DNA of 63,296 nucleotides, the filler included, from Reticulomyxa filosa (taxonomy: Eukaryota; Protista; Foraminifera): assembly GCA_000512085.1 (NCBI GenBank). It is 24 parts of 24 records of this genome, joined end to end, with 100 filler letters (N's around TTAATTAATTAA, not from the genome) between each part and the next. Parts side by side here need not be neighbours in the genome. Positions count along the whole stretch, not along the records: positions 1,583 to 4,391 come from ASPP01020828.1; 23 more parts are not named here. One strand, given 5' to 3'. Below, piece after piece: positions 1 to 63,296 of this stretch (its first letter is position 1; each line of letters opens with the position of its first letter). A program made the position numbers and the translations under genes. Under the pieces are notes generated by a model. The model was not told the DNA's origin. It made no database searches and saw only the letters and a list, made by a program, of their open reading frames with translations.

Positions 1-441
1 CATGATCAACACGTCGTGCGCCAGATCGCCTTTTACGATTCGAATGCAAGCTGCACGCCGCGCGGGCCCAGGGCGAACTTACGCCGGACGACATCAACGC
101 ACTGTGGATGAGCGTGCAGGCCGAGAGTCTGGGCGATGCCTTTGACTTCATGGACGGGTATGAGACCTTCTGGGCCTATATCCCGCATTTCGTGCATTCA
201 CCCTTCTACGTCTATGCCTATGCCTTTGGCGATGGGCTGGTGAACGCGCTCTATGCCGTCTACGCCGAAGGCACTCCGGGTTCCAGGACAAATACTTCGA
301 GATGCTGAAGGCGGCGGGTCCAAGCACCACAAGGAACTGCTGGCGCCCTTTGGCCTGGACGCGAGCGATCCGAAGTTCTGGGACAAGGGTCTGTCGATGA
401 TCGCGGGATTCATCGACGAGTTGGAACAGATGGACGGCTGA
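1..441 (+). CDS. pepF: Bacterial M3-family oligoendopeptidase F, C-terminal fragment with several sequencing frameshifts
   Basis: Stitching frames gives ...INALWMSVQAESLG...WAYIPHFVHSPFYVYAYAFG...KHHKELLAPFGLDASDPKFWDKGL, the PepF/M3B C-terminus. GC-rich, alphaproteobacteria-like codon usage. Confidence 0.9.
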
Positions 442-465
442 GGCTGCTCAGCGCAGACAGGAAAG

Positions 466-490
466 CGGCCCCGGGGACAACCCGGGGCCG
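466..490. terminator. GC hairpin between convergent bacterial genes, probable bidirectional intrinsic terminator
   Basis: Perfect 10-bp stem CGGCCCCGGG-gacaa-CCCGGGGCCG between the pepF stop (441) and the oxidoreductase stop (499). Confidence 0.7.
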
Positions 491-498
491 TTCCGCAT

Positions 499-1482
499 TC
501 AGATCGGGGTAGCCACCGCATAGACCCGGTCGATCAGTTCCTGGGTCTTGCGGCTCCATTCCAGCGGGCAGGGATAGGCGGCGCCCGTGGCAACCGAGCG
601 GCTGAAGGCCTCGACCTGCAGCCGGTAGTGGCTGGCCTGCGGGAAACGGTCGACCGTGACCGAAAGGCCCGGGCGATGCAGCTCGACCCGGGCCTCGCCA
701 AAGACATTGGCGTTGTAGGGGGCGGTGAGACGGATCAGGCCCTTGGTTCCCTGGTAGGTCACTTCCTGCCGCGGAAAGAGGCGCATCGAGGTCATCGAGC
801 CATAGGTGAAGCGCCCCTCAGGCCCCTCGAACTCGCCGGCAAAAGTGGTGAAAACCTCGACCCCCCTTTCGCGGCGGATGCGGGCAGTGATGGTGTCGAG
901 CACTGGTTCGCCCCCCGTGACGAACCGCGCCGAGCCGATCGTATAGACGCCGATGTCGGGCAGGCTGCCGCCGCCCGTCTCCGGCCGGTTGCGGATGTTC
1001 TCGGGTTCGTCCCGATTGTCGTAGCTGAAGCTTGAATCGACATGCTCGATCCGCCCGATGGCGCCTTCGGCGACATACTGGCGGGCCCGCAGGAACTGGG
1101 GATGCTGGATGATCATGAAGGCTTCCGCCGCCAGCAGCCCGGTCTTGTCCCGCAGCGCGATCAACCCGTCGATGTCTTCAGCCCGCATGGCGATGGGCTT
1201 TTCGCACAGCACGTTCTTGCCGGCCTGAAGCGCCTTCTTCGACCACTCCACATGCAGATGGTTCGGCAGCGGGATGTACACCGCCTGGATGTCGGGATCA
1301 GCCAGAAGGGCCTCATAACCTGAATGGACCTTCAGATCGGGGTTGAAGGCCTGGAACCGCTTCGCCTTGGCCGGGTCAGAGGTGGCGATGGCGGCAAACG
1401 CGCGCCGTCCGCCGCATGGATCGCAGGGGCCATCTGTTCCCAGGCGAATTGGACGCGCCCAGAACTGCCCCAGTTCACGGTC
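499..1482 (-). CDS. Bacterial Gfo/Idh/MocA-family oxidoreductase, frameshifted at the 5' end
   Basis: Motifs VYIPLPNHLH, GKNVLCEKP and GGGSLPDIGVY. The N-terminal TVNWG.LGA Rossmann start sits at the contig edge. Confidence 0.92.
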   Translation of the reverse strand, partial: DRELGQFWARPIRLGTDGPCDPCGGRRAFAAIATSDPAKAKRFQAFNPDLKVHSGYEALLADPDIQAVYIPLPNHLHVEWSKKALQAGKNVLCEKPIAMRAEDIDGLIALRDKTGLLAAEAFMIIQHPQFLRARQYVAEGAIGRIEHVDSSFSYDNRDEPENIRNRPETGGGSLPDIGVYTIGSARFVTGGEPVLDTITARIRRERGVEVFTTFAGEFEGPEGRFTYGSMTSMRLFPRQEVTYQGTKGLIRLTAPYNANVFGEARVELHRPGLSVTVDRFPQASHYRLQVEAFSRSVATGAAYPCPLEWSRKTQELIDRVYAVATPI

Positions 1483-1582
1483 NNNNNNNNNNNNNNNNNN
1501 NNNNNNNNNNNNNNNNNNNNNNNNNNTTAATTAATTAANNNNNNNNNNNNNNNNNNNNNNNNNNNNNNNNNNNNNNNNNNNN

Positions 1583-3452
1583 CTTTTTCTTGTTCTTGTT
1601 CTTGTTCTTGTACAGTTTCATATTCTTCTTGCACTAGGTCCGGCTCTGGCTCTACCTCTATATCTTGGACTGGTTCTTGTATTTGTATCGTCTCTTGATC
1701 TGGCTCTTGTTCTTGTTCTTGATCTTGATCTTGTTCTTGTTCTTGCTCCTGTTCCTGCTGTTGTTCAAGCATCAACTCTTGCTCCATGGACACTACTGCG
1801 CTTTCAGCGAGCGTTCTTTTGTTGCGCTTGAAGCTGGTCTCTTGGGACGGCACCACAGGACTTTCTGCGAATGAATCTTTGACAGGACGGAGAGGAGGAG
1901 GTGAGCACAGCACAGGGGTAAGTATAGAATGTCCGTTGTTGGGATTGGAATGCTTGTCCGAAGCATAAAGGGGGTTGGGTTGTTGACTCCACTCCTCCAA
2001 TGCAGGATCGTCGAATACGTCAGTGCTGCAAGGAGCACGCAGTTGGTTCAACTCATCTAGTCGTAGCAAGGATAGGTATTGTCCATTTTGAATCGTCGTC
2101 ACTGCGTCTTTCCACGATATATTTTGAAGACGAAAGTTCAAATCTCCCAATAAAAACTATACGCATATATTTGTATATACATATATACGTATACATATAT
2201 ACATATATATATATATTTGTATGTATAATAAGACAAAAGGTAATTAACCAAAGCATGATAGGTGTGTGTAAAATCGATTTGTGAAAATCCCATGCCCAAG
2301 CCATTGATAATCAAGACAATATCTTCGATGCGATCGCGCAAGAATTTGTGAGAATAGCTTGCGGCCAAATGGGCGCACACGAAACAGAGCGACGTGCGAT
2401 TGACCTTAAACGATATTCCGACGGCGCCCTTGTTTCCATACAAATTGCCAATTCCAGTGCGAGTCGCCCTCGCCTGGATTCTCCTGTGATCGATTGTGTG
2501 GACTATGTTGTGCTTCACAAGGATCACCAAGTAGATTTCACGCAAGCGTCGATACTTCAAAATTGTAAATGTGTTTTTGCCAACAATGTCGAGCAGCAGA
2601 TCGTTTATTTTACTGGCATCCATTTTCATTTCTTGCATTCCTTTTATTTATTTATTTTAAAAAGCCACTATATATATATATATATATATAATATCATATT
2701 ATACACATGCATGTACATATATACATGTGTACATACGTGTACTGTGGGATAAGTATACGTTTGGACGTATACATACCAAAAGCAAAAATGTCAATTTGTT
2801 TCAAATCTTTAATGTTGGCATGTGATTCAACGGTTGGATGATCGGCATTGACAGTCGAGTTTTTGTGAGGCGACTGAGTGGCGGACCCTTCTTGAGCATT
2901 TGCAGAGTCGTGTTTGGGAGAGGCTCCATCTCCGGAGGAAGCGGTATCGCAACGAATATTATTGATATGCACATAAGGATCAGCGCAGGTTTCATCGGCG
3001 ACAAAGTGTTTGTATTGACGGCCAGCGTTGTGCAATTCGAAGCGGAGCCACTCTCGAAACGTGATCTTGTTGTCGCTGTCCTGATAGAGGCCCATGTTGA
3101 AAGTACTGACAAAGACTTGATACTCTTCCAGAGTATGGCATTGGTGGAGACTGGACTCGATATCGACGACAAACTCTTGTGTAGGTAAGTGGCTCTGCAG
3201 TTCGTGATGCAACTCGCTATTGATCTCCAGCAGCTGTCGTGTTATCAACGTGGTATTGCTCGCGTCCGCGGCGACACTGCTTAAATGATGATGATGATGA
3301 TGATGACGAGAAGAGAGCCTATAGAGCGATGCTATTCCACTGTTACTGCCACCACCACTACCAGTGCTGCTGCGCTGATTCAGGCGATTCTTATCTTCGG
3401 ACATATTTGTGCTTCGGCGTTCGATTATTAATGGCGCCATCAACGACTCGTT
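1583..3452 (-). CDS. Inositol polyphosphate 5-phosphatase (INPP5/EEP) domain; exons 3452-2777, 2640-2249, 2156-1583 (3' truncated)
   Basis: VFVSTFNMG; DIFAFG|MQE restored by intron 2641-2776; GNKGAVGISF..NRTSLCFVCAHLAA; HAL|FLLGDLNFR restored by intron 2157-2248; LRLDELNQ. Confidence 0.92.
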
Positions 3453-3565
3453 CTTTTTTTTCACAAAAAAAAAAAAAAGGAGGGAGTGAACAGAAATGAA
3501 CAAATCAAATGTGTGCTACCTCCCCTCCTCCAAGTTTCACATGCATGCAATAGACAGCAACACAC

Positions 3566-4353
3566 TCAAAACACTTGAGTTGGAATGCCGCACTGATCGC
3601 TCACAAAATGGACTCGATTGTCATTGTGATCGTTGTCGCTGCTGTCATTGCTGTTTTTATTATTGCTGTTATTGCAGCTGGACAGTGGCGGGCCCGAAAG
3701 CAAAGCCCAAGTGTGCTTCGGACGATCTGCAACTGCGGACAGGCTCGGTTTCTCTTCAATGCCTTCCAACGCGCTCTGAAATTGGGGCTCCGTTTCCACA
3801 CGCTTCGTCGTCGGCAGACACTCGCCCGAGTCCATTCGCAACACACGGTCGTCTCCTACCTGGCGGGTCAACAGAGGCTGCTTTTCGGTGGGCGAGATCA
3901 AGGGACACCAGTACAGTATCAGAGGGCTGTGACGAATGCGTGTACGTATACTCGAGTTATTGAAGAACAGCAACGTATTTAATGCACCTTTTTTTTTTTT
4001 TTTGTTTGTTTGTTTTGATTAAAAAGAGAAAAAGAGGATTGTAATATATTTTTAAAAACATACACATGTATATGTGTATATGTTTTTTTAAATATAATAA
4101 AATAGAACAATGAACCTTGCAAAGGTGATAGAATGACGTGTATATACTTGAGCCACACGCCAATGCCTAAGAGCTGACGATAGGGCTCCAAAATTCCCCA
4201 GAATCGACACAGGGCAATGAGCACGACATAAAGAATCAACTCTTTTTGCAGCATTCGGTAGCGCTTGTACAAGATCGATTGGTGATATTTCGCGTTATAC
4301 GTAGCCATTTGTTGATTGAACAATTGTGATTGAAGCACGCCGTTGTCATTGTT

Positions 4354-4391
<38 letters not shown>
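3566..4391 (-). CDS. C-terminal TM6-TM7 of a cAMP-receptor/GCR1-like 7TM GPCR (exons 4391-4116, 3987-3575); probably the same gene as the INPP5 domain
   Basis: KELILYVVLIALCRFWGIL (TM6). After removing intron 3988-4115, HVILSPLQG|ALNTLLFFNNSSIR resembles the PLQGxxNxxxY TM7 signature. Confidence 0.72.
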
Positions 4392-4706
4392 NNNNNNNNN
4401 NNNNNNNNNNNNNNNNNNNNNNNNNNNNNNNNNNNTTAATTAATTAANNNNNNNNNNNNNNNNNNNNNNNNNNNNNNNNNNNNNNNNNNNNGGGAGCCAG
4501 AAAGACCATTCATCGTTATTGATTATAAATTACCAAGTATTCTGACAATTTTTGAAAATAATGAATAAGTATTGCAAAAAACATGGATTAATGGATGCGC
4601 AAATTTTTGCCAACTAATTGATAAAAAAAAAAAATAAAAGTTAAAATATTTTAATTTGTTTATTTCTTTTTTTAAATAAAATAATGTTTCATAATTAAAA
4701 AAATAG

Positions 4707-5234
4707 GTTCAACAAAAAAGAAAACGAAAAAAATAATAAATACCGATAAAGGTAATAATAATAAAATGCCTGATAAAAATGAATCAGCTGCACAAAATGA
4801 CCTATACGAACGCGATATTGCACTAACATGCAATGGCTGCAGAACGTACAACCTAGATGTATTATGAATGCAGCTCCTTTAGTGAATGTAATACTCCAAA
4901 TTTCTGGATATATGATATGGAGTGGAGCTAGTGTTGGTATGATGATTGGATATCCAACTGTTTATGGTTGGAAGCTGATCAAATTAATAAAGATGACAAC
5001 ATTTTCAATATAAAGGTTTACAAGATGTTGAAAATGGAGTCATTTAAAGATGCAATGTTGGAGCTTGTACGAATAACAAAATATGCAAAGACACTTGCTC
5101 CTAATGAAAAAATTTTAAGAGAAACTTCAGCACTCTTAAGTCTGAAGAAAAAAAAACAGAAGAAAGTGATGAGTTTTGCGATGGGGGGCAATGCAAAAGA
5201 AAAAGATTCTAATTTTTTTTTAATTGTTGGGTGA
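4707..5234 (+). pseudogene. Degraded coding fragment containing a CxxC...C zinc-finger-like stretch
   Basis: Protein-like peptides (LTCNGCRTYNLD/YYECSSFSEC, ...KDAMLELVRITKYAK) broken by stops and frameshifts. Confidence 0.35.
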
Positions 5235-5912
5235 TTGGAGATAATTGATTATAATATTTTTTTTAATTTTGACAATATTTAAATTTATTTGTGCGTTGAC
5301 ACATTTTCCAATATTCGATTTTTTTATTTGTTATATAATATGTTTTTATTTTTCAATCACTAAATTATCTTGGACGCTGGTTTTTGTGATATTTTCATAA
5401 AGTTTTTTGCAGCAAAATGTACAGGAACGTGCGAAATTGATCAGAACTATGCGAAATTGCGAAAAACGTGCGGACATGCGAAAAACGTGCAAACATGCGA
5501 AAATTTGCAATTATACAGATTATTTTTTATTTTTTCCAAATTAAATTTTAAAAAAATATTAATTGTGGGTTTTTTGTCCAACACTTAGCCAACATTCATC
5601 ATTTCCTCCATTTTTTACTGCGACAGCGTATACAACACTTCGCAAAGACGATGGAATATTGGACTTGTTGTCATCGCTTTGTTTCTCTTCGTTGCTAATT
5701 TTACACACACACAACAAACATCCTTGATATTGACATAATTTAATAAATTGAAAAGAACAAGTTTACCTCAAATTCATAAATGTTTCATCAATAACAGGTT
5801 GATATCCATATTNNNNNNNNNNNNNNNNNNNNNNNNNNNNNNNNNNNNNNNNNNNNTTAATTAATTAANNNNNNNNNNNNNNNNNNNNNNNNNNNNNNNN
5901 NNNNNNNNNNNN

Positions 5913-5950
<38 letters not shown>

Positions 5951-6456
5951 ATTTGATTGCATTTTGTGGTTCACAGCTATACCAGTGACGAATAAACTCA
6001 CCAGTCGTTTTTGTCCCTCCTCAACTCCCCTTCCTCTTTCTTTTTCTCCTTTCTCTTTTTCCTTCGCCTCTAAACCAACTTGCACACAACCAATAAGAAT
6101 AACAATAACAGTACGCAATTTACAAATCATTAGAATTGTGTTCAAATCCTAAAAAATCTGGCAATACTCCCTACGTATCACAGCAAACGTATTATGAATA
6201 TATGTGAGAGAGAGTGGGGGGGGGGGAGGATTTTTAAAAAAAACAAACCTTTGAATGTTTTGTGATGAAATCAGCATTGTATCGTTCATGATTGATAGAT
6301 CGATGCTTTGGTGTCACTGGGGCAGTTTGGGGTGCTCGTTTTGGAATGTCAAAGCCCCCTTTTTTCTTTTTTTGGTACACGTGCACAGCGTCATCGCACT
6401 TTTGTCTTTGTTGATCTTTATCTTTGTCTTTTATCTTTTCTTGATCATGACGACCA

Positions 6457-6869
6457 TTACTGGGTCCTCTGCCGTGGTCGTCGCAGCGAACCCTGAGCCT
6501 GGTGACACTCTTGGGCAGCAGCAGCGGCCAGCAACGAGGTCTGTTCCAAAAGTAAATACGAGCTAGGTCGGTGATGAGTCGAAGAGTGCGTTTTCAAGAA
6601 GCTGGAGCCAAAGCGAGAAGAAACCGAGTTTCGGATATGCGAGCGTGGATGATTGCTGTCTCGATCAGGGTTGGCTGCAGTGCACGACTGACGTTTGCGG
6701 TTTGTCGTGGACGCGTTGTGATGGGGATGCGCCATATTTCCTTTTTTAAAAAACAATTGCGACAACTCGCAGTTACCACGATTGCGAACAGTTGCAATCG
6801 AGTGGCGATGTTTTTTTGCAATGATATCAGAGAAATGAGTTGCTTGTCTTGCAATGTTGTCAGTATTAC

Positions 6870-6912
<43 letters not shown>

Positions 6913-8960
6913 GCAATCCTTATGCTCAAATACTGGTGTCATTGTGACGGCAGGACGTATACCAATAGCAATTGTCTTTCGACGTGGTTGAAGGCACTTT
7001 TCTTTTGGAGAAGCGATTTCGACGAAATCGGCCTTTTGCTCTGCTTCCTCGAAGGAAGGTCTTTTCTTTGGATGAGTGTCATGATCGCAGTGGGCCTCGA
7101 CGTTGCCAGTGGCCACACTCCTTCGCTCGGTGACAGAGCCTAGAGGGGCACACTCGTTTGTGTCGTCCAAATGGATCCATCGCTGACGAATTTTGGAGGA
7201 CTTTTGTTCCACGAATTGCACCTGCACTTGTCCACTCGTGTCGTCCAATCGACGAATGGTACCTTTCATCCATCCAATGTACTCGCCCACTCCAGAGGCA
7301 TTCGTCGTCATCGGATTTACATCGATCGAGTCTCCAATGTTTAAATGTTGCATTTCTGTCCTTGTCACCGGTCCTGTGTATTGTATATTGTATATTGTAT
7401 ATTGTATATTGTATATTGTATATTGTATATTGTATATTGTGTATTGTATATGTATGCACGTACGCATATATTGTGTTAACTCGCAGAAATACTCTTCGCC
7501 TTTGCAAAGCGATACAGCTCTTTGACGCGATGGCTCTGTTCATTCCACGTTTCGTCCCAATACACGTAGCGGATCAATGTATTGTCGTTATCGTCAATGC
7601 GCAGAATTTGTCCCAATTGGTACCTCCCTACGTGATCTCTGTGGTCGATAATGTCTCCCACTCGAAGCTGTCCAACTTCTGACAATTCCATGTGCTTCAT
7701 AAACCGATCGCTACTAAGGTCACATGTCTCTGCCGACACATTAGCATTAGCATTAGCATTAGCGTCAGTATTGGCATTGACATTGACATTGACATGGTTG
7801 TCAAGAAGAACAAGATGCATCGCACAATGCGTGGCCTTGTCTGCTATATCATGTTGGTTGTCCATGTCCATTACAACTGTGGGGGTGGTAAGGGAGCTGG
7901 CAGTTTCGATAGGGGAGACCCCATTGGGATTGATTTTGAATTTCAGGTTAGGATTTGCATTTACAATTATATTGCCATTATTATTATTATTGCCATTATC
8001 ATTATCATTATCATTATCATTATCATTGTCATTATCATTGGCATTGGCATTGGTGTTGGAATTGCAAGCAATAACCGCAGTTTTCTTTTTTTTCAAAGGT
8101 TTGGTGTTTGGAGATTCGACTTGATTAGTTGCTTTGGCACAGTTTTGTCGGCGATGAATACGACGAGCGAGCGATTGGAAGAAGGCGGAAAGATGTGTCG
8201 GAGACGCAAACTGGTCGGTCCATTGATTCTGTTTCGCCAACGTGATAAAGTGCATTGCAGCGCAGAACTCGACTTCGTTCCAATGCGGAGAAGAAGAAGA
8301 AGAAGAAGTGGTCAGGTCCGATTTGCATAAAAGCAAGAGCTGAGACAAGAGATGCGAATCCAATCCACTTTTCGAAAAAAAAAGAATGGGCCTTTTGTTC
8401 GGGCACGCAGCCATTGGCATGTGCGGACTGGCAATAGTGGAAATAGCGCAGAAATTGGTCCAAGTGTTTGGTATGTATTTTGGGGATTTTCAGAGCCTTC
8501 AAGGCTTTTGAGGGAGACACGCGGCCATTTCGATTCCGATGGGCTCGGTCCATTGAAATGGGTTGGATTCCGACACTCCCTTTGCGTCGAGCGTAATTGC
8601 AGCTTTCTTTCACCACAATGTGACTAAGGCGTCGTTTCTTCATTGTCTCTTCTTTTTCTCCTTTGTTTGGTTTGTTATTTTCATTTTCATATACATATTC
8701 ACGCACATTGCGTTTTTCTTCGTTGTCATTATCATCACTATCTTCTTCTTTTTCTTCTTTTTCCTTCTTCTTCTTCTTTCTTCTTCTTCTTCTTCTTCTT
8801 CTTCTTCTTGCTCTTGTTGTTCTTCATCGTCAGCTCTTTGATACTTGTCTTGCTCCGTCGTGGAAGGCACTGCAATGTATTCATCTAAGATTTGTCGAAA
8901 CTCACGCATTTTTCGCAAATGCTCATTGTCCCCATTGTCATTATCATTATCATTATCATT
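6457..8960 (-). CDS. EH-domain plus tandem Tudor/Agenet-like domain protein (5' truncated, spliced, homopolymer frameshift near 8380)
   Basis: EH-like: FHYCQSAHANGCV...FFSKSGLDSHLLSQLL...EFCAAMHFI. Tudor-like: LRVGDIIDHRDHVGRY...IRYVYWDETWNE and LNIGDSIDVNP...WMKGTIRRLD...WIHLDD...APLGS. Intron about 7374-7480. Confidence 0.65.
7379..7447. repeat. Intronic heptamer tandem repeat (TATATTG)n, about 9 copies
   Basis: Directly visible; lies in the intron between the two Tudor-like exons. Confidence 0.9.
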
Positions 8961-9075
8961 NNNNNNNNNNNNNNNNNNNNNNNNNNNNNNNNNNNNNNNN
9001 NNNNTTAATTAATTAANNNNNNNNNNNNNNNNNNNNNNNNNNNNNNNNNNNNNNNNNNNNTTTTTTTTTTTTTTT

Positions 9076-9483
9076 TTAAACGTTGCAAAGTTCGCATATG
9101 TCATTCATAATATGGACTTCAATATCCTTAAGCAGATCTTGTTGCACTGCAAGGGACAAGGATGGGTCTTCCTCATCTTTGTTGTCTTCGTTTGCCTTTT
9201 GTTTGAAGAAAGGTTTCGTTTCGTTTGTGTCTGTTTCACTCCTTTCGCGCTCTAATGTGTACGTCGGTGCACTATTCCCTTGCTTCCCTCTGTCTTTCAT
9301 TGACAGTGATGATTTCACTCCATGCACACGTTCCATTTGCTTCAGGATTGTTGTTTTGCCTCCCCCTCCCGGTCCCAAAAGTAACACGTTTATTGTCAAC
9401 GTTTTGCGCTCTTGGAATAGTCTTTCATCTATGCCCTCGCTTACATCTTTTCCATCTTTGCTCTTTGTTTTTGTATTACCCAT
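9076..9483 (-). CDS. Heterotrimeric G-protein alpha subunit, N-terminal exon (3' truncated)
   Basis: MG myristoylation start, S..ID..L..E helix, and INVLLLGPGGGGKTTILKQM..VHG matching the G-alpha KLLLLGAGESGKSTIxKQM..IH motif. Confidence 0.85.
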   Translation of the reverse strand: MGNTKTKSKDGKDVSEGIDERLFQERKTLTINVLLLGPGGGGKTTILKQMERVHGVKSSLSMKDRGKQGNSAPTYTLERERSETDTNETKPFFKQKANEDNKDEEDPSLSLAVQQDLLKDIEVHIMNDICELCNV

Positions 9484-10510
9484 TTTGAAATCAAGTGCCT
9501 TTCGTGTATTATACTTATTTATTTCACACAAAAAATTTTCACTTACGTTTCTTTTCTACAACCTTTTTTTTGAAGTGTCCAAAAATAGCAGTATAGCATT
9601 AAAAAAGAAAGATTGATGCCATGTATGCGTACGCGAAATGTAGTCATCTGCGTAAATTCTCTAAATGTCCTTTTTCATTTTCTCTGAAGCCTAATAGATT
9701 TTGTTTTAACGTGTTACTTGTGTTCATTACAAAGAAAAAAGATATGAAAGTAGAGTATGTACTGATTTAAGAACTTTCAAAATAGCATGTTCATTGAGCT
9801 GAATTGTAATTTAATGTACTTTTAATTTGTTGTATATTTTTAATTTATCAATCGATCAATTAGTGTTTTTTAAAAAAATCTTCTTGAATTATTAGATATC
9901 CTAATTATCAATTAAAGAAAAACGATTGAAAGACCGTCATGTTATTTATTTGTGAGCTTTATTGTAACGTGAAAAGGACAAAAAGAAATATCGCAACTAA
10001 AAATATTCATCCTCATTTTATGTTTTCAAAGAAGCAACATATCAAATAAATAAAAAACGTTTTATATCAATTCAATGCGTACTGTCAAACCTGTTATATT
10101 TGTGAGCGTAAGTGTAAAATAAAAGTGTTGAATATCTACTTTATCGAAAAATTAACCATACCGTACGGAAAATCTTAGAAAAAAACTATAAAAATGCGAA
10201 CATGATCAAATCACAAAAGGAACAAAATTTTTTTTTAATAAAAAAAACCACTCGACCCAACACAAAAAAAAAANNNNNNNNNNNNNNNNNNNNNNNNNNN
10301 NNNNNNNNNNNNNNNNNTTAATTAATTAANNNNNNNNNNNNNNNNNNNNNNNNNNNNNNNNNNNNNNNNNNNNGACCCCGTGAACTGCCAGCCAAATTTT
10401 ATATCCTTTTTTTTTTTTTTTTACCCCAATCCATTGTTTTTTTTTTTGTCAATCAAATCAACAAAAATTTATAATATTGTCTAAATTCGTTATTTTTCTA
10501 ATTTTTTTTT

Positions 10511-11031
10511 TTAAATAAAAAAAAGGGGGAACACATCCCTTTTTTTTTTTATACCATTCAAAATTAAGATGGCTTGGACGAGTAAGAGTAGCAGAAATAT
10601 TATAAATGGCAAACTCAGTGTCCACAGCTTTGCTCTTGAAAATTCAAACGCTGTTCCCAAAATGCAAAGTATAGTCGTCCCACATACGACATGTACAACA
10701 GAAATGTCACTACGTAGTACAACGTCCAGTATACGGCCATCAACCACATGTACATGTGGATGTTTTTATTCGTTAGACAACTCACCAATGATATCGGTAC
10801 CAATATAAGGGCCACCAAGTATATCACATTCATCGTCAATGTTATGTTGCGAAAAAAACGTCCCATATTTGAACTCTCTTTGTTCCAAAGCAAATGATAA
10901 AATAGCTTCGCACCAGGCAACACAGAGCAGGTCAAACTGAACAAAGAGACTATCATGCATAAAACAAATGCTGCTTCTGAACTTGCCGTGCAAAAATCCA
11001 CAAATATGCCCGTTATTGTGAATCGCTTCAT
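10511..11031 (-). CDS. Multi-pass (7TM-like) membrane protein, N-terminal part, homopolymer frameshift near 10660
   Basis: Several hydrophobic segments; RLYFAF/GTAFEFS continues in the adjacent frame. Divergent from LRRCC1 across about 230 bp. Confidence 0.55.
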
Positions 11032-11264
11032 TTATCTATCGTTACAGTGATGGCCACTTGACGGCTCCGGAAGGATTTGAACGGAACCCTTCTCTCCTTC
11101 TCCCTTTTTTTATATTAGTTTTGAAAGTCTTTTTGAGGGCTGTGTTTAAAATCATTGAAAGTCATTTTCCTTTTCGTCTGTTCTCTGGCATTTTTGCCTC
11201 TTCAAGCTTTACTAAAATTACGCCAGACTTAAAAAAAGGGGTTTTTTTCCTTGATAGTTGGCCG

Positions 11265-13496
11265 ATGACAAAGACATTGTCATCTAATCCTTCATTGAGC
11301 AGCAGTATTGATTATGATCACACGCCAAGTCTAGATTTTGCAAATATTTCTGTGGATTCTGTTCCTAACAAGCCAAGCGAGACAAAGGAGCAACCAAGCA
11401 CCGTTTCTCGTATGTGAAAAGTGTATTTGATTTGGACATTTGCAAAAAAAGGTATACGCACATGCACATACCAAAAAAAAAAAAAAAAAAGGAACGAGAA
11501 AATTCAGAAAAAGGACAGATAAAATTAGCAATACGAAAAGACGAGAAAAGTGAAGAACAAGAAAATAATGAAATGAAAGGACAGAACAAAAGCAGTAGTA
11601 ACAGCAATAGCAATAGCAATAGCAAAAGTCAAAATCAAAAGCAAAGTCAAAGTCAAAGCAATAAAGAGGAAGAGGAAAAGAAGAGTCAGCAATGGAACGA
11701 ATTGAGACAAAAGCACGAAGCATCACATCCTTACTACCGTAACGCGAGTAAAAGAAAGAGTGCGACAAGCCGGGCGGCAAAGTCGCAATCAATGGAAAGA
11801 GAAAAAGAGTCGAAAGAGAAAAAAGTTTTCTCACAAATAGCTGTAATGGAAACAAAGCAAGACGTCCACGGCATCACAGCGTTGCATTTCTACGATAGCA
11901 ACATCCATTCTTTTCATGACATTCACAACTTGCAAAAAGCAATCCATTTGATCGAATTGGATTTGCATTGCAATTTCATTTGCAAAATCGAGCAGCTGCA
12001 AACCTTGACTAAACTCAAGTTTGATTTCTATTTCAATATTGAAGTTGGTGATTTATTGTATATATGTATATATGTATATATGCATATACATATATGCATA
12101 TATACATATATGTATATACATATATACATATATACATACCTATATATATATATATACATATATGTATAAACAGAATACTCAATTTATCGTCAAATCAAAT
12201 AACGGAAATAACCGGATTGGAGTCATTGAAAGAATTGGAAGAGTTGAACTTATCGTCAAATCGTATATCTGCGATTGATGTGCAAAGCTTGAAGTCGCAG
12301 ACAAAGCTGCGAAAACTGATCCTTTCGTATAACTTCATCGATGATTTGAGGGGATTGCAAGCGTCGTGCTTTCAGATCGCTCCGATGCTGCAGCACTTGG
12401 ACTTGAAAGGGAATTGCTTGGCCGACCTGCGTCAGTTGCACCATTTGGCGCATCTCACTTCGCTGCATCAACTCATTTTGCAAGACGGAACTGACGAAAA
12501 AGCTAATCCCTTTTGCGCACATGCGGTGAGTTTTATTCTTTGTCATTGTTATTATTATTATTATTATTATTGTTTATACTTCAAAAGTTCATTTGAGGAA
12601 AAGAAAAGGAGGGGACCCCTTTTTGAAAAATAAAAAAAATAGCGATACTATCATACGATTGCAAAAGTAGTAAAGAATCTCTGCTGGCTGGATTTAAAAC
12701 TCTTTGACTCTTCCCGGTATGCGGATGACGATGATTGCAATTGGGAAATCCAAATTGTTCCGCATTCGCATCAGTGCAAAAGCAAGTGTCCAAATGCACT
12801 GCAGGCTATGGATAACAGTGCAGAAAAACAGGATCGACCAATAAAGGCGCAGCGATCACACACACACCATCAGCGTCAACATCAGAATCAGCAGCACCGC
12901 CAACACAGGCATTCTCATCGTCATCGTCATCGTCATCGTTGCCAATGCAAAGCTGCCACAAAGCAGTGCACTCGCAAGCATTGTCGAACATGCTTGTCTT
13001 TGGACTCGGCTTCGGATGTCCCTTCTCGCACCCATGGCAGAGATCGACAAGCACCAATGGCAAGGACTGGCTCTCCGTCTTCTTGCTGTTCATCTTCTGC
13101 TTCGGAAGACGAAAAAGAAGAAGAAGAAGAAGAAGATGATGATGATGAAGACAAAAATGAAGATAATGATGACATTGATGAAGAGGAAGTAGCAGCAGAA
13201 GAAGAAGAAATAGAAGTAGAAGTGAATAAAAAAAAAGAGATTGAAAAAAAGAAAAGATACAAATCACACGCTGCTATTAACAACACGAGCGCAAGAAAAC
13301 GCAATGGACCACATGTCAACAACCATAGCCACAATAACAATAGCAATGTCAATGGCAACAATCGTACACACAGCAATCCACAAACCAAACGGATCAAATC
13401 TTCCGCTTCAAAACACAAAACATTGGAATTGCAAAGATGCAACCAAAGAAAACAACAGATGCTCAATCTAAAGTTTTTATTTTATTTTTTTTTTTT
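11265..13496 (+). CDS. LRRCC1: Leucine-rich repeat and coiled-coil centriolar protein, LRRCC1/VFL1-like (spliced, 3' truncated)
   Basis: SDS22-type LRRs LDLHCNFICKIEQL, LNLSSNQITEITGL and LSYNFIDDLRGL, with LRR cap LILQDG..NPFC. Intron 12019-12173 restores the frame. Confidence 0.7.
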
Positions 13497-13596
13497 NNNN
13501 NNNNNNNNNNNNNNNNNNNNNNNNNNNNNNNNNNNNNNNNTTAATTAATTAANNNNNNNNNNNNNNNNNNNNNNNNNNNNNNNNNNNNNNNNNNNN

Positions 13597-14422
13597 GCCG
13601 TCCAGTGCAAGCTGCCGGCAATGTAGCCCTTGGCGGCGTCGCCGGCGGCGATGGCGTCTTCTTCCGAGCCGCCCCACCAGTTGGACACGATCTGCTCACG
13701 CGGGTAGCCCACTTTCTGCGCCGATTTCAGCGCTGCCGGCGTCATCACGCCCCAGCTGCGCAGTACCACGAAGTCCGGGCGCTCGCGGCGGATGTCCAGC
13801 CACTGCGACTGTTGCTCGGTGCCCGGCGCCGGCACCTCGATGTGTTTCAGCTCGAAGCCGTGCTTCTTGGCCATGGCGTCCAGTACCGGGATGGTTTCCT
13901 TGCCGTAGGCCGAGCCGTGGTACAGGTTGACGATTTTCTTGCCGCGCAATTTGTCCATGCCGCCCAGGCGCTGGCCGATGAACTGGATCTTGGCGGTGGC
14001 CTGGCTCCAGTAGCTGGTGATCAGCGGGAAGGTGTACTTGAAGGCGCGGCCATCCTGCGCGTCGGCACGGCCGAAGCCCATGGTCATCAGCGGGATCTTG
14101 TCCTTGTCGGCGCGATCCATCACCGCGTAGGTAATGCCGGTGGACATGAAGTTGAAGGCGCTGGCGCCGCCGTTCTTGGCCTTCAGCCGCTCGTAGCACT
14201 CTACGCCACGGTCGTTCTTGTATTCGGTTTCGCACTCTTCGTAGGTGAGCTTCACGCCACCGACGCCGCCTTCCTTCAGGTTGACGTAGTTCAGGTAGTC
14301 GATCATGCCGCCGTAGAACTTGGCGCCGCCGGACGCGTACGGCCCCACGCGGTAGCTGGGGATGGGGATGAACTGGTCGGCGGCAATGGCGCTGCCGGCC
14401 ACGGTGGCCAGTACCAGGGATG
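13597..14422 (-). CDS. Bacterial branched-chain amino-acid-type ABC transporter substrate-binding protein (both ends truncated)
   Basis: QFIPIPSYRVGPYA, EECETEYKNDRGVECYERLK, YHGSAYGKE. Partial signal peptide SLVLATVAGSAIAA. GC-rich. Confidence 0.92.
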
Positions 14423-14687
14423 CTGGGCACGGTGGACGCGCAAGCGTTCGACCTGCACCGCTCGTTCCAGATCCTGTTCATGATCATCATCGGCGGCGTC
14501 GGCAGCATTCTGGGGTCGTTCCTGGGCGCCGCCTTCATCGTGCTGCTGCCGATCTGCCTGAACCTGGTCGGCCAGCTGTTTCACGGCGCCATCAGCACGC
14601 AGTTTCTGGCCAACCTGGAAATGATGCTGGTTCGGCGGCCTGATCATCTTCTTCCTGATCGTGGAGCCGCACGGCCTGGCGCGGCTG
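14423..14687 (+). CDS. livM: Bacterial LivM-type ABC permease, C-terminal fragment
   Basis: LGTVDAQAFDLHRSFQILFMIIIGGVGSILGSFLGAAFIVLLP; frameshift near 14630. Confidence 0.85.
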
Positions 14688-14787
14688 NNNNNNNNNNNNN
14701 NNNNNNNNNNNNNNNNNNNNNNNNNNNNNNNTTAATTAATTAANNNNNNNNNNNNNNNNNNNNNNNNNNNNNNNNNNNNNNNNNNNN

Positions 14788-15898
14788 AAAAAAAAAAAAA
14801 ACAGAGACAAAAAATATCATAACCATCCTGGGGCATTGGATTAGATTGTTGGATATCAAACTAGGATGGATTGATAATTTCAACATTGTCATTGTACAAT
14901 ATACTTTGGTACGTCATGTTTGTATTTGTCGTTGAGTATGTCAATCCGCCTGAAAACAAAAACAAAAAAAAAAAAAATATATTTCAAAATAGATGGAGTA
15001 CTTCAAAAAGCAAGAGACTCTGACTGGACATTCAGAGCGTGTTAACAGCGTAAAGTTTTCAGTAGATAAAACCAAACTTGTTTCCTGTTCTCATGATCAG
15101 ACGATCCGAATATGGGATGTAAACTCGAAAAAAGAATGTACAGTGCTAAGGGGGCATTCGAAAAGCGTAGTAAATGCGCAATTTTCACCAGATGGTAGCA
15201 TGGTCGTATCATATGCAAAAGACGATACAATTCGGTTGTGGGACGTAAGATCTGAAACAGAAATCATGCAAAAACATTTAACTCATGTGACAAGTGTCCA
15301 ATTTTCGCCAAAAGGAGACTCGATTGTATCGTCTTCAAACGATGGTGCAATTTGCTTTTGGGCTGTCAGTTCTGGACAATTAATTAAAAAACTTGAAGAA
15401 GATGGTGTAATTTTCGATATACAATTTTCACCAGATGGACAATTGCTTGTATCATCTTTGAGTAACAATACAATTGCAATATGGAATGTGAAATCAAGTG
15501 AGAAAGTACATGTACTGAGAGGACATTCCGATATTGTGCGCAAAGCTGCTTTTTCTTCTGATGGCAGATTTGTCGTTTCATGCTCGAGTGATAATACAAT
15601 TCGCACATGGGACGCAATTGCAGGGACTGAGATTCAAAAATTCGAAGCAGGCTCCGAGGGCACACACGATGTGAAATTTTTACCTAGTGGTCAGATAATT
15701 GTAGCTTGTTTGTCGGAAAAAGTTCAGTTATGGGATGTAAAACTAAAAGTGGTTATACAAAAATTTGGAGGGTATGAAATGTGCAAGATAAGTATTGATG
15801 TTTCATCTGACGGAAATATGATTGCATTATCACTTGAAAATGCTACAATTAAATTGCTGAAAAAGATTGTATTATTCAAAAAAATTCTAAAAAAATGA
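14788..15898 (+). CDS. WD40-repeat protein with N-terminal HWIR motif (exons ..14908 and 14993-15898)
   Basis: About seven GH...WD repeats. The upstream exon encodes IITILGHWIRLLDIKLGWIDNFNIVIVQY; GT..AG intron 14909-14992 is in phase. Confidence 0.9.
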
Positions 15899-16050
15899 AC
15901 ATTTGAACAACTTGGCAAGTGATTTTTGTTTTTTTCAAACATGTGATAAACTATTGTTGTATTTTCCTATCATTTTTTTTTTGACATTTTCGAAAATTAG
16001 AGCTTTTAGTTTAAAAACAGCAGCAAAGTGTAAACTTGATGTCAAAAGAT

Positions 16051-16651
16051 TTAACCTTCATTGTCAGTTCTGGTGACATTAATTGAACATAATAGGATAG
16101 TTTGACCATCTGGAAAATATTTCACATCTACAGTTTGTAAATGTCCCTGCAATTTTTTTAGTTGTGTCCCAGATTCTGAGTCCCAAATTCGAATTGTACT
16201 ATCAGATAAGCACGAAATGACGGATTGATTGTCTGGAGAAAAGTCTGCTCGATTGATATAGGCTGGATAGACGTTCGATTGTTTTACAATTTTCCTTGAC
16301 TTTACATCCCATATAATTATTATTCCCTCGGTAGACCATGACACAAACTTTTCTCCAGATGGTGAAAATTGTACACCAACGACGATATTTGAATTTCCAA
16401 TAAAGCTTTTCAATTCGTTCCCAGGTTTTACATCCTACAACCGAATTAATCTATCGCTTGAGATTGACACAACAGTTGTCCCATCTGGTGAAAATTGAGT
16501 ATGCCTTATAAATTCTGAAAGTTTTAATTGTCTGGATTTTTGTCCAGAATTTACATCCCAGTGTTTGAAAAGGGGTTATAATATTGGTGCTTACATTTTG
16601 GTTTACTTTAATTTCGCTTGGATTCATTAATGTCGTTGTTGTACTTTTCAA
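16051..16651 (-). pseudogene. Degenerate WD40-repeat paralogue
   Basis: WD40 repeats (VQFSPSG, TIRIWDSESG, GHLQTV) interrupted by stops and frameshifts between 16413 and 16560. Confidence 0.7.
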
Positions 16652-16867
16652 TGATACTATTTTATATAAATTATTTATTACCTACTGATCTTTTAAAAAT
16701 TGAATCTCAGAAAGGTCATTTTTGTCGATGTCTAATTTATACTTTGTTATTTTCGGGATAGTTTGAACAAAAAGGTAGGTGACATGGAGTTGTTTATTTG
16801 TTGCTTCTTCAAGTTACATAACTGTTAAATTATGTGACAAACATAAAAATTTGTTATTTTCTTTTTA

Positions 16868-18290
16868 TCAAGTATTAGTAAACAATTCATCATTTAATTG
16901 TAGTATATTTTCTTTAGTCTCCACCGTTCTTCGATCCCATTCTCCCCATACAACACTATATACTTTCCATGCTTCTGTATAATATTTGCAAGCAGATTGT
17001 TTATCATTTCTTATTGTGAAGACAAGTCCCAAGTTCCAATATGAATCACCGACGTACCGGCTCGAATTTCCAAATATTCCTGCCCAAATCTTCAAAGCTG
17101 TCTTGTGACATGTGATTGAATTGGTGTATTGATGTTTTCTACGAAAAATAAATCCTAAAGTGTGATACATGTTAGCGACCCAAGCATGCTTGGCTCCATA
17201 AATACGTAAGGTGATCTTTAAAGTCTGTTCACAGCATTCCATTGCTTTATCATATTTAGTACCAGAGCGATATACATATGCCAAATTGTTATACAGGTCA
17301 GCAACATAGGGATGAATATGTCCAAATGTGTCAATAGCAAGTTGTAGCGCTTGTCCTGAATAATCAATAGACTTAGCAAAATCTTCACGTTTTAAGAATT
17401 CTTCTGACTTGTGTGCGAGATCTTGAAGTTGTATTAAAATATCATGGTTTATTCTTGTATTCCATTGAATTGGTGAAATTGATTGTGTCAATTTTTTATC
17501 AACAATTGTATTCTTTGTAACAAATAGTTGTGTTGTGATAGTTGCTGTTCCTTTGCATTGAATTTCACAGTCAATTGCATACATATTTCCATCAATAGTT
17601 ATACCTTCGTCTAATATCACTGTGTTACTTGCAATCAAATATACACAATATTCTCCATATGATATTTTGACAATACCATCTCTGTTGATTAATGCAATGA
17701 ATGAAAAAGAATCAAGAAAACGATATAATCTCAGATATTGACTTTGCCATTGAAAAGTATTACTAGCAACAACAATTAATCCTTGCTCGTTTTTGTCAAT
17801 CATCTGTCCAACAAGTCTCACTGCTTCAATATTTGATATTTTCCAATTTTCGTTCCAGTGTTTCTTAAAATCCAAAGTATTTTTAATTTTGTCATTTATC
17901 ATCTCATCTTTTTCATTTTTGTTATCATTACAACTTTTTTGTGATTCTCCTTTTATCTTTTCTTTGGTATCTGTTTTATTCAAGAAATTCTTTTATTTAT
18001 TTTTTTTTTTTTTTTGATTAATTGTTTTTGAATGATTGCATTTAGAGAACCAAACTTGACCGGAAATAGATTAAAAAATGTGAAATATCAGAGTCAAAGC
18101 TTTGTTGAAGCTGCTGATTTGTATTAATCTTTTGGCCAGTACTATTGATAATCTTTTCAATAGCCATATTTTCTTTTTTATTGATTTCACTTATTTCAAT
18201 CATTTGCTCTTTCAAGTTTTCAATCGTCAACATTGCTAGTGTTACTTCGTATGTTTTTGAATCAATTGTTATGCTTGCCTTCCACGTCAT
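16868..18290 (-). CDS. TPR protein (kinesin-light-chain-like repeats) with a small N-terminal beta-grasp-like exon
   Basis: HPYVADLYNNLAYVY, HAWVANMYHTLG and VGDSYWNLG repeats. Exon 1 is about 18290-18061. Confidence 0.85.
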
Positions 18291-18870
18291 TCTTTGAATT
18301 GCAAATCTTTTGAAATACTTGGATGTTTGGAATATGTAAATTAATATTACTAAAAAAAAGATTAGGTTTACTTTTTAAGTGTTCTCGTTCAGTGGTTAAT
18401 CACATTTTTTAAAAATAATTTATCAACTATGGTCCTCATTCTAGATACGATCCATTTTATTAGAGTACCGAAAAGTGGGTGAATACCTACTTTTCACGTA
18501 ATTTCCAAACAGTCAAAATATAGAATGTTGTGCCAAGAAAGCAATTAATTAAATTATATTTACGTATTAGAAGAGCTTTTTCATTAAAAACAATTTTATG
18601 TGTCTTGATATTGAAAGAGAGCTACTCTTGACGGTACATGTTTCATTCAAATTAACATATGATGTAATTTGCAAAAGTGTCGTTCTAAAGAGATGAAAAA
18701 GCATATTGGTAAGAAAATGACCGTTTGATCGGATAGCAAAAAAAAAAAAAAAAAGAAGTAGGTTTTTTTGNNNNNNNNNNNNNNNNNNNNNNNNNNNNNN
18801 NNNNNNNNNNNNNNTTAATTAATTAANNNNNNNNNNNNNNNNNNNNNNNNNNNNNNNNNNNNNNNNNNNN

Positions 18871-19745
18871 TTATCAAATAGTCAAGCACAAATTGTATAT
18901 CCATTACAATCAATCGCAACAATAATGTCACACTTATTACTATTGCTGTTATTACTTTGCAATGGTGAAATATCAACACAACAAACAATAACTTCATGTC
19001 CATTGAAAACATGTAATGATCTAGATATTTTAACATTCAATAAACGAACTGTTTTGTCATATGATCCAAAACACAAATATCTATAACCATTAAATGACAA
19101 AAATTCAATGTCACGAACAGCATTAGTGTGTCCATTGAATACTTGAAATTGTTGATTATGTTTGAAATCCCAAAAACGAATTGTTTTATCATCTGATGAA
19201 GAACAAATAACACTACTACGATACTTACAATAATAATGTGATGAAAATTTTGCACAATTTACAGCTATTTCATGTTTATTGGATGATTCGATGAGTTTAT
19301 TAGTATCTAAATCCCATGCACGAACTGTGTTACTACATGATCCAAAACAGATATATTGATAACAATTAAATATTGAATTAGTACTATTCACGATGCTTGT
19401 GTAACTAGTGAATGTATTGAGTACTTAGATGACAAACAAAACGTCTCAAGCATGAAAACAGTAGCCGCATGTATAGAATGTAACATAAATAATAACAAGT
19501 TACTGAATGAACAAAAGCAAAAGAACTAACATAATTTACACTAATTTGTCAATTATAGACACATCATAATTTAATTTTTAATTTCATACTCAAATTTTCA
19601 ACGATAACTTGAATATCTTCTTTTGACTGATTCAATTATAAATCATAAAATAAATATAATACAAAATTGACAAGGTTTATAAAAAATTGAAATAAGCTTA
19701 CTAATATATTTTGCGTTAAAACATGGAAGATAGTCATTCTTTCAA
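18871..19745 (-). pseudogene. Degenerate WD40 (G-beta-like) paralogue with a decayed HWIR exon
   Basis: ICSSSDDKTIRFWD, FNGHTNAV and SYDKTVRL repeats. Frameshifts, and an upstream exon EDIQVIVENLSMKLKIKL* with a stop. Confidence 0.75.
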
Positions 19746-20048
19746 TACTTTTGATTTTTTTTGCACTTAAAATTTTATTAAAAGTAAGATTAAACTATTT
19801 AAAATTATTTTATCAATAAAAAAGCTGCCAAAAACAGCTTAACATAATAAACACAAAAAATTTTGTCTCATTACTATTGCCAAATAAATAATGTAACTAT
19901 TTCAATTAAACACTCATTACACTCTTCAATTGAAGCAAATATTATGCTTATTCACTTTTAAAAAACAGCCAAAAAAATAACAACAATAAAACAATGTTTC
20001 AATAAAAAAAATTTAAATAGCACAAAATAATAAACTAAAAAAAAATTA

Positions 20049-20183
20049 AAAAATTAAGTTTGAACTAACGCCCTTGGGAAAAACAGAAAATAAAACAAAA
20101 TATATTCGCCGGCACAAGGTGCCGGCGAACAAATTTTTTTTTATTTTGTTTTTGTCAAGGGCGTTAGTTCAAACTTAATTTTT
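20049..20183. mobile_element. 135-bp foldback/MITE-like palindromic element
   Basis: 28-bp perfect outer inverted repeat AAAAATTAAGTTTGAACTAACGCCCTTG (20049-20076 / 20156-20183) and 11-bp inner stem TTCGCCGGCAC-aag-GTGCCGGCGAA (20105-20129). Confidence 0.7.
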
Positions 20184-20369
20184 ATTTCACACATGAATAA
20201 AGTTTCGTATGGCACAAAAATTTAGATTTAAAAANNNNNNNNNNNNNNNNNNNNNNNNNNNNNNNNNNNNNNNNNNNNTTAATTAATTAANNNNNNNNNN
20301 NNNNNNNNNNNNNNNNNNNNNNNNNNNNNNNNNNGTTTTAAAAAAGAATATATATATTAAATTAATCAA

Positions 20370-21898
20370 TTATATATTAAATAAATAAATAAATAATTTG
20401 AAATACCTTTGAGAAAATTTTTTTCGAAAATGTGTAAATTTTGACATTGCATTAGTATGTTCACCAGCACTAAAGCTAACAACAACTCTTTTATCAAATG
20501 ATAAATCCATATGATCAATAGCAGATAAATTATGATTACCAACAACATGTAATAAGCGATGTGGATAAAGAGATATTAAGCGAATAAGACCATCAGCACA
20601 TGCAGTTAACATAGAATCTTCATCGAATTTAATACAATGATTCATCCATTGTCCATGACCTCTAATGCGATCCGAAAAAAGTCCAAATCGATCCCATTCC
20701 CAGATATTGATATATCCACTTATCATTCCACTGCATAATTTTTTTCCAAATTTCATTAAAGTGAGTGAAAGAATTTCATCATTTAAATTATCAGATAACG
20801 CATATAATTTATTTTTGCGTAAGTCCCAAGTGGACAATAGACCATCATTACTTCCTGCAAATAGACGATTGCGATGCCACACGCTAAACATGCAAACAAT
20901 TGCTCCTTGTTGTTCTTGAAATGTTTCCACTGTATTTTTATTGTTTATATATATCTTTACATAATATTGTTAATTACACTACAGCATATATTTTTAAAAA
21001 AAAAAAAAAACAAACTTGATTTGGATTTAATGTTGGATTTGGATTGTTGTCGATGATTGATCTTGATAACAGCATTTCTGGCTTCTCTCAAATCCCAGAG
21101 TTTGACAGTGCCATTATCATATCCAGTAGCAAACATGTCTTGATTGTAAACATTAAGACAAGTAAGTGGACTAGTTTCACCATTATTCATAGTATCTCCA
21201 TACAATATATCTTGGACGTTGAATAAATGAGTTTGCTTATGCAGATCGATAATAGAAATGGTATTATCATTCCATATGGTTACAATCGAATCTCCTTGTT
21301 TATTAAAACATGCCTTTACACATACATATTCCAATAATTCTTTCTCATCATCTGTCATTCCCTTCACATTCAATTTTATGTGTTTCTGGTTTTGTCTTTT
21401 CAATGTATTCTCTTTTAACTCTTTTTCTTTTTCTTTCAAAAATGTTTCAAATTGTTCATCTGTCATCATTGCCAATGCTTCATCATCGATATCATTCGTA
21501 TTGAGATTGTCTTCTTCTTTTACTTCTTTTCTTTCATTGTCATTATCATTGCTTTGAATTACTTTTTGCGATTTGTTGGGTGAAGCAATTGATGAAATTG
21601 AAATACGTGGACCTTCTGATTGGCTATTCTCTCGTGTCACTTTATTGATATTATTCTTGTTTGTTACATGTGGATGATGAAATGTATGCACATTTTTGTC
21701 TTTGAACATATCGAGATCCAAACGATGGATATTCACATCTCCATTTTGTAAAGAACATAAATATAAATGGTCTGACGGGTGACATTGCAATGACGTGAGA
21801 GCATGAGTTAGATCCTTAGATTTCCAATTGCTATACTTCTTTCTTTTAAGTGCAGGTTCATCTAAACTCTTTTTGGGGAGAGAGCGTTTTCCAAGCAT
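20370..21898 (-). CDS. WDR55: WD repeat-containing protein 55 (JIP5-like ribosome biogenesis factor), at least 2 exons
   Basis: FATGYDNGTVKLWDLR, DEILSLTLMKFGKKLCSG, DRIRGH, DEDSMLTACADGLIRLISLYPHRLLHVVGNH. Confidence 0.8.
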
Positions 21899-22275
21899 TA
21901 AAGTATTACCTGAAAGTTTCTAACAAGAACCCCTTTTTTTTTTTTCAAACTATTCGTATTGATTTATATTTGTTGTAAACAAGTTTTCTTTACGTAAAAA
22001 AAAAAAAAATCAAAATTTAACAAATCTTTATATCTTTTTTTTTTCACTAATTGTGGATGATAGAGAGAGAGAGAGAGAGAGAGTATGAGAGAGTGTGCAA
22101 GTGTGCGCTCGAAAAAAAAACTACTTCTGTCTTTTTCCATCACAAAAACCATCTCACATGGCTTTCACTACTTTCNNNNNNNNNNNNNNNNNNNNNNNNN
22201 NNNNNNNNNNNNNNNNNNNTTAATTAATTAANNNNNNNNNNNNNNNNNNNNNNNNNNNNNNNNNNNNNNNNNNNN

Positions 22276-22315
<40 letters not shown>

Positions 22316-22316
22316 G

Positions 22317-22669
22317 TTAACCAGAGGTCAGATAGTACAGCTGTGGGAAACCGATGTATTCGGTGCCACACTCACTTTCATTCACCACATTTGTATAGAA
22401 ATTGGCTGCAAATACATCAAAGTGTGTCTCAAAATATGTCATGTCGAAAGGACATGCCGTTTGAAAGTTAATTACTAAATATTTTTTGCATGCTGTTCCG
22501 TTTGCAGAGTTTTTGTTGTGTGTAAATTCGTGTTTGAAGGAACTACAAAAAAAAAATACAAACAACACATACACTCACATTCCTCACAAACTCCATACAA
22601 TGGTACCAATAACAACGTGAAAAGAATAAAATGCAAAAAGAATTGCCAAGCAACTCTTTTGGTTAACAT
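22317..22669 (-). CDS. Secreted protein of unknown function, 5' exons
   Basis: Signal-peptide-like MLTKRVAWQFFLHFILFTLLLVPLYGVC, a short intron, then a Cys-containing exon. Confidence 0.45.
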
Positions 22670-23666
22670 TTCTTTGTTTTGTTTTTAGAGAATATTTTTA
22701 TTCTTGCCCTTTCAAAACTCAACTTGTAGTTTTAAAGAGTCAGTTTTTTTTTACGCGGTAACTTACAGCACAACCAATACCCAAAAAATGTATCATTGAA
22801 ATTAACTTTGATTTGTAGATTAGGAATATATTTTTAATATACTCCCTTTGGTTTTTTAAGAAGGTAATTGCAGATTACTGTCGTTCTTTGTTGCAAGTTT
22901 ACCTTTTTTGGTCCCATAAGTAAGTGATAATTCAAAACAGTAAGTACAATTTTTAGAGAAGAAACGGCCTGGAAGGACTTGCCACTTTCACGTCATTTTG
23001 TTCAATTTAGCTCCTTGCTGTTTCACATCAATAAATCTGCGATTTAGTCATTCCCAAAAAAAATCACAATTTGGCTATCCAAACTGTTGTTACGAGAAAA
23101 TTATCAACTTTTGTTGAACGTTGCGTTTTTAGTAGTCGTTTCAAGAGTTAGATGTAACTGTCAGCAAAAGCTGGGGAGAGAAAACGAGATTATCATTGAA
23201 AGTATTGAGACAAGATGAGGCAAAAGTTTTAAGTCTAGAGTACACTGTCGTTTAACTTTTGTGCATTACAATACATTGCTTTTTTTTTGGAAAATTAATG
23301 AATCTATCATTATACAATTCTTGCAAACTTGCATATATTAAACAAGCAGACTGATAAATATCTATATGCTGATTGAATACTCATAGAACAAAGCATTTTC
23401 AGTTTCTTTTTTGAAACTCTTTCAAAAAAAGACTCCAAATTATTAAAGAATTTGAAAAACAGAAAATAAATGTTGGATTTAACAACAGTAGAAGAAACAT
23501 CACTTAAAGATTATTACAACGAAAACTGGATAAAGAGTTCAAACACTTCCCGAAGCACTAATGGCTNNNNNNNNNNNNNNNNNNNNNNNNNNNNNNNNNN
23601 NNNNNNNNNNTTAATTAATTAANNNNNNNNNNNNNNNNNNNNNNNNNNNNNNNNNNNNNNNNNNNN

Positions 23667-23760
23667 GACAACGAGTTTGTCAAAATCTTTGATCCATCCT
23701 AATTGAATGTTTAGTATTCGAATCCAATGATGAATAATGATTTGGATCTCTTCTTTTGAC
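23667..23760 (-). CDS. HWIR-motif exon of another WD40-family paralogue (truncated by contig end)
   Basis: Translates as KEEIQIIIHHWIRILNIQLGWIKDFDKLVV. Confidence 0.75.
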
Positions 23761-25098
23761 TGTTTCAATTATATGTAGTAACGATAAATAAAAGAACTAA
23801 TAAAAACGTAAAGACAACTTAGACTTAACTTTGATTGATAAGTTTAAGTTCATTGTTGAGCTTTTTTTAGTTTGCTCTTGATATGTTTTTGATGATGCAA
23901 AATAAAAAAAATGGTTGAACTTTTGTTTAAAAAAGGAAAAACTGAACTAATGTACACAAGAAACATTTTGAAATGAAAGATAAATGTTACATTTTGTAAA
24001 ATATCTTTGCAAAAATTTTGAAATTAAAAAATAGAACATTACTTATTTTTGAGTTTTTTATTAAATCTGTGTAAGAAGAAATACCTTTCAGATAATGGAA
24101 TAAGTGTTTATATTTATAATGTTAACTATTTCAATTCAATTTTCATATTTCATTGAAAATAGAGCAAAACAATTTGTTTGTAAATTCAATCCAAAGGAAA
24201 AGCTATTTATGTAATTTTATTTGAATATTTCAAGAAGAAGTAGAAAAAGATACAACAATGTTAATTTCCATAAATATTCTTAAGCAAGGATACGCAGGTT
24301 TTCGATTGCAATCATATGGACATGTACACTAAAAAATTTACAAATCAAAAACGATCATAACAAAAAAATGTCAACATATATTTTTTTCCAAAAATAATAC
24401 TTTATCAAAACTAATTTCTGATCGCGTATTAAACTCAATTTTAAACAATTACAGATATTATTATCCAATTGCTTATGAAACAAGAGAGTATTTTTGTGAT
24501 CAAAGTAATTAATTGAAATTTAGAAACATGAATAACTTAACTTAAAATAAAAAACAACAGATCTCAAATGAATCATTTGGGCTTGCAATTTGATGTTCTT
24601 GTATAACTGATCAAATGGTTAAAAAATCCATCGTCATTATGTCTTCTCGTTGTTATTTGGAATATTTTCACCACGACAATCAATATTTTTGGAAAATCTT
24701 TCAAAGGTTCAATTTGATAAAGAGCTTCCAGCGCTTGCACACTAACATATTTCTATTTTTTCCATGTCCACAAATTATTATCATCAATTCATCATATTTT
24801 TTAGTATTTTCGTGAAGTTCATGCTTTGCAAATTGTTTATCATTGTGGAGATTGATTGCATTCAAATAATTTGACATTTTTCTTTTATCCACTTTCACAT
24901 ATGTCGTCAGCTACAGTAAGATAAAAAAAAAAGTTGACACCTAAAATGCCACCTTNNNNNNNNNNNNNNNNNNNNNNNNNNNNNNNNNNNNNNNNNNNNT
25001 TAATTAATTAANNNNNNNNNNNNNNNNNNNNNNNNNNNNNNNNNNNNNNNNNNNNAAAAAAAAAAAAAAAGAAAAAAAAAAAAAAAAAAAAAAAAAAG

Positions 25099-26160
25099 GT
25101 AAGGTGACTGATTGGCAATTGCTAATGCGAAAAATCTTTGGAAAGTTTGATGAACATTTGGCAAAGCTGAACTTACGCGGTGGATGTACAGTGCAACTCG
25201 TGTTGTATTTAGGAAACTCACACAAGCTAATTAGCGCGAATGCGGGCGATGCAAGGGCTGTGTATAGTGTGGACAATGGCACAGCGAAGCAGCTGAGCTA
25301 TGACCATTCGCCGATGAATGATTGGGATCGTGTGCACGACATTGCGAAGAAGCATGTCACGCTGTTGGAGGGTAGGTTTCGATTGGCAGACAAGCACGAG
25401 ACGTCCGAAGACGTCGAAAAGCTGCCATCTTCGCTGCAAAAAATACCACCTCTGATCACTGCTGAGCAAGAAAAGTCCCGGCTGTTGGCCACCATTGGCG
25501 TTGCTAGAGGATTTGGAGACTTTGGGCTGTCTGTGTTTGGTTAGGACTTTTTCATGCTTTGTAATGTTTACAATTGGTTGTGTGAATAACTTTTTGATAC
25601 TTAAATATATATATGTGTATATATTTAAGTATACTTTTTTTTTTTTAAAAAAAAAATATATCTTATAATTAGGTATGAAAAATGTTCACATCAAACCTTT
25701 TTTAAGTTGTGAACCTTTTGTAAGCGTCGTCGACTTAAATGAAGAAACCATTGGAATGACGGATGTGCTGGTACTCGCTTGCGATGGAATATTTGATGTG
25801 TTGTCGAATGAAGAAACTATCAATAAAGTCAGAAGCTTCTTATGGTTTAATTGCGATGATACTCACGCTCTGTCCCAATTGACGACCGAAGAAATCTTAA
25901 ATCATCATCCCATCACTTTTGAAGCTTTGGACCGCGCTTGTCTCAAACTCGGCACTTTGGCTTATGCTAGAGGCACCGTTGATGACGTCACTGTGTTTGC
26001 TATTCCGCTATGGTTTGTCACTCATTCCTCGCTGTTCATGCCCTCTTCCTACACCACTTCTTGTGCTCGTTGTCCTCATTGTCTTGCCAATCGTGTCGCT
26101 ACTTATCAAGTCTCTGCTCAACATAACTATGGAACTACCCAAGAAAGTGTCGTTATTTGA
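25099..26160 (+). CDS. PP2C phosphatase, PPM1H/J/M-like, 3' exons (about 25099-25541 and 25673-26160)
   Basis: GGCT, ANAGDARA, DHSP, RLLATIGVARGFGD, HIKPFLS, DVLVLACDGIFDVLSNEE, GTVDDVTV. Confidence 0.9.
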
Positions 26161-27268
26161 TACAATAGATCATCCCAGTATCAATATCCATTTCCACTTT
26201 TTTTTAGCTAATCACACTTTGTTGAAACTTTTTTATTTTACTCTTTCTTTTTTTGTTTGTTTGTTTTTTCGCCTGTTCTTTCCCTTATTTGTGGTATTTT
26301 TTCTCCGCTTTCCTTTTTCTTTAATTAAAACAAATTTTTTAAATCAAAATGATACAATAGTTTTTTTTTACAAAGAAGTGCTCCCTATCATGAAGATCAA
26401 ATAACCTTTGCGTAGATACTCTCATACAAACTGTAAAAAATCTTGTCTTACACTCCTTTAACAATAAAATAGTCAAAATTTTTTTATTCCAAAAAAGTAG
26501 CAAAAAAAAAATCATTTCGATAATATTTTGGATGAAAAAAAATAAATGTATATGTCAAACCACATGCTCGTCCTCCTGGTATGCCCCGCAACCGTACGCC
26601 AGACAATACGTGCTTTTACACACGTAGGATTTCACAGGGGTTCAACACACATTGTACTACTCTTGAGGTAGTACAAAATGTCATTAATCCCTTGGTTGGT
26701 TACCTTGTATCAATTTTCATGCATTAATTTTTTTTTCAGTTTTTTTCAAAGAGAAAATTATTTTTTAAAAGAAATTAAACATTACTGTTAATCTGTGCTT
26801 TGGAATGGATGAATTTGTGATGTATATATCTATGTCTACATAAAAAAAAAGGTACTGAAAGGCAAGTAAAAGAACATACTCGTAAGATTTTCATTTGCTT
26901 GATTTAGGCTGTTATATCTCATAAAAACTTGGAGCCATTGATTTAAAAATTGCCCCTTTCAGCAATAATCGCACGTTAAGAAGGTTGTATATCGCAATGA
27001 AAATAAAAGCGCTTTTTCTTTCTTAATTTTATAAACAAACATCAAGGTCTTGTAACAAAAATGTGTCCATCAAAGCCGATTGGAAAAGCTCAAGGTGAAG
27101 CCCGAACACAACAAATGCCCAAATGAAAACACACAAACAAACACTGGCAAATTGCAATGCAAATTGAGACTTTTTGTTGTTCACCAATTGCATCGTTTCC
27201 CAAACAAAATCACAAAAAAAAGGGCAAAGGAAAAACCAGAAACAACACGCAAAAAAGGAAAAAGCTTT

Positions 27269-29289
27269 TTAGGTTTCGGTGGTATCTTTGGTGTTTGTTT
27301 CCTCGGTGCTTTCTGCAATTGATTGTTCTTTGTTAGCACTGCTGCTTTGCTTAAGCATATTCCGGACCTGATCGGCGTCAGCTCGGCTGAAAGTATAACC
27401 CCATACTCGGTTGTCAACTCCAGTATATGGCGCAGCCTCATCCGTTGTTTTTTTGCCTAAGTCTTGTTCTGATTCAACCGCATCAAAATATCGGGCATCG
27501 GTGGGGTTAGCTAAATTAGGTATGAAAGGAGGCGTTTGTTTTTGCAATGCACTAAAGTCCAAGTCCTAATTCCATGAGTCGTTTTCAAATCATAGCAAAA
27601 AACAAATAATCAACAACAAAACAAGAATATTATAGCAAATTGTCACAATATGTATACATATATATATAATTTTTTTTATTGTGGTTAATTTTTCATCCCT
27701 TCCCTGTCATTCTAGAGATTAGCCAAAACAAAAGTATGTATACAAAAAAAAAAATTTTGAAAATTAACTTTAAACCAAGGATGAATCTTGATTTGATCAA
27801 AGCCAATTCTTCTGTGAGCGGGACAAACCAATTTCTTCATCAAATCCAAGGCTTGTTTGGACAATTTGGAATCAGGAGGTACCTTGAAATACTTTTCATA
27901 GCGTACAATTTTTCGACAAGTCGCCAATGGGTCCTTAGCATGGAAAGGGGCATAGCCAACCAAACACTCAAACATGATAACACCCATCGACCACCAGTCA
28001 ACCATTTTATCGTAACCTTTTTGATACAACACTTCAATTGCAATGTAATCTGGTGTGCCGACTGTGCTGAATAATTTCTTGCGATCCAAGTGAGTTCCTT
28101 TTTCTCCTGTTCCGTCTTCTTCCTTGCTCATTTGATCAAAGTCTTCTTTCTGTTTTTAAGTTAAGCAATACACACGAGATGATGATTACTAAAGGAAGGG
28201 GAAAAAAATGTTTTAAAAAAAAAGAAATAATGGCGTATACTTTTTTTTTTTAACTCGTAATGTCGCCACATATTTTTGCCAATTGCCCAAGTTCTTGTCA
28301 TTTAAAGATTGAAACGACTTGGCCAATCCGAAATCGGACAATCGGATGTGTCCATCGTTGGCGATAAGAACGTTGTCAGGTTTCAAATCTCTGTGAACAA
28401 ATCCCAATTGATGTACGTGGTCAATGGCAGATGCCAATTCACTCATGTAAAAGCGTGTGTCGCTATCACTCAATATGTCTTTTTTTATCAACAGCCCCAT
28501 CAAGTCACCACCACCACAGTATTCCATCACCAGATATAAATACGTAGCGTCCTTTTTTTAAAAAAGATTTTATTAATGGTTAGTTTTATATTTGATCAGT
28601 TTTAAGTTTTAGTAAAGCTCAAAAAAAGTTTGGAACTTTTGTTTTAAATTTTTTTTTTTAAGGGGGAGGGGCAGTGGGGGGGGGCAAAAAAAAAACAAAA
28701 AAAAAAACTCGAAAAAAAAGTTAACTTGAAAAGCATAGTACAGTTTGACCAACCATGGATTGTCGGCTTCCGCCATCAGATCTCTTTCAGCAACAATATG
28801 CCCAACTTGGTTTTTAGCAACCATGGCCTTCTTCACCATGGTCTTCATTGCAAATACTTTTCCTTGTTTATCTCTTACAATTCGCACTTCACCAAATGCA
28901 CCCTTTCCTATTACTTTTACTAACTGAAAATCGGCTGCTTTTATTTTTATTCGTGCCGCTCTTTGCTCTCGTAAACCTGTTCTTTGCGTTATGTAGTGGT
29001 CCAATTCAACTTCTTGTTTTTGCTCCTCTGTCATATTTTCCATCTCTGCTGCTTTGTTGTTTCGAAGACGAGAATCTTTTATTCGAGTTCCCATTATCTT
29101 TTGTTTCGTTTTTGTTGTTTTTCCGTATACAACGTCATTATATTATCTCGGGAAATATTGTTGGTGTCCCTTTTTTTTTTCTCTTTGTTTAACTTTCTCC
29201 AAGCCTCGTTTCAAATGTTCTGCTTTTTCCATTTGTTCCTTTGATGGCTCATCTGGATTTTTTGTCTCTTTTGGTGGATTTTCTGCCAT
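27269..29289 (-). CDS. STK38: NDR/LATS-family AGC kinase (STK38/Cbk1-like), multi-exon, complete
   Basis: DFQLVKVIGKGAFGEV, HIVAERDLM, MEYCGGGDLM, HRDLKPDN, DFG, STVGTPDYIA, DWWSMG, DARYFD and the hydrophobic motif VWGYTF. Confidence 0.92.
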
Positions 29290-29776
29290 GTTTTTCCTAT
29301 TATTTGTCAGTGAACTTACAAGAACTCTACACTATGAGAAAAAACCTACAAGGGGCGAACTAGGTGTCGTTTAGCGTTGGAAGGGAAAGAAAATGTTACA
29401 TCTTATGAGTGTTTGATCACTTCAAATTATTGCACATGCACTTTTTCACTTTTTTTTTACGTTCATATTATTATAACACTATACCGAAGTGTAGTTGGGC
29501 ATGTCTGACTAGTGGCATGTCCTAGTTTTTATTTTGTTTTCGCTTCTTGAAGGAATTTGTGAATATACCATCGCCGCAGTAGACAAAATGTACGTCTTTC
29601 GTTTAATAGATGCGAAAGCACAGTTGCGAAACGTTAAATACGAAAAACGCACCCACCCCTTTCAAAACAATATAAAATCTCGGTGATTATTCTTTTCTTC
29701 CTGTGTCAGCACTCGAATACAACAAAAAAAAAACAAACACGAAGAACATTTTGAAGAAAGAATAGTCGGCTTGAAG

Positions 29777-30886
29777 ATGAAGACACAAGTAGTTTTAAAT
29801 GGGGGCAACAACATGAGGATGGATTCTTTTTCCTCAGGTTATGAGAGTAGACATAAGCCAAGGATGAACCGAAACTATGGCAACGGTGTGTACATGAAGA
29901 ATGAGCAGGGACATGGATTTCGAAGAGCGATGATTGAAAGACGGGGAGGCATGAACCGAGGCGATTACTATCAACCAAAAAAAGTGGAAGAATGGCACGA
30001 TATAGGAGGAGCGTATAAAGAGATAAAAACGAGAAGCGAGGAGGACCGTAATAACAGCAGTAGTGACACGAATAATAGCAATACAAATAACAACACCACT
30101 AACAATAATAATAATAATGACAATAATAATAATAATAATAATAATAGTAATACTATTAAGAATGACAAAGACAATAATGACAACAATGGCAATAAAAAGA
30201 ATAGCGAGGACAATGTCCAAGGCAGTAACGGTAAGGACGGATATTTGACCCAAAGTGAGACGCAGCCAGCAACGTTGCAGATGAACGAATTTGACGACGA
30301 TGACTTGGGGGGAATAGCAACGTTGTCGATGCAGACGAAGCAGAAAGCTGGCAAGAAAGAGAGCAATAGCAGTGACAACAATAATAATAACAATAACAAT
30401 AACAATAACAGCAACAGTAACAATGGCAATGAGACAAGCCATCGGATGGTGACGTCATCGCTGTCATTGTCATCGTTTTCCTCGTCCTCACTACTGGAGA
30501 CAGAGAACAGAGAAAGGGAGCGAGAGATGTCGATGGCAACCACAAGTGGACCAGATCTGGTCAAGACGCCAACAAAGCAAAAGTCACGAGCCAAGTCCAC
30601 CACTACAATCACAACCACAAACACGACGACGACGGCGACGACCACTGCCACCACAACGACCAGTGGAAAGACATGGATCAGTCCATTCCCAACACGTCGT
30701 GAAAACCTGTGTTTTTTTATGTTCCGCTACAAGGTGTTCCCGTGCTCGTACCGTCGCAACTGTCCGGATAAAGTCATTTGCGAGCTTTATCATCACGACG
30801 GAGAAAAACGCCGAAATCCCGGAGTGGGGCCTAATTTTTTGTATTCCGAAGAAGCTTGTCCACAGTTATTGTTTTTACTAAATCTT
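29777..30886 (+). CDS. Unkempt/TZF-like CCCH zinc-finger RNA-binding protein (3' truncated)
   Basis: FFMFRYKVFPC...C..YHHDGEKRRNP...YSEEACP after an Asn/Thr-rich low-complexity N-terminus. Confidence 0.75.
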
Positions 30887-30986
30887 NNNNNNNNNNNNNN
30901 NNNNNNNNNNNNNNNNNNNNNNNNNNNNNNTTAATTAATTAANNNNNNNNNNNNNNNNNNNNNNNNNNNNNNNNNNNNNNNNNNNN

Positions 30987-32605
30987 TTGTTGTTGTTGTT
31001 GTTGTTGTTGTTGTAGTTGTAGTAGTAGTAGTTGTTGTTGTTGTTGCTGCTGCCGCTGTCGTTCAATCTTTCTCCGCTTCAATAACTCATTGTGTTTTTG
31101 CAGGTTCTCCATCGTCAAAGTGCGGGCGTCGTCCTCCGAAGGCCAGTCCTGCCATGGGGACGAAGGTTCGTACTCATTCTCGTTTTGGCTGTGAGTAATC
31201 ACGGTGGCTCCATTGGAAGGGGAAAAAAAAGGTGATCTTACATGTGGCTGCCGAGTTGGATTGATGTTGTTGTGATTGGAATAAAATGGAGGAAGAGAAC
31301 GTGGAACAAACTCCGATGTCGGGAATATCTTTGTGTCCATGGGTAATGGAGAAGAAACCATTTCCCCGATTGTCTTGATCGTGGTTGTGTTCGCGTGCGC
31401 GTTCGCATTCGTGTTGATGTTTGTGTTGATGTTCATATTCGACGTACCAATGGTGTTTCTGCCAATCAAAAAAGAAAAGGGAGCTTTTGGACTGCTACGT
31501 CGATCGGCGCCATCGACGATATTGCCAATGGAGGATTCAACTAATGGAAAAGGACGTTGTGATTGTAATTGTGGTTGTGGTTGTGGTTGTAATTGTGATT
31601 GTAATTGTAGTTGTGACTGTGATTGTGATTGTAACTGTAATTGTAATTGTGACTGTGACTGTGACTGTGGTTGTGGTTGTTGCAATAGTGACGGCCTTTG
31701 TGGTGAAATGGTCCCTTCTATCAAGTCGAACGTATGCGTCGGAGATGTGTCTTGTGGAGTGTCAATGACAATGGTGATAATCGACTCACTTTGGTTTTGC
31801 GAACGATGGCCTGTGATTGGGTCGGACATCATTGTGGCAGACACAGAGATGTGACTGGGATCACTTATGTGCACGCGTAAATTCGAGGGCATTGATCGGC
31901 CACTGACTCGCGACGAAAGAGGGACAGAAATAGGAAGAGAAAGAGGTGGACCAGATGTGGGTCCACTACGAACCTGCGATGGGTCTTGCATTACACTAAA
32001 TGATTGGGACATTGGTCGTAAGCTCATCATTGACGATGTTGCCATATGACTTCCTCCTCCTCCAGGAGATTCACTGAGAATAGAGTGGATGGTCCTTGTA
32101 GGTGGAGGAGACATGGCTGTCGTCAACTGTTGACTCTGTAGCGTCGACACTGCCGGTACTGTAGCTACATCGGTTGCGCTAACATGACTGGAATAAGACC
32201 TCTTGTCACTCTCCTGCGAAGCTGTATTTCGGCTACTGGTCGTGTCGTGCATCGAATTCGATATAATATTTGTATTGCTCGTGCCGGTCCAGTATGGTGC
32301 AAATGGGTTCTTTGGATCACGACCACTTGTCGTTGTCTGTCCATTTGGACGTGCTGAACTGGACAAATCGCTCCCATCTTTGTGATGCGATGATCGGTTT
32401 GGATAACTCTTCGCCGATAACGACGATGTACTTGTCCAAACATGCTCTGACAACGATGAGTGCTGTTGTGGAAATGAACTCATTGCCGTCAGTCCATCTT
32501 GATTTAAACTCGGACTTGGGCTCGTTTCTCGAGTGCCATAGCCTCTCGACATATTAGGTGATACCTGTGGAAACGTCGTTCCAAGTTTGTTGGTCACTGC
32601 TTCCT
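30987..32605 (-). CDS. Internal exon of a Ser/Thr/Gln-rich disordered protein
   Basis: Open frame of more than 530 codons with QS/QL and polyQ tracts; no recognisable domain. Confidence 0.65.
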
Positions 32606-32821
32606 GTGCAAATTACACAACACTATTTTTTTTTTTTTTTTTTTTTTTTTTTTNNNNNNNNNNNNNNNNNNNNNNNNNNNNNNNNNNNNNNNNNNNNTTA
32701 ATTAATTAANNNNNNNNNNNNNNNNNNNNNNNNNNNNNNNNNNNNNNNNNNNNTACAAAAAGAAAAAAAAGCGTAAGGCTCTCATACAAAAAGAACGACA
32801 ACGAAAAACGGAGGAGGAATA

Positions 32822-34800
32822 ATGAGTGGAAATCATTCTGTGGAACTCGACTCACTGCAAACAGCAGAGCTGATTCAATTCACGAATGAACTGTCTTCCG
32901 ATTTGAAGTTGCAATGGAACGAGTTGAAGCGAGCTCAGTCAGACATCAAAGACACAAAAATCAAGCAAAGATATGAAGAGCAGACAATAGTATCACGATT
33001 GTTGGAGACCATTGAGAAACTGAAGCATCATATCAAAGTGCAACAATCGGTACCAAAAAAAAAAAAAAAGGGGGAAGGGGGGGGGGAAAAGGGACACATT
33101 CACTACAAAAAAAAAAAAAAAAAATTGAATTATTATTGTGATGTTTGTATTGTGTAATGACAATGACAATGACAATGATAATGACAATGATAATGGGCAA
33201 CAAGATAATTGAGCGACAAAATGTACAACTGCAGCAAATGCAAACCTCAAAGTATGAAATGGATGAGTATCACAGCAATAACATAAACAATAACGGAAAT
33301 GACGAGGGTATAAAGATAACAGAAGCCAAAGATGGCAAGCAATTTCTGAATTCGAAATACTTTCAAATGAAGCATTTGGTTCAGCCCGAAATGAGTCATC
33401 GTTCCAAAAACCAAGCTAAATTAAATTTTTTTTTTTTTTATTAAAAAAAAAAAAAAGGTAACTAATATAAACTAAATTCATATCACTGACGTGTTGTTGT
33501 ATTTTGAGTAAAGCTGTATTCTGGGTCCATGTTCCCAGTTTTAATAAAGAAAGTTCCAATATCAGCAAAAACAGGACAGCAAGGACTTAAGCCACATCGA
33601 TATTCCTATTCGCCTGGCGATTTGCCTTCTTATGTTCCGTGACATTGCATTAATACATATTTATATATTTATATATTAAATATGTATAATGCATATTCAA
33701 TGATAAAAATGAATGATGCAAATGCAAGGACGCATATCCGACAACTGATAAACAATAGACGGCGGAAAATGCGTCAATGGAGGTGGAAGTGTGCCAAAAA
33801 GTATGCACTGGCAAGTATTCTCACTTTGCTCGGGTGATCGAGATCATCGCGGATCCGCACAGCTACTGGATAGTCTCGCCTTTCGAATCGGGGGGCGACT
33901 TGTTCAATTGCATCATGCGATCGATGAGTCTGAGTATGTCGAGCCTTCGATCGCTGGCCTTGCAAATGATCGAAAGCGTGGGCATTTTGCACAGCTGCGG
34001 ATATTGTCATTTGGACATTAGTCCGGAAAACTTTTTAATGTGTCACAACAATACTACACTCAAGTTGATCGACTTTGGTGCCTCTCGCAAGCTGCTTCAA
34101 CGCAATGACGACTTGTATCCGCCGCCCAAGCGAAGCGAAGATCGTCCCGGCAAAGACAGTTATCGAGCTCCGGAAATTCATAACAAGCAATTATTCAATG
34201 GACTTAAGGCCGACGTGTGGTCATTGGGAGTTGTTTTGTTTACCAGTTTGTATATATGTATATGTATATATATATATGTATATGTATATGTATATGTTTG
34301 ATGTGCACATGCGCACATGCTGTGTATACGTGTGTGGATTGTGAATACTCAACAGTGTTGGCCGGACGTCCCCCATGGTATCTCCCAGAGGCGAAAGATA
34401 AAAACTTTGTAAAGATTTATGGCAATGGGATTGCTCCAACGCAGAACCCAATCGCGCCGATAAACTCGGCCACGCCGCAAATGTCAATGTCAATGTCAAT
34501 GTCGATGTCGATGTCGATGTCGATGTCGATGAGTCAGCTGCAAGTGGTGTCCAAGTCGAGACCAACTCCTTCTCACGTTATGTCTGTGGACACAAACAAA
34601 GAAGTCGACAGAAAATATGGGCACATTAGTGTTCGAGCGCTGTTGACCGAACGTTCGTCCTCATCATCATCATCATCATCATCTTCTTCTTCTGTGGTCG
34701 CAACTGCAAGTGGAGGGGCCACGACTACAAGTTATTCGACGTGGGACGAATCGTTGATCGACTTAATCGATTGGATGCTGACACTGTCGTTTCGAAAAAG
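32822..34800 (+). CDS. Ser/Thr protein kinase (CAMK-like) with an N-terminal coiled coil, multi-exon, 3' truncated
   Basis: GGDLF, HSCGYCHLDISPEN, KLIDFG, GKDSYRAPE, ADVWSLGV, and GRPPW after an intron. Confidence 0.88.
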
Positions 34801-34900
34801 NNNNNNNNNNNNNNNNNNNNNNNNNNNNNNNNNNNNNNNNNNNNTTAATTAATTAANNNNNNNNNNNNNNNNNNNNNNNNNNNNNNNNNNNNNNNNNNNN

Positions 34901-34939
<39 letters not shown>

Positions 34940-34946
34940 TAAGTGA

Positions 34947-36790
34947 TCAATTTTCAGGATCAAACTTATGCATTTTGGTTCGAAAATCATGAGTGGCTCG
35001 AAACCTAGCCATGGAGTCATTGAGGAGATCAATAAGCTCAGCAATGATCTTGCTGAGAACAGGAATGAGGAATTGAATAAAATCTGTTTCGTTGTGACAA
35101 TGAGCGATGAAATCATTCAACTTGTGACATTCACGTGCCAAAGCATCGGGAATATTGAGTTCATAATTGGCCACATTCCTTTGCAAATACTTAGAAAACA
35201 GCAAGTGATACTTCAATTGGCACAATTGCAAGAAATGATTTTTATACAAAGAGTTTTGAAACACAGTTTCGAGAATGAGTCTTTGTGGCGACGAATGCGA
35301 AAACTGACGATACAAAGTATCGTTATAACGAATGTGATTGATCTTGGATAAGGGTATTTTGGATGAAAAATGAATACGACTAATTTTCTCTCTCCACAAT
35401 GTATTAGTAAAGGAGCGATCCAAAAATTGATGCAAATGAAATGAGTCATTTGTCATGGGTTCACTTTCCATATGACTGTGACCCGCATATTTCCCAGTAA
35501 TTTCAAAATGCTTGGGAATGAAATTTTGCCGAATCATTGATACGGACTGTTGTGCTATTGGTAATTGAAATCCATGATCCAATGATGCCGTCGCGGTAGT
35601 GAACGATTCTTGTGATTGTTTGCTTTCTTTCAATTGCAACTTTTCCGGCCACATTTTGAATTCGTCCATACTTTCCATCCGCTTTTGTTTGCCTGGTAGC
35701 ATCAACGGATCATCCACCATTGCAAATTCATGGTCGTGATTTTCATTTGATTGCTTCACTTGCGGTTCTATTTTCTCATTCGACTTCTTTGTCCCGTTCT
35801 CGCCTCCATTCCTCGCATCATGCTCCAAGTTCATTATTATCTCCATATCTGTATCCTCCACTTCAGATGATACCTTGTCTTCCAATGGAATCGGGGAAGA
35901 AGAGGTAGTGGCCACCATTTCTGGTACACATAACATCGCACTTCCTCCTCCTCCTCCTTCTTTCCTTCCTTTCATTTCGGGCGTTAATTTATGGAGGGTG
36001 ATTTGAATGCTGTCCTCCTGCTTGTCGCTCAACTGTCGAGGAAATTGCTCCTCGATTTTCTCTTTTTCTCCGTTCTCATTCTCGTCGTTATCATATTCAT
36101 CATCGTCATCGTACTCGTCCTCGTCTTCGTCGTTCTCATCGTCATATTTGCCGAATATCACCAGTCCTTTGTTTTCGCTTTTGTTTTTCGAGCTCTTCGA
36201 CAAAATAAACTGACTCCACTGTTTATAAAACGTGTCGCTGCACCAGTGATAAAATTGCACAAACTCGATCAACGCTACATTTATTTGTCGGTGTTGTCTT
36301 GCTTTATAATTACAATACATATATGTATAAATATATATATATATAAATATATATAATATATATATATACATGTATGTGTATGTATGTACAGTGTATATGC
36401 GACCTAAGCCATTCTCGACGGAGTGTTCATACGTTAAACGATTAAAAAAAATGGTGGTGGCGTCCAAATTGGAAAAAGTAAAGCAGAGCAATTGGAACAA
36501 CGAAAGCTGTTTCAGTTGTTGCCGTCGCAGAGTGGTATCATTCCTCAACGACATTCTGCCAGTTGTTTTAGTGTTGGAATGCGCCGTACTATTGCGACTA
36601 ATGCTGGAATGAGGGTTCAAATGCAATCGTGACATTGTCAGCACCACGTCTGTGGCTTGGTGTTGTCGGACGGTCATGTCCACTTGGTCTTTGCGAATCC
36701 AATAATTTACCAACACCACTTGGATCGCCTCGACCAATACCACCGGTAACGTATTTACTTTTTGTCCATTGTGGGTATCCAAGCGTGTTG
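34947..36790 (-). CDS. Membrane-anchored RGS protein (7TM-RGS-like) with a split RGS domain, 5' truncated
   Basis: Last TM-like segment TLPVVLVEAIQVVLVNYWI. RGS N-half FFNRLTYEHSVENGL|ALIEFVQF (intron 36275-36403). RGS C-half LFSKYL..ANYELNIP...ELIDLLNDSMARF. Confidence 0.78.
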
Positions 36791-37014
36791 TTTTCAGACA
36801 TTTTTTTTTTTTTTTTTTAATAGCAAAACAAAAAAGCTTCAACATATGGTAATGTATCTTACAGTTTATTTCTTTAGTGTGTGTGTGTGTTTTTTTTTTT
36901 TTTTTTGCAACAAAAAAAAAAAAGGGCATACCAAACACGATTTGGAATAAACGAACCTATTGTGATCAAACAATAATGTGACAATTAGTTTGTTATTGTC
37001 GATTTGTAGAACAC

Positions 37015-37050
<36 letters not shown>

Positions 37051-37919
37051 GNNNNNNNNNNNNNNNNNNNNNNNNNNNNNNNNNNNNNNNNNNNNTTAAT
37101 TAATTAANNNNNNNNNNNNNNNNNNNNNNNNNNNNNNNNNNNNNNNNNNNNGAGTAGGAAAATGGCGGAAGAGCTGTTGAAATGTGCAGACTTTTAGGAT
37201 GCTTGGATTTGATGATAAAAGATAATGAGAATAATATGTATGTAGACGTTTGCATGGACGAAAAAGATGAAGCAAGTGCTGTGTGGCAAAACCAGATAGC
37301 AACAACTCGTTCTCGCCGAAAAAACGTGTGAGGAATAAAAGAAAATTCAACACGCCCAAAAACAGGTCCAAAAAAAAAAGCCAATGAAAATCACTTTTAA
37401 ACAGCACCTTGCCAATCACAAGCTTCTTGAAATTTTTTTTTTTTTTGTTCGGCTGAGAAGAGAGAGAATGGTGAAGGAGAAAGAGGGAAGAACAAAAAAG
37501 TGTACTATTCAAGTGTTTTTTTTTTTTGGCCAGTTGCCTTTAGTTTGTCCATTTTATGTGTGCTTGTTCAATAGTGTAGCAAGTTTTCAATAACCCAATT
37601 TTTTGGTCCCTTTTTTTTCACAATCAAAACACTTAAAGTCACCTACCTCCTTTTCATTTTAAATAAAAAATTAATCACGAAATAAATACTTTCTTTTTCT
37701 CCACAAAAAAAAAGAATAGATGTGTTCACAGCAATTATTTTGAAAAAAATTCTACAAATAACTTACACGTTTTGTGCTTGTACGTAGGCAAATGTAACAC
37801 TTTTTTATGAAATTATAAACATGATTTTTGGATTTAATGATGATGTAGTGAATTAAATAAATACAGCGGAACATGTCATTAGAATAAAATTTTTTTTTTT
37901 GTAGCAAATGATGTTTTAA

Positions 37920-40900
37920 AGTACGTACAGTTATTGAATAACCAACAAAAAAAATGATGAACAAGAACGTGCCATTGTGGTGGATACTATGGTGTAGTAC
38001 TTTGGTTGTGTGGACGATATCGGTAACAACTGGCGATACGAGCGCATGCCCGTCGGACGACCCTTGCCTTGTGTGCAACATTATCCGACAGAAAACTGTG
38101 TGACATTGCTAGCAAACCGACACAACGTGGACACATCAGCGAGGGGTTGTTAACAGATAACGAACTGAATGGATCACGACCACACTCACTCACCGCATAG
38201 TATTCCACAACAACATACTGAGGTATCCTTGCGATATCAACACATGGTGCTCGAACACACACAAGTTGCTTGTGTTTCAACGAGGCTTTCTTTCAGTCAT
38301 GGACATGCCACCCCCCCCGATCGGCAAGTATACGTAGACCAAAGTAATACAATCGCCATCTATGAATACGGATAAAAGGACTATCACTTGCCACCGCGAG
38401 AAATTTCTGGACAGATGCCCTTCATCATCTTTGTCAAGGCACAGACGCAGTAGATATTCGAAATCACGTAGAGCACCTCATCGCAATAAGAACAGCATAC
38501 ATCAAACATACTCGATTACAACTTCACTCCAACAAGAACACATGCATGTTAAATCACGAAGGGATCGAACGGACAATATTGCCACGATATATATATATAT
38601 ATATATTGTGACAATGTTGGTTTTCATTTCCGTTTTTTTGCTTGGATTCCGAGATTGTGATAAGCGTATTTGCTTTCTTCTGCTGGTGCAGCAATGACAC
38701 GCTTTGCAATAAAAATTGGTCTCGATGATAACGATGGTAATGCAATCGGAGACGTCTTTGGCAGCCGTCAATGCAATTAGCGAAGAAGAAGATAGAGAAA
38801 ATACGTTAATACAACTGTGGTCCCAAGATTAGATATCATTGTATCGACGTCGTCTCATAGTGCTCAATGACGACAATAGCGACGAAATGGAGCCAAAAAG
38901 AAATGGTAATAGATTGAAAGGCAACACTTGTGACCTTATCTTTATTCACATTTAATACAATGATTCGGTCATTATTTAATGTGTTGAGTCGCTGCTTTGT
39001 CTTTAGGCAAGGGGACCAGCATTGTTCCAACACGGAGTGATGAGTCGTACTCATATTTACGATGGCAGGACTGTCCATATATTTGCGAGACGAAGTGATC
39101 CTTGAGAACGCAGGTATTACAATAAGAACAGGATATGATATTAAGAGTTTGTGCTTGTGAAAAAGCTATACGTCAATTTTTTTTTTTAAAATAGTTTTTC
39201 TAGAGCATCCGTTCTCATTAACATAGCAGTGTTTGCTTCTGCATTTCTGTACATCACCGTTTTCTTCATTTGAGGTTCCGCTACCAGTTGACTTAGTGTA
39301 TTCTATAGCTGTTGTAAAAACAAAAACAACAAGCAACAAATTAATTTAAATTGTTTTGAAAGAAAGACAAACATAATCAATGTTTTTTTAACATCAATCC
39401 TCTTTCAAAGGCATTCCATCATAGAGTGAAATAATCAATATAATCATTTCATGTCAATCTTCTTTGATGATAATATCCATGGTTCTTTTGTAATCAATAT
39501 ATCACAGCTTTAATATCTTGCACCAAATCAACACGAAGATCATGCCAATTGTATATTGTAAATGCCTCCATGCGTCTTTGGAGTGTCGACATCAGAAACC
39601 AAATATAATATAGTTGCAAATATATGTGAAAGCAGCAACAGGTACTTGATCAATTATGGATATTGATGCTTTGATTGAAAGTATTGTGTATTAAGCCGGA
39701 CGTTGTTGTGTGACTGTAAGTATGTAAAAATTCATTGTCACTGCGTTTCGTTTTCATAGTCTTGGTGACAAATATCAACATCTTTTAATGATTGGTTGTG
39801 TCGATTTTCTTTATTTACAATCTCTACTTGTTTCTCTCGATAAGCATACTTTCATGATTTATTACCACTTGTCATATTCCTTGAATTAATCCATATATCT
39901 CAAATGCTATTAACTGGTATTTTGCTTATTTCTTTTTCCATCTGTTTGCTTTGTTGAACACCTGAAGTAAATCACTGTACAATGAAAAGGTCCATGTTTA
40001 CATTGTTTCGATTAAGATATATTACAACAAATGAAAAAATGACAAGAATAAAATATACACCTGGGAATTGGACTACCATGATTGATCCTTGCATTTGCAG
40101 GTTTTAAGTTTAAATAATAACAGGATTGCTTGTCACATGAGAAGTGGTCCACGGAATATAAATTTGTTCAAACATTCTATCTTCTTTACTTCTCACATTT
40201 ATATTTATTACAACTCTGGTACTGGATTGATGTATTGTGTATTGCATAGATTGACTTGTAAGCTTAACACAAAATGCTTTTGAATTGCGATTGCCATATA
40301 CCAAAAGAAGGTCGAGTTTGATAACGACACAGTTGCACTGCATTTGAACCCACATCGTCTATGTTATCTTTGGTGAAGACTCATAGCACGGATTACACTT
40401 TAAACCAGGCAATGAAATTTAAATTATTTCTCAAATGCTAATTGATGGAGTTGTGGAGCTAACACCAGGACTGCTGAACTTTATTCCATTCATTTGTCTG
40501 CGGTTGTGTTAAGTTGCGGCCATGTTCAATATTTGACTCATAAATAGTGCAAATGCTATTGCCTTCGATTCGGCCAAAACATGTTCAGCGATGGAATACA
40601 TATTATGCACCAACTCTGCTTTGAGCAAACGATTAACACCTTCACATGGACAACGTTTTTTATTGTATCAAATCTATACATACATATATACACAGGAATA
40701 ACACATCAATTGAAAATAATTACAGAAAGATAAGCGTAACTACTTGCACAAACTTGCACAAGTCCACCTAATATTCGAAAATAGATAAAGCTAGGCTCCT
40801 TTGACAATTCTGGAAATGACCAAAAATACACATAGATATTCACGCATTAACAACTTACGCTTCCAAGCTTGATATGTCCCAGATGCCAACGCGCAAAAGT

Positions 40901-41000
40901 GGACAAATTGATTAGAAGTTGGATTGAATGCACATCTTGAAAGTACTGACACTGTCATTAAATCCATGCTTGCTCAATTCTGCCAACAATTCACTTGATA
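37920..41000 (-). pseudogene. Heavily degraded multi-exon gene remnant
   Basis: About 3 kb with exon-like composition and residual intron-like AT tracts but no long ORF in any frame. Confidence 0.4.
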
Positions 41001-41921
41001 TCTTCACACCTCGAACTGCTTGTACAAAAAATAAACCACAAATTAAAATATCGTCTCGTTGCCTTCAATTTCTTCGCCAAAGATAGATCTATGATGTAAT
41101 ACTTATGTTTCAAATTTGTTCTTTTTAACAACATACATAAAAAAAAGGATATATCACTTAACTTTATTGTTATCCTTGAGCGGGACAACAATTATTTTTT
41201 CTAATTTAAAAAAATAAAAATTAATATTTCAATTATAATTTTTGTTTTCTTTCTTATTTTTTTTTCATTTCATTTATTATTATCATTTTTTTCTTTCATT
41301 ATATTCTTTTTCCTTATAAAAATGTTTGTTTGTTTTCTTCTTTTTTCTTGTCTACTTTTTTTTCTTTTTATTATTCCATCTTTTTTTTATTAGTTCATTT
41401 TTTTTATTTCCATCTTTTTTTTCTTATTTTTTATCTTATTTTATTTTTATTACTACCTTTTTTTTCTCCCCCCCTTAATAACTCTTTTTTCCCAAATACC
41501 CAAGAAAATATATATACACAAAAATCTTTTTTTGTTGCACCGGATACCTATATGCAACACAAACAAAGTTATACTTTATATTTTTTTAAAGAACAAACAA
41601 AATATTTATAACTGCTATTAGATGATGATGGCACAATAATACTGTCTTTTCCTATGATAAACACTTCACATACTTTTGTTTTTTTATTTGAGGGAGGGGG
41701 TAAACAAATAAATATACAAATATACAAATATACAAATATAGGTTTTCCATTGGGGGAATTCCTATTCAATAACAAGTACAAAACACATTTTATAACAAAT
41801 GTATACATATATATATATAAATAAATAAAAACATATACAAACCTTTTTTTATTTTTTCACAAACGGGGTATACTTCAACCCCATTATTTTTGTGTGTGTG
41901 TGTGCGCTGAGGGGACATAAT

Positions 41922-42797
41922 GTTAATTTTGGTAGGACGGTGGAACCTATATTATAGAATACACAACATTTAAATATATTAAAAAAAATAATAATAAATA
42001 GAACAAACCTGAATTTTTCCTTGCGGAGACGGGGGTGGGTTCTGCCCCATATTCTTCTTTTTTTCATCACAATTGGTAATCCTATTGTAAATAAACGCAC
42101 AAACAATAGTTACGAATTGGACATAATGAAAAACAAAAGACTTACCTTCTGTTGGCGTTTTACAATTGCAATGCAAATCTCGCATTGCAAATCACAATAG
42201 CGAGTATTGATATTGTTCGCCATCCTCCAATTCCAACAACACAATGTTTGCCATTGCCGAACTCCATAATCATTTTCTATACACAAGTGACAAACAAAAA
42301 AATAATGTGTATTATTTAACAGCAACAGAAAAAAAAACAAAAAGAACTTTACAAAATCCATCATATCGTCGACGTCTTGATTGATAGTCAATGTGAGAAA
42401 ATATCCAAGTCTTTGCTGCGATGTTGGATGTAAGTGTTTGTATTTGAGTTGAAGCAATATGTGGAGTATATAATTTTGCAATGCGAGTTTATCCATTGTG
42501 TGCGTTGAGGCTAAGTGCCATATGAGATCGAGCCTTTGTGGATGTGGCGCTAATTTGCATAAACGAGGCTGGGGACCACGACCAACTTGTTCGTCGGATG
42601 CGTTGTCGCCCAATCTCCTCATTTGCGCTAATAGCGCTTCTATCACATCAAAGGCATGTTTGGGCAATGGAGAAAACGACGGACTTGCCGTCACATTTTG
42701 TGCCAGCAATTGCAGCTGGTTGGACAATGGTTTCAATCTGAGTCGTCTTTCCATTTTCCATTTTCCATTCATCAAGGCACTAAATAGTCTCACAATC
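41922..42797 (-). CDS. Hypothetical helical protein, 3' exons
   Basis: Long ORF with GT-AG-bounded AT-rich interruptions; no domain recognised. Confidence 0.55.
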
Positions 42798-42927
42798 TAA
42801 TTTTGTTTGTTTGCTTANNNNNNNNNNNNNNNNNNNNNNNNNNNNNNNNNNNNNNNNNNNNTTAATTAATTAANNNNNNNNNNNNNNNNNNNNNNNNNNN
42901 NNNNNNNNNNNNNNNNNTACTTTTGTA

Positions 42928-45544
42928 TTACAAATATAGATTGTAAATGGTCAAAAAAAAAATGAAAAGAAGAACAAAGTAATACTCTTTCAATTCATTG
43001 AATTGCTGTCTGCAATTTTCCAATTCATTAATTGCACTATCTTTTTCCAAGTGCAACGAGCTCAAACTACTTCGATTTTTTTCAGTTAGCAGTACGTATT
43101 CGTGTAACTTGGTTTTAGTATTTTTGAGCTGGGTCTCCAGCGCTTGAAACTCAGACTCCAATTGTTTGATTTTGTGTTGATATTTGTGTAATTCATCCTT
43201 ATGTGTTTCATTTTCAGTGACAGATTGTTCATGTTTCTTGGTCATAGAATTGGCTTGTGTCTGCAGCTGCTGTTTTTCTTCTTGCAACTTTTTTATTTGT
43301 TGTTCATGTTCTTTCTTCAAATCAACCATTTTTCCTATTTGTTTTTCGTTTTCTCTCTTCAGAGTTTCAATTTGCTCCTTTTGCTGATTATTTTGTTCCT
43401 TTAAATGACGAATTTTCTTTTTATCGCTTTGTTCAGTTTTGCTCTTTTTTTCCATTAAATCAGTGAATTGGGCACTGTGTTGTACTATTGTTTTCTCTAC
43501 ATTGGCCAATCGTTTTGTAGTCTCGTGTGCTAGTTTATCGTCAGCTAATATTGGATAATCATTTGACCATATCTCTCTATTTTGTTTTGTTTTATTTAGT
43601 GTACGTGGATGTATACACTCTCCCTTTCCCCCACTCCAAAATGCAGCCCTAACAGGTTCATGTTTTCCACTGGTACCTAGTTTTTGTGCGTATACAATAA
43701 CGTCAACAATGTACATACATTATCAAAGAGACTCTTTTTTTTTTTTTTTGCTGAACCGAATTAATCAAAGCGTGTATGTAATCAGGTGCCATCTTTTTTG
43801 TTTGTTATCCTACATTTTTGATTGAAGACAATTACACAGCCAAATAATACAACACATTTTTTTACCTTCAAGTCTTCTACCGGCAGCTCTTGTCCATCAT
43901 TCGTCGAAGCGCAAATGATTCCATTCTTCACGCATAGTCGAGTGATAGAAACGCTTTTTTTGGTTTTGACATCTTTTGGAAAGATAAACCAATTGAATAC
44001 TTTCTTCGTAATGTTCACAATGGCTTTGCTTTCAACCAACTTTTGTGTTGTCATTGCACATTTGTATGTATGGATTCAGGTTGCATTGAAAAAAAATTGA
44101 AAGAAAAAAGAAAGGAGAATTGGCAAAGGACATATAACTGCTTCGGATGCCATCTTTTTTATGTGATACAAATAAAGATCTTTTGGTTTACCTGTCTGAA
44201 GTAGTATTGATTTTGTGTTAATTAAAGAAAAAAGGTTCAATTTTGACAGCGACAACAATAAAAATAAAAAAAAAGAGGGAGTTGTGGAAACGAACCATTG
44301 GCATAAATTCTTCAGTCTCGGACGGGAAATACAAGTATTTTCCTTCAATAGTTTTTATTATTAATGAACCTTCCGTCTCTTTACCTTCCACAATTGGGTC
44401 TCTTTGCTCAATGAACACAATTTCTCTTTGCTCGCTGCCGCCTGGCTTATACCAACGAAACTTTTGTTTTTTCATTAATTTATCACTCAAAAAAAAGTAG
44501 TAACAATAATAAGTACAAGGATATGACATTGGAAAAATATGTTTATCACTAGCGTGAACAAAACTTGATCCCAAAGGGAATTTTTCTGTACCTGACTTGA
44601 TTCGTTGCTAGTGGCTCCTACATTACTCTATGAAAACATACATGGAGCCTGTCGAAAAAAAAAAAGCAAAAAAAAGTATTTCAAAACTAACCTGTGCTTC
44701 ATTCGATTTCTTTTCTTCACGTAGATCCACTTTTATTGATATTGTTTCTTGTTGATGTCCATTGTCACACTTGGAAATTTGTGTACATTTATTCACACCA
44801 AAAAAAAAAGAGCGTAGATGTTGGAATAAGCATTTGTTCAAATAAAAATAAAAATTGTTCACACTTTTTTTGGTGATTGATTTTTCTCCACAAATTCTTC
44901 CACCTTTGATTTGATTTCTGTTATCAACTCAGTCAAATGTGTGCTATCAGCTTTCCATTTTTTACCAACTTTGTCGTAAATGATGGCTCCAGTCTCTTTT
45001 ATCCAAGGTACATCGATTACTGGTTGAAGTACTAATTGTGGAGGGCAATTTGGAAAAGATTTCGTCAAAGAACTGTTGACACAACAAATATTTATACACA
45101 AGAAGCCTCAAAGGAAAAACACTCCAAACATTTTCAAGTGAAATTGACTCTTGTCTTGGACGCGAAGATCAATTTTAAATTCTTTTTTTTCTTTAATTAT
45201 TTGGCAATTTGGATAATCTTTAATGCTTTGAATGAGTTCGCTTCGTGTGGCACATCCACTACTAAGTCATGATCAAGAAAAAGCAGTTACATTAGCTTAT
45301 ACGGCCAAGGAAACAAAAGCATACCTCATGTTCTCAATCTCTTGTATTCCTTTTTGCAGCTTTTACTTTTAAAAAAAGTTACGTTGCACTTTGTAGAAAA
45401 AGGAGCAAACCCATTGCGCTTAAAGAACTTTGTTGGTTCAATATTTTTGTTTAATTTGTAAATGGAAACAAGTACAATTATCCAATTTGGATTGTTCTAT
45501 TATTAACATTTAAAGCACTTATTTTTTTGATCATCATTCTGCAT
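42928..45544 (-). CDS. Multi-exon protein with an N-terminal UEV/RWD-like region and a C-terminal coiled coil (3' truncated)
   Basis: SFPNCPPQLVLQPVIDVPWIKETGAI...W..DSTHLTELITEI resembles the UEV/UBC fold; long E/K/Q heptad region at 42980-43500. Confidence 0.5.
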
Positions 45545-46417
45545 CTAAAGGAGTGTTTTTTACAAACTTGAAAAAAACAAGAAAACAGTGCCAGTATTTG
45601 TAGATCAACTCTGCATATCGAGAAACGCCGGGAACTCGTTTCTTTTTTTCATTTAAAACTTTGTTGCTTATCCTTTTCGAGTACCCTTTGTGTTTGTCTG
45701 AGATTTTTTAATTTTTCATTCCGTTCAATTTGCTCGATGAGCAAAACCTTTCGTATTACATTATGTTCTATCATTAGCTTTCATGGGTTCTTTTATTTTT
45801 GAAACTTTTAGCGATGTAAAAAGCTTACAGATCTTTGATTTCGTAAGTTTCAATTAATGCAAAAGTATTGTTAAAAAATTATAAATTTATTTTTAATGAC
45901 GAAATTACAAATATTTGTAAAAGATTTCTTTTGGAGTTGATGTAACATAGAATAAAGATAATCTAAACACAATTCGCACAAATACGAGAAATGCCAAACA
46001 TTTACAATGAAGCACTTCCAAGTAAATAAACTCTAAAAAAACTACATTTTGCTTGCTGGGATCAGAGAGAATTAATAGCATCAATTTGAAAAATGCACTT
46101 ATTGCACTACACGCACCCAGCCTAAGGGTCATGGCTTGACCTGAAATGAAAAAAAAAATGAGGTCAAAAAACTAAACTCTCTCCTTTGCTTTAATCTCTT
46201 CAAGCTCAGCACCGATTTTGACAACGTCCACACTTCCGTCTTCAAAATTAACTTGAGCAAACCCACGGTGACCTGTATCGGGGTGTCTATACGACAATTG
46301 AACTCGATCATTTTTCANNNNNNNNNNNNNNNNNNNNNNNNNNNNNNNNNNNNNNNNNNNNTTAATTAATTAANNNNNNNNNNNNNNNNNNNNNNNNNNN
46401 NNNNNNNNNNNNNNNNN

Positions 46418-47825
46418 ATTAAGAAATTTTCAAATTTTTTTGTTTACATTTTAGAAACATCTAAATCGCATAGATACTTTTTAAAAAAATTATACTTGTA
46501 TCATTCGTAGTCTTTGAGAAAAATCATATTCTTTTATTACAGTTTATTCACTTTGTATGCCGAATGATTAAAATTTTAATATTGAAATTAGTTTTAGTAA
46601 AAAATTTAAAGTATTGTTTTTAAAAATTTTTTTGAAATTTCAGTTTTTTTATCTACTATTTTGTTGGTTTTCCTTTTGCATCAATTACTACTTGAATTCT
46701 TTTGTGCATAGATTCAATTAGTGATTGGCATAATTGTTGATAGATCTTGCTTTGTATTTATTTTTTTCCCTTTATACAATTTTGTTTTTAGTATATAACA
46801 AAGGTTTTCGATTGGATTCAAACAGTCTTTTTCATCATCTAGACAATATTGTACGCTACTTAACATATAGTCTTTTATATTTCTTTATAAATTTCAGAGT
46901 TAACGCCTCTATCTATTTTACATGCATTTACAACGCCTTTTGTGCCAAAACAAGCATACACCATGATAATGCATCCACCAAACATTGATCTTTTAATTAT
47001 GCCACGATCTCCTAAGTCTTGGTTTGGATTTTCCACGCATATTTGATGCAATTACTACAACATAAATTAATCTTTGTTTCATCTGAAAACATAACTTTCT
47101 TCAAATCATATACTGTCTAACTTTTGTGTTCGTTGGCAAATTCAAGTCTTGCATTAATATGATTTTATTCCAAATTTAGCTTCTTCTTGGTGACAGCAAT
47201 TAAACTATTTCTTTTAAGCGTTCTTGTTACTGTTGCATACGAGACTTTAGTTTCATTATCATTATCTAATTCATTTTTTACATCTTTTGATGTTTTACAC
47301 TTTTCAGAAACAAGCAACCTAACAATTTTACGCTTAGTACGCACATGAATTTTTTCATACATGACAGATCCAGTCTTTATAGTTACAATTCATTTATCAT
47401 GATAAAGGTTACTCCACAGTATTACAGATGCAGTAATAACAACAAATTTTCTATCAACTTATCTGATGATAAATCCACAAATTAACATACTAACAGCAAC
47501 TCCTTTCATAAAAAGGCTAATATGCTTCGCCATTTCAAAATGACAAATGATACTATAAATTTCAAAATGAAAAATATCAAAAAATAATTAAAGATATCAT
47601 AATAAAAAAAGGACGTTAATAAAAAAATAAAATAAAAATAAAAAATAAAATAAAAAATAAAATAAAAATAAAATAAAAAATAAAATTAAAATATAAAAAC
47701 TACATATTTGTATATATTTTTTAAAATAAAAAAAAAATTAGGTCTAAATGTTGATTTTTCATGAAGAAAATCAATTATCATAAGATATCGTTTTATGCGT
47801 TCAGTTTTCTTTTCGGCCTACTGTA
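46418..47825 (-). mobile_element. Tc1/mariner transposon remnant with a dead transposase and one terminal inverted repeat
   Basis: HTH region (VSYATVTRTLKRNSL), ARLEFANEH, VMFSDETKINL (first catalytic Asp), many stops. On the minus strand the terminus reads TA|CAGTAGGCCGAAAAG at 47825-47809. Confidence 0.85.
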
Positions 47826-48375
47826 TACAAACGAGTTTTTATATAATATTCCCGAGATAAATTAATACATAATTTCAAAAAAACGTGTCTGTGCGACATA
47901 CTGTAGGGTAAGTCACTATTATACAATCTCAAACACTAATTGAACGGTGGGACCCCCGTGGGTTAAAACTATATTCACAATACAACTAACTTTTGTGTTT
48001 TCTTTTCTTATGTTGAAATTATTTTTGTTAATTTAATTTCCTTTTACTAAAGTTGCTTTTTGTAACTAAGTTCCTTTCGTATTACACTTAATCGTCTCAA
48101 TATTCATACACTACAGGTAAAGGTTTCTAGGCAAAATATTTTTTTTTCATCAGACGCTATTGGAGATAAAAGTGATTTGATGTTAAAAGATTGAAAAATA
48201 TTGTTTAGAATTGCAATATTGTGTTTTTCATTATTTCCAAAAAGAAATTGACATGAAAATATGTTCAAGTTGAAATTTTGTAAAAAATATTGCTGATAAC
48301 TCGTTTTGAAAAAGGTGTTGAATGAGACAATTCATTTTGGAAATGAATTTGAGGAAAGACAATTGAAAAAAAGAG

Positions 48376-49570
48376 TTATAATCCATTAGAAAATTGAGTA
48401 GTATTAACATTGAAGAGATACATTTTTTTAAGTGCAATGATGCGAAAGAATCCTGAGTAATATGTGGTCCAGCCCCGATTGTATGTACTGATGATGGGCT
48501 GTCCACCGGGTAAAAAGTGGACAGTGATCTCATCGGAGTTGACTTGAACCGTTTGAGGTCCAGCCGCGGGTTGGTCTTTGTACCAATACATGAACGGCCA
48601 AATTTCATTGGTCGATTCGTCCGTATTATTGGTCGGACTGAAGAATACCTGAACAATGTCAGGAGTGGAGCCAATGTTATGAGAGGAGACCATATAGTGA
48701 CAATGATTACAAAAAGTCCAAAACGAGTCACTATATAAAAATATACATATATGTATATACATATATGTGTATATACATATATACATAGAAATATAGAAAT
48801 ATAATTTAACCAATATAATGTTCCATCTTGGATGACTTGTGATGGTGGTGATAACATAACGGCTTGCCAATAGCCTTCAGTAAGCCCCCCGGCGTCAGGA
48901 GTTCGAAACAGGAAATCGGACGAATCGACTTGCACGTACAAGTTGCCATTGGAGATGCGAATGCTTCGCGGGTTAGCAAGATTGGACCCCAAGACGGGGT
49001 AGACGACGCTCGGCACAATGGGATTTTGTGAGAACCAAATGCCAATGAAAGGCAGGATTTGCTTTTGGAAGAAGAGCGGATACAAGGTTTGGTTGGTCAG
49101 CAACAGCGTGTCATGGGTGGTTTGGACATTGTCCAAAACCCAATCCGACGTGACTGTCGGGGTGGCATTGGTGAACTGGATGTTCCAAAATCCTTCCCAA
49201 TAGATCGTCGCTTGCTGGTTGTAGGCATCAAAGGTTCGAAACAAGGGCCGACTCGGCACGGGCTGTGACGTCACCACCATGGTTTCAAACGACAGTGCGT
49301 CATTGGTCAATTGGAACGAAGTGTTCAAAGGGTTTCCTGGATAAAAGTCACTCCCGGTCTGATTTGTAAACGAATCCACCGAAAAATACGTGCACTTGCT
49401 GTCAAACACCGTGCAAGGCTGCGCAGAAAACTGCACTTGGATCAGCGTCGGCATCGTCGCCAATCCATGTGCTATCACTTGTTCCATTCCAATCTTCGAC
49501 ATATTTTGCGCCGAGGCATCTGCCGCATAGCTATATCCCATATTGCCACGCGCAAAATAATACCAGTCAA
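48376..49570 (-). CDS. Extracellular protein, possibly with a BPI/LBP (TULIP) C-terminal domain plus an extra C-terminal domain; 3' exons
   Basis: QILPFIGIWFSQNPIVP...LANPRSIRISNGNLYVQVD resembles the BPI/LBP C-terminus. Many N-glycosylation sequons; intron about 48732-48809. Confidence 0.5.
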
Positions 49571-50909
49571 GTGCTATTTATTATTTAATTAATTTAATAA
49601 TAATAATAATAATAATGAAATATATTATTTATATATAANNNNNNNNNNNNNNNNNNNNNNNNNNNNNNNNNNNNNNNNNNNNTTAATTAATTAANNNNNN
49701 NNNNNNNNNNNNNNNNNNNNNNNNNNNNNNNNNNNNNNATTGGAATATGCTCCTTATAATCTGCATACAGTGATTGGACGCTTTGAAGGAGTATTACAAA
49801 AGTAAGTGCAGTAACTATCAAAGGGTCCCTCCACCGTCTCCTGAACCCTATATTAGTTCAGCTGCAAAAATATCAAGTCCCAGAAACGGAGAGGACCTGT
49901 CAGGAAATAACGTTGAGAGTGTAGATGGGCTTGTAGAAAGGAGCATGGTGAACAATTTTTTTTTTTAATTGTGAGGAAGAGAAGGTGAAAACCCTGACAA
50001 AAAAAAATCATTAAAAAATACTCATCTTTTATTGAGGAAGATCGCTGTGTTTGGATTGCTCAATTAAAAAAAAACTTTCTAATTCTATTGTTGTTCAATA
50101 TTTCATTATGTTCTCCTGCCCTGCGTTTTTGTCACTCAATTAATAGTAAATCGTAATTTAATCCAGCAACTTATGTTTTTGTCTCATAAAAAAAGATCTT
50201 TTCACAATTGCTGGGGATTATTTGTACTTTTGGTCATCTAGTCGAAACTCGATTGTCGGTGATGCCTTAATCAAACTCTAATGTAATTGGTTTCATTTGT
50301 TTCTTTTCATTTAAAAAAATCATACACATAATTTGCTTTAAATGGTGTCATATATTGATACTTATATCCTTTTTTTTTAATTTGGTGATGAACCAACTCT
50401 TGAACTGGTTCAAATTTTTTTTGATGACAATTATAGTGTTTAAAACAAAAAGTTTTTCTTTATCAAAATTGTATCGTGTGTAATATAGTTTTTACTTTGG
50501 CATAAATCTATGAAAGTTTTGGTTCGAGTAGTTTTATAACTTAAAGATTCCTTTTTTTTTTTGCATAATCTATTCATTGTCCAAGCACTATTAACAATAA
50601 TAACGACAAGAAAATGAATTATAAATGTTTAAATTGATTTGATGTTTGATAAAATTGAGATAGATCAAACAACAAACAATGATTGTTGTGTATCATGTCC
50701 AATTTGGACCAGATTACAGTAAATTGTTTTGAATATATATTAAAATACTTGATTACTTTCTTGTATCATATGTAGGACGATGGTCTACTGATTGTTGAAA
50801 AGATATAAANNNNNNNNNNNNNNNNNNNNNNNNNNNNNNNNNNNNNNNNNNNNTTAATTAATTAANNNNNNNNNNNNNNNNNNNNNNNNNNNNNNNNNNN
50901 NNNNNNNNN

Positions 50910-53228
50910 TTGTATTGTTATTGACATATATCGTGGATATTGCAAATGTGCACATTACAACACGAAATAAAGAACACTGTGCGTACCATTTGCCAAAGCA
51001 AAGCGGTCTGGAGCTGGACGGAGCTCAGAATAAACGGACAAAACGATATTCGCGAGCAAAATCGTTTACTTGTTTATCAGCTTGAGGAAAGCTTTTGAGA
51101 TGGGCATCAATAATATCAAGTCCAACAGCAACTGCTCGCATTGTTACGAGCAAGTCGTGATTGTCACAAACAAAGTATTGCTTGAGTTTGACAGGATCCT
51201 GTTCGTTTTCAAAAGTCCAGAGAAATGCATCATCCCTTGCTTGTAGACGCAGTTTATCTGTGTTGGCCCTGTTGTAGTCGATTGCCGACTGAAATAGCGG
51301 CTTCCTGCCGTCCACCGACAAATGGCTCTGCAATCCTTGAAGTGAGCTGAAATGACGTCCTTCATTTGCGCGAATCCGGAACACTTATAATAATTATTAT
51401 TATAATGATGTTGTTATTATTTTAAATAGAGAAAAATATATATACATATATACATATACACATATATACATATATACATATATATATATATATATTGCAT
51501 ACCAATATCTGCAGTGTGATCAAGTAACACTTCTCTTTTATCAACCTCGTCAAACTTCCAACGTAAAATGCGAGCAACTTCAATGGGTACAAATACAAAG
51601 TTTTCCGGGTTCTTGCTGTCCATCACAAATCCATAAGTCAAACCCAACTTGCTGCCAGCCACAGTTACTACGCAAAAGTCGTCGGGTTCCTCTTTCATTG
51701 TCAGCTTTGCGATTGTGGTGTTTGCAACCTCGACAAGGAAGGTGCCAGACCCGCCACGCACCTAAGCCGACGAATAAATACATCAATCATGTTACTATTG
51801 CAAAGCTTTGTTTTGGAACAAAACAAAAAAAAAAAAAATTACATCTCCATCACTTAACAAATATATCGACTTCATGACGATTAGTGAGCCCGGTATAAGG
51901 CAATAGAATATGCGCTGTTCTGTGATCCACCATGGGACACACAATAGCGGAAGTGGGACGAAGGACCAAAGGATCGGTCACAACAATCTTCCTAGTAAAG
52001 GAAATTCCGTCTCGAACCGATCCGCATGGAGTGTAAATGACGAGCAACAAGTACTGACCTTTGCGAAGAGGGGTCAATTCCATATCTTGATGCGACAGAC
52101 CACTTCGCGTATCTTTGAGACGGCCAAATTTGGTTTCCAGTTCGTTATCCGTAATAAGGATATTTTTGTCATCAAAAAATCGAATTTCAAAGTGAATTCC
52201 CTCGCATATGTGTTCGGAATTGAAGGTTTTGGGAACATTGTCTTTTTGGTACTTGTGTTCCAAACGACGCATACACATGACATGGGCTTGTTGTTCGAGC
52301 ACCGTCCAAAGAGTGAACCGCATGTGATACTTGGTGTTCACGGCCAAGTACCATTCTTTCTCGTCTCTTGGGTGATACGAAGGACGAGGATTGAAGTCCT
52401 TTGGATCCACCACTGTCATAATCTCACCATGCAATGCATTGGGATCCATCACTTGCACAAGCACCGGTTTCGAGTTTTCATGATACAATGTGTCGATCGC
52501 CGTTACTTTGAACTTTTCCGTTCTGGTCGATGACTTTATCACTCCCGAGTTATCCACTGTCGACAGCATTCCCTTCGTGTCCATCGTGAATCTTTTTTGT
52601 TAATTGTTTGGTTATGTGTTACACAACGGGTAAATAGACCGAATGCATATACGACATATATTCTGTATATATTTTGTATATGTATGTATGCATCAAACTT
52701 GAATTGCGAATCAGGCAACACCAATCTCGTGCGTGTGTATTGAGTCTCGTCGAGGTTGGCCGAAGGGTGGACAAATGTCGTGGTCAACAAACTCAAGTAT
52801 GCTGTTGTGCATTGTGGCATATACAGTTGTGGAGGATCTACGGAAAATTGTTGCACCACAAACAAGTCCGCCTCCCCTTTTTCTGCTCGATGAAAGGGCT
52901 CACGATTCTTGTCCAATGCCACCCATACTGTTTCTTTTCCTGTTGAGTAGCCTTGTACCGGGATTCTTTTATTTGATGGTACAATAATTTAATCATTATT
53001 TGATGAAATAACAATACACATATACACATAGATACGCAAATAGTTTTTTTTTTTTTTTAATATAACAAGTCTGTTGGTTGTCTAGTCATCTCTGAGTATG
53101 TTTCTGGCATGATCAATTTTGCGTCTTCGAATTTCAATTGCTTTACATGGATGCCTAATCCGTGGAATACCAATGGCAATCCACGCAATGTCGTAAAATC
53201 ATTCCCCTGAGCATCTTGTCCAGAGACC
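50910..53228 (-). CDS. NUP210: Nuclear pore membrane glycoprotein gp210, internal exons
   Basis: GQDAQGNDFTTLRGL, LVLPDSQFKF, VQVMDP, WYLAVNTKY, FDDKNILITDN and GGSGTF...VMDSKNPEN follow the order of Nup210 Ig-like repeats. Confidence 0.78.
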
Positions 53229-54021
53229 TTTTTTTTGATAAAAGTACCACACACACACACACATATAGATTCTATCAATGAAATCTCCTTTCTTCAAACT
53301 ACAAACAAAATTAAACAAATATTTCAAAAAAAAAAAAGGGAGAAAGAATTTTAAAAGCGGCGNNNNNNNNNNNNNNNNNNNNNNNNNNNNNNNNNNNNNN
53401 NNNNNNTTAATTAATTAANNNNNNNNNNNNNNNNNNNNNNNNNNNNNNNNNNNNNNNNNNNNAAATAAAACCATCCATTTTTTTTTATTCATAATTTATT
53501 TTGTATTACAAAATAAAAAACGAAAAACAAAAAAGAAATACTAAACAAAGATAGTCACTGGTTGCCCAAACACTAAATTTAGTGATGGCAGTGCTTTGAC
53601 CAGAAGGTCCTGAAGGTCCTGTAGAGGTCCCCGAGGTCGAACCATAGGCTGAAGTTAAATGAACAACCACCATTTTTAGTATGTAGGCAAATAACACTAC
53701 TCAAAAGACAATGAGAAAAGCAAGAACAACACCAACAAACAGCACAAGTTTTTAGTTTTTGTGCACGCCCTGGTTTTTTTTGTTTTGTGCTTTCTGGATG
53801 AAAGACGATAGCTGTTTGAGTGCAATTTATTTATTGATATTTTTTATGTAACTATTTTTTAAATAAGCATTTGTTGCAATGTTTTGGAGTGTGATTACGG
53901 TTGCTTAAGATGATTGTCACAATTAGGTTGTAATTTATAGATAAGGAAAATGATATTATTAGCAATAATTTTTGCTTTATACAGACATTTGAAAGGAAAA
54001 GTTGAAGAAGAAAAGAAAGGA

Positions 54022-55087
54022 TCAATCAGTAAATCGTTTATTACCAAGCCATGACTTGGCTTTATGATAAGTGATGAAACCGGACACAGCCATGATGAAA
54101 CAAACACAAAAGATGCCTAAAAAGGTATAGCCTTCAGGTATGATATCCGTTTGAGTAATTTGAAAAGGGATCCAACAATTCATTCCCCATAAAGTTCCAC
54201 AAAACATTAGAGGGACAAAGACAGTGGTGAGAGTGCCTAATTTTTGAGCGATGACATTGAGATGACTACCATGTTTGGACATGTCTAAAGACACTTGAGC
54301 GACAAAGACACTTTGTAATTGTTCCAAGTTGCGCAAGCTGACTTCCAGAATGGATATCATTCGAAGTAGATGATCGTTGATATCCCTCCAATAAGGAGAA
54401 GGTACATCTTGTAAGAAAGTGCGCCATTTCAAATTGTTCAAATGATTTAACACCATGGATTTGGGCCATAATCGATGTCGATAAATGCCAAGCCAAGATC
54501 TCGCATTTTGGAATCGTTGTAATAATTCTTGTTGACTATTTACTCCAATCATGAGCACAATTTCCTCCAAACTGGCAACCTCACTAACGACACGATTGAC
54601 TTCAGGAATAAGCGAGTCAATCACACCATCGACAATGGCATGACAAACCCATCCAGGACTGGGACATAGCCAATGTTTATTATTATTATTATTGCTATCA
54701 TCCATTCCTGGATAATGTCTTTTTTTAATTATTTTCCTTGTCTCGTCCATGACAATGGCAGGCTGTTCGTGATACGTAATCAGCATGCTTTTAAAAACGA
54801 GAATGGCGATACGTTGCACGCGAACACGATCGCGTGTAGGCGCGCGCACGCAGATGAACAAGTAATGATCAAAGATCTCCACTTTCTCGCGGCAGTCGCG
54901 ACTAACGCAGTCTTCGATGGTCAGAGGATGAATCTTTGGCCGAATGCGCGTTGCGAATTTTTCAAATGTCGCCTTGTCACAAGAAAGGTCAATCCACAAT
55001 GGTTGTTTCTTTGTCAATCGGGTTTGTGTTAATTGATCGATCAATGCATCTATATCATGCATTTCAATATGTTTTAATCTTCCACTT

Positions 55088-55139
<52 letters not shown>

Positions 55140-56807
55140 TATTGTGATCAAGGGTAGCATTGTTCCAATGTGTCGGACCAATAATAATGAAAACACTTCT
55201 TGCTAGCAATGAAGAGGTGGTCATAAGCATACTATTCGCTTCGGTCCCTCGCAACGACATTTCATTGGTCGACTCTTGCTGCTGTACGCCAGTGTCAGTA
55301 GACTCGGACAACTGTCGACTTCTGTCTCCAATCGAGTATGCAAAGTCTCTCGTCATTGTCTCCTTTTTGGATAGATAAGGCTCTTGAATTGACAAAGGTT
55401 CATAATGCCATTGTTTGCTTGTTCGCTCTTGTCCATTGATATTGATATTGTTGTTGTTGTTATTGTTGAAATGAGACTCTATTGCCGATATCTTACGCTT
55501 GTTGTTTTCTTTTTCTAAATCCGAGGCTTTAATAAAAAATACTTGGCTTATGTCATCGTCCTCTTCATTTTCATTTTCATCTTCATCTTCATATTCTTGT
55601 TCATCTTCTTTGTCTTTATTATCATTATTTTCATTTTGCCCTTCTTCTTCTTCTTCTTTTTCTTTTTCCTCTTGTTGGTCGCTTTTCTTGTTTTTTTGTT
55701 GTTTGCGAACACTCTCGTTGTCACTAGTTCGTCCATCCTTTTCATTATATGCTCGAGAGGATAACACTTGCTTTGGCGGCTTTCTTTCGGTTTGACTTCG
55801 GTTTGTCCATACTTCTTCCTTTTCCTTTTTTTTATTCTTTTTGCTTTTGTCCTTTCTTTTGCTCTTCTTCTCCTTCTTCTTTTTATCCTTTTTGTTTACT
55901 TCTTGCAACTGCAATTGCAATTGTAGTTGCAATTGCGTTTGCGTTTGCGTTTGCGTTTGCGTATCTTCTAGTGACGCCGAGTTCGAATGGGACAACGGCT
56001 TTGCCAAATACATCATCTGCTTATTGTCGTCCTGTTCGTCCGTCTCTTTCTTTGGTTTGGTCACGCTGTCACGTGACTTTACCATTATCGTTTGGATTTC
56101 GTTCACATTATCATCGTCGCCATTCTCTTTTTCTTTCTCATTGTCATTGCCATTGTCATTTTCTTGTTTCTTTGATCTCTTTCTTACCAACCATCTGTCA
56201 TAGTCCTCCTCCTCTTCTTCTTCTTCTTCCTCTTCCTCTTCCTCTTCATAGTCAAGGTCTTCTTCTTGCTTGCCTCGATCATCATCATCATCATCATCGT
56301 TGCCATGATTAAATCTTTTTCATTATTTTGTATATACATATATGTTTTTTTTTTGGTAATATGGTCAGTTAAAAAAATAGATACCTGACAACATTGTCAA
56401 CAATTTCTGAATCTGGATTTTTTGCAATAGACATCCTCACATCTTTGCCATTGTCTTTGTTCACGTTTCTATTCGACACGCTGATCACATCGGTTGTCAG
56501 TCTTGCTTCTTGCTTTCGTGACACTGGGACGTTCTCGCTTAAAAATTGAAATGTCTTCCCACCCAACGATGCTTTATATACATCATTTTTATCTTTTTTT
56601 TTTTTTTTGTCAATTTTTATATTCAATCGTTTTGTTTTAACTAATTTGGCCACGATCAAATTGCTCTAAAATTTTGTTTCGAAGCAATTCGAGTGTTATT
56701 TTATTATTGTACTCTTTGTATTGCTCTGGTGAAAAACGGACAAATCCTATCATTTGTCCAAAGTCATTTGAATCTGGTTTAGAATTTAGCACAATGTTTA
56801 CTTGCAT
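54022..56807 (-). CDS. CorA/ALR-family Mg2+ transporter with a long charged N-terminus, multi-exon
   Basis: LWIDL, IHPLTIEDC..REKVEIFDHYLF, YWRDINDH, TVFVPL...GTLWGMN signature, and two C-terminal TMs. Confidence 0.92.
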
Positions 56808-56982
56808 TGTTTCTATAATATTTTATTATGCTCCCCCTTTTTTTTTTTCCCTCTTACGTTCAATACCCTTTTTGCTAAAGGGATAGAAATCATCGAATTT
56901 AATTGAAAATATTTGCATCGAATCTCATTCAAAAATCAATTCAAATAAAATTGCATAATAAAAAGAGTTTGCGCAATGCATG

Positions 56983-57720
56983 TTATTTGACAACAACAAC
57001 AGTGCAATGAGCATGCTGTGAAAGATAAGAAGAAACTGAGCCAAGCAAGGCTTGTTTAACACTCCCCAAGCCTCGTGTTCCACAAACAATCGTGTAAACA
57101 TTCATTTGTTTTGCCAAATGTGTCAATTCTTCTCCAATATTTTTTGGATTTACACGATTTCCTGCTTCAACTAGCAACGCATGTAACTATTTTTTTTTTT
57201 TTACATAACAAATTATTATCATTATTAATTTTCATTTATTTATTATTAACAAAACAAACTAAACATTTGGATGGTCTCTTAAAATTTTAGCTCTTTCAAA
57301 CGTGTCTTGTAACATATTGTGCTTCGATTTTGTAACATCCACTTCTGGATGAATTATTTCAGCATCTAATTCTTTGAATAACTTTTCAACCATTGCTTCT
57401 TCCCATATGCTTTTTTTTTTAAAAGAAAAGAAAAGATAAGTGAATTTGTTTCTTGAAAAATATTATATAAAAAAAAAGACATAATAAACATAAGCACACC
57501 TCACCAAAACAATAAAGTCTTCCTTTTTGGCCAAATTGTCATGAACCCATTTGGCTGCTTTTTCACTGTATTCTGTTCCGTCCAATGCTATCATTATTGT
57601 TCGTCCTTTGTGTGCAGACACTTCTTTTACAACCTCTTTTACATTCATTGAAATCTTTATCGAGTACAAATCTTCTGCTTCCACAGGCTGTTTTCCATCA
57701 TTCTCTGTGGGGTTGCTCAT
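56983..57720 (-). CDS. Universal stress protein (UspA-like), 3 exons
   Basis: IMIALDGTEYSEKAAKW and IVCGTRGLGSVKQALLGSVSSYLSQHAHCTVVVVK. Confidence 0.93.
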
Positions 57721-59166
57721 GTTTTTATTGATTTTATTACGTGCGATAAATTTAAAAAAACTCTTGTTTAAAAAGAAGGACCTATTTAAACAAAAGTATT
57801 TACATTATTTTTCCTGGTTTTATTTCCATGTTTGCTTAAATAATTTAAAAGAAAAATGAATTTTTTAAAATATATAATGTTAACGTTCAAAAAATTCGGC
57901 AAAAGAAAGAAAGAAAAATGAATAAAAATTAACTTCAACTTTATTGGAAAGTTCAACGAAAGTGTAGTAATATACGTTGCATAAAGACGTTTATGCATGT
58001 TTAGTGATAAAGAATTGAATATTTATGGCGCTTATGAAAAAAAGGGAGTGTTTACAAAATGCATTTCTTTGAATAATGCCTTTAAGTCTTCTTAATTAAT
58101 TTAACAAAGCTTGTAGGAGCTAAGAGTTTCGTATAATTGCGCGTAGTATGCATAAAAAAAGAGATTAACGTGTTTGTGCGCGTGACGCTTTTTTTGTGGT
58201 GAATTCATTATTACAAATCAGTGAACATTAATTTTGATGCATCTGTTAGTTTGATCTTTGACTTACTGACCCTTTTTTTTTTGCTTTTTAAAATTTTTTA
58301 AATTATTTTGTTTAATAATTGGCTTATAGTAAAAGCACATTTTCGTGTGCTCATAAATAAATATTTTATACAACAAAGTGACAACAAAAACATATTTGCA
58401 TTTTTTTTCTTTTGATACTTCAATTTATTTCTGTTCCTCCTTTCGTTTGTGCTGTTTTACCTTAATTAAAAATGTTTATTAGTGTCAGAGTTCGATACCT
58501 TTTGTGCCCTGTCCTTCGCACAAAACTTTTAGCGTCCCTACGTCTTTTGGAGGGATTTTATCNNNNNNNNNNNNNNNNNNNNNNNNNNNNNNNNNNNNNN
58601 NNNNNNTTAATTAATTAANNNNNNNNNNNNNNNNNNNNNNNNNNNNNNNNNNNNNNNNNNNNAAATCAAAGTAAATCAATTGTCGAAAAAGCGACAGCAA
58701 TAAAAGCAACACAGCAAAAATCAGGTGTTTTTTAACGCCGACAATCTTAACTTGTGTTGCTTTTGTAGAACGTAATCCCGAAATTTCTTTTGGTCCTGCC
58801 CGATGAAAAAAGAATCTTGCAAAAAATAAAATTTCGAACGTAGTGCTGTAGATTGCGCTGACACTAGTTTCTCAAACGAAAGGCAATGAAATGTATTGGA
58901 GCGCACACATCGACAAACAATGAAATGAAGAATTGCAGTTCTTTAAAAGAGAATTTTTGAATGCCTAAATAATGCAGAAAAAAATTTGATTTTTTGAATG
59001 TTCTAAAAACTCTTTGAACAAAGAGCAACCCTTCAAAGTGGATTATTTTTAGATTGTTTAAGGAAAAGATACTTGAATTATTTGCCATCACCACAAAATA
59101 GAAAGTGACATTGTTGAATCAAGACAACAGAAAAATACATTCTCAAATCAGATACTTCTCCGTAGA

Positions 59167-61060
59167 TTAGTCCAATGCGTCGTACATCGCAGCGGAAAAG
59201 TCGTCATCTCTTTGACGTGCCCTTGCCTTTTTTTTGGATTTGCTGGACTGGTGTCTTACATTTTGTTCTCTTTCTTGCATTTGCTGTGCTTGCATCATAT
59301 TGTCAATTTGAAGGTTGTTATTGACAAAAGCGGATGTAGATGTGGCTTGTTCCTTGCTGGTCGCATTACGATTCATCCATACTGCATTGGTGATAATATT
59401 CGCTTTGCAAACATTCAGACATTCAAGCATTTAAACATATATTTTTGAGTGCTGTGTTACATCTCTTCGATGCCTCCTAAAAAAAAAAAAACTGATCCAA
59501 TACCTCGTGCAGCCTCGTAGTTTCCTGTTAGCAAAAACAAGAAGAGAGGGAAAAAACAATATCACATCAACGTATACGTATATACCAAAATTTCAAGAAA
59601 GACAAGAAATGAATCCACAAATGTTTTGCCAAAGAAGTACACACCTGCTTCACAAAGCATTGCGCTCCTTCTTGAAGCGTTTGCTGTAGGGACACACACA
59701 CGTATACACTTTAAAAAATCTCCTAAAATATTACACACAATAAAAAAGAGAAAGAGAGTTTGTACCAGCAAGCAAATCCATATCCAAGGTGTTCAACAGC
59801 TCTTTCTTGTTTCGAGTGATTGATTTTTTTTCCGTAATTACTCGTAGCATTTTAGCTTTTGTTTGTTTTGTTTTGTTTTTGTTACAAAAGAAGGTGGAAA
59901 GAAAAAGTACATAAACATATATGTATACATTATATATACGAGAAACGAACCTCCGTCCGGTCGAACATAGTGAATTTGCACTTGAAAGATGACATCATTC
60001 AATTGCTTGTACTCGTTTCGTTTCAGCATGTCTTTGCGTATGATGTACTCAAAGTAGACTTTGGATTCGCTGAACACGTTGCCAATGTCTTGGACTTGTC
60101 GACTAATTTCGATGGTCGACGACTTGACCTCCTCCTCTTTTTCTTCTTCTTTCTTTGCTTGCTCTTTGAGATTTTCCTGTCCTGGTTCCGTGTTCGTTTC
60201 GTCATTAGTTTTTTTTTGCGAGTGTTGTGTGGACTTTTCGCTTTCGTTATTGCCTTCAGCAATAGTGGTTAACGTTGGCACGACCTGACGAGTTTGTTCT
60301 TGTTTATCATTACTATTCTTGTTATTGTTACTGTTACTGTTACTGTTATTGTTATTGTTATTGTTATTATTATTGTCATTGTTATTATTGTCATTGGTGT
60401 CATAAGAATCTTCATCACCCTCAAGACTAAGATCGTCAGTTTTGAATTGCATAACCGGATGCAACAACATGGTAGCCTGCACCTTGGTTGCCAAAATCTG
60501 TTTTTTTTCCAAAATGCCTTTGAAGTTGGAGGTGAGTTCTTTGGGGTTGATGCGTTGGACCTTTCCTTTGGTGATTTCGCAGACTTTGCCGAGGTTTTCC
60601 AACTTGCACTCGCTGTCGGTGATCGAGATGACGTTGACGACCACGCCTTGCTCCAAGGCCCAGTTTGCGACTTGCACATACCACTCCTCCACCGCGTCCA
60701 GTTGTTCTTCGCGCACCACTCCCTCTGCCGCGTCCAAGTTGCCCAAGCCAATGTTTGCAAGGCCGTCGGTGCAAAGCAGCACTTGCGATCCCGGCTTCTG
60801 CGATGCCAGTGCAATCGATACCACCAATGCTGGTCCCAACGCCGTCTGTCCTTTTTCCGTCAAACCCCACACTTTGTCGGACAGTGCCTTTGCCGAGCGC
60901 TCGATGGCGCTGTCCAATTTGTACTCTTGTCCTATCGTCTTCAGCTTCTCCATGTCGTGCAGTTTGTCTCCCGCCACAAACTGCGGCTCCGACGTTCCGT
61001 CTCCGACAATTGTCACCTCATTCGAAAACGACACCAATGCCACTGCACGCACACACAAAC
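59167..61060 (-). CDS. vWA/Sec23-like domain protein of the CPRas1-like family, 3' exons
   Basis: VALVSFSNEVTIVGDG, EKGQTALGPAL, VLLCTDGLANIGLG, ECKLENLG, VQIHYVRPDG, and C-terminal RDDDFSAAMY. Confidence 0.8.
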
Positions 61061-61233
61061 AAATATGCTATTGTCCATATTATGTCTCTTTGCCAAATAT
61101 ATACATACATATATACATATATTATCCCTTCTCNNNNNNNNNNNNNNNNNNNNNNNNNNNNNNNNNNNNNNNNNNNNTTAATTAATTAANNNNNNNNNNN
61201 NNNNNNNNNNNNNNNNNNNNNNNNNNNNNNNNN

Positions 61234-62033
61234 TCTCCACATTTAGCATACACATTCAGCATTGAATTGATTGAGCTTATATCAATCTCAATATTGAAGT
61301 CATGAATCATTTTATTCCAAATCAATTCAGCACTTTGAATATCACGTGCATTTGCACAAACTGATAATAATGAATCACAAGTAATCAAATTTGGTTTGAT
61401 ATTATATTTGTCAATCATCAAATGGAGATAATATAATGCCTGTTTGAAATCTCCTCTCTTTCTGCATCCTTTGATCATTGTACTGAATGTGATGATATCA
61501 GGAACCAAAAATTGGTAATTAGATTGATTTTGTTGTTTTTCAAACCATTGTTGAAAGAAATGTTTTTGTAAATCAAATTTGTCCCACATTCCCAAATGAT
61601 TTAAAATTGTGGTATAAAATATAACATCTGGACGAATATGTTTGCTTTGCACAATTTCAATAATTCGAATGATTGAATTGGGATATTTTAATTCTGAACA
61701 TCTTTTAACAGCTGCAGCATAGAGAGTGATGTTTTGAGATGAACTCTCCTTGAGATATTGAATAATCTCTTTATCAGATTCCATGTTTCGAAGTAATGAT
61801 CGTTCATATTGTGATTCAGGGGAAGGTATTGTTTTTGATAATGCACCTTGTTGTCCCTTTAGCTTTTTAATGTATTGAGTCCTTTGATGTTGTTCGTCCA
61901 ATGCGACTTGATATGTGTTAGGTTGACGAAGTTGTCTAATGAGAACGCAAGGAACGAGATTCCAGATTGGTCTCTTGTTTAGCTCTTTTTTTCTGGAACC
62001 AGCTCTTTTAAGAGTTATGCTCATCATTGTCAT
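61234..62033 (-). CDS. Pentatricopeptide-repeat (PPR) protein, 3' truncated
   Basis: PDVIFYTTILN, PDIITFSTMIKGC, PNLITCDSLLSVCA and SINSMLNVYAKCG repeats. Confidence 0.9.
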
Positions 62034-62139
62034 TTATTTTTTTAATGATCAATTCAAAACTTGAACTTTGAATTTAGTTTTACTTGAACTTTCTAATCAA
62101 AAAGTTAGTCACAGATTTCAAATTTAATGTTTAGTTAAA

Positions 62140-62320
62140 ATGCATCGAACAGTTGCCATGACAAGAGTTTGGATTTTGATTAAGAAATTGTTTCAAACAA
62201 TTCTCTCCAACGATCAATGGGCACAAATAACTTACTGATTCAATTGTAAAATCCAATTTTTGGCAAAGCACGACTGTGGTTGAAACACTGATTTTAGATC
62301 CCCCCTTCACGTTTTTTCTC
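62140..62320 (-). pseudogene. Remnant of a RING/TRAF-like zinc-finger paralogue
   Basis: QSCFAKNWILQLNQ* ... LIVGENCLKQFLNQNPNSC, with a stop and an apparent internal deletion. Confidence 0.5.
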
Positions 62321-62958
62321 TTCTATTTTATTAAATTTTGATTTCTTGCTATCAAGTTATTACAAAGTTTTTTTCAAATTTTATTGAGTTGAAGGATTTT
62401 GGTGACAAACTTTTTTTTTAACAAAAATCACATCTTTGAAAAAAATTTGCTATAAAGGATAGTTTCTGTCCGCGTTGAAATATTTATAAAATATTTTAAA
62501 TTATTTAAGGAAAAGCAATTATTAAATCTTGCATCAACTGATATATAATTTGATAAATCATCTCTATCAATCATTTCTGATACACGAAAATGATCTATTT
62601 ATCCCTAAATAATTATTCATCAGTTCATTACATAACCTTGCGGTCATCTATATTGTTTTATTTCAAAATTAAATTAATAAACCATGACACAATTGTTTTC
62701 TAATTTATTGAACGCGTCAACTCATTTCTAGTCAAAGCACTTTTGACAACCCTCTGTTGAAAGTGATTTTATTGTAGTGTTTGTTGTCGTTTATCAGTTT
62801 ACTACACAATATCCTCGTAATTGAACATCACTTGGGTACTCACAGATAAATTTGTATTCGTTTTTGAGTGTATGAGTAAAGTATCAAAAGTTGCCACTTC
62901 TTTAAGTATTCTTGATACCCCTTCATTGATGTCGAGATAAAAAAGTTCAATCTAGGGC

Positions 62959-63296
62959 ATGCAAAGAAAAACAAAAGGACTGATATTGGTAAGCCTTAGG
63001 TTAAAGTTTCATAAATCTAAGTGATTTTAGATTGTTTTTTTATTTGAACCAGTTAGATGAAGATATCCAGGTAATTATTCACCATTGGGTTCGAATATTA
63101 AAGATTAAATTAGGATGGATTCAAGAGTTTGATAAACTTGTTGTCAAATATGTTATGTGTCTTTGGCAAATATTTATATGTTATTATTCACACTCAATAT
63201 GTTAACACATGCAGCCACTGTCTTCATACTTGATACATTTCGCTCATCATCCAAACTACTCAAAACGTTTCGTGGTCACACAAATTGGGTAAATAG
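62959..63296 (+). CDS. 5' end of an HWIR-motif WD40 gene (exons 62959-62988, 63053-63151, about 63215-end)
   Basis: MQRKTKGLIL|LDEDIQVIIHHWVRILKIKLGWIQEFDKLVVKY|...TVFILDTFRSSSKLLKTFRGHTNWVN. Confidence 0.75.

Follow-up and report, generated by a model that had tools for sequence, protein, structure and literature searches.

Receptor-enzymes of the GPCR-INPP type have been described as "GPCR-bigrams" of oomycetes and Nannochloropsis, in which an N-terminal cAR-like (Dicty_CAR/7tm_2) seven-helix part and a C-terminal inositol polyphosphate phosphatase are joined in one polypeptide (van den Hoogen et al. 2018, PMC5784254; PMC6033456), and they were stated to occur only in these two groups (PMC5784254). 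GPCR-PIPKs (RpkA type) have been reported earlier for Reticulomyxa filosa, on fragmented gene models, and for Bigelowiella natans (PMC5784254). The domains of synaptojanin, SHIP and OCRL-INPP5B (PDB 7a17, 6dlg, 1i9y, 3mtc), which share the catalytic fold family of the locus described here, are in turn soluble or peripheral and are recruited via SH2, Sac1, PH or RhoGAP-like domains, in contrast to the integral 7TM part predicted for R. filosa.

The contig ASPP01020828.1 (2,809 bp) of the foraminiferan rhizarian R. filosa, which makes up the entire piece 1583-4391 of the window (the whole stretch of DNA analysed, 63,296 nt with filler), represents with a probability of about 0.85 the middle of a single gene for a GPCR-INPP type receptor-enzyme, i.e. 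a cAMP-receptor/Git3-like 7TM part, a long disordered linker and an insert-bearing INPP5 domain, joined by removal of four introns. The predicted domain order is that of the oomycete and Nannochloropsis proteins, but the lineage is Foraminifera/Rhizaria, and the foraminiferal proteins are distinguished by a very long linker of low complexity, by two large inserts that split the catalytic domain, and by RI in place of RN in the ERNxD motif (5/5 foraminiferal-clade sequences). With the GPCR-PIPKs, marked by the linker motif LRxGI, the gene shares its design principle, a cAR-like GPCR joined to an enzyme of phosphoinositide metabolism, in the same organism; the chemistry would be opposite, because the enzyme is a 5-phosphatase and not a PI4P 5-kinase. 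The transcript-derived Palpitomonas bilix protein A0A7S3DGN3 (P0135, 826 aa, named "C2 domain-containing protein") has the order Dicty_CAR/7tm_2, Exo_endo_phos2 and C2, and its TM7 motif SPAQGFFN resembles SPLQGALN of R. filosa. Unlike the foraminiferal proteins it is compact, without large inserts.

Gene structure and the public gene model

The gene was read on the minus strand and comprised five exons and four short introns on the contig (Table 1). The frame of exon 1 is open to the contig edge, with homology support up to about position 4323; at 4348-4391 an (AAT)n stretch could encode Asn or belong to an intron. Of the receptor the contig holds intracellular loop 3, TM6 and TM7 only; TM1-5 would lie past one of its ends, and the final third of the catalytic domain past the other. 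The low-complexity insert in exon 3, located between YQVFVSTFNMG and DIFAFG, is ca. 115 residues long.

Table 1. Predicted exons and introns of the putative receptor-phosphatase gene on ASPP01020828.1, in order of transcription (window positions).
Feature	Position	Strand	Description
Exon 1	4116..4389	-	Predicted intracellular loop 3 with Asn run, TM6, TM7 to SPLQ and first base of Gly codon
Intron 1	4115-3988	-	128 nt, GT...A15-AG, phase 1, GC about 0.17
Exon 2	3575..3987	-	Predicted TM7 end, conserved juxtamembrane stretch LFFNNSSIRTRI, poorly conserved GC-rich linker to GIPTQ
Intron 2	3574-3453	-	122 nt, GTGTTT...T13GTGA8G, phase 0, GC 0.38
Exon 3	2777..3452	-	Linker (His7 tract, Ser/Gly-rich), predicted first INPP5 strand and motif YQVFVSTFNMG, low-complexity insert, DIFAFG
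Intron 3	2776-2641	-	136 nt, GTATGT...AAATAAAAG, phase 1, GC about 0.24
Exon 4	2249..2640	-	Predicted INPP5 catalytic core: QE, GNKGAVGISF, CAHLAAS
Intron 4	2248-2157	-	92 nt, GTTAAT...GCGTATAG, phase 0, GC about 0.18
Exon 5	1583..2156	-	GDLNFR motif, DELNQLRAP, then low-complexity Gln/Glu-rich insert running off the contig

The public gene model ETO13100.1 (P0001; RFI_24275, partial) already joins GIPTQ/NESLMAP by the identical junction 3574/3453, and intron 2 is therefore not hidden, as the initial annotation had supposed. The model connects exons 3-5 with exon 2, and it misses the receptor part. The model begins at an internal Met (ATG at 3835, inside exon 2) and lacks exon 1 and the initial 51 residues encoded by exon 2, which hold the predicted membrane helices TM6-TM7; it carries an annotated Pfam PF22669 domain and no GPCR label. 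The receptor part is the unannotated portion of the gene, whereas intron 2 is already annotated. Domain-based surveys miss RFI_24275, because its model has neither the membrane part nor the label.

The codon CAA (3577-3575) closes exon 2 (...GIPTQ), with GT adjoining at 3574-3573, and on the acceptor side GTGAAAAAAAAG ends at 3453 (AG 3454-3453), AAC at 3452 starting NESLMAP. In the unspliced frame, GIPTQ is followed by two codons (V, F) and then by TGA at 3568-3566, inside intron 2. These coordinates, as well as the length and phase originally proposed, all hold on the minus strand, and so does the claim that splicing of the neighbouring introns restores conserved motifs. Removal of intron 1 gives SPLQ-G-ALNTLLFFNNSSIR (SPLQ/GALN), which is uninterrupted in the environmental loci L002 and L003 and in the Bolivina protein P0171; removal of intron 3 gives FAFG/MQEM as in P0001 and relatives, and removal of intron 4 HAL/FLLGDLNFR as in P0001. 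The introns would be spliced out in vivo.

Intron 2 has the less intron-like composition, since its GC is 0.38 against 0.17-0.24 in the other three introns. The fusion could be real with other ends of this intron, e.g. the donor TTT/GTGAGC at 3604 or the acceptor AG at 3447, by which few linker residues would change. Six in-frame phase-0 pairs are possible (donors 3613, 3604 and 3574 with acceptors 3453 and 3447), so that the frame alone leaves the junction unfixed, and because the intron sits in the non-conserved linker, homology cannot choose among them; GTGAGC at 3604 is also nearer to the general eukaryotic donor consensus. Against this, the public model picked 3574/3453, and the A-run-AG acceptor at 3453 matches those of introns 1 and 3, which makes other ends unlikely.

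Receptor part

The upstream part is predicted to be TM6-TM7 of a cAR/Git3-like GPCR. In BLASTP, exon 1 matched P0291 (E 2e-9) in an alignment that stops exactly at SPLQ, as well as the Bolivina 7TM protein P0171 (E 2e-8), and exon 2 matched residues 254-271 of P0171 (E 1e-4). Both exons thereby fall on the TM6-TM7 end of P0171, a Bolivina argentea transcript that spans positions 5-249 of the 250 of 7tm_2 (PF00002), and P0291 passes GPR_Gpa2_C (25.7 vs cut-off 21) and Dicty_CAR (22.5 vs 21). Alignment of exon 1 with the TM6-TM7 columns of the 7TM profile A1 by hhalign gave a probability of 91%. The Atlas search returned GPR_Gpa2_C (PF11970) clusters as a lead only (score 0.86). The suggestion that the upstream exons encode a GPCR is supported by these matches for the two of seven helices that lie on the contig.

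Searched singly against Pfam, exons 1 and 2 gave no 7TM match, the motif being split by intron 1; exon 4 passed Exo_endo_phos2, and relatives passed 7tm_2 and Dicty_CAR. On the R. filosa side, the searches used individual exons or the public protein P0001 as queries. The AlphaFold model of P0171 (pLDDT 71.8, pTM 0.75) matched GPCRs only, of the adhesion, class B, Frizzled and class A types (probability 1.00, TM-score 0.6-0.75), which supports a GPCR fold for the 7TM family as modelled on this relative rather than on the window.

A protein search with the Bolivina 7TM for an R. filosa TM1-5 partner retrieved environmental fragments and a Stentor protein only. This, the presence of just two helices on the contig, and the high fragmentation of the R. 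filosa assembly (PMC5784254) would also be compatible with a truncated or decaying copy that lacks a working seven-helix receptor, either anchored in the membrane by TM6-TM7 only or reduced to a pseudogene fragment. Such a copy is improbable: the reading frame stays open up to the edge of the contig, which is an (AAT)n microsatellite as is typical of assembly breaks, all exons are intact, the catalytic motifs are conserved, and upstream 7TM exons were present in all three relatives with enough sequence. A complete receptor-enzyme gene is the preferred reading, in which TM1-5 would presumably be encoded upstream in R. filosa as well.

Phosphatase domain

The downstream part is predicted to be an inositol polyphosphate 5-phosphatase (INPP5) catalytic domain, in agreement with the initial annotation. 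Exon 4 passed Pfam Exo_endo_phos2 (PF22669) with E 4.9e-16 (59.6 bits, cut-off 27), matched the solved structures of synaptojanin-1, SHIP1/2, SPsynaptojanin, INPP5B and OCRL in PDB (E 2e-11 to 4e-4), with NKGAV and SHLAA-type motifs conserved in the alignments to 7a17, 6dlg, 1i9y and 3mtc (E 2e-11 to 7e-7), and was 50-57% identical to the relatives P0002-P0005. Exon 5 gave a weak Exo_endo_phos2 match (E 0.0011, profile 172-234/288) and 56-57% identity across 42-43 residues to L002 and L003 (tblastn), while exon 5 alone in the PDB sequence search and exon 3 alone in Pfam returned no match.

The metal and catalytic motifs read in the window were STFNMG (exon 3), GMQEM and CAHLAAS (exon 4) and GDLNFR (exon 5), the last corresponding to the INPP5 signature GD(L/F)N(Y/F)R, and the exon motifs were aligned to synaptojanin-1. 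Presumably N of TFNM, E of QE, H of AHLAA, and D and N of GDLNFR have the metal-binding or catalytic roles of these residues in 5-phosphatases. The second signature P(A/S)W(C/T)DR(I/V)L and the His of SDH(R/K)P fall past the contig end at 1583, and are present in P0002-P0004 as WCDRILW and SDHRPVF; in the relatives, a long insert, some 200-400 residues in size, comes before FVEGPIxFxPTYKF, WCDRILW and SDHRPVF.

Evidence for one fused gene

Relatives with the same architecture, the search for which had been proposed in the initial annotation, were found in three independent environmental loci (L002, L003 and L005), all with upstream TM1-4 ORFs, and further related sequences in Bolivina and Nonionella transcripts. 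A metagenome scan with the public protein P0001 gave no match. The TARA scaffold L002 has a single 6.4-kb ORF in which TM5-TM7 are followed by the linker, a complete INPP5 domain and a C-terminal region. In L003, a single ORF covers TM5-TM7, the linker and FITTFNM, the rest of the INPP5 domain lies downstream, and the TM1-4 ORF upstream matches 7tm_2 (34.3 bits) and Dicty_CAR (PF05462, 26.7 bits); L005 (Logan) has the same layout as L003.

The R. filosa exons are colinear along the one L003 ORF, in which exon 1 matched residues 64-117 (E 2e-11), exon 2 residues 138-179 (E 2e-6) and exon 3 residues 453-481 (E 9e-6) by BLASTP, exon 3 also by tblastn. Together with the single ORFs of the relatives and the junction of ETO13100.1, this argues that the receptor and phosphatase ORFs belong to one minus-strand gene, as first proposed. 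Two adjacent genes, i.e. a GPCR ending at TGA 3568-3566 and a soluble 5-phosphatase starting from ATG at about 3440-3438 (MAPLII...), would fit the unspliced stop two codons past the proposed donor, the ATG five codons past the proposed acceptor and the less AT-rich intron 2, but they were rejected as very improbable, because in L002, L003 and L005 one uninterrupted ORF runs from the end of TM7 into the first motif of INPP5, exons 2 and 3 are colinear with the L003 ORF, the public model splices them together, and a spacer of ~125 nt would leave very little room for both a terminator and a promoter in a large genome. The presence of 7TM and INPP in one polypeptide, which defines a GPCR-INPP bigram, is thus what the comparative evidence points to, and the rhizarian GPCR-INPP receptor originally suggested is supported by its source in a foraminiferan and by the receptor-phosphatase single ORFs of its relatives.

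Possible function

In the fused protein, the 7TM part would anchor the phosphatase at the membrane, and ligand-dependent changes in the receptor tail could alter access or activity of the enzyme towards the 5-phosphate of PI(4,5)P2, PI(3,4,5)P3 or soluble inositol phosphates. Both PI(4,5)P2 or IP3 as the substrate and a direct receptor-to-enzyme coupling are conjectural. A C-terminal C2-like region of the full-length relatives might add membrane binding: a short stretch of their C-terminus aligned with the C2 region of the Palpitomonas protein (BLASTP, E 1e-6), and Pfam C2 gave no match on the C-terminal regions of these relatives.

As a GPCR-PIPK has already been credited to R. filosa, the organism may own both the kinase- and the phosphatase-coupled receptors of the proposed PIP2 cycle. 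With this pairing, the idea of a PIP2 cycle becomes open to testing in an amoeboid, free-living cell known for fast reticulopodial motility.

Phylogeny and distribution

In the INPP5 tree, the foraminiferal domains formed a clade with full support (100/100), nested within an 11-row clade of exclusively GPCR-fused INPP5 domains (86/88), and the INPP5 domains of environmental GPCR-fused proteins stood closest to the foraminiferal clade. The phosphatase domain groups, with moderate support, among those of other phosphatases fused to GPCRs. The AU test did not reject a tree in which all 13 fused domains form one clade (p 0.287). The placement of the Plasmopara and Palpitomonas sequences is left open by the tree, and sisterhood to the oomycete proteins was without resolution.

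With the contig, the environmental relatives and the Bolivina and Nonionella transcripts, GPCR-INPP receptor-enzymes appear to be present in Foraminifera too, and are therefore probably not confined to oomycetes and one alga; what is new is the foraminiferal lineage for an already known architecture. The Palpitomonas transcript puts this architecture outside SAR as well. A broader reading, for which we see slightly less than even chances, is that GPCR-INPPs are an old eukaryotic invention (Rhizaria/Foraminifera, Stramenopiles, Palpitomonas) and not a stramenopile speciality, the foraminiferal branch being a distinct subfamily with a C2-like tail and a catalytic domain able to accommodate inserts hundreds of residues long. 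The same searches that yielded the foraminiferal relatives also picked up the Plasmopara halstedii protein P0257, annotated as both phosphatase and GPCR. On the broader reading, signalling in which a receptor directly controls the turnover of 5-phosphoinositides, alongside the GPCR-PIPKs present in these organisms, would be of ancestral design.

Organization of the contig

Positions 1583-4391 make up the entire contig ASPP01020828.1 (2,809 bp) of the Reticulomyxa filosa assembly GCA_000512085.1, and coding is on the minus strand throughout. Assembly breaks cut the gene at both ends, probably on account of the microsatellites that form the two contig ends.

Features identified in the contig at positions 1583-4391, in order of the coding strand
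Feature	Position	Strand	Description
(AAT)n microsatellite	4348-4391		Contig end; Asn run in open frame
Exon 1	4389-4116	minus	ICL3, TM6, TM7 as far as SPLQ
Intron 1	4115-3988	minus	128 nt, phase 1
Exon 2	3987-3575	minus	TM7 end, then linker; last residues GIPTQ
Intron 2	3574-3453	minus	122 nt, phase 0; contains stop 3568-3566
Exon 3	3452-2777	minus	Linker and first INPP5 motif
Intron 3	2776-2641	minus	136 nt, phase 1
Exon 4	2640-2249	minus	INPP5 core
Intron 4	2248-2157	minus	92 nt, phase 0
Exon 5	2156-1583	minus	GDLNFR; continues past contig edge
(CTTGTT)n microsatellite	1583-1611 and 1693-1766		Contig end; with related units, Gln/Glu-rich tract on coding strand

One predicted gene for receptor and phosphatase

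The R. filosa gene entered the searches as single exons and as the public protein ETO13100.1. In three independent loci the fusion was visible with no need to infer splicing. In the TARA scaffold L002, one ORF (1693-8115) holds TM5-TM7, the linker, a complete inositol polyphosphate 5-phosphatase (INPP5) domain and a C-terminal region, with TM1-4 ORFs upstream of it. In a second TARA scaffold, L003, a TM1-4 ORF passing 7tm_2 and Dicty_CAR is followed by a single ORF with TM5-TM7, linker and first INPP5 motif, and then by the remainder of the enzyme; the Logan locus L005 has the same layout. Residues 64-117, 138-179 and 453-481 of this single L003 ORF correspond colinearly to window exons 1, 2 and 3, and the downstream ORF aligns to exons 4-5. 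The joining of GPCR exons and INPP5 ORF in one gene, as proposed in the initial annotation, is thereby well supported by comparison with relatives, and the contig is predicted to encode a GPCR-INPP5 fusion. That receptor and phosphatase are instead two adjacent genes is highly improbable, as R. filosa would have had to split the single ORF of its relatives inside about 125 nt.

On the minus strand of L003 (4843-5235) and L005 (2703-3077), ORFs of about 125-130 aa run opposite the gene, in the gap, presumably an intron, that separates the FITTFNM exon from the INPP5 exon after it. The L003 ORF is acidic and lysine-rich; these could be either a nested gene or chance ORFs.

Introns and base composition

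The coordinates given initially for the predicted intron 2 were exact: CAA at 3577-3575, GT at 3574, AG at 3454-3453, and the stop at 3568-3566. The A-run acceptor style was likewise recovered, in introns 1-3, where an A-run rather than a pyrimidine tract stands directly before AG (3988-4016, 3453-3480 and 2641-2660; three of four introns). The 3′ ends read A15-AG in intron 1, T13GTGA8-AG in intron 2, AAATAAAAG in intron 3 and GCGTATAG in intron 4; an A-run before AG may be a trait of R. filosa introns generally. Introns 1, 3 and 4 have a GC content of 0.17-0.24 versus 0.38-0.52 in exons, and intron 2, at 0.38, is therefore less distinct from the exons. Donors 3613, 3604 and 3574 combined with acceptors 3453 and 3447 all keep the frame, and reading frame by itself leaves the ends of intron 2 unfixed.

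The exon 3 linker includes a His7 tract, for which the coding strand has a perfect (CAT)7 (3285-3306). The linker part of exon 2 (3683-3882) has the highest GC of the contig, 0.57-0.63; long plus-strand ORFs antisense to this linker (3575-3982 and 3496-3963) are most likely by-products of composition.

The public model

Exhaustive searching of proteins with exon 4 identified a 610-aa sequence at 100% identity, ETO13100.1, titled 'hypothetical protein RFI_24275, partial [Reticulomyxa filosa]'. Its sequence joins GIPTQ to NESLMAP, FAFG to MQEM, and HAL to FLLGDLNF, and the junctions of introns 2-4 are therefore all in GenBank already. The description of intron 2 as hidden was thus wrong, the GIPTQ/NESLMAP splice being in use in this model. 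ETO13100.1 begins at an internal Met (ATG 3835) and lacks exon 1 together with 51 residues at the start of exon 2, precisely the segments bearing membrane helices; the unannotated element is the receptor part, not the intron.

The receptor part

Neither exon 1 nor exon 2, each searched alone, gave a Pfam 7TM match; the TM7 motif is interrupted by intron 1. Exon 1 residues 30-80 align to a 7TM-family protein (P0291; E 2e-9) that passes GPR_Gpa2_C and Dicty_CAR, the alignment stopping exactly at SPLQ. Exons 1 and 2 match a Bolivina argentea transcript at its positions 191-228 and 254-271; this transcript spans 7tm_2 positions 5-249 of 250. In hhalign, exon 1 aligned with the TM6-TM7 columns of a 7TM profile built from four proteins (probability 91%). 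The AlphaFold model of the Bolivina relative, not of the window, matched GPCRs only, and a protein-atlas result, taken as a lead only, indicated the same families. By homology, exons 1-2 are predicted to carry TM6-TM7 of a receptor. R. filosa TM1-5 and the last catalytic motifs were not found in a protein search with the Bolivina 7TM or a metagenome scan with ETO13100.1. Any ligand or coupling assigned to this receptor would be a matter of inference, as would a substrate of the fusion.

Relation to known GPCR-INPPs

GPCR-INPPs, GPCRs fused to an inositol polyphosphate phosphatase, have been stated to be confined to oomycetes and Nannochloropsis, with R. filosa credited with GPCR-PIPK only (PMC5784254). 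Several exon 4 matches carry Dicty_CAR/7tm_2 upstream of the phosphatase. A protein of Plasmopara halstedii, annotated as phosphatase plus GPCR, was recovered as well, and the exon 4 matches include a transcript-derived 826-aa protein of Palpitomonas bilix (UniRef A0A7S3DGN3) with Dicty_CAR/7tm_2, INPP5 and a C2 tail. The latter, labelled solely 'C2 domain-containing protein', is by domain content a GPCR-INPP beyond stramenopiles and Rhizaria. An ML tree built from 43 INPP5 domains puts the foraminiferal clade (100/100) within an 11-row clade of GPCR-fused domains only (86/88) and does not resolve the placement of Plasmopara (long branch) and Palpitomonas; a single clade of all 13 fused domains was not rejected (AU test, p 0.287). 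Judged by sequence, the R. filosa gene is a new lineage for an already known receptor-enzyme kind.

The phosphatase domain

Exon 4 matches Pfam Exo_endo_phos2 over the cut-off (E 4.9e-16), exon 5 weakly. Among solved structures, exon 4 also matches the 5-phosphatase domains of synaptojanin-1, SHIP1/2, SPsynaptojanin, INPP5B and OCRL. The TFNM, QE, NKGAV, AHLAA and GDLNFR motifs are all intact in R. filosa. In relatives a long low-complexity insert follows, after which the domain continues with FVEGPIxFxPTYKF, WCDRILW and SDHRPVF; the R. filosa counterpart lies off the contig, past 1583. In the ERNxD motif, RN is changed to RI throughout the foraminiferal clade (R. filosa RDRIED, exon 4, about 2330-2345), Ile replacing the conserved Asn in all five sequences (window exon 4 and relatives P0002-P0005), whereas the Asn is kept in synaptojanin-1 (KERNED) and in the Palpitomonas GPCR-INPP.

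Very large low-complexity inserts break up the INPP5 catalytic domain in P0004 (L002 1864-8115), P0003 (L003 5468-8824) and P0002. The TFNM strand is separated from GAQE by one of them, about 600 residues long in P0004; the other, hundreds of residues long in P0002-P0004, separates DELxxLRAP from FVEGPIxFxPTYKF.
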